NCBI GenBank assembly: GCA_051362555.1
Contig: CM120646.1
Span: forward strand, 7,688,001 to 7,752,000
Direction of reading: 5' to 3'
Source: Lingula anatina
Taxonomy: Eukaryota; Animalia; Brachiopoda
Length of the DNA: 64,000 nt
The notes under the pieces were generated by a model, which did not search any database, was not told the origin of the DNA, and saw nothing but the letters and a program-made list of their open reading frames with translations. Made by a program: the position numbers and the translations under genes. Below are positions 1 through 64,000 of the stretch, piece after piece (position 1 is the first letter of the stretch; every line of letters begins with the position of its first letter).

Positions 1-23
1 GAGTACTATTGTCACCAATTACA

Positions 24-1140
24 ACAACCCATGGTGACTGACGTTCTGAAAAAAGTTATCTGTTAGAAAAGTATGCAGTTGTATGTCACGCTGTCAATGT
101 CAATTCCGCTTTCAGTTTCAAATCTTTTTAAAACAGTTTATAAACACTCTATTTTTCTAAGAATATTGTTAGATTATAAAACTGTCATTCTTTGCTAGTG
201 GTGCACTGCAGGGGGGGGGGGGCATAACAAGAATGTAATTTAAATTTAGATGGCCAATCAAATTATAATGACATCGTGTATGTCTCAATAACAAATCAAA
301 GAAGCTGCATGAGCAAGGTGGATGCTGTTATAATAGCAAAAAAAAGAGAAAAAGCAGATAAATCGAAAATACCGTCAAAATGGCGTCCATTTTTGTGGAA
401 TTCCGACCCTACCTCTTTTAGGAACAGTTTGTTGTTGCAAAGGAAAATCATTTCACACTTTTACTGAAGATTCGGAAGTTTTAGGTGAGGACGGAGAAAA
501 TGTCTATATGGTTAACGAGCGGCACCTCTATTTTAAACTTGGTTGTCAAACAGAATTCTTTTTTCTCAGAATTAAAGGATACAGTAGCGACTTTTAAAAA
601 TCACTGTTGGCAAGTTCTTATACTTAAAATCTCCGTATCAGAGTAGAGTGATCAAAGTAGAGTGAAGCCACCGCGCATTAAAGGTCAATTAACGCTTGGA
701 CGAACACTTAATTGCGACCACGCTCACCTTCGATCTTTATCTCAGCGAGCTAGGGTTAGGCTCTTTTGTTAGCAGAAAGTTTGTCACGATAATTGCCGGA
801 CGGGCAGGGTATGGAACTATTGTTAACAGAAACCAAACAGCGTATGGATGACAATGTTATTTCCATAGTTACCGAGCCAGGCCGTCCGTACAACCCGCAG
901 CGACCCGGAGGGTAAGTAAGGGGAGATTCCGGCGGCACTGTAGGTCGTCCTCGTTAAGGAGCTTATTAATTTTCCCTGACTTCATTGAAGTATTTCTTCG
1001 ATTAGTAAGTGGACAACGTACTATTTGCGATGTATGTGGTTGGCATAATATTGTCCGATTACGACCAAAAAAAAAACAAGAAAGAAAAGAAATACAATTA
1101 ATTATACGGCAATGTCCCTATCCATCTTTCTGTCTCTGTC

Positions 1141-1200
<60 letters not shown>

Positions 1201-1550
1201 ATGCGCAGAAGAAAAGCAGTTACATGTATATAAAGAGGTGAAGGTATGAACAACATTTCCTGTTTTCTATCAGTTGACTCCGGCCATCTGGTTTGGTGGA
1301 AATCCGTTACTATGCAAAACTTGGCAAGCCCCGAAAAGCCATTGAGTTACTTCCAGATGCCAAAAGGATCAACAATTCTACGTTCGACATTTGCAGCGGA
1401 TATGGTGAAAGAAAAGTAAACGTTACGCTGAAGGCAGAAGATGATGGGAAAACTTTAAAATGCCGAATGGAAATTAGATCGGATTTCGTAACATTTAGTA
1501 ATTATCTCATAATTTTAACACTAACGCTTTATACAATTTCGGGACAGACA
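24..1550 (+). pseudogene. Decayed partial duplicate of the 5' part of Ig-RTK gene 1 (intron, end of Ig1 exon, Ig2 exon)
   Basis: 24-180 matches 13175-13331; 435-575 matches 14065-14216; 950-1550 matches 14230-15190. The Ig2 exon copy (1274-1497) has a net 34-nt deletion (ttgactccgg-c-catctgg versus ttgactccgg-35 nt-catctgg), which shifts the frame. Most of the Ig1 exon is missing. Confidence 0.85.
1128..1200. repeat. (CT)n(CA)n compound microsatellite; paralogous copy at ~14723-14810
   Basis: Seen directly. Confidence 0.95.
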
Positions 1551-1895
1551 GTTATTCTGAAAAATGCAGGGGGTTCTTCTTGTTAGATGTTGATGACATT
1601 TTATGGATATATACATTTGTATATAAATTCATACCCTAAAATCCTCGTGCTATTGATAACCTCTCTCTCTCTCTCTCTTTATATATCTATCTGTCTCATA
1701 TGCCCCATCATTTTTTCTCTCTCTCATGTTAGAAATAAAACTAGATGGTGTCGATGGGTAGCCATCGCATATCCCCGCACTTCCCCATATTATCAAGAGC
1801 AGCTCACCCCTAGGGATCACTTACCACACACCCACGTACACACGCACCTACACACACACATACACACAACTCACTGCTTCATCCAAAGGTATAAA

Positions 1896-1903
<8 letters not shown>

Positions 1904-1959
<56 letters not shown>
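1904..1959. repeat. (TA)n microsatellite
   Basis: Seen directly. Confidence 0.97.
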
Positions 1960-1964
<5 letters not shown>

Positions 1965-4900
1965 GCGGGATAACATGATCCCCGACTTTTGTCCCAAAAG
2001 TGCAGGGATAATAAATAGAAATAAACAGTTCGCCCACTGCAGTCATATGGGTTATTTCTACCCTCGGGACCGCAGTGACACATGTCGCTTTAATTCAGAT
2101 CCGATGTAATAATACATGTTTGTTGACGTATAATTTACCTTTCGCTCTTTTCGCCGACAGCGAGGAGACCATACAATTCCCATACATACAATTACGATAA
2201 AGTAACTAGAAAGTAAAACGCTATTATCTTCATGTTGTAATCATGTGTATTGATTTACATTCTCCGCGCGGTTATTTAGTAGGCATTGATTGCCCAGTGG
2301 TAGCCAAATCTATTCAAACAGCCAACTGATTATCAAACTTCCAGTTTCATTGCCTAGATTAGGAGTGATTTCAGTACTGCGTGATAAAATCACAGCATAA
2401 AACCTGCATGACCTATGACAGGTCTTGTAATATTTACGGGCATCCCTGCACCGCTTGGTTAACCGCTCAGTTTGTTGGATAATAGAATCAAATGTGATTA
2501 TTAAATTTTATCTGCCCAATATTTCGCAACCCCATAATATTCTAGCATCGATGCATTGGTTCTATGGTCTAAAGATAATAGTGGCATAGACTTTCCTGTT
2601 AAAGATCAACACCTTCCCTTCCCAAAAGGACAGACAGATACAACGCTCGGCTCACTTGGTGTGAAATATTCGATTTGTACTTTACTTGTGGACATATTTA
2701 TAAACGGGTGATAGATGGGAATAATGGAAAGGTGCGATAAACAGATACATCTGTGTTCGGCGTTCTGTATGTGTACATGTGCCTAACAGCTGTGTCTATA
2801 TATGCATGTGTAGGGCCTAATATTATTTACTGATAAAATGACAACAAACTATTATTAGATTAAAGCCCGAGCGCTGAGAATATGGTATGCAAGCTTCAAC
2901 TTTGTACATGCACATACGTACTATATCAGGAAGCTAGGTGAGGCGTGGAGGGTATTTCATGAGCGAGCGATGTACCAATTTCACTCTCCATTGGTGCTAT
3001 TAAATACATGTACGTACATCTGCTGGTTTTTTGTTAAAACATAATGTACATAATTTTACCCCAATAACAAAAAAGGGAGTCAAGAAAGGCCTATAGGCCC
3101 GATATTGTAATGCATTTACCAGTATTTGTTGCAGTACAACAAGTTAAACATGAAAATAATAATATACTATTACTTGTTGAATTAAGCCAGCTATATATGT
3201 ATAAAGGCCTATATAGGTCACGTGACCAAGTGGCTTGGTTTTTCCAGTTCGGACGAATTTAGAGTTTTATCTGAAAGATTGAATTGAGGTACTCACCCTT
3301 TGCACACACTCGGGATCACGAGTGGGACATACCCAGGTTCTTGGAGAAGGAATTAAGCGATCAAATTATATATTTAACATGTAGTCCGAAACTAAAGTCG
3401 TCAGACGGTCAGCATTCGTATATGTTATATTCTTCAAGAAACATTGATATATTTGGTGACGGTACTTCGGTACTAAAACATAAATGAAGAGACAGTACGT
3501 TACAATGGGAAGCGCCTCAAATGAAGAATCTACATGTAAAACGTCGAGCAAATCATACGTCTAAGGGAGGGCCCAATTCCACGTTAGTTTTTGTTGCACT
3601 GATTTTCCTGAGAGTTAAAGGTGAGAGCTAGTATTGCAATCTTTATCGTTATTATATTAAGACCAAATGTAAACTCTAGTAAGACTAAGAAAAAATTTGA
3701 ATGTCACTCTCGTTGTAAAGTGAGATGACATATAACCATATACATGTATTTGTTGCACTTACTTTTTCGTTGGGCATACCAGTAATTGCTTACGCCAAGT
3801 CTTTTTTTAGACGCTTAGAAATTTACGATAAGGGGAATCCCCTTTATTGAGTCTCCATAGATAAACAGGTAGTGGCAGTCGCAAAAACTCCACAGTCTTA
3901 AAATAAAACAATGTTAGCCGCTTGCTCTTGAAACCCATCCACTCCTTTACTTAATGCCGGTATATCAAGCACTATATCCTGCCTGGAAAAACTAAAACGA
4001 TGGAACTACTGGGTGTCTAGGGGGTGTCTAGGCAGTAAAGTGAGGTTCAATATGACTCTGGTCACATTAACCCCCATAAATATGTGTCTTGATATATAAA
4101 GTGATCAGCACTGCTAATAAAGAGGTGCGTGTAAGTGAGTAATATACTTCGGATAGCCAAACACATAGAAAATAATGAAATAATGGATAGGGAGGGGGTG
4201 GCAGTTGGCGCGCTGCATTCACGTACCTGTCCCAGTTAAGCATATTCAGACATGCTTAAACCCCCTTTACACTGGGTGGCGTCCTTTCTGCGTCCCGTAG
4301 CATGGCCCCGTTAAAGAGTAAATAAAGATTATTGCATGCCCATAATCTATCAAGCTAAGATTTTACCCGAGTCGCTTCCTACAGCTGCCTCTGTAAATAA
4401 CATTACGTCATCCACTTAACCTTATGGCACTATTAGCCAATCGCCCCGCGGGTTTGAATCACGTGCGGAGGAAGACAGAGACCACGCATCTTGTGCACAT
4501 TCCTGAAGACACTCTTTGGCTTACAGCTCAGCCGCACGGACAAATAAGACAAGCGCGTAAGTAGAAGTCAACACCAAATAACATCAATACCGATCAAGGG
4601 TAAGTTACTACCTTCGTTTATTCAGTTTAAGCTCTTTCACGAGCTTTACGTCGTCACACGGCGCTTATTAGCTACAGCACGAATAACATGAGTAGCACGA
4701 GTTTCGCTGGTTCACATGTATTTGTTTCCTGTTACACACCCTTGATAATAGGTACAGCTAAGTACTTTTCTATTTCTTTAACGATAAACTTTGCTTAGGA
4801 AACAAAGAAAACGACCCGATTAGTTATAACTTCTGATAAAATGGTCAGTTTCTGTACGTTCTACGAATCGAAGCGAGTCAAAATGGCGGACTCCTAAATT

Positions 4901-5905
4901 GTTAGCAGGGGGTGGAAACGCGCTACTTATATGATTATGACGAGCCTAACCGTCAGCACCGGATATTAGTTTGTGACCTTGAGGGGCAATTAGGCTTGGT
5001 CTTTGCGGCACGCGCGAACAGTAGTCGATCTACCACACCTGGGTCTTTTGTTTTTGACAACTGTTCACTCGTGAAGGAGGTGCTTTCTCAAGACTACAGG
5101 CTGATATCTACTAGCACTACCAGTGGCTTCATTAGTAACGTTCCCACAATACATGGTTTTCTGTCTGTGCGTACATACCCTGAATTTGGTTAGCCTCACT
5201 GACGAGAACAATGGACGTTTCTTACCCCTCTCTAGGATTACCCCTGTTGTTAGTTGATATCGACTAATTGACACATTAAGATTCTTATGGTTAGGTGTTA
5301 CTCGTACAGACAGTTACGAATGAATTATGCGTTTAATGGTAGTATATGCAATTCCCTATCTTCTCCTACCACCGTGAGTCGTGGGAAAACATCCACTTTT
5401 GTTTCGGCTGCATCCTGTACCGGACAACATGGCGCCTCCGGATACGCTTACGTAATCATTAATTGCTTGCACATGCCGGGTGGTCAGATATATGCTTTGA
5501 TGCCTCGACACCCTGGGAGAACCATAAATTTTATGCATCCAGATCTAGGATTATTAATAATAATAATAATTTATTCGAGCATTAAATATGACAGTTACGT
5601 TTGTTAGCCCTCTATACTACAAATAGATGGATAAATAAATAGTTATACATCGCTATGGATTACTACTTATACAGTTTTTAAGAATATTTATTACAGTGTA
5701 TACTTATTACAATTGTAAAAAGTTCACTATTAACTAATGTTAACTAACGTTGAAGGATCACATCTGCTCAACCCCCCCCCCCCCCTTTTTATCTCTATAC
5801 TGCTAGATTCTTAATATCATAAGCTTTATTAGGGGCTGGTAATGACTTGCCTTTACCCTAATTTATTATGTTTCAGATAGTTGCATGCCTTTAAGTTTCC
5901 TCAAT

Positions 5906-6422
5906 ATGGAAATTATGATAGCTGGTCGCAGTCTTATTAGAGGATTAGAACAGGAAGCCTCTCCAAATCTCAACCCCCATCCAGCAGGGTTCAATGTCTA
6001 TGGAAAAAGTGGAGCCCGATTGGGCCTTTTTCTGTCCAGTGATGACTTCCCGGAATGACCTCCTAGAACCTCCTTCAATTGGGTGGAAATTATGTGCGAG
6101 CCCCCCGCCCCCCCTTCGGTGCGCAACAAATTACAAGCAAGATAGTATCACTCAACCTAAGCATTCAGGACTTAAATCCAGATGCTGTGATTTTCTGGGA
6201 CAGCTCCTATTTCGATCTGCGCCCAGCCGCAGATATCTCCCAACGAAAGATGACCAGGACAGTTATTACGAGTGTGTCAGGCAGCTGAATAAGACCCTAC
6301 AGGAAACTTTCAAAGGACAGGCTAAGGTCCGCTTTCTTCGGCATGTGGGTGCCACCAAACAATGGGAGAACAATCCGTCAAGAAGGGTACACATGAATGA
6401 GTTAGGCACTCGTATGCTATGA
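5906..6422 (+). pseudogene. SGNH hydrolase-like ORF of the YR retrotransposon (one stop, frameshifts)
   Basis: Reading across frames: MEIMIAGRSLIRGL (block I), YGKSGAR (block II), LLQLGGNYV (block III), LGQLLFR, VRFLRH, RRVHMNELG (decayed DGVHLN, block V). Confidence 0.72.
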
Positions 6423-6434
6423 CGATCTTTCCGA

Positions 6435-7660
6435 GGCTACAGCATGTTGCCGCTTTTCTATTACTTATGCTGCATTAATACAGATCGGGCCACAACGCAT
6501 GGCCGCTTTAAGCCAAATGCAAACACGTCATAGCTTGATTTATACTTGATTTATAGTTACATTCACATACATTTACTTCGCCATTGACTCGCCACCATAT
6601 TTACCAACTTATGCATATGAGTAGCTTAAGCTTACGATGTGCCTTCAACAATTGGTACGCGAACGACATCGATCTCGACCAGTGAGCCCATCAGGCGGCT
6701 GCTTTCTCTTGTTACTATAAGGGCTACAACATGTTACTGCTTTCTATTACTTATGATGCATCGATACAGCCTGGGCCACAATGCGTGGCCTCATTATGCC
6801 AAGTGCATACACGCTACAGCTCGATTTATACTTGATCTATAGTTACATTCACGTACAATTACTTAGCCATTGACTCACCACCATATTTACCAACTTATGC
6901 GTAAGAGTAGCCTAAGCTTATGCTGTGCATTCAACATTTGTCGTGCGAATGACATTGATATCGACCAGTGGGCCCATCATTCAACCGCTTTCTCTCGTTG
7001 GGCCCCTCTCGTTTACTTTAAGGGCTACAGCATGCTGCTGCTTCTCTTTTACTTATGAGGCATTAATAGAGCCTGGGCCACAACGTGTGGCAGCATTATA
7101 CCAAGTGCAAACACGCTATAGCTTGATTGATACTTAATTTATAGTTACATTCACATACATTTACTTCGCCATTGATTTCTGCCAATGGGCCCATCACAAG
7201 GCCGCTTTCTCTCATTTGTACAAATGGCTGTAGCACGTAATGGCTTTACTCTTTCCTACTGTACGTTGGGGCCACAACGCGTGGCCGCATTACACCAAAT
7301 GCAAACACGCTATAGCTTGATTGATACTTGATTTATAGTTACATTCACATACATTTACTTCGCCATTGATTTCTGCCAATGGGCCCATCACAAGGCCGCT
7401 TTCTCTTATTTGTACATAAGGCTGCAACACGTAGCCGCTTTACTCTTATTTACTGTATTTTGGGGCCACAACGCATGGCCGCATTAAGCCAAATGCAAAA
7501 AAAGGCTGTACAAAAGGCTGCAGCACGTAGCCGCTTTACTCTTACCTAAGCCAAGTGCAAAAAAAGGCTGTACAAAAGACTGCAGCGCGTAGCCGCTTTA
7601 CTCTTACCTATGTTGCACCGTCATAGTCTTGGGCCGCAATGCGTGGCCGCATTCAACCAG
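6435..7660. repeat. Degenerate tandem array inside the YR element (about 6 units of ~170-300 bp)
   Basis: The core gggccacaacgcgtggccgcatta..ccaa(a/g)tgca recurs near 6488, 6773, 7074, 7268, 7463 and 7631; the first four are followed by ttgatttatagttacattcac-like sequence. Confidence 0.85.
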
Positions 7661-8299
7661 CTTAAAGGATGGCACAGCTACATGACATATGTAGACAATA
7701 GTTATTATCTTGTTTGCTTACAATTGCTTATGCCTTAATTTTTATACCTGGACATATGCTTGTCCGCCTCTATCACATATTTGTGCACCTACAGCAAGTT
7801 AACTTGCCAACATATTATACATTATTTGCAACTTTTTCAATAATGAATTAATATGACGATAACAAGCACTATACATTGCTACGGGTACCTTTAACTAGCA
7901 ATTGGCCTAACTGAATAGATTCTGCAATTTGTAAAACTGAATGACTAGCATTCGCATACGCTGTTCTGTACATCTCATTGAACCAGATTATCAATTAATC
8001 ATTTTTTTTTTTTTTTCTGTTAATACACTTCCTTATGCTTTCCTCTTTTGAGCTGGCAGGGCTCTTCTATCCCTCTCATCTCTGCCATATGGAGTCTATA
8101 CTTCCTTTCTTCATTTTAGAGAAGCAAATTCCAAGAACTAATATAGATTACCACGTCAACTCAAAATTGAGACAAAATTTGAGAAGATTATTATATCAAT
8201 TTAAAAGATCTCCTTCCCCCTGATGCAATCTCGAGCAATCATGATTAACCAGATGCTTACCTTCCCCTAGCCGGAAGTTATTAGGAAGGTCAATTTAAT

Positions 8300-8800
8300 A
8301 TGACTTTCTCCCCCGCCCCGAGTCAAATGACTTATCACCGCTATAATGGTGCCAGGCATGGCAAAATTTTCACTGCAAATTATCTACAGAAAATTTTCCT
8401 TCACAGGCCATACCCCCCCTTTCCATATACACTCACAGAGTCATATCCCTCTTCCCCAGCAAAGTGGTTAGGGGGAAAGCGCATAATGAAAAGTCTAGAC
8501 TCAAAAGACCAGTGAGATGATAAAATGGGAAGAGGAGGACCCAGTGACTTATGGCCATTCTTTGGGCTCAATAAAAATAGAGAGTTTTTCGTCCCCAGTC
8601 ACAAGAAACGTTCAAAAATTTTAACAGAGGCAATTGTTCCTACTACAGGTGCAGATTCAAACACAAATGCCTACTTTGTGGCAGACCACCCCCTGCCGCC
8701 CAGCTCCCAGAGACCCCTCACATTACCAAAGGAGAAACAACTACCAATTTACAAGCTCCAAAACCCCCATTCTCAGACCCAAATTCAACAAAAGGCTAAC
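8300..8800 (+). pseudogene. gag-like ORF remnant of the YR retrotransposon
   Basis: An alternative frame at ~8617-8697 reads NFNRGNCSYYRCRFKHKCLLCGRPPPA, a Cys/His knuckle of the kind found in DIRS/Ngaro ORF1. Confidence 0.6.
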
Positions 8801-8808
8801 ATAATTCC

Positions 8809-9507
8809 ATGCAAGACATAATAACAATCAACGAACCCTCCTTTCCCATTGTTGACAATATTACGACACCTGTCGAGTATCAAATCTTAGAAAACTTACT
8901 CGCAGGCTATAACCCCGGCATTTCTTATTATCTGGTGGAAAAAAAAAAAAAAATTGACACAGAAATTGAAGCAGCACGTATTGTGAGCTCATTCTCCACA
9001 CCCCCACCCCCCTTCTTCGTCACGTCCCCAATTTATGTTGTCCCCAAAAAGACCCCAGGAAAGTTCTGTTTCATACATAATCTTTCCTCCCCTAAACACT
9101 ACTCCGTCAACGATGGCATTAAGGACAAATCGGCAACGTTTCGTATGCCAATGCCTCTGATGCTATTCAACTGGCTAAATCCATAGGAAAATATGCCTAC
9201 CTGGCTAAAGCAGACATCCAGAACCATTTAGAATTCTCCCATTACAAAGACTTTTGTTTCTAATGGGGTTTTCCTTAAAATCACAGTACTATTTTGACAA
9301 AAAATTACCCATGGGCTTACGTTCTTGTTGTAAAAAAAAATTCGAAGACCTTTAGTTCGGCCATAGAATGGATAGCTAAAAACAAGTGTCGGATACCTGA
9401 TATCCTATACTTGCTGGATGATTTCCTCATCCTGTCCCCAACCAAACAAGAATGTCAAAAACGTCTTGACCGTTTCATAGATCTTTGTCAGCTGATAGAA
9501 GTACAAT

Positions 9508-9540
<33 letters not shown>

Positions 9541-10170
9541 ATAATAATAATAATAATAATTCCCCAGCTATTGTAATATCCTTTACCGGTATAGAACTGG
9601 ACACCTCACTGCAGGAGGCACGCTTGCCCCCTGGAAAAACCAAAAACTACCTAGAACTAGTCCATATCCAAAAGGAAAAATAGCACTGCATGATCTCCAA
9701 TCGACCATCGGCCTTTTAAGATTTCTGCTGCTTTATTATCCCGGTCGGGAGGGCCTTTTTAAGGCGGCTTATCAATCTCAATGTTGGGACAACCCAACCC
9801 CACTACAAAATTCGTCTCAACAATGAAGCCCGTGCTGACCTTTCTACGTGGCATATATTCCTCTTAACTTTAAATGGGCGTAGCTTTCTCTATAATGATC
9901 ATTGGTCTTTGTCCCCAGTAGCTTTCATTTTCACAGACTCATCCGGAGGTCTGCCCCTTTTTTGTTTGGGAAGATTACTTGAAAAACAAAAAAGTAACCA
10001 TCTTTTCAAACAATGAAGCCTTGATTTACATTCTAAACAATTGCACCTCGAAGGATCATTCCATTATGTTACTACTGAAAAAACTTATTCTACATTGTTT
10101 AAAGATTTTTTGAGCCACCCACATACCTGGCGTGGACAATTGCGCTGCTGATGCCCTGTCTCGGCCTAAT
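8809..10170 (+). pseudogene. Reverse transcriptase/RNase H remnant (DIRS/Ngaro type)
   Basis: SPIYVVPKKTPGKFCFIHNLSSP..SVNDGI, YLAKADI, YLLDDFL, FTGIELDT..EARLP, FTDSSG and HIPGVDNCAADALSR, interrupted by frameshifts, deletions and poly-A/(AAT)n expansions. Confidence 0.92.
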
Positions 10171-10299
10171 TTACAGGCCTTCAGAAGACTGCAACCACTG
10201 GCAGATCCTCACCCTACGTCCAAACACCAGAAGAACTTACAGCAAAATTGAACCTCTTTTATTGAATTTATATCTATTAAAAAAAAAAAAAAAAAAAAA

Positions 10300-11084
10300 A
10301 ACTGGCCTGAGAACATTCCCTTCAGATCCAACAGCGACAACCCTATTTGTACATTATCTAAGTGAATGATACAAGCCATCATTTACCAGGACACACCTCC
10401 CTGCGTTAAGCTATAAATACAAGATGGCAAGCATCTCGGACCCAACATCTGCTTTCATAGTGAAACAAACAATTCGGGGCCTGGAGCAGAAAAACTCCTC
10501 ATGCGATACAAGGTCCCCAGTTACTTTGTCAGCCCTACTTATGTTGATACAGATCCTCACCGTCGGTACGCAGTCAGCCTACAAAGTACACTTAATCGCT
10601 GCCATGTTTACGCTTGCATTCTTTGGACTCTTGGGGATAAGTGAAGTTGTATCTAGTGAAACTGTCCACCATCTTCAACTGGGCAATGTTAAGATGAATC
10701 AGTCTGAAGGTGCCATCACCTTATATCTCCCTTCTTTTAAACATGCAGGTCAGAACTCAAATCACACGGTGATAATTCGCAAGAGAATGCCTAAGGTATG
10801 TCCTGTGAGATGGGTCTCCGAATACGCATCCCTACGCCCTAGCACAAGCAATACACAATAAATTCTTCGTTCACGCTGATGGATCCCCAGTTCGCTTCCA
10901 GGATTTCAATAAATACTTGGACCACGGTGTGAAGACAGCTAACCCCTCCCACCTGAATATTAAAAGCCATAGCTTTCGTATTGGCGGTGCTACGCTCGCA
11001 GCAAGTAGCAGCATGTCGGAAACTCGAATCAAACTCCTAGGCAGATGGAGATCCGATACATATATGAAATACTTCCGGTTTTAA
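10300..11084 (+). pseudogene. Tyrosine recombinase remnant
   Basis: FTLAFFGLLGISE (catalytic Arg replaced by Gly), VCPV, then after a frameshift HSFRIGGAT and LGRWRSDTYMKYFRF*. Confidence 0.93.
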
Positions 11085-11119
11085 CTATTTTATGAATTTT
11101 ATATTATTTAAGATTCTTA

Positions 11120-11290
11120 GCACCAGCGACTAAAAGTGCCTATTAATCAGGTCATATTTTCTTGCAATATGCTATGGCACTAGCGACTGGAAGTGTCAAT
11201 TAATCAGGTCACGTCTTCTTGCAATATGCTAAGACCAATAGCGGCTGGAAGTGCCACTTAACCAGATCATGTTTTCATTCAATATACTAA
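11120..11290. repeat. Three tandem ~58-61-bp repeats downstream of YR
   Basis: agcg(a/g)ct..aagtg.c...taa.cag.tca..t.tt..t.caatat.cta occurs three times. Confidence 0.8.
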
Positions 11291-13784
11291 GCAGAGACCA
11301 TACACAAAATCTGGGCACCAATATTTTATGCACATGACCATTGTATTCAACAATAGAATAATGTATATTATAGAATGTCAGTATTAAGGATACTTAGTAC
11401 TATGGTCTGTAATTGTCACTTAACCGCTCTTCCCTTGGATTCACTAGTCCGGGAGCGTAGACAAACTGAGCATGAACAATCACTGTCATGCAGATTGCTT
11501 ACTAATTAGATGTGTAAATGCCAAAAAATCCTCCATGATCCTCGGTCCAGGGGTCTTGGTTCGTGGGGATTTTTAAGTTCTAGAAAATTACATAGTTAGG
11601 ATAGAGATTCAGTATTCATATTTGATAGATATATTCCCATCACCTTGATGGGTCAGCTTCCAAAAGCCTCCTTGGTCCTCGGTCCAGAGGTCTTGGACAG
11701 TGGAGATCTTTGAATTGTATAATTTATATAGTAATTCTGTATTCCATTTTGATAGACATTAAATCATATTTGTATTTTACAAGATACTCTCAGCCTGTTT
11801 CTTACAATTTTTACACATTATTCAAATTTTTGGGTGGGGCAGAAAACTTACCGAGCTTCACCATTCGGTTTTACGATAAGTTTTCTATGGCGGGAAGTAA
11901 TCCCCACCTTTTATGATCTACAGAGTTAAGCTTTAAGCTTTGCGTAATCCAAAATAATATTATGTAATTGGCAGCTCGCGAACCGCGATCCATTACGTAG
12001 GAAGTGACTCCATTGCCCCATTACTTTATCCATTATCAACCATTAGATCATAAAATGAACAAAAATTTGATATATGAATATAAAGTCTTAGCTAATGATA
12101 AATAAAGATTATTGCATGCCCATAATCTAATTTATCAAGCTAAGATTTTACCCGAGTCGCTTCCTACAGCTGCCTCTGTAAATAACATTACGTCATCCAC
12201 TTAACCTTATGGCACTATTAGCCAATCGCCCCGCGGGTTTGAATCACGTGCGGAGGAAGACAGAGACCACGCATCTTGTGCACATTCCTGAAGACACTCT
12301 TTGGCTTACAGCTCAGCCGCACGGACAAATAAGACAAGCGCGTAAGTAGAAGTCAACACCAAATAACATCAATACCGATCAAGGGTAAGTTACTACCTTC
12401 GTTTATTCAGTTTCCCACCCAACCCTGTCCCCCTTTTACATTCAACTCACATGCTTCTGTTTTCATTTCTCAACACTTACCTAGTATCAAAATTATGATA
12501 CTCAATTAATTGGCGGGAAGTAATCCCCACCTTTTATGATCTACAGAGTTAAGCTTTAAGCTTTGCGTAATCCAACATAATATTATGTAATTGGCAGCTC
12601 GCGAACCGCGATCCATTACGTAGGAAGTGACTCCATTGCCCCATTACTTTATCCATTATCAACCATTAGATCATAAAATGAACAAAAATTTGATATATGA
12701 ATATAAAGTCTTAGCTAATGATAAAACAAATTATTATTCACTTTCCGACAACTGGCCAATCATTGCGCATTCATTCTGCAAACAAAGCGCTGCTTGTGCC
12801 TCCCATCTACGACCACAGCGATGTCAATTTTATGGTCGCAGAAAGCAGTTTCGGATTACGACAGGGGGTGTCGGGGGGGGGGGGGGGTCCTGAACCCCTC
12901 CGATTTCTGAAATAGAAATTTCACCAATATTCCCCTTTTGAAATTAGAATTTTGTCTAGCTAAACCATAGTTGTACACAGCACCAAATAATACCGTTCAC
13001 CTTCTAAAAAAAATTCGGGGCCCCGCCTTGAACCCCACGCCAAAGGGGAGCTTGCATCGGCTTCACATCCGAAGCATGCCATTCCTAAAAAACGGACCCC
13101 CCCCCCCCCCCCGGCAAAGGACGCAAAAAGGAAGCAGTCCAGTGCAAAGGGGGTTTAAGTGAAGTCAGGAGAATACAACCCCATGGTGACTGACGTTCTG
13201 AAAAAAGATATCTGTTATAAAAGTGTTCAGTTAATGTCACGCTGTCAATGACAATTCCGGTTTCAGTTTCAATTCTTTTTAAAACAGTTTATAAACACTT
13301 TATTTTTCTAAGAATATTGTTAGATTATAAAAAATAAATCGCAGTTTCATTTTCGTTTTAAATAAACCTTTATTTATCTGTATATTTATAAATTTATTTA
13401 TTTACTTTTCATTGAATGTCATACGGATATTTCCAAGCAAAAACTTTTATGACATATTATATTATCATTGCTTTTTCAAATGTATATTTTTCGTAAACAT
13501 TTTCAAAGTATTTGGACTGTTTTGGGGATATGAAGTTTTAAAATAATTACAAACTTAAAAAAGTGCTGGGGGGAAAAGACACTGTATACGTTGACAAGAA
13601 AGGAAATTCAAAAATATACGGTCCAATTAAATATGACAAATACATTCCACATTGGAAATTCAATGCTGGTCTCGATTTCATATGTTCCCTCTATTTCAAA
13701 CACAACCCCAAAAAAGGGATATCAGTGTTATTTGAAACCCCGTATTAAGGAGTAAAGTTTTGCTGTCTTGTGTTTCCTTATTAG

Positions 13785-14738
13785 GTGCATCACCCGCCCT
13801 AGTTCCGGTCGGGGGGACGTTTACCCACGTATGTCCCACCATGAGCCATTGTGAGGGAGTATCGACGCTCCTGGGAGTTACTTTCTTCAGACCCGGACTT
13901 TACTTCCTGTTGAGCACTGATGCCACAAATTATACAGTGTACGGTAAAAATATATCAGTCGACTACCAGAACAGACTGTCTACTGAGTACAGGCATCCTA
14001 ACAATGTCTTGTATATACGAAATATAAGCTGTTCGGATCAGGGGCGTTATCAGTGCAACGTATATTGCAAAGGAAAATCATTTCACACTTTTACTGAAGA
14101 TTTGGAAGTTTTAGGTAAGGCCCGGAAAAATTTATGCACTTGTAAGTGGTTAACGAACGGTGACTGACTTTAAACAGTGTCTGGCAAACGGTATCTGTTT
14201 TTTTCTCAGAATTAAAGAATCGGTCTTGTTCGTTAACCAGCTTATTAATTTCGTCTGATCTCATTGATATATTTCTTCGATTAGTAAGTGGACAATTTTA
14301 ATTCTGTCTAATCTCATTGATGTATTTCTTCGATTTGTAAGTGGACAACGCAGTGGCGGATTTAGGGGGAGGTCGGGGGGATCCTGACCCCCACCCTTCG
14401 ATTTTAGGTCCCCTCTTGAAATTATAATTTTGACTTGCTGAATCATAGTTCTAAACCGTAGTAAATGGCAGCGTTCGCTCTCTAAAATACCAAAAATTTT
14501 TTGGGGCCCTTCAGCGGGGGTTGGAGGGTGGGAAGGGGGGTGGGGGAGGTGAGGGGGTGGGTCGGCTTCGCATCCGCGGATCCCCCCCCCCTTTCAAATA
14601 ATCCTGGATTCGCCCCTGCAACGTACTATTTGGGTTGTACGTGGTTCACATAAAATTAGCTGATAACAAGCAAACAAAAAAGAGGAAAGAAAAGAAATAC
14701 AGTTAATTATACCGCTATGCCATCTCTCTTTCTCTCTT

Positions 14739-14800
<62 letters not shown>

Positions 14801-16242
14801 GCACGCACATACACGGAAGAAAAGCACATACATGTATATTAAGAGGTGAAGGTATGAACAACATCTGTTTTTTGTATCAGTTGACTCCGGTCAGCCGTCC
14901 ATACATATGAACGTTCTACACGATTCATCTGGTTTGGTGGAAATCCGTTGCTATGCAAAACTTGGCAAGCCTCCGAAAGCCATTAAGTTACTTCCAGATA
15001 TCACAGGGATCGACAATTCTACGCTCGACAGTTGCTGCAGATATGGTGAAAGAAAAGTAAACGTAACGCTGAAGGCCGAAGATGATGGGAAAACTTTTAA
15101 ATGCCGAGTGGAAAATAGATCGGATTCCGTAACATTTGGTAATTATCTTATAATTTTAACACTAACGCTTTATATAATTTCGGGACAGACGAGGCTAGAT
15201 TGCAAACTGTTGCCTCTTAATTTTCTCTCTCTCTTTCTCTTATTTTCTTTTATTTTAGTTATTATTATTATTATTATTATTATTATTTTTGTATATTAAC
15301 ATTGCAATTTCTCTTTAGTTACAGCAAAAATTCCTCGAATAAGTCTGATCATCAAGAGTGGTAACATAACACATTCTTCACGTGTTATCCGTATGGCGGA
15401 GCGATCTTCTGTTGTACTAAATTGTTCATCGGAAGGGCATCCGCGGCCTTTTTACACATGGAGATTCGTGTCGACTGCGTCCAGCAGGGAAAAAACTGAA
15501 ATGGGGAGTTCCTTGGAGCTAAAGCATAGCCCCAGTGGGGGTAATGGCACCTGGATATGTCAAGCATATAATTCAGCCGTTGTTCACCGTCCGACAGCCT
15601 CCATAAGGATTGAAATGTTACCTGTACACCGGTCGTCAGAAATGGGTATGTACAGTAATGGGGCAGGTAGATGAGTATTTTAGCATCTTCATAACCAGTT
15701 ATGCGTGAAGTGTGAAGAAGAAATATGCACGTATAAAACTAGTATCGAAGGAAAAGCAGCAGTTTTATATTTATATCAATATATTTAAAGATTTAATGTC
15801 AGATATCCGTTGTCGCTATTATCCTGATATATGAATGAATATTTTTATGACTTCAGATTATGTTTTCCTACATTCGTAATAAAATTATCCATACTGACTT
15901 TTATGTTTGCATGTAAAGTCTTATTTTTTGAGATTTTTTTACCAGTTTTATTTTGTAAATATTCATAAAATGAAAAATAATTGGGTCATGTTGAACATGA
16001 GTTTATACTCGCTTTCAGTTAAGTTTATTATTACTATTATTATCATCGTTATTATTATTCACTATTTACAGTCACCTACGTTCTGTCTATACCGGTTATA
16101 TTGATAGCAGGCAGCGTATTAACTGTTGTCGGTGGCATTGTCATCTTCGTCATCCGTACGAGGGTCAGAAGCACTCACTGTAAAAAGTCTACAACGGGCG
16201 AAGAGAGTACGTCTACTTTTATAGAATAATGGGACATTCTAG

Positions 16243-16273
<31 letters not shown>

Positions 16274-19200
16274 TCTGAACTTTCGTTAGATTTAACTGTT
16301 CGATAATTTAAATCAAGATGAACGGAATGTGATATTTTTAGGAAAACTGTGGATCATGTCTTTGTATAAGTGAAGCATGTGATAAAGGCGGAATTTTTAG
16401 TATATGCTTTTTTATCTATATGCTCAACTGAGTAGTGTTTTCAACTTAACTGGGTTAGACTCTGATTCTAGTGTCGTTGAACCCAATGACCAGTATACAT
16501 GGACCTGAGGAAGAGATAAACAACATCCAAACGTAGGTTATATGGACTGTTGTTAATTAAATTGTTACTGTAAATTACCCCAACAATAAAACTGATTAGT
16601 ATTTTTTCGTTTATAGTTATTTCACAAGCTCTGTTGTCGAAGATTTCTGTCAAGAAAAAAAAAAAAGAAAGAAAGCAAAAACAATATTACAATGCAATGT
16701 ATGGTTTCTATAATCGAGGCGTGTATCTTTTCACAGTGACGATGAAGGAGGGGCTGAAAATTACCTAACTCCTGTACGCAGGAGACCCATTGTTGGTGAT
16801 CCTGATACCCCTGGAGAGCAAGGCGATGAAAGGCGAGATCCGCCATGCCGACAAGTTTCCATTATGGAAGAGATTGGGAGCGGGCACTTCAGTACAGTTC
16901 ACAGGGCAAACTTGACAACAACCACCGGCCAAGTTATCCTCGTGGCAGCAAAACTATGCAGAGGTTCGTGCTTTGTAACTTTGTTTACATGCAGTAGAAC
17001 AGGTACTTGTATGTAATAAAAATATTGTCAGTGTTGAAATGTTAACGCAAACTGGCATGGTAAATTTGTTATAGTGGATTCTACATGTTTCAAGTTACCG
17101 CAGTGCTTCTTTCTGGATGTAGAGCCAATTGGCAAAAAATTCTTAAGAACTCTGCAAGGCAGGTAGAGGAGAAAACATCAAGTAATTAAAGTATACCGCT
17201 ATTTTAATTATAGTTTCTTTTCATCAAGGCGGTGCATATGAAAAAAGAGAATTTGAACGAGAAGCCGAAATTATGAAGACAGTCTCCAAACACCCAAACG
17301 TCGTGGAATATCTGGGCTATGCAGAATCGTCGGGTACAGTACTAATTCTGATAATAATATTTATGGATGTGGTATAATGGACATTTATCTATTGTAAAAA
17401 TTAATTCTATGCTTATGACCCACGTATTATAGTAAGATCCTCTTTTGTTTGAAATAGAGTTGGAGGGTGGTCGTAGGGCGGGTCACAAGAATGATACCTT
17501 ACTTGGCTCGATTCCTTCGGCAAATTTTATACTACAGGTGACTAGGATAATGTTACGATGAAGTAAATTTACCTTTTATTTCATTGTGAGGGGAAAAGGG
17601 CTACTTTAAGTTTTTAAAGAGGAAACCCCTATACATGCACGTATGCGTCTTTGTATAGTTTTCTAAAGAGATTGGGGGGTATTTACCCAGTCTTTTCTGA
17701 TACAGAAATGCACCGTCCCATCTGAGTCTGCTTTCCATCGTTATAGTATATCAGATATTATAATACATGTAGCACATCTTGATCATTCAGGTGCATCAGT
17801 TCTCCTCCTTGAATTCGCCACTGGTGGTGATCTGCTCCATTTACTGCGGAACAGTCGGGATGTCGGCTGCTCATTACATCCGGGCAGTACAAAGCTGTCA
17901 CTAACAGATCTTATTTCGTTTTCCCTTCAAGTCGCAAAAGGAATGGAACACATATCTAAGCTAAACGTAAGCATGTTATTGTTAACTCTTTAAAAAAATT
18001 TTGTGTGATTAATTTTTGACTTAGGATAATAACAAAGTGCCACACGTATTTCACTGAAAATTTAGCCAGTATTGTTATACGTGGGTTAGAGTAACAAAAC
18101 CGGTTTCAAAGTAAGCCCAACGAACTAAGCTACGTATGCAACGTCATTATTTTTCAAATATGATGCCAGATGGCTCACAATTTGACAAAAAACGTAGTTG
18201 ACGTCAGAGGGGCCAACTTGCCCCGCCACCAAAATATCTATCAATAAAATTTGTTTTGTTTTGATTAAGAATAAATTAATAATGATATATAGCAGGTTTT
18301 TAATGAATGAAAACGAATAATGAATTTTCGTTTTAAAAGAAAGTAACAAATTCAGTTTTAAACCATTGAGTTTGTTTCAACAATGGTCTCTAGCTAGGGA
18401 GGGGTGGAAATTCCCTTGGGGCCACATATAACACTATAAATACAAAGGGAATCCCCTCACAATGAATTTAGGCAAAATAAATGTTTTTCTAAGGAAAGTC
18501 CAATGGATTTGCTTTTTAATACATACAATGAATAGAACATTTCTAATATAATTTTTCGAAAAGACACCAGAGAGCAAATTAAATATAATCAATCAGACGG
18601 TCTGATCAAGCTAAATGTCAATTTCACCAACTTGTTTATTTCAAACAGCGTTGCGCGCAAAGGATTGTGGGCAATATGAGGGTCCAACTTGCCCCGAGTC
18701 AAGGGGGCCAACAAGCCCCGGGTGCACACTTTTTATTTTAAAGGATGGCAGCCATTTATGGTGCTAGAATGAGCAACAATGATACATCACTGTGAAACTT
18801 GAAACAATGAGCTTCAGTTTGATGCCCTATATGTATATCATATTCGATCAAAAGCCTATGAAAATAGATTTTTAAATCTCTTAAACAAAATTACTTTTAG
18901 GTGCAAAAATCGTTTATTTCGACTCACCGCTTAAGTAAAACTTTTTAACGTCCGACACTTCTTTAGCATTGTAGGCTACGGTCACTTTACAAGAGTATGT
19001 GGTCAATTTTTTTTTACCTTGTAGTTACTTTTTCATAAATTGCCGGGGGGGGCAACTTACCCCGGGGTCCAACTAGCCACGGTCTCCCCTAAGTGTTTTA
19101 AACTCAAGAAAATAAGTAAATACTAACAGCTTTAGAATGCACATACTGCCCACCTCCAATAGCATGCATACTATTAATAAATGTTTTACCCTTTACAGAA

Positions 19201-21271
19201 TGTCTGTGATATTGCAAAATTTCACCTTTTCAGAACCTAATATTTCAGAAACTAATATTTCCTTGCAAAAAAGGCAATCAAATAACATATTCCAATGCAT
19301 CAAAAATGTCACTTGGAAGGTCTCCTTTTAATTGCAGAAAAAGCCACATTTCACTGGCATATCTGTAGTGTAAATAACTTTTTTATTTACCAAAGAAGAG
19401 TGCATATATCGTTGCGATCAGCAATAATTTAGAGTGTGTTTTATTTGTTATTTTTGTTCTGTCACTGTAGTTGCTGCACCGAGATCTTGCTGCACGGAAC
19501 GTCCTCATGTTTGACAACAGAGTGTGTAAGATATCTGACTTTGGACTGGCTAGGAATATAGCACAAAGCAGACAGTATGAGAGGCAGACCTCTGTACGTA
19601 GAATAAATTATCGCTCTACCCCTGATTAATTTAATTTAGGCCTATAGTGTCATTTTAGCCGATACAAGTTCAACAAGAATACAGCAATGCTTGCAGTGCA
19701 ATCTCTTAAACTTAATGTTTTTCTACACTGTTAGCGAATTCAGACAATATTTATCACCGGATGGTAATTTATATATTACAAAAATCAACTGTTTTCTGTG
19801 GAAATGCAAAATAATGTATTTCTTTTTTATATGATAGCGTATTGGGTTTAAATTGTTTTCGCTAAGCATGCAGTATTTGTCGAGCAGTCGAAAATGCAAA
19901 CCACTAAAGCATATACCTCGACCACATATGAAAAAGGTCTAGGTTACGATGCGTTCTGCTTTCTTGCCCCCATCCAAACCATGTACGCCAATGCATTTCT
20001 AATTTTAGGGTCCTCTTCCTGTCAGATGGATGGCCCCTGAGTCGCTTGCGGACAACATATACACTACTAGAAGCGATGTTTGGTCTTATGGTGTTTTGAT
20101 GTGGGAGATATTCACACTTGGTATGACATTGGATGAAAAAAAGAAACATTGATTTGAAAAGACCAAGTACTACATAGATTTTGGGGTCTTGGCTTCAAAA
20201 TACATATTATGTGTTGATTTTGTAAATACATGAAGAAGATGCTCTATGATGAAGGAACGGGTTTACTACAAGGGTTCTTTCTCTATATTAAATAGTTTAA
20301 TATAGAGCACGAGAGAGAAGGAATCCCTTGAACAATCTTAAAAGCAGTTTTCACAAAATGTTTTTATGCAAGTACCAACGCCAACACCTGTTATGTACTA
20401 TGCTCGAAAAATGTACTGATATAAATATCCCTGAAATAATTTTAAACTCCACCACAAAATATATTTATATGATACATTGCACACGCATCAATTTGGTTTC
20501 ATTTTGGATTTCCAGGGAGAGCCCCCTATGCTGGCTATAGCGGTGCGCAGACTTTGGAGTTTGTTATATCTGGCCGTACCTCTCAGTACTTACGTAGACC
20601 AAGCTGCTGCAGTCCTGATATGTTAGTATAGTCTGCTTTATTTTTTCATTATTTTTGTCATCACCTTTGCTCATATATGTTACTAATTTTGGTGTTTATT
20701 ATTATAAGCAATGACCTCGACTCTGACACTTACACCCACCATCAGTTTTATGCCAAACAAGCAGGAAAAAATGAAAGGTTTGGTGTAAGCTATCCGAAAA
20801 ACAATCGCTTAGTAAGAGTAGGAATGGGGTATACTCTATATCTATATGTGATTTTGACAGGCACCATTACTAACTTAACTTCAGATGTCTTTACTTCTGG
20901 TTCTAGTTAGAATGTTATGACATAAAAAGGACTCAGCTGTATGGGTAAATGTGTCAAATCAATAGTAAAATAGGTACAGTCAACAGTGTGTGCTTGCTCG
21001 AGAGCATGCTGTGACCCTACCGGTTTCTTCAAAATTGATTTTAAAAGTTCGAGTAGTGCACATTGTAGCTGACATGAATATTCATAAATATTATTGGCCG
21101 TAAACTACAGAATTTACACGGCTATTTTGTTGTAATTCTATATTGTTTTCTTTAATATTTAGATACAGAGTAATGCAGCGCTGTTGGGCTGTGAAACCAC
21201 GAGCACGACCGAATTTTCGGGCTCTAGCGGAGACTATATCCGCCATTTCCACCAGTACAAGTCACGTATGA
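13785..21271 (+). CDS. Receptor tyrosine kinase 1 with three Ig domains (FGFR/RET-like kinase); signal-peptide exon not located
   Basis: Phase-compatible GT-AG exons: 13785-14114 (IgV, DQGRYQC), 14881-15138, 15319-15645 (CSSEGHP..W..WICQAYN), 16072-16206 (TM), 16472-16532, 16737-16963 (IGSGHFS, VAAK), 17229-17333, 17791-17966, 19471-19593 ([13 protein letters not shown]), 20009-20120 ([15 protein letters not shown]), 20516-20621, 21163-21271 (CW..RPNF, TGA). Confidence 0.93.
14351..14618. mobile_element. MITE with CAG...CTG termini and a 5-bp TSD (CAACG)
   Basis: Ends are cagtggcggatttagg and cctggattcgcccctg. The TSD lies at 14346-14350 and 14619-14623. The paralog at ~1010-1026 shows the empty site ggacaacgtactattt. 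Confidence 0.9.
18080..19090. mobile_element. Probable DNA-transposon remnant in an RTK1 intron
   Basis: ggggccaacttgcccc-type motifs recur near 18209, 18680, 18704, 19048 and 19064, and the segment ends in cacggtctcccct. The left end is uncertain. Confidence 0.45.
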
Positions 21272-21811
21272 CTGATAAGGGAGGAGGTTTGGGAAACACA
21301 TAGAGTAGTGCATAAAACATGCAAGAAACGTGTACCCGTAAGCCTATATCATAAACTGTCATTTTTCAGGCTAGATTGGCCGTTTTGGAACCTGAACAGA
21401 ATAAATTGCAACAGAATTTACTTCATCACATTGTATTTTCCTGAAGTCTCAAAAGCATCATACTAAAAGCTCCACAAAGTCCCCGCACGGTCAGGAAACA
21501 TGAAATGTCCAAGCTATCTGCCAATTACCATACAAATATACACTCTAGCATATATGGTCTTAATCAGCTCACACCCCTACTTCAGCCCAATCATACACTA
21601 GACACTGCCTACGTGCATTACTTTATTACGGATCATATTATCATACTTTGCATAAATTCTAAATGGCCTTCGACAGTCAAAGAAATAATTCCCATAAAAT
21701 TGGCTAGAGTATTGAATTATTTTACTTTTACAGGCATGCTGTAGAGATCATTACACTGAACAAACCACTGATGAGTTTTCAAACCTGGAGTTGTATAAAT
21801 AAAATGAAACT

Positions 21812-21960
21812 AAGACCCCGTTCCCATACCTAGATCGATCTAGCAGGATCGACCATCTCCCAGGGGTGTCTCGCTAAATTGCATTCAGCTTAAGCGGCTC
21901 TGATGTCTGGCACGCTTACTGAAGCTGTTAGGGAGTGATTAACTATTGTAATTAACTATT
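21812..21960. mobile_element. Fragment of the MITE family also present at 44814-45245
   Basis: accccgttcccatacctagatcgatctag is roughly the reverse complement of the right end gtcgatctaatctatgagaatggggt. Confidence 0.5.
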
Positions 21961-22395
21961 GCTAATCATAAAAGATTTTTAAAGAATGAATATTTAGATA
22001 GACTTTAAAACTGTGCTAATTTCATATATTCACATATATTCACTTTCATATTTCCTATGCATGAATCTGTGGGCCCTTTAGTACGATTTTTTTGAGAATT
22101 CAAGGAAATGCGTAGTGATAAAATAAATTATGATGCGATTTTGTCCAGGTGAAACCTTATTTTGCCTAGACTATAATACATAATTAAAAACAGGCGAAGA
22201 ACTTGTTAAATTTGCAATGAATTATACAAAGTGTAGCTTAAATATATACTGAGTTTATATTTGGTATACATAACTAGGTTTTTTGTTAAGCTCATATCCC
22301 GCAAGAAAATGCAGTAGTATCGAAGTAGCAAAGAAGCATTAACGCAGTAGTGGTGTGGAGCATATTTGCAGTAGAAATGCAGCATAGCCTACTGC

Positions 22396-23927
22396 AATAA
22401 AGGGAACCGGAGAAGATCAGCATTGGTCAGAATTGTGCCGGAAGTGACGTGCAGTGGTGTTAGAAACGAAGCTGAGTGGTCATTTTAACATAGAGGTGAA
22501 CGGCAGTGAAGACGGGTTGTCGGAGGAAAAAGAAGTTTTCTAAACAACATGGTAAGATAACTCTCTTTTTTTTACGCATTTTGGGCAGAGAAGACTTGTA
22601 GAAATAATAAATGCATGATATGAAAACGTGACACGGAATTTGAAGGTGCAAAATCGTGCTTAATTTGCGGTCAACTTGTTTAGAAATAAATGCTGCGTCG
22701 ACCGCCAGCGCGACAAAAAGCGCAAAGGGGAAATAATTCCCGGGAGTCTATAAATCGTTGTCATGTGGAAATTTGGCATTAATATAATCCGATATGTCCA
22801 TATCTAAGTATTTTTGGGTGTTTTATGGTATGGGCTGCAATTACAACGATGTTTTAGAGGTCTTGAAGGACCTTGTGAAAACCAGGAAGTAGTTCGTAAC
22901 TAACAAGTGGAATGTACCGATCTCCGACTGCTGTGCACAGCTGTATCTTTTTTTCAATATACTGACGAATTTTTAGATCTTTACATGTCCATCTGGCATG
23001 AAATTCCACACACATGATCACATTGATATACCTTTTACACTGGGGAAGGCGCTAATCAGAAACAAATGCCAAGACAAAGGTGACATTCTGACAGCCTCTT
23101 ATCTGAGTTAAAAATCACTGACAAAAGAGACTGGCAATCAATTTCCTCAGGCTGGCAATCATTAGCCTATAGAAATTGGTCATGTTACATCTTATCTACC
23201 TGTGAGAATCGTTTTACCAACTGAGTATTGCATAATAATGTCAATTATTAGTACTTTGAGCTAGTCTTAATTACCTGTCAGCTCACCTGAATTCTCTTTT
23301 TGTCTTTTTGGGAAGATCTTGTCAGTGAAATGTTTTATTTGTCCTGTGACAAAAATTCGTCAATATATTGAAAAAAGATACAGCTGTGCACAGCAGTCGG
23401 AGATCGGTACATTTCACTTGTTAGTTACGAACTACTTCCTGGTTTCCACAAGGTCCTTCAAAACCTCTAAAACATCGTTGTAATTGCAGCCCATACCATA
23501 AAACACCCAAAAATACTTAGATATGGACATATCGGATTATATTAATGCCAAATTTCCACATGGCGACGATTTATAGACTCCCGGGAATTATTTCCCCTTT
23601 ACGCTTTTTGTCGCGCTGGCGGTCGACGCAGCATTCATTTCTAAACAAGTTGACCGCAAATTAAGCACGATTTTGCACCTTCAAGTTCCGTGTCACGTTT
23701 TCATATCATGCATTTATTATTTCTACAAGTCTTCTCTGCCCAAAATGCGTAAAAAAAGAGAGTTATCTTACCATGTTGTTTAGAAAACTTCTTTTTCCTC
23801 CGACAACCCGTCTTCACTGCCGTTCACCTCTATGTTAAAATGACCACTCAGCTTCGTTTCTAACACCACTGCACGTCACTTCCGGCACAATTCTGACCAA
23901 TGCTGATCTTCTCCGGTTCCCTTTATT
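22396..23927. mobile_element. Foldback element with ~580-bp near-perfect inverted arms and a ~376-bp spacer
   Basis: 22396-22974 is the reverse complement of 23351-23927 with only a few mismatches. Confidence 0.93.
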
Positions 23928-24129
23928 CTACTTCAAGAATTACATAGGGTTGTACAGAGGAGGAGCATTAATGCAGTAGATTAGCAGCATGATAGAAGCA
24001 TGTTTCAAATATGCTAATTAGCTCCCACATCGAAGCAGATTTGAAGCATGTTTGCAGTATGATTGCAGTAGTCTACTGCGCTGGAGTATCTACTTCGTTT
24101 TCGTGCGCGTGCAAGGATGTGAAAATGCG

Positions 24130-24942
24130 GATAATAGAGGGTACCGGTGGAAACTGGATTGTGCCGGAAGTGTGACGTCATGTGACGTCAAGTGGTGTAA
24201 GACATGGAGCTGAATGGTCATTTTTAGCTGGGGGTGAATGGAGCGAAGATGTGGGCTCAGAGAAAAAAGCAGTTTTTCCAACATCGTAGATAGATAACCT
24301 TTTTTTGCTATTTTGGGCAGAAAATACTTATAGAAATAATAGGTACATGATATGAAAACGTGATACGGTACTTGAAGGTGCAAAATCGTGCTTAATTTGC
24401 AGTCAGTTTGTTTTGAAATATATGCTACATCAACCGACAGGGCGACAAAGAGCGTCAAGCGTCAGCGTTGTGAGCGGCTCATCTAAAATCTCTTTGCATC
24501 TTCCTGGGAGGATCTTATCATGAAAAGCTTACTTTTCACCATTGAAATGTTTTATTTGTCCGAAGATTGCACCACATTTATTGAACATTTGTACATTTTT
24601 TTTTCTTTCTATGCGTTTGGGATTTAAAAAAGTGCAACAGTGTGAAAATGTCAAGTAAAGTAGAGCAGAGCTCATATGTGTGTGTGTGTGAGATTGAATG
24701 TCAGCTGGACATATAAACATCTAAAAACTCGTTACAATCTTTAAAAAAGATACATCATTGCACAGCGACCGTGGTTCGGTGCGATTCAGTTGTCAGTTGC
24801 CCACTACTTTCTGGTTTTCATAACGTCCTTCAAGGACTCTAAAACATTGTTATAATTGTAGCACACACCATAACACACCCAAAAATAATTAGATATGGGC
24901 ATATCAGATTACATACATGCAAAAGTTCCACATGACAACGAT
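24130..24942. mobile_element. Older, diverged and rearranged relative of the foldback element
   Basis: 24130-24460 resembles 22396-22730, and 24745-24942 resembles 23370-23572. Confidence 0.8.
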
Positions 24943-25593
24943 TTACAGCCAGGTAGTTTCTAATAGCACCGATGTCTCTGATGTTAAATATACATGATTG
25001 AGTGTTATTAGATATTTAGAGAGAGTGGAATCAAAGTAGACACCCAGATTTTTCACGTGTGGTAATGGGTTCACAACACTGGTGCCTACTGGTAGCTCAA
25101 GTTGTAGATTATGTGCTAATTGCTTGTTATATGGTTGTGTAATTAATAAAAGCTCTGTCATTCCGTCATTAATTGTCAGTTTGTTTTTGATGAGCCAGGC
25201 GTATGTCACACCAAGTATAGATCTGAGTATCATCAGCGTACATGTGGTATCCAAGTTTGTGATGACGTCAGATGGCACCAAGTTGCAGGGTATCAATGGA
25301 AACCAAAAGTGCCCCAAGAACACTGCCTTGGGGCACCCAAAAACAAGTTGTGAAAGATGAGAAAGTATGCCATTTACTGAAATTTGCTGTGACCTCCCAG
25401 TGAGGTATGATCGAAGAAACGCAATGGCACTATCTTTGACACCAACACTATCCTCAAGAAAAGTTAAAAATATACTGTGATCTACAGTATCGAAGGCGGC
25501 TGAGAGGTCTAGTAACACAAGTAGCATAGCAGGTTTAGAGTTGCTGTCAATGCCCATGAGCAGGTCATTTTCAATCCTCAGAAGAGCTGACAT
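24943..25593 (-). pseudogene. L2/CR1-group LINE reverse-transcriptase fragment
   Basis: ALLRIENDLL..LVLLDLSAAFDTVDH..FLRSYLTGRSQQISVNG; YHMYADDTQIY lies in another frame (frameshift); VKNLGVYFDS. Confidence 0.92.
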
Positions 25594-28004
25594 CCATGGC
25601 TACCATTTAACATGAATAGGATTAATCTCGCTTGTGGTACAATATCTGGCGTAGATATCGCCGCTGTGATCTTCTAGTTGTCTCATATCTGTACTGTATT
25701 AAAATTAATAACCCATATTATGCAGTTGTGCGACCCCCCCCCCCCCCCCCCCAACATGTCACGTTTTACTAATCACAAATATACATACAAATAACTCATG
25801 TCGAGAGACAGGAAGTTTTACATGAGCCTTCATCGAAGTATCCACTTCATCCAAGTATCCACTTCTGCAAAACCACTTCTGCAACCGCTTGTTTTTTCCG
25901 TGTTTTTTTCCTCTCGTTGTCTGAGGTCGTTTTCGAAAGTGTTCACACGTGAGTGTGATTTTTCTTTTTTTTTTTTTACTGAACTACTGTAACTAAACAA
26001 TATGTTTTGTTGACGTTGTGGTTAGGAAGATATCATACTATTTACAGAAAATAACACGATGAAGCAATCTTGCACACATACAAGTACGTTAAGGTAACCT
26101 CACTGATGTGTCAGAGTCGATTTAAGGGGATTCGATACGTTAAAATTTTATCCCTTATCCATTTAGAAAATGCCGAAATAAACATGGTCATCTTTTGAGA
26201 TAATAATGTCACATCAAATATACATCAAGTTGTATTTGCTACTATTTTTGGGTTGAAAAATAAAATGTCGATTTCAGTTAACTTATCTTCTTTAAGCGAA
26301 CATCTATCAATACATTTCTAACGCCTATTTAATCCTAACAATATGTACTTCAATCTAGTGCCAGGACGTTTTCGTAAAGGGCTTACTATTGATTTCAATA
26401 AAATAAATAATATGTCTTTACTTAATGGATCATCGTGGTTAGGCGATCATTTCATCCAAACAAAAATATGTAATCAAACGGTGGTACCAGATTGCAGCGC
26501 TCAGCCTACATGTCCATCTTGTCAGTTTTCATGTTAATGTTTTATTTAGTTTCAGAGTTGGGTCGAAAACAGATCTCTACCTCACGCCAACTTAAGTACA
26601 TGTACCAAGCAGAAAAACTAACGATAAACGCTTGGCCACATATGTGTGGAGACCAGTGCGGTGGTGAATTAAGCAACAAAATAGGAAATTAATAACCCTT
26701 GAATAGCCCTTAAGTGATAACTTTCATTGCTTTGATATAACGAAAAGGAAACATGGGAACATGAAACATGAAAAAGGGGACATGAAAAAAATTCCCCATG
26801 TAGGCCTTGTTTACGAATACGCATTTTCAAATCTTCATGTTGTGTTGGGTTAGGATTTCAATTAAATGTTTTGATAAGACAGTATTTTCAATCGATCGAA
26901 ATAGTTTAAGAAAGTGTAAACCCTAATATGCAAAGGGATACTTTAATTTAAAATTATTAAAATCCAAATTGATCATTATTATATTAATCAGTGTTTCAAA
27001 AATAAAAATGCAAAAAAAGGTGAGGGGGTGACATAAACGATACAATATAGTAAAGATAATTGGAGAACAAACGAAGAGGAAATGATGTTTGAAAGTGAGA
27101 ACAACGCAAATGCTGGCACAATCTTTCTTAAAACATGCCCAGGGACGGTAAAAAAGACAGACAATGCTTTGTTTGAGCCCTGGTATCTCTTTTGGCAAGA
27201 AAGATCAATGTACAAGTGTTTTGATATTAATGGTTTCTTCAGAGAAATGAAACAGAAAACAAAATTCTTCTCACGAGGTTGCGGTAACTGATAAGCAGAA
27301 TTTCCTTTTCGATGTTTTCATTTAGAATCACATGACAGACTGTGTGAGGATGTAGTATTGTCATCTCCAGTGTGCTCCTCCAAACTACAGGGTGTCTAAA
27401 AATACCATCATTTCACGGTTCGTAAAACCTGCAACTTTTATATCTGTACGTAGTACCGGTATGTTAAACTGTCTCCAATGACAAAACAAGGTGTTTTAGC
27501 GAAAACCAAGTCGTGTCCAGCCGATTCCGCCAAAAACAGTTTCTGAAAGAAAGGTCCATTAGTTAAATCAGTAAGTCACTGGCGTATTTTATTTTTAAAA
27601 ATCAGTTTTTAAATCATTGTAAAGACACGTCTGATCAAGAGAAAAGACACTTCACCTGAAAGTCACAGATGTATTACAACACTGCATTGAAAATCTAGAG
27701 CACAATTACGTTTGCAGAAGAAAAATGTGAACAAATTGTAGGTCTATGAAAACTTAAAGTTACATGTTTTGCGAACCGAATTATCGGTGGCATTATTTTG
27801 GGTTTACCCTGTATTTGCAACTTTGTGGACATCCTGTTGCTGTAGAGTAAGTGGAAATGTGGCTTGCAGATGATCAAACAACGGTTCAAGCGCACAAGGG
27901 TGAAGAATTGCCAAATTTGGTTGCTGTCCTGGCGTCCCAGGAGGGCTAGTAGAAACGTTGCGAATGAGATGTTGACAAGACAATTATCTGTGATCATCGG
28001 TGCG

Positions 28005-35919
<7,915 letters not shown>

Positions 35920-36168
35920 GTCGTCTTGACTAAAACGCTTCCTCCGGAATGAGAGACTATTTCCAAGTCAGTTGCATTGAATACATGGTCTTTATATGGA
36001 TCAAGACACACTGGGCTTACTTATTTCTTGTTAGAACAATACACCCTTGTACAGATATAGCCGATTAAAAAACCTACGATTGAGGACTTAGCTACCAACT
36101 GAAATGATTGTGCAGCACTATATAAAAAAAATTCTTACTCAAGAGTTTCACGCTGTTTTAACCTGTAG

Positions 36169-36170
<2 letters not shown>

Positions 36171-36222
<52 letters not shown>
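36171..36222. repeat. (AT)n microsatellite; a second tract at 36279-36300
   Basis: Seen directly. Confidence 0.95.
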
Positions 36223-36224
<2 letters not shown>

Positions 36225-36927
36225 CAAAGTCGCCAAACCCCGCTGTATTATCAAAGCGTGCGAAATAAAAAAAAAAAAATATATATATATATATATATAT
36301 GCCCTTGCTGCGTCTAGCGCTAAGCTTCTGTCATTTTACTCGACAAGAAATGAGAAACCATGCAGCATATATCTTCTCCGCCCAGAGTTAAACAGGATTA
36401 ATAACAGGCATCAATGGCTAATACCGTATGCACATGTAGGTGGATTAATATTCGACTAGTCAATGCTGCTTTTATACTTGCCAAACCCAAATCAAATTTT
36501 AGTATTTTACCTTAATAAATATCAGAATGGTAATTTCAGATGATTTACTGGAGCACAGAAGTATGACGTGGCTGAGGCTTTAAGGTAGTCATTTACTTAA
36601 TTGCGTTTTTGCAATAAAAGGATAGAATTACACTGCAGTTGTTTATACTTCCTGTTTTATTTACATCGACATATTTTAGTAAATTTATAGCGTAAATCGA
36701 AACTGAAATAGTTACTCATATAATTACACTTTCCTGATCCGTAGCCGAAGTGGGGGAGGTACGGGGGGGGGGGGGGAGGGGGGGTCGAACGAACCGCCCT
36801 TTTTGCCAGGAAAAGGTCTGCTCTGGGTAGAAAATTGATTAAGATGGTTTCATGGTAAAGGGTCCATTTTTTTCAGGAAAAAGACCGCCATCCTTGAAAT
36901 TGTTGGCTATGGACCTGTCTTAAGTGA

Positions 36928-37030
36928 TTGTACTCTTATCTAATGTAGTAAAATTATATTTTTCTTTTGCACGCGTCTTTTGTACTCTTATCTAATGTAG
37001 TAAAGTTATATTTTTCTTTTGCACGCGTGT
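36928..37030. repeat. Tandem duplication of ~52 bp
   Basis: ttgtactcttatctaatgtagtaaa(a/g)ttatatttttcttttgcacgcgt occurs twice. Confidence 0.9.
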
Positions 37031-37146
37031 TTTGGTTCTCAGAGGCTCGCACTAAATATGCCATCATTTATTATGCTTTTTTGATCACATTGTGTCGAAA
37101 TTCATCACGATTTCCTGATCTTCGGTAACTGGACGTTTTTTCGCAG

Positions 37147-38737
37147 TCATTTACAAGGTTTGTCCACTGTATGTATTCTCTGGTGGGTTTTACGTGCGCT
37201 CAACTGGACAAATGCCATGTCACAAAATCTACATTTATAAGGTCTGTCCCCTTTATGAATGCGCTCATGGATAATGAGATTATTATTACTTGAAAAAGTC
37301 TTTCCACAAAAGCTACATGCAAACGGCGGGACTTCCAAGTGAATATTCTCGTGATTTTTAAGCGCGTCTTTGGTGATAAACGTCTTATTACAATGCTTAC
37401 ACGCGTGCGTAATTGGTATGAATGCTCTCGTGGCGGGCCAACTGGTGCTTCAAAGCAAACGATTTCTCACAAAATTGACAGGAGTGTGTCCTTTCACCAT
37501 TATGGACGGACATGTGCCGCTTCAAATGTGCCTTTTGTTTAAACTCCCTAACACATACCTCGCACTTGTATACGTCTACGTGCCCAGTTAGTCCACCGTG
37601 GACGGTTCTTATATGCCGCCTTATGTGCGAGTTCTGAATAAAACGTTTCTCGCAGTACGTGCACTTATACGGTCTCTGTCCCGTGTGGCTGCGCATGTGC
37701 ACTAACATCTCGTGTCTCCTAGGAAACACTTTATCACATGACTTACACGAGAACGAATCTTCACCCGTGTGCGTTCTCTCGTGGACTTGACGATACTTAT
37801 TGACAGCAAAGCGTTTGTTACAATATCCGCACACATAAGGTCTTTTCCCAGTGTGGGTACTTTCGTGATTCTGAAGACCGGATTTTTTCACAAAAAGTCT
37901 GTTGCAAAATTGGCACTCGTGGGGGTGGCTCTTTCCGCTGTGCACTCTCTGGTGCAATTTATAATCCTGTTCTCTTGCAAACTTTTCCTGGCAGTTTTGA
38001 CAAGTAAAAATCTTTATGTCGTTTTCTTCAATGTTTGCGTGTATTTCGCTGTCTGCCTTTTTGAACGTTGCATTTAATACCTCAGGGTAGATATTAACCT
38101 CTTCCTTTATTACCGTGACCTCATCTATAATATTATTCGCAGCGTCTTGTCCTAATGAAGTATCACTGTTTAAAGCTGGCCACGCAAAACTCACGTTAAT
38201 ATTACTATGAACCTCCTTTGTAGACGGTTTTATAAATTGTAGCGAACTCTGTTTTTGAATTTGTTCAGGATGACAATCTGCATAAGAATGCTTGCGACTG
38301 CGTGGAGGAGGGCACTTCAAGAGTGACCCATTTACAGCGATGATCGTTTTGGACGTCAGATCATCGGGACAGAAATCTCTTTTTTCCCCACATGAACCTC
38401 CACTTTCCCCGTCCCTGGTCGCGCTCTCACTCTCATGAGACTTAATACAACGACCACACCGAGCAGGCCTTGAAGTGCAGTTTTTTTCATTTTCGGCATC
38501 AGTGAAAACTACAACAAGTTTGCCGCAGACTTTACAATTTTTCTGCGGAATACGTACATCCCCTATTAAATGTACTGCTGTGGGGCGAATGTGGCGTAGC
38601 ATAGCTGTTTTGACCCTAATAAGCGACTCACATTCATTAGGGCTAGATATTAATAGCATACATGTTAGTTTCAAGGCCTCAATGCCGTCATCACAAGTGG
38701 TCTTATTCCAATTACATTTTCCAGTTTCGTCCCTCAA
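37147..38737 (-). CDS. C2H2 zinc-finger protein (7 fingers in frame, 3 more after a frameshift near 37410); 5' end uncertain
   Basis: Repeated CxxC..HxxxH with HTGKRPY/HTGQRPY linkers. The downstream frame reads HACKHCNKTF..HENIH, FACSFCGKTF..HERIH and YKCRFCDMAF..HQRIH. Confidence 0.88.
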
Positions 38738-39694
38738 ACAAGTCTCCGAGAAGTGAAAACGAATTGTTAAAAAAATATGCGTACTGAAGGATTTTGACAG
38801 AAATGACCTGTGACGTATTCATTTAGTGTTTGTTCTCTTGTGGTGGCGTCTTTATCCATAGAACATAGCCAGAAGCACCACAAAACCTCGTCAGTAGAAA
38901 CCTAATCTCTGTTTTGTCTTTCACGTGAATATACATGTATCTAGAAGCCTAGGAACGAACGATGGTAGTTTCGTAACCCCAGGATTATCCAAAACCCTTG
39001 CACAACATTTAGTGTCTATCTTGTCTAGGTTTTCATCTTTGTTTACTTACTGGTGCGACTACAGAAAGCCACTTGTCTTTATCTGCCACATGTTAATCTT
39101 GTTGTATGTTTCCTTTTCATGTTTCTCGGATAAAATTCTACAGGATAAAATTATTTTCTGTACCATGTTCCGACATTTTCATTATGAATGCCTCGTACTG
39201 GGTATCTGACATTCATTTTTCTCGATGAACAGTAAGTCCACTGTCCAAGTTGATGGTTGGTTGTTTATTCTAGTACCTAAAGTCCATCCTGTCTGTAATA
39301 ATTTTTCTTCCTTGGCCTAAGATCCATGTGCCATCTTCCACTGGAAATACAATAAAAATATACCCGAGATATATTTAGAAAAGCGGTGCATATCAAGTTA
39401 TATGTGTAGGCCTACTCTGAGGCGGTGGAAAAGGCAGCGAATACAATATGAGTCATCCACGTGGAAAGCTTGAATGATATAGGTTAATTATATATGTTGG
39501 AATGATAAGGTAATAAATGGCATCCGCTTGCACTTCGCACTCGTGTACATGTATGTGCCGCATACAGCTCGCTGACTCGTGATTTGCATGTATCTATTCG
39601 AATATCAAAATAATCAAGTGTAACTTGATGACAAGACACAGTCGATAAGCCTGATGTTTATCTGAGTGGAGTACCTTTGTTTCCCATAAGTTTA

Positions 39695-39696
<2 letters not shown>

Positions 39697-39736
<40 letters not shown>
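39697..39736. repeat. (TG)n microsatellite
   Basis: Seen directly. Confidence 0.95.
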
Positions 39737-39737
<1 letters not shown>

Positions 39738-41368
39738 GCTGACATGTGCACGCCGCTGCCACAATCTTAATGTGACGTTAGGGTCCAGGCAGTGGGGGAA
39801 AATTACGAGGCTGCATTAAAGTCAAATCCATGTTACTTTCGTTGAAAATCTGCATGAAATACAAAGCGTGATCACAGTCGTGCGTAAATGAATGCGTTTC
39901 AAGCACGCATACACAGCTAGACGTGATCATAAAAATGTCTGATAACAAATATGTGTAAGAACAGTCTCCAATATGCGCCACACAAATTGACATTTGATCG
40001 TTTTAGATTGTTTTTCGTGCCCCAGCTACGGTACAACCGTTTTACGGTGTTGCCTGTGGAAAGTTAACCTTTTATGCCACACTTAAGTACTCTGTAATCT
40101 TCAAACAACCCATATGAAGAACATTCTAAGGCTCGACTCCCAGCTAGATGCTCCAAGTGACAGGTGAAAGGCCGGTAGAATGCACAAGTCTATATAGGGA
40201 TCAAGGTTAAGAGTTGGTTATTTATGAAGTGTATCGTCATTATTTATGTCATTTATTCAAAATTTAATGAAGACGGAGTGCCTAACTGACTACGAGAATA
40301 TCCGTCTTTGTATGTCAACACTTACGTGGTGTAATCGTCTTTTTTTTTTTTAACGATGGTTCTATGGCTGGATATGGCTACATCTAACTACTCGGTGTTA
40401 TGCAGACACTGACAGGAAATAAATGCATAGGTCTATTTATATATATGCTAGGTACATGTAACAGATATATAGGCTCCAGACGCTGTTAACCTGGTTATAT
40501 AATATAACCAGCTACCATCCCAAACAGCAGGAGAATATGCAGATTACAACGTAGCGCTCCTTCTAGCCAACGTGTACAAGTTGACTTGGTTGTATTCCCC
40601 ACAGACATAAATTAATAGGTCTACTTTTTACAGAAAAGGTAATTTGGAGATGAAAATACTTCTCACCTTCTCTTGAAGTCACTAATACTCCTTTTCATCA
40701 ATGTGTGCCCTCATACTCTACCTCACACTCTACGGGGCATCAGGTTGATTTGTCAGCTGTTTCAAGTGTTTATATCAGCAAATGCCAGAGTGCACTCTGA
40801 TTAGTTCCACGCGGGAATGTGCACGCTCCATAAACTGTCTGTATCTGCAAATTTACCTTTTGTATTCTAACCATTACATGACACCAAATATTTACCAAAT
40901 AATATGCACACAGCATTGTTTGTGAGTCTTAGGAGACAGCCATTTATTTTATACATCTGTTTTTGCATGATGTTATCTTGGGGAATTAGGTTAATTCCAT
41001 GCTATATAAAACACCGTTAGTATGATGTGGACCGTTTTGTCCTGACTTAAGGTTTTCACTACCCTGAGTGTCAGAGCAACGTAAAAGCTAGCTTGCTAAA
41101 TATACCTTGTGGTGGAGTCGCTTTTACTATTGCTACTGGTATTGCTACTATGGGTTATATATGAAATCAAGATCGAGCTGGCAATACCGGAATCTAGAAC
41201 CTAGGGTAGGTTTTCACATAGCCTATCGGGTATACAAACGAACACCAGTAGGGAAGAGCCCGGGGAATTAAATAAATGTACCTCATTTGATGGTGATCCA
41301 GTGTTTGTTTCTATTTTATTTGGATTTGTATCGTGTATTTTCCGACTTTCTGTCTCAGAAATCTCTAT

Positions 41369-41535
41369 TAGTGCATGGATCCAGATACATTTTCTGACAG
41401 TCTTCCAAAGTATCTTTGTAAATCCAACCTCTATTATTGACCGTCTTCCGACAAAAAAATTAGATACCCATCAATGTAAACTTGAAAATCTGACCGTCTA
41501 CCGGAAGACCCAGAAGACAGCCTCAATCCGCCCCT
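41369..41535. mobile_element. Second, more diverged copy of the 29658-29825 MITE
   Basis: Shares ttttctgacagtcttccaaa...ttagataccc..aatgtaaacttgaaaatctgaccgtc..aatccgcccctg. Confidence 0.85.
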
Positions 41536-42786
41536 GGTATAGGCCTATATACTTCCACGATTAGCAGCAACCTATGGGGGGTACAAGTACATGTATATAC
41601 CCCCCCCCCCCCCCCCATAAAATAAAATTCGTTTATAAATTATATTTATTAACAAATTTTGATCGCGACTTTTGCTTTATGGTAGACTACCCGTAGTGTG
41701 GTATTCTAAATTAAGTCATCATTATGTTATGTTCATTCACCCATCAAGGTAACAGCCAGGCGTGGTATGAGGGAAGAATCGACTACGCTACATTTACATG
41801 TACCTCTGTAGGCTACATGCACTAGTACATGCAAGATTTTGGACTGAACATACGTAAGCGGGCCTAAATATAAGCGAAATTAAATATAACAATTGGATAA
41901 TAAATGAATTGATCGTCCCAAGTTTTGGATTATCTTTACTTTAGGATTTACTGTGTTCTTCTAGTCCACGATAGTACTACTATATGTCATCAAACCGATA
42001 ATGTCATTTTGGGGTAAAATTTGCAAAATCAGTTTTTCAAAGTTCTCCCTTAGCTGAGCACCCGCGAACACCGATCCAAAGTCAATTAAAAACAGTAGTT
42101 AGTCTTTCAAAACCCTCCAGTGTTTTTATAAGAAGCCTTAGTTCAAATGTAATCGTTAATAAAGCAAAATAATGCATTTGTTCGATGAAAATCTGCAGAA
42201 TGGCGGCACAGGATTACATACAGCCCATACGAGTACACTTTTAGAGATAAGATTATGTTCAGAGATGGAATCACGCCCCATACCGATTACTATCTCACCT
42301 CAAATTAGGAAGGTGTTAAATGAACGATCAACGCTCCTAGGAGCCTATGCTTATGCTTAGCAACGTTAAATATAAATGCCGATGTTTTATATTTCTAAGG
42401 GGATATTTTTTTAATCAGCAAAGAAGTAGATATATTACTGAATTTCCGGACTTTGGCGATTATAAACCCTGTCAGTACCCTTAAAGCTGTATGTAACTGT
42501 AGAAGTATATTTCTGATCTCACATATCACCAAATACAGGTACGGTACTGGTACATATATAGGCCATAATGAGATATTCTACTATGAGGTTAACAGGGCGT
42601 CAATTCGTTGCTTCCGCAATTCAAGAATTTCATTTTGTAAAGAGATTGCCACAACAGTCATCGAGGAATAATTAGCCTCACAGCAACAAAGTGTATGTAA
42701 TGAGTGCGCCACTGGCACGTCAGCGCATGCGCACCTGTAAAGAAAATTGACAAGTGATCTTGAGCCGTCCACTGCAGAAGAGGAAA

Positions 42787-45700
42787 ATGGACCAGTGTCG
42801 GGGGACTCTAGTGCTCATTCTTTGTTTGTTTTATTCCGGAGGTAAGTAAGCTTCTGATACAATATACGCTTCCACAGAGGGATAAAGATATGACAAAAAA
42901 ATCTATTTTAGAAAACCGATGTAGGAATGTTAACAGAAAAGTTACGGTTTAAGAAAGAGGCCGCGTGAATGAATGGTAGCTTCCTGACATAATTTTCACA
43001 GGTATTCTCTAAAGCGTGTGTGTAATTTGCGTAATGCTTTTGTGTGCTAAGATTAAACATGTATACACCAATCGGATGGTTATTCTTCGCTTGTATATTT
43101 GTACCTTAAACCTTTATCAAGCCCCGTAGTGTTTTATGCACTGGGAACATACACAATTGTCGCGGGCATGTTACATATGCCTTAAGAGTTATTCAGTTGT
43201 TCTAAGATTTTGATCAAGGTATTTGTTTTTTCTCAACTTCATAAATTCACATGAACCTAAATGTATCCCCTTAATCAAAAGATATCAAGCTTAACATTAT
43301 GAACAAAGAAGTGTTGGTTGGCAGGATTGAAAAAATGCTAGGCTAAGCTAGCCTCCTGCGGGTTAAACGTCAAAATCGATCCCAATTATTTTCAGCCCGG
43401 TAAAAAATATACGACTCATTGCCTTTAATCGTTTTATTTGTTTTGGGAACCCTCACAGAGAGTCCTAGGAAGTGTGCAAAATGTAATCATGCAAAATGCA
43501 AAGCAAATCATTGAAACTTATATACACGTGACTGTTCATAAGAACAATAGCTGGACTTTGTTCTCAAGCGATTGTTCCCATACGTTTGTTGTTGTAATAA
43601 TACAAAAATGATCAGTTTAATAGGTTAACTGTTTATTATCATCCATGCCAAAATTATCGGGTCAAGTCCCAAAATTATTCCTAAAACCTTATTTTCAAGC
43701 CCAAAACACCTCTACACCTTCGCCCCATGTGCCACGCGGGTAGTTATCGTTTTTGACAACCCGTCATAACCGCTTTGTTAATAAACACAGAAGCGTGGAT
43801 GTGAGCACGTAGCAAAGTGAAGGTATTTTTTCAACGAAGCAAGGGAAAGTGCAACTATTGAACCAAGAACTTGGAGCAAAAAGAACCGAAAAAGGAAAAG
43901 TAATAACATAACATGTTTTAAATTATGTTTTCAAATTCATTAAGATGAGTAATTTAATAAGAAGTAATAATGTTGATGCTTATATGCCCCGAGGTGTCTG
44001 GTGAATTACATCAATTCCGATGCTCCTACATGATCTATTTAATCAACGCAAGTTGAAAATTAAGTTGGCGTTGACTGTCAGTTCAAACGTTTCAACGTAA
44101 AATGCTAGAATATCGATGAGAAAGGTATCCGTTTCATCCAGTTGTTGATTTATCCTGGATAAAAGCAAACTTAAATCTTACAGCGACCTCATACTTGTTA
44201 TTTTTTATTGAGACGGACCCCTTGTCTTATACAAATCGGGTTGCTGAGATGATTTTTTTCTTACCAAGGGAGTATACATTAAAAAAGATGTTAATTGGTC
44301 ACGAGAGATAAACAATTGAATGTAAATTCCTTCAGTGTGAGTTAAATGTTGTCCAAGTATGAATAGAAAACACGCTGATAGTGGTTAAAATCAAATCACC
44401 ATACTGTTGAGTCAGCACTGATCCATGTACCATATAAACCACAGTGATCTGTATGCTGTTATACAAGCGATTCCAGTTCCACCCATTGAATAATATAGGT
44501 CGTGTCTTAGAATAAGGACCACTGTAGTAGCTGCCATGCGCAATTAGATGCAATTTAAGTTCCACTGGCTTGCTGTGCATTGGGATTTTTTTTTTTTCAA
44601 AATAACTATAACGCTATTACTCGTTAAATTGATATGCATGTGTTCAATGACTGCGTTTGACTGATTTGGACATTATCAACGCCCTTGCAAAATGTCCCCG
44701 TTTAAAATCTCTTATGAGAATAGTCTCCACCACCAATTGTATACATGTAAATGGTTTCTCACCATGCACTGAACCATATGCAGATAAGAATATAATCCCC
44801 ATCGCTTGTTTAAGGCTCTGTTCTCACAACTTTTAGATCGATCTATCACCGCGGGGAGTCTCAGTAGATTACTGTCAGATAATCCGCCTTAACTGTCCGT
44901 CCCCGCCTACTACAAGCTATAAGGGGTAATTAACTTTCGTGTCCGCCCGGCTGACAGCTATTTAGCGTGAACCCCCAGGGAGTTAGGTCGATCCAATGTA
45001 GGTCGATCTAATCTATGAGAATGGGGTGTAAGGGTCTATTCCCACAACTTTAGATCGATCTATCACCGCAGGGAGTCTCACCAGATTACTGTCAGATAAT
45101 CCCCCTTAAGTGTCCGTCCCCGCCTACTACAAGCTGCAAGTGGTAATTAACTTTCGTGTCCGCCCGGCTGACAGCTATTTAGCGTGAACCCCCAGGGAGT
45201 TAGGTCGATCTAAAGTAGGTCGATCTAATCTATGGAAATGGGGTGTAACTCTACTTTTTGACATCTAATCTACTTGTATGTACTCCACCATAGCCTCCCT
45301 GCCTTTTCTTTTTTAGTACAATTCAACCCACTTATTTTTGCTTATACATTTATGAAATATATCTATCCTCTTTTTTTCAGCCGACGGTCTTAATATATCT
45401 TTGGAACACCCTTGGAACGCGTCTTTAATCTTCGAGACGGGGGCCACCGCCAGTATTGCGTGCTCCTATACCCTCGACATCACCGAGTATCCGTTGAGTC
45501 TTGAATGGTACAGAGTCCCCAAATGGAAGGCAGATGTCGTTCCAGAGAAACTGTACAGGTTTTCCTTCATAAGTGATCGAGAGTACAAATTTGCTGAATT
45601 CGACACCCGCCCGGGTGTTATTATTTTGAATGACCGGGATGCTAACAGGTAAAGTGTGCAGAAAATAAAATTGTCAGCTTTGTTGATTTTGACTTTATGG

Positions 45701-48318
45701 ATGATGTCTTCTCAAATCTGGGTCTGTTTGAGTTAAAACGTGTTTGACACTTATATCAGTACTGAAACACCATTTTCCCTTTGCTGTCTCTACATTACCA
45801 ACACGGGTTCAGGTTTGTAAATACCAGTACTACAGTTTCGCCTGGTCTGTTTTACTATTTTTAAGATATGCAACCAAAAGCCGGAGACATGTACTCGGCA
45901 AGGAATTATATGAAATTATTCTAACACAAATACATCTCATAAATGTGAATATTTTTGGCTGCTACCTGTGGGTTGGGAAGAAGTAGGTGAAATGATTACT
46001 TAATGTTGATAAGGCGTATTCCAAGAGTATAAATGAACATGTATGTGAAGAGTTAAAACAGAGAAAAAGTGTGACTTGCTTTTCTCCAGTATTGAACAAA
46101 TTATATGTATTATTATAATTACCTATTATAGATATTCCAAAGTATTTTCTTGTATGAAGTTTCAGATGTAAGGGATTTCTGAAATGCGGTCATACATTTT
46201 TTCACGCCTTTGTGATATTTCAGAAACACCTTATCCATATCATCTCTGAGAGCCACAGACGACGGAAATTACACGTGCACTGTGACCCTTGACTCTTCAT
46301 CTTCAGAAATTAGCTCTCCCGCAGTCATAGTCGTCAACGGTAAGTTATACGAGTGCCAAGCGCATTCGATGGATGGTTAAGTATTATAAATGTCAAGTAT
46401 GTGCATGTATTATAAAATCTTTCTTTTTTCGGTTTACCGTTACACATGTAGATTATGTGCCTTTACTATAAGTTACTATAAGTAACTGGCTCGCGCTGCC
46501 AGTAATTACGCGGCGGGATATTCAGGGCACAGACCGTGATCATAAGATACCGCGAATAGAAAATAGATTTTTAGAAAATAGACATTCCATGTGAACGAAG
46601 CCTTATTAAGGACAGAGTCGATAAAAAAAAGACTTAGACGAACATCTTTGCAGTCGATACAATGATTCTTTAAAAATTTTATCCAGTTACCCCGCAACTA
46701 CAGGAGCCCCAAGCAAGCATACTGTCGGAATCTACTTACCGTCTTAACTGCACAGCTTCCGGTGGTCGGCCAGCACCTAGTATCACGTGGTATCGGGATG
46801 AGGTGTCGCTAAACGTCAGTTCTAACAACAGCAAAGTAGTGACATCACAGACAGATGGCTTGTTCACAGTTGAAAGCATGATCGACGTCACAGAGACCAC
46901 TGACGTCACGTACACGTGTTCTATGAACCACGTGACCTTAACTACAGCGACAAATATGAGTATAAACCCTCGAGCAGCTGCAGGTATGTTTTATGTTTTG
47001 AATAAAGATAGATCTATGGTGAAGTAGGCATGGTCTGAAGATAGATAGTGATATTTTGTTTGTATGTTTCGTGAAATCTATTTGATATCTTTTGGTTGAC
47101 TTTTTTCATCAAATGTCGGTGAGTATGTTTTACTTGTTAAAAAATATATGCATACGCACCGGTACTTGTGACACTAGAATATTTCATTTACCGTGACCGC
47201 CCCGTTACAGAAAACGATAAATGCAAACTAAATTGCACCTTCTTAGTCGATTTATTATTACTATTAGAAAAAAAATATTGCAGCTTATTCACACACAAAC
47301 CAGCATTCGACGTAAAAGAATGGTTTGTGTGATTGTGACCTTAACAATAATTGATTGTGAATGTGTTATTTTATATTTAGAACCTACCGTTTCTCCAGAA
47401 CCGGAACCGGAACCGGAACCAGAGGGCGTGGTTAATGTGACTTTGGCCGGTAAATATCATATTAATATATCATCTGCATGGTAGCTTATTACCCCGCCTT
47501 TACTTCCATGTTGTAGCATATTCAGTCTTATTTTTGTCTTATACCTGAAATTTAACGGTTATAAGCAAAATTTTTAAATCATGATATCCGAATTTCCACA
47601 GTATATAGTCAATGACCGATCCAGGGGAGGAGGATACAGTGGATATGTTTCCTTCCTGTATCTTAAATCCCAAGTACTCTTTTGGTCTTCCTTTGCAGAA
47701 AGTCATAACGAGCGAAGTGAAATTGAAGCTAAGATTATCTTTACCTGTCCCCAAAATTGGCATAATTTACTGTTTTTTTTATCATAAATCAGACACTGAA
47801 TCTATCAGTAAGGATGTTAATCTAAGTCCGCTATCAACATTCCATATGTATCATTTCAGCAACTACAACTCCAGATTATTCACTAGCGAATTTCACATCC
47901 GGTGCCCAAGGTGATTTTATTTATTTCAACTTTCATTTTGAGTCGATAAAGACTTTTCCCCAAAGATGAAAAGATAAAAAGCCAAATGATAGCTTAGAAT
48001 GCAACTACATCTGGGGATATCGTATTTCAAAATATGAATAAGGAGAACATGACTAGCAAGAAGAAATTAATTATTTTTTATTAATAGTAGTAGTTTTTCT
48101 TTAAAATAATGGATATGCTAACTGGGGCTAACTAGGATGTTTTTTTTTTTTTTTTCATTATCCAGATAACTAACATGTTGATATAATAACAGCATCTAAT
48201 GAATATAATGCTTGTTATTATTCCGTTAACAGGTCCCCAGGATCACGGCGTTTCCCGCATATATATACTGCTATTACCTTGGACTATTGTGGCGATACTG
48301 ACTTTCATAGCGATATAA
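42787..48318 (+). CDS. Ig-superfamily surface protein: signal peptide, IgV, IgC, (EP)n stalk and hydrophobic C-terminus (probable GPI anchor)
   Basis: Exons: 42787-42841 (MDQCRGTLVLILCLFYSG), 45381-45648 (ASIACSY..LEWYR), 46224-46339 (LSISSLRATDDGNYTCTV), 46687-46983 (LNCTASGGRPAPSITWYRD..YTCSMNH), 47381-47449 (PEPEPEPE), 48233-48318 (IYILLLPWTIVAILTFIAI*). All phases are compatible. Confidence 0.88.
44814..45245. mobile_element. Two head-to-tail ~215-bp MITE copies separated and flanked by TAA (PIF/Harbinger-like)
   Basis: taa|ggctctgttctcaca...gaatggggtg|taa|gggtctattcccaca...aaatggggtg|taa. Confidence 0.82.
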
Positions 48319-48963
48319 GAGCACTGACGATGAACAATAAAAATTTCCCCAGGCTATAGCAAAATTAAAAATATAATGACGAAGAGGTTGGTGCTAATAA
48401 CTGTGCCTCGCTTACAGATGGATTATGTCACACTCTTTTCAGACAAACCGAAAAATAAACGGTATAAATGCCACCAACGATTATAACTTGATAGACATTT
48501 TTTGATTTCCCTACTCGGTCAAAAGTTGTGTGATTGGAATAGCGCGCTGTAGGCGCTCAGTTGATAGCAGTCGGGCGTGATTCAGTAAATTGACATTTCG
48601 TCTTACTGATCTAGAGAACATAGCAACACACTTGCGACATGACCAACGTTTGATATGGTCCAAATGTTTTAACTCCATTATCTAACTGTATCACTATAAT
48701 ATAAAAGACGGAGACAATTAGGAATGTATAAAGCGTCACTTGCAGTTTTAAAGGAATTAGTTTTGCCTACTGTATATATATATTAGTCATTTTCACTCGA
48801 GTATAAAACATATGTAACATATTTGTAGTCTTTTTCTGCATATCATTTACGTTAATGTTGTCTTTGATGAAAATAAAAATTAATCGAATCCCACAGCTTG
48901 GTTTTCGTTTTAAGATTGGGCACCCCTAAAATGCAGTGTGTTTTGGGCATTTGTTTCAGCATT

Positions 48964-49188
48964 GAGACCATTCACATCGAGAAGAGCCGAAGTCTAGCAA
49001 GGCCGAGACCTAAATATGGCGGACCTACACGAAAGGAAGACCGATTGATCTTTTAATGGCCTCTCTATGACATTCATTGACATTCATTGAGACCATTAAA
49101 GGATTACGCGGTTTTCCTTTCATGTAGGTCTGCCATGTTTAGGTCTCGGCCTTGCTAGACCTCGGCTCTTCTCGATGTGAATGCTCTC
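48964..49188. mobile_element. Palindromic MITE of the same family as 33342-33642
   Basis: cattcacatcgagaagagccga...tcggctcttctcgatgtgaatg inverted arms with a different, shorter centre. Confidence 0.87.
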
Positions 49189-49527
49189 ATAGAGACAATT
49201 TTATATGAAAGTCCTGGTGTGACGATGCCCATGCACAGTCGACTGTTTCCATCTTCGCCATAAAAAGCGTCAAAAAAACTTTGATAAAACTTTGATACAG
49301 GTTTAACTTCCAATTGTGCTTCACACCATTTTGTAACATACTATTACTGAAAAGTCATTTTTGTCAATATGAGGGGGAAACTTGAACACTACATTGTCTC
49401 TTCTAGTCAAATATGTAGCGAATGTCCAATTAGTAAAACCACCAATTCCACTGTAATAAAGTTAACCTGACTGGAACAAATGTTATTGATCACGTGCTAC
49501 ACGTGATCAACAGACCTTGGCACAACC

Positions 49528-50070
49528 TCAACCACGGAAAGGACCCCAGAAAAGTTTTGCAGGCGTGTCTACAGTTACTTGGAAATAGTCGGTACCAGCC
49601 TTGACGAACTCTTCCTTGCTGATCATCCCATCGTGATTGGTGTCCAGTGCCTCGAAAGATGGAGTCACCGATAGGGGGTGCACCCCGTAACATTCAAGAA
49701 AAGCCACGTACTCGGGAAGGGAAATCATCCCGTCACTATTGGCGTCCACAGAGTCGAAGAAAGCAGCAAAATATTCTTCCGCCCACTCGTGGAAGTTCGG
49801 ATCACTGAGATAGCGAGAATGGATTTGAATCATATCATCTATGTTGACGTTGTCATTGACCGCCTTGTCGGACCAGTAAAAGTCCCAAGCCGCAGAACAC
49901 AGTGGGATGTATGCATCCGCTTTCTCCTTGGGTATTAATTGACTCACTCTTCCAGCAATCCAGTCGACGTAATCCTTCTTGTTGACCAATCCGTCAAGAT
50001 CTCTGTCAAAGAGGACGAAGAAAGATCGCATCTTACGTACCCAAAAGTAGGGGAAGGGAGCTGCTGCCAT
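49528..50070 (-). CDS. Sarcoplasmic calcium-binding protein-like EF-hand protein, copy 1 (180 aa)
   Basis: FWVRKMRSFF, EF loops DRDLDGLVNKKD, DANSDGMISLPE and DTNHDGMISKEE, and C-terminal EEFVKAGTDYF..KLFWGP, which resemble annelid (Nereis-type) SCP. The start at MAAAP is shared by all three copies. Confidence 0.92.
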   Translation of the reverse strand: MAAAPFPYFWVRKMRSFFVLFDRDLDGLVNKKDYVDWIAGRVSQLIPKEKADAYIPLCSAAWDFYWSDKAVNDNVNIDDMIQIHSRYLSDPNFHEWAEEYFAAFFDSVDANSDGMISLPEYVAFLECYGVHPLSVTPSFEALDTNHDGMISKEEFVKAGTDYFQVTVDTPAKLFWGPFRG

Positions 50071-51200
50071 TTTGTTCTGAAAGCCATTATGAGAACATTT
50101 CTTCTGTTCCAGGTGATAAATGGCAAATACATGTGGGCAATGAGAGAGAAATAATATAAGACCCTGGCATGACATTTATGCCCTTTTCTTACTTACTCAA
50201 GTGACGTCATATCATATACAATGTAATAATTATTTTACTTACGTTTAAAAATTACTTGTCGAAATAGTATCCTCTTTCAGAGTATATATTGTCCTTCTGT
50301 CCCTTGTCAAAAGTAGATTTCTTAACGAGTACCTCTCGATGCTGAGTTCGCACATAAAGTGGCGGAATAACTGTTTCACCTGTTAATTTTCTCAAGGCAC
50401 TCACAACAGTTAGAAATGAGATACGGTGTCCTTGTTCTAGGTCAGATATTCATTATCTTCAAACGGTCGTTTTGAAATGTAAGAACTGATCAGATAAAAA
50501 GAATTGGCAATGACTAGTAAAACATACAATTTCTTTTTCTAGAGGCAAAAGTGTGGTTTAGATTGAGTGAAACACGTACATCGATAAATATGTAGCTGTT
50601 TGAACAAATGTTCTCTGAAAAATATTAATTATCAGAAGGAGCTATTACATAGTTGGAGATATCATACTTAAGTATATATAAAAGTATATATAAAGTTTAT
50701 ATAATGTTTATGACTGTCAAGAAGAAATTAACAATTTAATTTGTAGCTTTTAATTAAAATTCGAATATGATAACAGCGGTTAATCAGAATGGATTCGGCA
50801 TAAATGTTTTTTTGTTATTATTCAGTATCCTTGTCACCGAATTCACGATGTTTTAGTCAAATATTACTATGGCTATTGTGAAGATACACATTTTCGGCGC
50901 AATGTAGATGTACACCTGTAAAGGCAGTGAGGATGCCCAGAATATCATGTCCAAGCTACATAAAAATTATGAAAAAAATATAAAGGATGGAAACGTCGGT
51001 ACTAATGACAACGTCTCACGTACAAATGGATCCTGGCACACTTATCTCTGATACACCAAAAGCGATACAGTATAGAGTCTAAATATCATCAGCGATAATA
51101 ATTATAATTTGATGAACAATATACGATTCCCTTCCTCAGCCCAAAGCAGTGTGATTGCAACTGTCACTGGCCACGTGATCAACTGACCTTGACTACAACC

Positions 51201-51743
51201 TCAACCACGGAAAGGACCCCAGAAAAGTTTTGCAGGCGTGTCTGCGGTTACTTGGAAATAGTCGGTCCCGGCTGTGACGAACTCTTCCTTGCTGATCATT
51301 CCATCGTGATTGGTGTCCAGTGCCTCGAAAGATGGAGTCACCGATAGGGGATGCACGCCGTAACATTCAAGAAAAGCCACGTACTCGGGAAGGGAAATCA
51401 TCCCGTCGCTATTGGCGTCCACAGAGTCGAAGAAAGCAGCAAAATATTCTTCCGCCGACTCGTGGAAGTTCGGATCACTGAGATAGCGAGAATGGATTTG
51501 AATCATATCATCTATGTTGACGTTGTCATTGACCGCCTTGTCGGCCCAGTAGAAGTCCCAAGCCGCCGAACACAGTGGGATGTATGCCTCCGCTTTCTCC
51601 TTGGGTATTAATTGACTCACTCTTTCAGCAATCCAGTCGACGTAATCCTTCTTGTTGACCAATCCGTCAAGGTCTCTGTCAAAGAGGACGAAGAAAGATC
51701 GCATCTTACGTACCCAAAAGTAGGGGAAGGGAGCTGCTGCCAT
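51201..51743 (-). CDS. SCP-like EF-hand protein, copy 2 (180 aa)
   Basis: Near-identical to copy 1 with an intact ORF. Confidence 0.92.
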   Translation of the reverse strand: MAAAPFPYFWVRKMRSFFVLFDRDLDGLVNKKDYVDWIAERVSQLIPKEKAEAYIPLCSAAWDFYWADKAVNDNVNIDDMIQIHSRYLSDPNFHESAEEYFAAFFDSVDANSDGMISLPEYVAFLECYGVHPLSVTPSFEALDTNHDGMISKEEFVTAGTDYFQVTADTPAKLFWGPFRG

Positions 51744-52750
51744 TTTGTTCTGAAAGCCATTATGAGAACATTTCTTCTCTTCCAGGTGATAAATGGCAAA
51801 TACATGTGGGCAATGAGAGAGAAATGAAACAAGACCCTGGCATGACATTTATGCCCTTTTCTTACTTACTCAAGTGACGTCATTTCAAATACAATGTAAT
51901 AATTATTTTACTTACATTTAAAAAGTACTTGTCGAAATAGTATCCTCTTTCAGAGTATATATTGTCCTTTGTCCCTTGTCAAAAGTAGATTTCTTAACGA
52001 GTACCTCTCGATGCTGAGTTCGCACATAAAGTGGCAGAATAACTGTTTCACCTGTTAATTTTCTCAAGGCACTCACAACAGTTAGAAATGAGATACGGTG
52101 TCCCTGTCCAAGGTCAGATATTCATTATCTTCAAACGGTCGTTTTGAAATGTAAGAACTGATCAGATAAAAAGAATTGGCAATGACTAGTAAAACATACA
52201 ATTTCTTTTTCTAGAGGCAAAAGTGTGGTTCAGATTGAGTGAAACACTTAACATCGATAAATATGTAGTTGTCTGAACAGATGTTCTATGAAAAATCGTA
52301 ATTATCAGAAAGAGCTATTACATAGTTGGAGATATCATACTTCAGTATATATAAAAGCATATATAAAGTTTATATAATGTTTATGAATGTCAAGAAAACA
52401 TTTTTATTTGTAGCTTTTAATTAAAATTCGAATATGATAACAGCGGTTAATCAGAATGGATTCGGCATAAATGTTTTTTGTTATTATTCAGTATCCTTGT
52501 CACCGAATTCACGATGTTCTAGTCATATATTACTATAATAATAATAATAAGTTTATTGAGCACTAAATGATGTGAATACATTTGCAGGCTCTCTAGACTA
52601 CAATATTTACATAATATATATATGGGTATACAATTATATATGTTTACATATGTAGTATGTTAAATCATACATGTGTTAATGCAAATTATGCTATAATATT
52701 AATTAATTAAGCTATTCACAGCATTATTGACAATAAGTGGCTGTGATATA

Positions 52751-55700
52751 CTAGATTTCAGGTGAACTATGTATTTTAACAGCAGTCTTTACAAATTCTG
52801 CTATTACTTTGAGACTTTTATGACAGGGTGGATTAAGGAGAATTGACAATATCTGATCACTGTCATCTAGACCCACTACACTGATTTTCAGTAGTTCATC
52901 ATGCATTCGTTGCCTCTCAACAGTGTATCTTGTGCATTCTGTGAGGAAATGTTTTTCATCCTCTACACAGTTGCAAGCTTTACATTTTCTCTCATCAAGT
53001 GGAGTTTTAGGGTTTGTGTATCGGCCCCTTTCTATTGCTAGGTCGTGGTCACTTAGTCTAATTTTTGCTAGTGTTTTGATATCTAAGGGTGAGACACTCA
53101 TTTTGATGTAATTTTCACATTCATAAGATTTTTTAATTGTTTTGTATGTCCTTAATTTGTTTGAGGTCGAACTATTTAATTCCTGCCAAAAGAGTTTTTC
53201 GATTTTTATGTTCAATTTTTCTACTAGGTTTTCTATTTGATGTAATTTCTTTGGTGGGTTGTTATCTTCTGAGAAACCCCAACAATTGTGAAAAGATTGG
53301 ATGGATTCTGTCCATGTGTTTCCCTTTGTGTCTTGCTCAAGATTGTACACCTGTTTTACAATTCTATTATCTGGTAGTTGTTCCAGTCTAAGACTATATC
53401 TTTGGACAAGTTTAGCTATAGTTGGAAAAATAGGGTACCTGCCGAGTTCGGCTCTAGACATGGTATTGCTAGCCTGCTTTCTTAGACCTAAAATCCATTT
53501 GCAAAATTTCAAGTGTACCTGTTCGAATGGCATTTTATTAATCTTTTTCAGAGACATGTTTTTCTGTTTTAGTATCTCCTGTGACCAGACCTCACTACCA
53601 TAAAGCAAAATTGGTTTGATGAGTTTGTCAAATAAGTTCATGCACAAAAGAGGTTTGGAGATGTTTTGAGAGGCAAGTGCTCCTTTAAGGGAAAACAGGG
53701 CTTTTAGGGCCTTTTTCTTTAAATTTTCAATTGCTTCCTTTAATGAGCCAGTATTGGAGAAAACTATTCCCAAATATGGGTATTGTTTTACTTCTTCTAT
53801 GGGTTCATCATTTATGTAAAATTTTGTTTGATGGTCAAGTTTGCCCTTCTTCCTAAACACCATTATTTTTGTTTTCTTTGTATTAATGTGTAACTTCCAC
53901 TTTTGACAGTACTGTTCTAATTTGTTCAGTAGATTTTGCAGTCCATCCTTTGTTCTTGACAGTAGGACCAGATCATCGGCATAGAGTATGTGATTGATGC
54001 CATCTACCTTGTCTGTGGCTTTGCATGTGTGGAAGGATTCTTTTATGTCGTCTATAAATATATTAAAGAGTGTTGGGCTTAGATTATCCCCTTGGCGGAT
54101 TCCAATCTTAGCAAAAAAAGGTTTGGTATAGCTGTTGCCTGTGGAGATTCCTAATTTAGTATTTTTGTACATATGTTTAATCAGATTGTAAAATTTTCCT
54201 CCTATTCCAAGTTTCTGTAATTTGAGTAATAGACCTTTGTGCCATACCGAATCAAATGCCTTTTTAAAATCAATAAAACATGCATAGACCTTCCTATTTT
54301 GATTTGTATATCTGTTAATAATTGATTTAAGTGTGAAAATGTGATCAGTTGTTCTGTAACTTGGTCTGAACCCACCCTGTTCTTCGCTGAGTTTGCCTTC
54401 CTTTTCAATCAAGTCAGTTAGCCTATTTGCCAGAATAGAATTAAATAACTTACCCAAACAGCTTGTAATGCAAAGACCCCTGTAATTTGAGGGATCCAGA
54501 CACTCACCAGACTTATAGAGTGGTATGACTATGCCTAAATTCCAAGCATCAGGGATCTCACCAGAGTTTAAGACCAGGTTAAAAATTTTAGTCATCGCAC
54601 CAGTTAGGTATGGTCGCCCAGTCTTAAGCATTTCATTTCGTATGCTATCTGCCCCAGGTGCTTTGCCATTTTTTAGCTTTCTGAGTGCTTTTTGGACCTC
54701 CAGAATGGTTATAGGGTCATCTAGTTTGGGATTCCCAGGGCAATCTTCATATTTTTTCAATTCATCATCAATATCATTGTCACCTGGAGGCGGGATACCA
54801 CACAGTTGTTGGAAGTAATTGTGCCATACATCAGGGGCAATAAGGTTGTTCTGATCCTCTTCTTTTTTAAGTTTTTTGATAATTTGCCAAAATTCTTTGG
54901 GGTTCTTTTCTTCAATGTTCAAAAGCTTTTCAAGGAGGTTGTCTTTATGTTCTTGTTTTTTCTTTTTCAGAAGTTGTTTGTACTTTTTGCAAGCTTGATG
55001 ATAAGTGTGAGAGATAAAGTGATTATTCGGGTTTTTGTGGAGTAGTCTCCCAAGGTGTTTAACATTCCGTTTTACTTCGATGCATTGATTGTCAAACCAG
55101 GGCTGTTTTTTATTCCCTTTTCTTGGATTACTATTTTTCTTTGACATTCTTTTTGTACGCAGTGATGCACTAGCCGCGCCATCTAGGATTTTATTAAAAG
55201 ACTGACATGCCTTATTTACTCCCTCTTTAGTAGTTGGGAAGGTGGTAGTTTGAAATTCACATATGGCTTCTATGTTTTTTTCACTTTCCAGTTCACTAAG
55301 AAATTTATCTGCAGAGTCATTGCCCCAGATGTACTGATCTTTGAATTTTTGAAGCGGAATAATTTTTGGTGACTCCTTGAAACCCTTACTTGCAATTGTG
55401 AGATCTAGAAGACAGTGATCTGAGATATAGTCAATTGGGTGAACAGTGAAATACTTTACACTATCAACTAACTTATCACTCAAAACTGCATAATCCACTG
55501 CACTACAGCCATTTTGATTGTAACATGTGTAGTACCCTAATGAATTTCCTAACACTCTTCCATTCAGTATTCTCAAATTGCTGCTAATGCATAATTCTAC
55601 AAGGGTTCTTCCCTGAGAGTTTATGATACTGTCTAAGTTGTTCCGAGCAGGAGTGAGCATATCTGTGGGGTGGCTACCAGGCACTGGGATACCGTGTGTG

Positions 55701-56194
55701 TTATCATTTTTGATATAATCTGGGAGTGTACCAGTTCTAGCGTTAAAATCACCCATGAGGCATATCATGCCATCTGATTGATACTGAGCTATTTCCTCTT
55801 CAAGGATGTCAAAGGTAGCTTCATCAAATCTCCCATTCTTTGGCTTAATATATACTGCACACACGAATAAGTCTTTTTGGAGACCGAAACACTGTCCTGG
55901 TAGCCTTATCCATAAGGTATTCTCACTTTTGCTAGACATTACATGAAGAGCACCACTAAATTGTTTTCTGTAATATATGACTATACCGCCGGATGGGCGT
56001 CCTTTTGTTTTCTTTTTTGTTTTTATTTTGTAGAAGTGGCCATGTGTTCCACTAGGTAGGACCATTTTTGATCTCAGGGTGCTAAAAGTTTCTACACATA
56101 TGAATATATCAAAATTTTCGACCATCTCAACAAAGTTTTCATCAGTAAGTTTCTTTGCTAATCCTCTAATATTTCTCATACCGATGCGTAACAT
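52751..56194 (-). CDS. LINE ORF2: APE endonuclease, reverse transcriptase and C-terminal CCHC motif (1147 aa)
   Basis: NIRGL, GDFNART, VDY, SDH (APE); NYRGL, QGGFR, FIDFKKAFDSV, GIRQGDNLSP, YADD (RT); RLSDHDLAIERGRY..CKAC..EDEKHFLTEC. Confidence 0.97.
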   Translation of the reverse strand: MLRIGMRNIRGLAKKLTDENFVEMVENFDIFICVETFSTLRSKMVLPSGTHGHFYKIKTKKKTKGRPSGGIVIYYRKQFSGALHVMSSKSENTLWIRLPGQCFGLQKDLFVCAVYIKPKNGRFDEATFDILEEEIAQYQSDGMICLMGDFNARTGTLPDYIKNDNTHGIPVPGSHPTDMLTPARNNLDSIINSQGRTLVELCISSNLRILNGRVLGNSLGYYTCYNQNGCSAVDYAVLSDKLVDSVKYFTVHPIDYISDHCLLDLTIASKGFKESPKIIPLQKFKDQYIWGNDSADKFLSELESEKNIEAICEFQTTTFPTTKEGVNKACQSFNKILDGAASASLRTKRMSKKNSNPRKGNKKQPWFDNQCIEVKRNVKHLGRLLHKNPNNHFISHTYHQACKKYKQLLKKKKQEHKDNLLEKLLNIEEKNPKEFWQIIKKLKKEEDQNNLIAPDVWHNYFQQLCGIPPPGDNDIDDELKKYEDCPGNPKLDDPITILEVQKALRKLKNGKAPGADSIRNEMLKTGRPYLTGAMTKIFNLVLNSGEIPDAWNLGIVIPLYKSGECLDPSNYRGLCITSCLGKLFNSILANRLTDLIEKEGKLSEEQGGFRPSYRTTDHIFTLKSIINRYTNQNRKVYACFIDFKKAFDSVWHKGLLLKLQKLGIGGKFYNLIKHMYKNTKLGISTGNSYTKPFFAKIGIRQGDNLSPTLFNIFIDDIKESFHTCKATDKVDGINHILYADDLVLLSRTKDGLQNLLNKLEQYCQKWKLHINTKKTKIMVFRKKGKLDHQTKFYINDEPIEEVKQYPYLGIVFSNTGSLKEAIENLKKKALKALFSLKGALASQNISKPLLCMNLFDKLIKPILLYGSEVWSQEILKQKNMSLKKINKMPFEQVHLKFCKWILGLRKQASNTMSRAELGRYPIFPTIAKLVQRYSLRLEQLPDNRIVKQVYNLEQDTKGNTWTESIQSFHNCWGFSEDNNPPKKLHQIENLVEKLNIKIEKLFWQELNSSTSNKLRTYKTIKKSYECENYIKMSVSPLDIKTLAKIRLSDHDLAIERGRYTNPKTPLDERKCKACNCVEDEKHFLTECTRYTVERQRMHDELLKISVVGLDDSDQILSILLNPPCHKSLKVIAEFVKTAVKIHSSPEI

Positions 56195-56749
56195 GTTTCT
56201 CTGTAATTATTGATATCTCTTTAAAAAACATACAAAAAGACCTATCCACACTACTTCAATGAACTTACTCAGTGTTATACTAGTAATTAATCAGGGAGAA
56301 AATCTTCTTTTTCTTTTTGTTGATATTCACTTACTAGTAGTAGTTTTCAGTATTTACTTAAAGCATTTAGTTGGTCACTTAAAGCTTTCAATTTAAAAAA
56401 AAAAAAAAAAAAAAAAGTTCAGCTTCATCTTAATTAAAATCAATACATCCTCATCTGACTTATGGATTATATGTAGTGATTTTTACAGACACTTTCCTTA
56501 TATTATTTTCAGTAGGAAAGTAATTAGTAAACATAACCATTGTGTGTATATTTAGAATATAAGTAGTAAGCTATAGTGAGAATGTTTGCAATAACTTATA
56601 ACTCTTTCATTTTATAGGTTGTGACTATTAGTCTTTCTTTCAAAGTAATGAATACTAATAATGACTATTACTTACATATGGCATCCACTGGATATTTGTA
56701 GTTCTTTACTGTACTTGTGAGTGATCATATAACTAGCTTTGGAAAAGAA

Positions 56750-58993
56750 TTACCTTAGCTTATGCTCTAGTTTGATTAAGCAGTCTCTCAGCATTTTAAG
56801 TTCGTTACCAATATTGCTATCCTTCTGTGGCACTGGCTGTGGCTGATGAATGTCATTGTTACGCCGATGTTGGTGTACATGATGGGCAGGAAAGGTACGG
56901 CGAGGTGTGTGTCTGGCAGCTTGTTTGATGTTGCGAGCAAGCGATATTGTCCCTTTAAAGTTCAGGTGAATTCCATCATGGCTAAATAGCCACCGCTTGT
57001 CAGTGATGTCAGTGTTCTGGATGTAGGTAACATTTTCCAATGATTGACAATATCTTTGGGTGAGAGTGTTTGTTTCCTGAGCTTTTTTGTTGAATGACCA
57101 GTTACCCCACCGAGGTAGTATGTTGCTGACTATAATTTCAGTGTCAGGATATTTCTGCTTAACACTTGTAATCAAGCTCTTCAATTCGTCACAAGTTTCA
57201 CGTGGTTGTTGTTTTTGGATGTTGTTTGATCCAATTATAAGAGAAATGGTTTTTGGACTGCCCCAGTTGCTCTCCTCGATCACTGCCTTTGCATCTGATA
57301 TTTGTCCACCACTCAAAGCAAAACAATGGCTATTGGTCCCAGGGAAAATTTTGTTAGCATTGAGTCCCTTTCCAATTGAGCTAGATACTATTGCATTATC
57401 AAGGGGTCCTGTGTTGATTTTAATATTCCATCTTGTATGTCCAGGGCCTTTTTCAGTGTTCAAAGGGTATTGGATACTAGTGCCATCACTGTTTGTGGGG
57501 GTTGTGGTGATTTGAGGTTGTACATCCAAAGTCTCAGTTACTTTACCCTTGGGTGGGAAAGATTTGTTTTGTGCAGCTCCACTAGAGGGTATGGTGTTAG
57601 TAGAGGATGGTAGGGGATCCTCTTCTCCCACCTGTATCGTGGACACAGGTGAACATGTCATGTTGCTGGTCTCTACGTGATTTAGTTTGATGCTGGTTAG
57701 CACAGGTAGAGGGGTGGGCTTCATCAATAGGTTACCTGTAGTTTCTGATATCTGTGACTCCTTGTTACCTGGTCCATTGTTTGGGAGAGGCATCTCTGCA
57801 GGTGCTTGTGGCGAGGTGCAATTATCTGTCACATCTATGATGCATTGTACTCCACAGTTTGTTGTTGGTGATTGGGGAGGAGGTATATCACACTGAGTTC
57901 CAGTATCTGATGTTGCAGTGATGGTGGGAATAAAGGCACATTGGGTCCCTTCATTCACACTTGTTGTTTGTTTTGCAGTAAGCTGGCAGCCAAGCTTCCC
58001 CACTTGATCTGATAATGTTGTTAATTGGGCTGTTAAGCGGGTCAGGGTGTCTTTCAAGTCTTTGTATTGCTCTGCATTGACTGTAGTTAGCCCAGTAAGC
58101 TGCTCCTCTATGGCTTGTAACTTTTCATTGCTATTCTTTGTATCCTGTCTCTCTTTATCTGCAGTTTTAAGCATTAATACTGAGTACTGGTTTTCAATTG
58201 TTTGAAGAGTTTCTTGTATTTTGCAAATTTCTCTCTCTGATTTCATGTTTTTGGGACTAGAATAAAGTTTGCCTGTTTTGAATCCTTTGGGAGTTGAGGA
58301 ATGGCGAGGCTTTGTTGGTTTTTTAAGCTCAGTTTGACTGTTATCTAGTATTGCTGTATCAAATTCTTCTGCTGATTTACTGGTAATTTCTGTGATTTCA
58401 GTTTGCACTACTGTCTGGCTGGCTGCCACTGCTGGCTGGATCTTTTTGGGTGTTGATATGAGCATTGCAATTTTTGGATAGTCATTTGCGAGCCAAAGCA
58501 TATAAGCTGCTCCTTGGATATGTATTTTCTTGGATTTGGCTGTACTGTAGAAAGTTAGAGAAACATGTCCTAGTTTAGATCCCATAGAGCCGATATAGGG
58601 AAATTTGAGTTGTGAGCCTGATCCTGAATTGACAACATCTTCCGTGGCTTGTTTGTGGTATGATTTGCAAGCTTCAAACCACTTTTTCACTAAGGGCACA
58701 GTACTGATTCCAACTATGGCACATTGGGCATTGTGGGTTGTGGAGACAATATTAGGACCATAGTACTCGTCTTGATAGTCATAATCTGATTCAATCCTAT
58801 TTTCCTGGTCATATACTAGTCTGGATTTTGGATTAATCAGTTTGTGGTAAGCTTCACTATATTCTTGGAGTAAGATTTGAGTATTTCCATTGAACTCATT
58901 CAGGTTACTTGCCTTTGAGGTGAATGCATCCCTTATCTCTTCAGCAGTAGCATTAGGCTTCACTCCTAGCTTAGTGTAGTGATTGTCCTCCAT
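56750..58993 (-). CDS. LINE ORF1: J-domain-like N-terminus, coiled coil, low-complexity linker and SGNH esterase (747 aa from the first ATG)
   Basis: NHYTKLGVKPNATAEEIRDAF...EYSEAYHKLINPKSRLVYD; heptad region ICKIQETLQTIE..LTTLSDQV; esterase blocks IVSSSI, LSGG, IGSNN and DGIH. Confidence 0.9.
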   Translation of the reverse strand: MEDNHYTKLGVKPNATAEEIRDAFTSKASNLNEFNGNTQILLQEYSEAYHKLINPKSRLVYDQENRIESDYDYQDEYYGPNIVSTTHNAQCAIVGISTVPLVKKWFEACKSYHKQATEDVVNSGSGSQLKFPYIGSMGSKLGHVSLTFYSTAKSKKIHIQGAAYMLWLANDYPKIAMLISTPKKIQPAVAASQTVVQTEITEITSKSAEEFDTAILDNSQTELKKPTKPRHSSTPKGFKTGKLYSSPKNMKSEREICKIQETLQTIENQYSVLMLKTADKERQDTKNSNEKLQAIEEQLTGLTTVNAEQYKDLKDTLTRLTAQLTTLSDQVGKLGCQLTAKQTTSVNEGTQCAFIPTITATSDTGTQCDIPPPQSPTTNCGVQCIIDVTDNCTSPQAPAEMPLPNNGPGNKESQISETTGNLLMKPTPLPVLTSIKLNHVETSNMTCSPVSTIQVGEEDPLPSSTNTIPSSGAAQNKSFPPKGKVTETLDVQPQITTTPTNSDGTSIQYPLNTEKGPGHTRWNIKINTGPLDNAIVSSSIGKGLNANKIFPGTNSHCFALSGGQISDAKAVIEESNWGSPKTISLIIGSNNIQKQQPRETCDELKSLITSVKQKYPDTEIIVSNILPRWGNWSFNKKAQETNTLTQRYCQSLENVTYIQNTDITDKRWLFSHDGIHLNFKGTISLARNIKQAARHTPRRTFPAHHVHQHRRNNDIHQPQPVPQKDSNIGNELKMLRDCLIKLEHKLR

Positions 58994-59544
58994 CTTTGTT
59001 GAGACTGTCTGTTTGCTCCTTGAAAGTCTTTTCCAGAATTTAGTCTTTTCACATAAGCTTTGCCTTAAATGTTTGATCCAGTGGTATGCCTTTGAATTTA
59101 AAAACAATCTTCACCTTGATTCAGTTGCATATTAGTAGCTGGTATAGGTATTTTGGTATAACTTTTAGAGAGCTCTTTGCATCCTCTCAGATCAGTCGGC
59201 CATCTTGAAATCTCATCATGGGCTATTGTGAAGATACTCATTTTCGGCGCAATGTAGATGTACACCTGTAAAGGCAGTGAGGATGCCCAGAATATCATGT
59301 CCAAGCTACATAAAAATTATGAAAAAAAATATAAAGGATGGAAACGTCGGTGCTAATGACAACGTCTCACGTACAAATGGATCCTGTCACACTTATTTCT
59401 GATACACCAAAAGCGATCCAGTATAAATATCATCAACGATAATAATTATACTTTGATGAACAATATACTATTCCCTTCCTCAGCCCAAAGCAGCGTGATT
59501 GCAACTGTCACTGGCCACGTGATTAACTGACCTTGACTACAACC

Positions 59545-60087
59545 TCAACCACGGAAAGGACCCCAGAAAAGTTTTGCAGGTGTGTCTGCAGTTACTTGGA
59601 AGTAGTCGGTCCCAGCTTTTACGAACTCTTCCTTGCTGATCATCCCATCATGATTGGTGTCCAGTGCCTCGAAAGATGGAGTCACCGATAGGGGGTGTAC
59701 GCCGTAACATTCAAGAAAAGCAGTGTACTCGGATAGGGAAATCATCCCGTCACTATTGGCGTCCGCAGAGTCGAAGAAAGCAGCAAGACATTGTTCCGCT
59801 GACTCGTGGAAGTTCGGATCACTGAGATAGCGAGAATGGATTTGAATCATATCATCTATGTTGACGTTGTCATTGACCGCCTTGTCGGCCCAGTAGAAGT
59901 CCCAAGCCGCCGAACACAGTGGGATGTATGCCTCCGCTTTCTCCTTGGGTATTAATTGACTCACTCTTCCAGCAATCCAGTCGACGTAATCCTTCTTGTT
60001 GACCAATCCGTCAAGATCTCTGTCAAAGAGGACGAAGAAAGAGCGCATTTTGCGTACCCAAAAGTAGGGGAAGGGAGCTGCTGCCAT
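59545..60087 (-). CDS. SCP-like EF-hand protein, copy 3 (180 aa)
   Basis: Intact ORF; the most diverged of the three copies (QCL for EYF, ADANS, SEYT). Confidence 0.92.
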   Translation of the reverse strand: MAAAPFPYFWVRKMRSFFVLFDRDLDGLVNKKDYVDWIAGRVSQLIPKEKAEAYIPLCSAAWDFYWADKAVNDNVNIDDMIQIHSRYLSDPNFHESAEQCLAAFFDSADANSDGMISLSEYTAFLECYGVHPLSVTPSFEALDTNHDGMISKEEFVKAGTDYFQVTADTPAKLFWGPFRG

Positions 60088-61699
60088 TTTTGTTCTGAAA
60101 TAAAAGCAGCCATAAGGAGTAGAGTTCTAACTTTTTAGTTGATAAATGGAAGCTGCAATACAATTGGGCAATATGAGAGAAATAATATACACAATTTAAA
60201 ACCCTGTCATGACATTCACGTCTCTTTTATTTAAGTAACGCAATATCATTTACACTGTAATTATTATTTTACTTACGTTTTTAAAGTATTTGTCGAAATA
60301 GTATACTCTTTCCGACTTTATTTTGTCTTTCTGCCCCTTGTCAAAAGCAGATTTCATAAGTGAGGACTACCCGATGCTGCGTTCGCACATAAAATGGGGG
60401 AATGGCCGTTTCACCTGTTAATTTTCTCAAGGCACTCACAACAGTTAGAAATGAGATACGGTGTCCTTGTCCTAGGTCAGATATTCATTATCTTCAAATG
60501 GTCGTTTTGAAATGTAAGAACTGATCAGATAAAAAGAATTGGCAATGAATAGTAAAACATACAATGTTTTTTTCTAGAGGCAAAAGCGTGGTTCAGATTG
60601 AGTGAAACGCTTACATCGAAGAATATGTAGCTGTTTGAACAGATATTCTCTCAAAAATGGTAATTATCAGAAAGAACTTTAGCACTTAAAATCCCTAGGG
60701 TCTCAACAGGTTTGACTCTTTCTACAGTCTACAATCATCACTTTGTTTTGCTCATGCTTCAGTCTTTTCTTTTTCTCTCGATGTGCACTCCTGGTCCCGT
60801 TAAGGATGCTATCCAAATTTTCCGCTCTTATTGTCGATGGCAAGATCGACCCACCGTTTCTCGAGAACTGCTGAGTAAGCAGACTAAGAGCAGAGTGACT
60901 ATGGCTGCTAAATATCATATATAAATATTGATATATCATCCCCATGGTAGTTCAACACCTCCACTTCATGTTGCCACTTACCCAGCAAAATAATAATGAT
61001 TATAAACCATAGAAAGAAATTGTGTTTTCTGTGGCCCCGATTTCCAGTGTACAATGTACATGGTCAATGGCGGATTTTAGGGAGGACAAAGTTATGAGAC
61101 CCATACTTAGCTTATCATTCGCTACACCCCCTCCCTGCGGCTGACCACCACAACAAAATGTGTAAAGAGCAAAACGAGATAATATAACAGTTTTTCATAT
61201 CTCACCCCTCCCTCAGTATAACAGTGAAGTTCCCCCCATTTAGTTTTTACCCAATCCACTTTTGAAATGGTGATTGTTAATCGTTTAAAGCTATAGCTGA
61301 AAGAACGCCAAGAGATGTTCAATTTGAGTTGTTAATAATAATAATTTATCGTGAAAAAATTAAAATAGTTAAAATTGTACTGGAATTATCAAATAGCTAG
61401 TGCATGCGATAGTTGTGAGCGCAGTCCTACACGCAAAACAAAGGGTACAAGGAACTCTTCTCTTTCCTAAAAACCATCCCGAATGAAAATAGAGAAAACA
61501 GATATCCTTTCACCCCTATACATTATGTAATATAGTGAATCTGTTATAATATTTGCCGAACGATCGAAGCGGAAAATGTTTATCCATTCTTCCCCGCTTT
61601 CTCACATGGCACATCCCTAAATCTGTCACTGATGATATTTAATTCACTTCCTGTGCCAAGGTGATTTTTATTTTTCTACTTTTATTTTTTAATCGGAAT

Positions 61700-64000
61700 A
61701 GACGTCTATTCCAATAGATATAAAACCAAACAATAGTTTGTTAATAATACAAATATAGTTAGAGATATCATATTTCAATATATCTCTAAAGCAAAGGAAG
61801 AAATTAAAATTTTTATTTGTAGCTATTATATAAAATTCTAATATGATAACAGCGGTTTATCAATATGTTTTTGTTATCATTCCTTATCAGGGTCAACGAA
61901 TTCACGATGCTCTAGTCATATATTACTATGGGCTATTGTGTTATACTCATTTTTGGCGCGATGTGCACCTGTAAAGGCAGTGAGGATGGTCAGAAAAGCA
62001 TTTCCAAGCTACATAAAAAATTGTGAAAAAAAATACCAAAGATGAAAACGTCGGTGCTAATGACAACGTCTCACGTACAAATGGGTCCTGTCACACTTAT
62101 TTCAGATACACCAAAAGCGATACAGTATAGAGTCTAAATATCATCAGCGATTGTAATTATAATATGATGAACAATATACACTTCCTTACTCACCCAATTG
62201 CAGCGTAATTGGAATAACTCTGTGCAGTACAGTGTCAGTAAAATACAGTCCGAAGGTTTTTAAACCATAGTGTTAAAACATAGTTACATACTGGCTACAT
62301 GACCTAGATCTGAATAAGTCAAATGTTTTAACACTATTAAAAGACGCAGGCTATGCGGAATGCATACAGTGGTCCGTTCATTACTTGCTATTTTAAAACG
62401 AAATGGTTGCCTAATGTACTAATACTAATTTCAGCTATTCTCACTCGAGTATGAAACGTGTTACACATTTGTGGTCCTCTTTTCTGCATATCGTTTACGT
62501 TAATGTTTCTTTGATGAAGATAGGAAAAAACAAGAAAAATCTCAGAGGACAAACAATTAACCAATGTGTAATCATTCAGTAATAAATTGGTCAACACCAA
62601 AAGCTGAACAATTTTTTGATAGATTTTTTTTGTCCTTTCCTGAAAATTTTATCAAAATTCATCGATAAGTCTATGGACAATGCTGGTGACGAACAAAGAG
62701 ACAAGCAGAAAGACAAGCAGATGAAAGATGAAAACGTTGCATACTTGACGGAGGTAATGGCTGGAATTCGAATGCTTCTTTTTTTTTTTAATTTTAGAAA
62801 GTTGTCAGTTTTTCCATTATATGTAGAAACAGGCCGCTTTGTTAATAAAAAAAATAGAAGATGGACTCTGTATTCTCTGTAAAGATAAAAAAGTAGAAGA
62901 TGAGCTTAATTTTTTTTTTGATTGTCCAATTTATATCTTATCTTTCACGACCTGGAGGAGGTTACAGAGAGACCTCAAGTGCTTTTTACAGACTTTCATA
63001 GAAGAACAGCGAGGTTTCTCTTTAACTGCTTTCAGGTCAGAAAGAAGTTGTTATATAAATAATGTTAAAACCGGTGACTTTGTAAGCCCATAGGGCTAGG
63101 ACGTTACATATATATGTATTCATATTATTGCATTATGTTTAATATTTGTATATATTCGGTATATATTCGATATAAATCAATTTAACTATTTGTTAATCGA
63201 AATAGACTTTTATTCCAATAGATATAAAACCCAACAATAGTTTGTTAAGAATACAGATATGGTTGGAGATATCATATTTCAGTAATAATGAAAACAAAGT
63301 TTATGACTGTCAAGAAGAAATTAATCTTTTTATTTGTAGCTATTTATAAAAATCGAATATGATAACAGCGGATAATCAGTATGGATTCGTAATAAATGCT
63401 TTTGTTATTATTCCTTATCCAGGTCTCCGAATTCACGATGTTCTAGTCATATATTACTATGGACTATTGTGAAGATACTCATTTTTGGGGCGATATACAC
63501 CTGTAAAGGCAGTGAGGATACTCAGAAAATCATGTCCAAGCTACATTAAAGATGCATACAAAGTCAATTTTTTGTCACAAAAACCAACCAAATGCCAGCA
63601 TATAGTTTCAAGTAGTATAACTAAAACAATTACCAAAAGGCATTGTTTAATTTTACCCGAAAATGATGTTTGAACGGATTTTTCTGCTGGCATTCTAACT
63701 TGTACATGTATATCAATGGGGCAGGAAAGTAGGTCACGAAAGTAGGTTAAATTTACAACCAATAATTTTAAGAAAGGAGCAGTCTAAAGGTCTTTTATGG
63801 CTGATCGAGTGATCTATTCAGTTTATCCCGTGGCATGTCGAATTTATTTGAGTCATATAAGAATCTAGTAGAAGTGGTTTACATGTGTTAATTACTGGGA
63901 ATCCACGCTCCACCGATGCTTGGTTCGTATGTACCTTTAAAATTATGAAAAAAATACCAAGGATGAAAAAGTGGGTGCTAATGACAACGCCTCACGTACA
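61700..64000. repeat. Gene-less remnants of the SCP unit spacer (61740-62210, 63200-63545, 63938-64000)
   Basis: tatgataacagcgg..gaattcacgatg..atattactatgg..cacctgtaaaggcagtgaggat..ctaatgacaacg match 50765-51165. Confidence 0.85.
62770..63000 (+). pseudogene. Decayed 3' fragment of another RTEX-like LINE ORF2
   Basis: PLYVETGRF, then after a frameshift IEDGLCILCKDKKVEDELNFFFDCP, a decayed CCHC motif homologous to the ORF2 C-terminus near 52900-53060. Confidence 0.75.

Follow-up and report, generated by a model that had tools for sequence, protein, structure and literature searches.

The LINE and its insertion site

The window analysed here, a stretch of 64,000 nucleotides from Lingula anatina, carries a LINE on its minus strand that lies within a tandem array of EF-hand genes. 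The features considered in this report are as follows, with positions given as those of the window.

52537..59217, minus strand: full-length LINE of ~6.7 kb with an RTEX-like layout, delimited by self-comparison and junctions, with other flanks in contigs and reads
58994..59217, minus strand: 5' UTR with short upstream ATGs
56750..58993, minus strand: ORF1, 747 aa, with a J-like domain, a TBP-like domain, a coiled coil, a P/S/T-rich linker and an SGNH esterase
58805..58993, minus strand: J-like domain, ORF1 residues 1-63 (PF00226, PDB matches, fold model and family profile)
58454..58750, minus strand: domain 2, ORF1 residues ~82-180, predicted TBP-like/KA1-like fold (fold model and profile comparison)
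57959..58243, minus strand: probable coiled coil, residues ~251-345 (weak matches to many coiled-coil Pfam families)
56918..57403, minus strand: SGNH/GDSL esterase domain (PF13472, E 2.7e-8, above cut-off)
56195..56749, minus strand: AT-rich inter-ORF spacer of 555 nt
52751..56194, minus strand: ORF2, 1147 aa, open (Pfam and ORF list)
52537..52750, minus strand: 3' UTR, with AATAAA and a (TTA)n tail at its end
59545..60087, minus strand: host flank, an intronless EF-hand gene resembling sarcoplasmic calcium-binding protein (best PDB match 1q80/2scp, E 5e-25)

Self-comparison within the window indicates that the LINE interrupts a tandem unit of 1.67 kb, and the interrupted array holds further copies of the EF-hand gene (49528-50070 and 51201-51743). 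The target-site duplication is at most 2 bp. The ORF1 ATG is found in a good Kozak context, and the spacer between the two ORFs includes a long T run as well as a pyrimidine tract that ends in AG immediately 5' of the ORF2 ATG. ORF2 encodes an apurinic-type endonuclease (residues 8-261), a reverse transcriptase (RT; residues 568-811) and a C-terminal Cys/His motif. The esterase of ORF1 carries Ser539 in block I, GSNN at 588 as block III and D673-x-x-H676, and it is thus a predicted SGNH hydrolase in which the catalytic Ser, the block III Asn and the D-x-x-H are all present, with block I reading SSS rather than GDS. A coiled coil and an SGNH esterase in ORF1, together with an apurinic-type endonuclease and an RT in ORF2, constitute the layout of RTEX elements, and the term 'RTEX-like' as used here rests on that layout, which is not unique to RTEX given that CR1 and L2 elements also have esterases.

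The first-pass annotation of this locus, made from the sequence alone, had judged the LINE to be intact and recent, and this assessment stands. Both ORFs are open, the tandem unit is interrupted, and contigs of DNA run X1 differ from the window LINE by ~3 substitutions in ~6.5 kb. Sequencing depth in the same run is ~42-200 over the LINE versus 1.5-8 in the flanks, and both element ends, at 59216 and ~52536, are joined to other flanks in contigs and reads. Given the near-identical contigs, the raised depth and the additional junctions, the window LINE belongs to a young multi-copy family. Contigs of four DNA runs cover ORF1 including the J segment, and therefore this segment is part of the ORF1 of the family, as the annotation had supposed; an insertion of J into the window copy alone is rejected by the same contigs. 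Joints across the LINE in runs X6 and X10 were considered as signs of an empty allele, but these may stem from sister tandem units and do not establish one. Four RNA runs contributed 42-213 reads each, mostly from diverged 3' ends and with none in the bin 58825-59101, and they have no bearing on ORF1 expression either way.

A J-like domain lacking HPD

It had also been proposed that ORF1 opens with a J-domain-like module in which HPD is replaced by approximately NEF, and both parts of this proposal are upheld. In a piece of 70 aa, the full Pfam DnaJ profile (PF00226) is matched by residues 4-62 (E 6.2e-7, 29.9 bits versus a cut-off of 27.8), whereas the same match scored in the whole ORF1 protein falls slightly below the cut-off (E 1.1e-5, 25.9 bits). 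The PDB sequence matches of this region are J-domains, with DNAJA1 (E 7e-6) as the best and dnj-12 also among the best. On a profile of the J-domains of 37 relatives, from which the window was excluded, the region scores 42.5 bits, compared with 2.2 for the reversed sequence and at most 8.6 in 500 shuffles, and a chance resemblance to a J-domain is rejected by these controls. An AlphaFold2 model of the ORF1 N terminus made with a 42-row alignment (pLDDT 85, pTM 0.76) shows four helices between residues 5 and 64, and their match to solved J-domains has a Z of 9.5; prediction from the single sequence was poor (pLDDT 37).

J-domains are described in the available text of PMC10349383 as facing Hsp70 through HPD, through basic residues of helix II (R22, K26 and R27 of E. 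coli DnaJ) and through helix III. In the window domain, N32-E33-F34 occupy the H-P-D positions, and the Phe of helix III is replaced by Leu42. The R22 equivalent (R21) is retained and the equivalents of K26 and R27 are lost, with Thr25 at the K/R26 position, and the net charge of helix II is -2 versus 0 to +4 in 28 HPD-bearing relatives. The identity of the window sequence to these relatives is nearly equal in J (29.7%) and in the domain that follows it (29.9%). Despite the lost Hsp70-contact residues, the hydrophobic core and the J fold are kept in the window family. Compared with a canonical J-domain, the fold and the profile match are present and HPD and a basic helix II are absent; as modelled, the domain falls within the definition of J-like (type IV) proteins, which combine a J fold with a corrupted HPD and a reduced helix II charge.

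A predicted TBP-like domain behind J

ORF1 residues ~82-180 are predicted to form a second domain, which the first-pass annotation did not mention. The model consists of a beta-sheet and two helices, and no sequence match for this domain was found in Pfam, NCBIfam or the PDB. Its top fold match is the KA1 domain of SAD-B (Z 8.9, rmsd 2.9 over 91 residues), and other matches include METTL16 (Z 7.6) and the N-domain of RNase H3 (3vn5, Z 7.7, rmsd 2.1 over 69 residues; 4py5, Z 6.5), where it should be noted that values of Z near 8 can reflect a common arrangement and that the RNase H3 and KA1 matches are within ~1 Z. An hhalign comparison with the RNase H3 N-domain, which was chosen after the fold search and which used an alignment of 20 RNase H3 rows including one spurious row, gave a weak match (probability 34%, P 4e-4, score 25.6). 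Among the controls, 30 column shuffles reached no more than 13.4, and two others scored 11.9.

Several residues of domain 2 are strongly conserved among its 43 rows, namely a Tyr (41 rows), a Ser or Thr two positions on (37 rows), a Gln (all rows) and a Gly (40 rows). The Tyr, Gln and Gly align with the Y-x-S-G-K-x-x-x-Q-G strand pair of RNase H3, and Y149, Q160 and G161 of the window protein are aligned to positions through which the RNase H3 N-domain binds its hybrid, in a mapping to Thermovibrio numbering that was made by motif spacing rather than superposition and that does not include equivalents of Glu27 and His28. According to the available text of Figiel and Nowotny 2014 (PMC4132731), Tyr43, Ser45 and Gly52 of RNase H3 contact the RNA/DNA hybrid, as does Gln54 in the Bacillus enzyme. 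Domain 2 differs from RNase H3 in that no RNase H catalytic domain follows it, in an extra N-terminal strand pair and, usually, in one extra turn residue. KA1 domains such as those of SAD-B and METTL16, which may bind RNA or acidic lipids, give a slightly better fold match than RNase H3. With these likenesses in mind, we consider domain 2 a candidate nucleic-acid binder whose ligand could be RNA or an RNA/DNA hybrid.

Domain 2 is also found without J in ORF1 of other LINEs (L103, L106, L107 and L108; L002 lacks its 5' end), and its profile has matches in two of 17 contaminated bacterial assemblies. Judging by these sequences, domain 2 is more widespread in LINEs than J.

Relatives carrying both domains

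A full HMMER search with ORF1 residues 1-216 among 1.84 billion proteins returned 69 matches, of which 28 were set aside as cellular J-proteins or unrelated sequences and 41 include domain 2 or its start. By adding L074 and L002 and removing six rows in which J or domain 2 is incomplete, we obtained a set of 37 relatives with both domains complete. HPD is present in 28 of these 37, L074 included, which settles in the affirmative whether any relative keeps this motif, a point the initial annotation had left for checking. Since the query contained J, relatives lacking J are under-represented in this set, and the proportion of 28 in 37 should not be read as a clade frequency.

Among the 28 HPD-bearing rows, mean pairwise identity is 41% for J and 42% for domain 2, yet every one of these rows has the helix III Phe. 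In an alignment of 29 HPD-bearing rows, H, P, D, this Phe and one Ala are invariant, of which only the Phe and the Ala are informative, the rows having been picked for HPD. The position equivalent to K26 is occupied by K or R in 19 of the 28 rows and by Leu or Ile in nine. The position and spacing of J and the identity of its neighbour domain are the same in the window and in the relatives. Esterase matches were found in eight of the 41 relatives, PHD matches in two and a sub-threshold NADAR match in one, and many of the 33 without an esterase match are fragments; a domain search of the window ORF1 detected no PHD finger. The only named relatives are six cluster representatives from Branchiostoma belcheri, none of which has HPD. 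Several clusters hold multiple near-identical members, some on contigs of 6-9 kb, and HPL and HPV recur among several cluster members and therefore represent family states. The HPD-less lineages have no common replacement motif.

One relative, L074, is the sole example seen adjoining an RT, and the others were assigned by architecture. Its ORF1 encodes an HPD-bearing J, domain 2, a Cys-rich finger and an esterase, and an endonuclease-RT ORF is located downstream after a spacer of 833 nt, versus 555 nt in the window LINE. In a 45-row tree of ORF2, L074 is the nearest row to the window (39% identity) among otherwise unnamed relatives. The fork uniting the window, L074 and P0002 has a FastTree support of 81, and the enclosing group of nine rows has a support of 99. 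On this tree, the RTs of L074 and the window are nearest kin. A motif scan yielded five metagenome matches, two of them real (L074 and L075) and three due to chance, along with one viral match that was likewise due to chance. No match was obtained in a word-index protein search with ORF1 residues 1-200, nor in one with an alignment as query among proteins of 2007-5000 aa.

History of the HPD motif

In a tree of domain 2 (43 rows, 96 columns), which is unrooted and does not distinguish gain from loss, the HPD state changes at least five times. A single HPD-less clade is rejected when the nine HPD-less rows are held together and P0069, a one-letter HLD variant, is left out (p-AU 0.011). The window forms a long branch without a supported placement. 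Since HPD is the state of cellular J-domains and most relatives keep it, loss is the simpler reading of these changes, and HPD appears most simply to have been lost secondarily and repeatedly. On these sequence comparisons, the window LINE is a degenerate member of a wider J-bearing group and not the captured form itself. As for the arrival of J, the presence of domain 2 without J in ORF1 of other LINEs suggests that J was likely added in front of domain 2 in one branch. In a tree of J alone, which is unresolved, the nearest rows to the window are cellular J-domains (45%) that had been picked by their likeness to the window, and one clade of LINE J-domains is not rejected (p-AU 0.65).

Taking these observations together, it is very probable that the J-domain was inherited from an ancestral element that had captured a working J, and that HPD was later lost in the window family. 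The initial proposal that a retrotransposon family captured a chaperone-interaction fold is thus retained for the LINE lineage, but the HPD-less form of the window does not represent the captured module, given that 28 of 37 relatives keep HPD.

Proposed function and alternatives

The interpretation that we favour, with moderate confidence, is that the window J is an HPD-less J-type domain derived from the ancestral capture, and that most relatives, which keep HPD, would recruit host Hsp70 to their particles. Extrapolating from J-domain biology, an HPD-bearing J would trigger ATP hydrolysis by cytosolic Hsp70 beside coiled-coil ORF1p multimers on the element RNA, and through this action the particle would stay soluble and could be remodelled or removed from the RNA, clearing the way for reverse transcription by ORF2p. 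The fold and the conserved Tyr and Gln-Gly of the TBP-like domain suggest that it could hold the element RNA or an RNA/DNA hybrid, and the esterase may target membranes, a function proposed for ZfL2-1 in the available text of PMC3905857.

The Hsp70-contact residues are absent and the hydrophobic core is kept in the window family, as well as in the amphioxus relatives and some further ones. In the window family, the J-like bundle is likely to act as a structural cap that packs against the TBP-like domain, rather than as an Hsp70 activator, and it is probably not a decoy. A role in RNP assembly, which the first-pass annotation had offered as one possibility for the window element, fits the HPD-bearing relatives better than the window copy.

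A bolder version of this proposal is that a LINE lineage encodes its own Hsp70 co-chaperone, in which an HPD-bearing J and an RNase H3-type hybrid-binding domain would aim Hsp70 at the element's own particle for uncoating during target-primed reverse transcription, with this hook repeatedly switched off and the whole arrangement uncatalogued. We regard this version as tentative, and doubtful when taken in all its parts.

Alternatively, J could be a passenger that arrived when a host DnaJ message was fused to ORF1 by retrocopying, and that has since brought little benefit, its decay being slow since misfolding of the protein has to be avoided, with HPD persisting in many lineages by inertia. 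Several successful families lack HPD, including the young window family and all six amphioxus proteins, LINEs with domain 2 but no J exist, and the gain of domains by ORF1 is common according to the available text of PMC4120745. Nevertheless, an exposed loop triad present in 28 of 37 proteins at ~41% identity, together with an invariant Phe and a basic helix II, would be unexpected without selection, and we therefore view a passenger origin as unlikely.

A somewhat less probable alternative, part of which had been raised in the initial annotation, is that the HPD-less domain serves as an Hsp70 decoy that binds without activation, or as an adaptor that pairs with a host J-protein in the manner of Pam16/Pam18 and thereby steers chaperones. 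In its favour, the J fold persists in a family that is young and active, HPD-less states occur in at least five lineages, and R21 is retained. Moreover, there are J-like adaptors whose HPD is corrupted (PMC10939069, available text), and a potential interaction with Hsp70 is described for one Plasmodium type IV protein, although type IV proteins without the HPD, helix II and helix III contacts may not bind it (both from the available text of PMC10349383). We consider a decoy unlikely because the window domain has lost HPD, the basic residues of helix II, including the K/R26 equivalent, and the helix III Phe that is invariant in the HPD-bearing rows, which together make up the surface that a decoy would need. 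The negative net charge of helix II and the lack of a shared replacement motif among HPD-less lineages also speak against such a function, as does the score of the window J on the family profile, which at 42.5 bits lies below the 50-97 bits of the other full-length J rows (these being the rows that built the profile).

Finally, a separate origin seems improbable, whether through an independent capture of the window J (a DNAJA-type gene being one possible source) or because many HPD-bearing relatives are domesticated ORF1 copies that now serve as host genes. In favour of it, the best PDB matches of the window J are DNAJA1 and dnj-12, cellular rows lie nearest to it in the J tree, and most relatives are known without genomic context. 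Against it, J occupies an equivalent position in the relatives, with equal spacing and the same domain next to it, the window and L074 RTs are sisters, several clusters contain a number of near-identical members (some of them on contigs of 6-9 kb), and one LINE J clade is not rejected.

It is mainly the HPD-bearing relatives that are of interest, and the window copy alone is less so, being a degenerate form. How ORF1p coats are assembled and later taken off, allowing reverse transcription to begin, is a question that concerns every LINE. With a J-domain encoded by the element itself, a role for Hsp70 in particle remodelling becomes directly testable by a one-residue change in HPD, for which natural HPD-less families such as that of the window are built-in controls.

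Comparison with known systems

In a literature search whose scope lay outside most subscription papers, Repbase and Repbase Reports, we found no description of a J-domain or a TBP-like domain in a LINE ORF1 and no non-LTR retrotransposon with a J-domain, in agreement with the first-pass annotation, which named RRM, CCHC, PHD, coiled-coil and esterase domains for LINE ORF1 proteins but no J-domains. Term searches for 'DnaJ' returned nothing from the available text of PMC4120745, PMC5408684, PMC12477816 and PMC10294476, nor from that of PMC3905857 apart from its supplement file 1. In the available portions of two other papers, a DnaJ homolog is named solely as a host component of L1 particles (PMC3753637), and RTEX and DNAJB9 appear only in unrelated table rows (PMC9004415).

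The closest known architecture is that of the RTEX ORF1p (RTEX_BF, RTEX-1_SK and RTEX_NV; Schneider et al. 2013, PMC3905857, available text), which like the window protein has a coiled coil (~251-345 in the window protein) and, behind it, an SGNH esterase (531-692). For the RTEX elements of amphioxus and acorn worm, with the exception of RTEX-1_BF, Table S1 of that paper, as far as available, gives coiled-coil starts of 266-356 and esterases that lie within 469-722. The available text assigns nothing to the first 270 residues of RTEX ORF1p, where the window protein holds its J-like and predicted TBP-like domains, and it states that esterase ORF1ps contain no structural RNA-binding domain (PMC3905857). 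This leaves the puzzle of what esterase-type ORF1ps use to bind nucleic acid, to which the TBP-like domain, also found in ORF1 of other LINE groups, is a candidate answer. Amphioxus RTEX entries probably contain the J-like start, and curators may have noted it.

Among cellular proteins, the HPD-bearing relatives look like class C J-domain proteins, in which the four-helix J fold is carried on an unrelated protein, and the window J resembles type IV J-like proteins such as Pam16, DNAJB13 and RESA in its corrupted HPD and lower helix II charge (PMC10349383 and PMC10939069, available text). Unlike the members of both classes, the J-domains described here are encoded by retrotransposons and fused to a particle-forming protein, and both HPD states are found in one group of mobile elements.

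J-protein sequences are also carried by viruses, as in the T antigen of polyomaviruses and the Jiv/DNAJC14 fragments captured by pestiviruses. These are likewise cases of a genetic parasite with a J-protein sequence that directs host machinery, the difference being that the carriers there are viruses. If our interpretation of the HPD-bearing relatives is correct, retrotransposons would join viruses as parasites that encode recruiters of chaperones.

ORF1 domains beyond the window

The TBP-like domain (domain 2) that follows the DnaJ-type (J) domain in ORF1 of the window LINE is also found without a J domain in the first ORF of seven contigs (L103, L104, L105, L106, L107, L108 and L002), two of which (L104 and L105) carry no RT. 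Given that these J-less contigs, whose source is host contamination in bacterial assemblies, belong to several other LINE groups, domain 2 may be an ORF1 domain that is widespread and has no name. More generally, eukaryote-type LINE contigs (L001-L070) occur within many GTDB symbiont or metagenome assemblies, and these are likely to be host contamination.

Among the related ORF1-type proteins, the HPD-bearing P0063 exhibits a NADAR-like domain (residues 704-839, E 3e-7, below the cut-off), flanked on one side by the N-terminal modules and on the other by the esterase. Two Branchiostoma belcheri proteins (P0105 and P0141) are labelled ‘G-protein coupled receptor’ by NCBI, and P0053 is labelled ‘curved DNA-binding protein CbpA’ by JGI; these labels look like mis-annotations.

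The ORF1-ORF2 spacer and copy variants

A long, AT-rich spacer separates ORF1 from ORF2 in both J-bearing elements, the window LINE (555 nt) and the HPD-bearing element of contig L074 (833 nt).

Window 56195-56749, - strand: ORF1-ORF2 spacer
L074 3539-4371: ORF1-ORF2 spacer

In the window LINE, a pyrimidine tract and AG lie immediately 5' of the ORF2 ATG, a sequence arrangement that could serve as a cis- or trans-splice acceptor for an ORF2 message. The spacer varies among LINE copies, as judged from contigs covering the element. In one DNA run (X1), one contig departs from the element approximately 80 nt past the ORF1 stop (window 56671), and another links the ORF2 start (window 56200) to upstream DNA that differs. 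In this run only, the contig with ORF1 has approximately twice the depth of the ORF2 contig, and contig depth cannot rank the parts. This may reflect a derivative carrying ORF1 alone or a sister subfamily.

The host tandem array

Window 49500-52536 and 59218-64000: tandem array, 1.67-kb unit
Window 33346-33638 and 48969-49184: palindromic repeat, approximately 200-300 bp, two copies

The array carries three intact, intronless EF-hand genes resembling those for sarcoplasmic calcium-binding proteins, in units that are 89-96% alike, and the LINE is located between copies 2 and 3. Behind these units lie more diverged unit pieces that have no gene. Separately, the palindromic repeat present twice in the window resembles a small inverted-repeat element.
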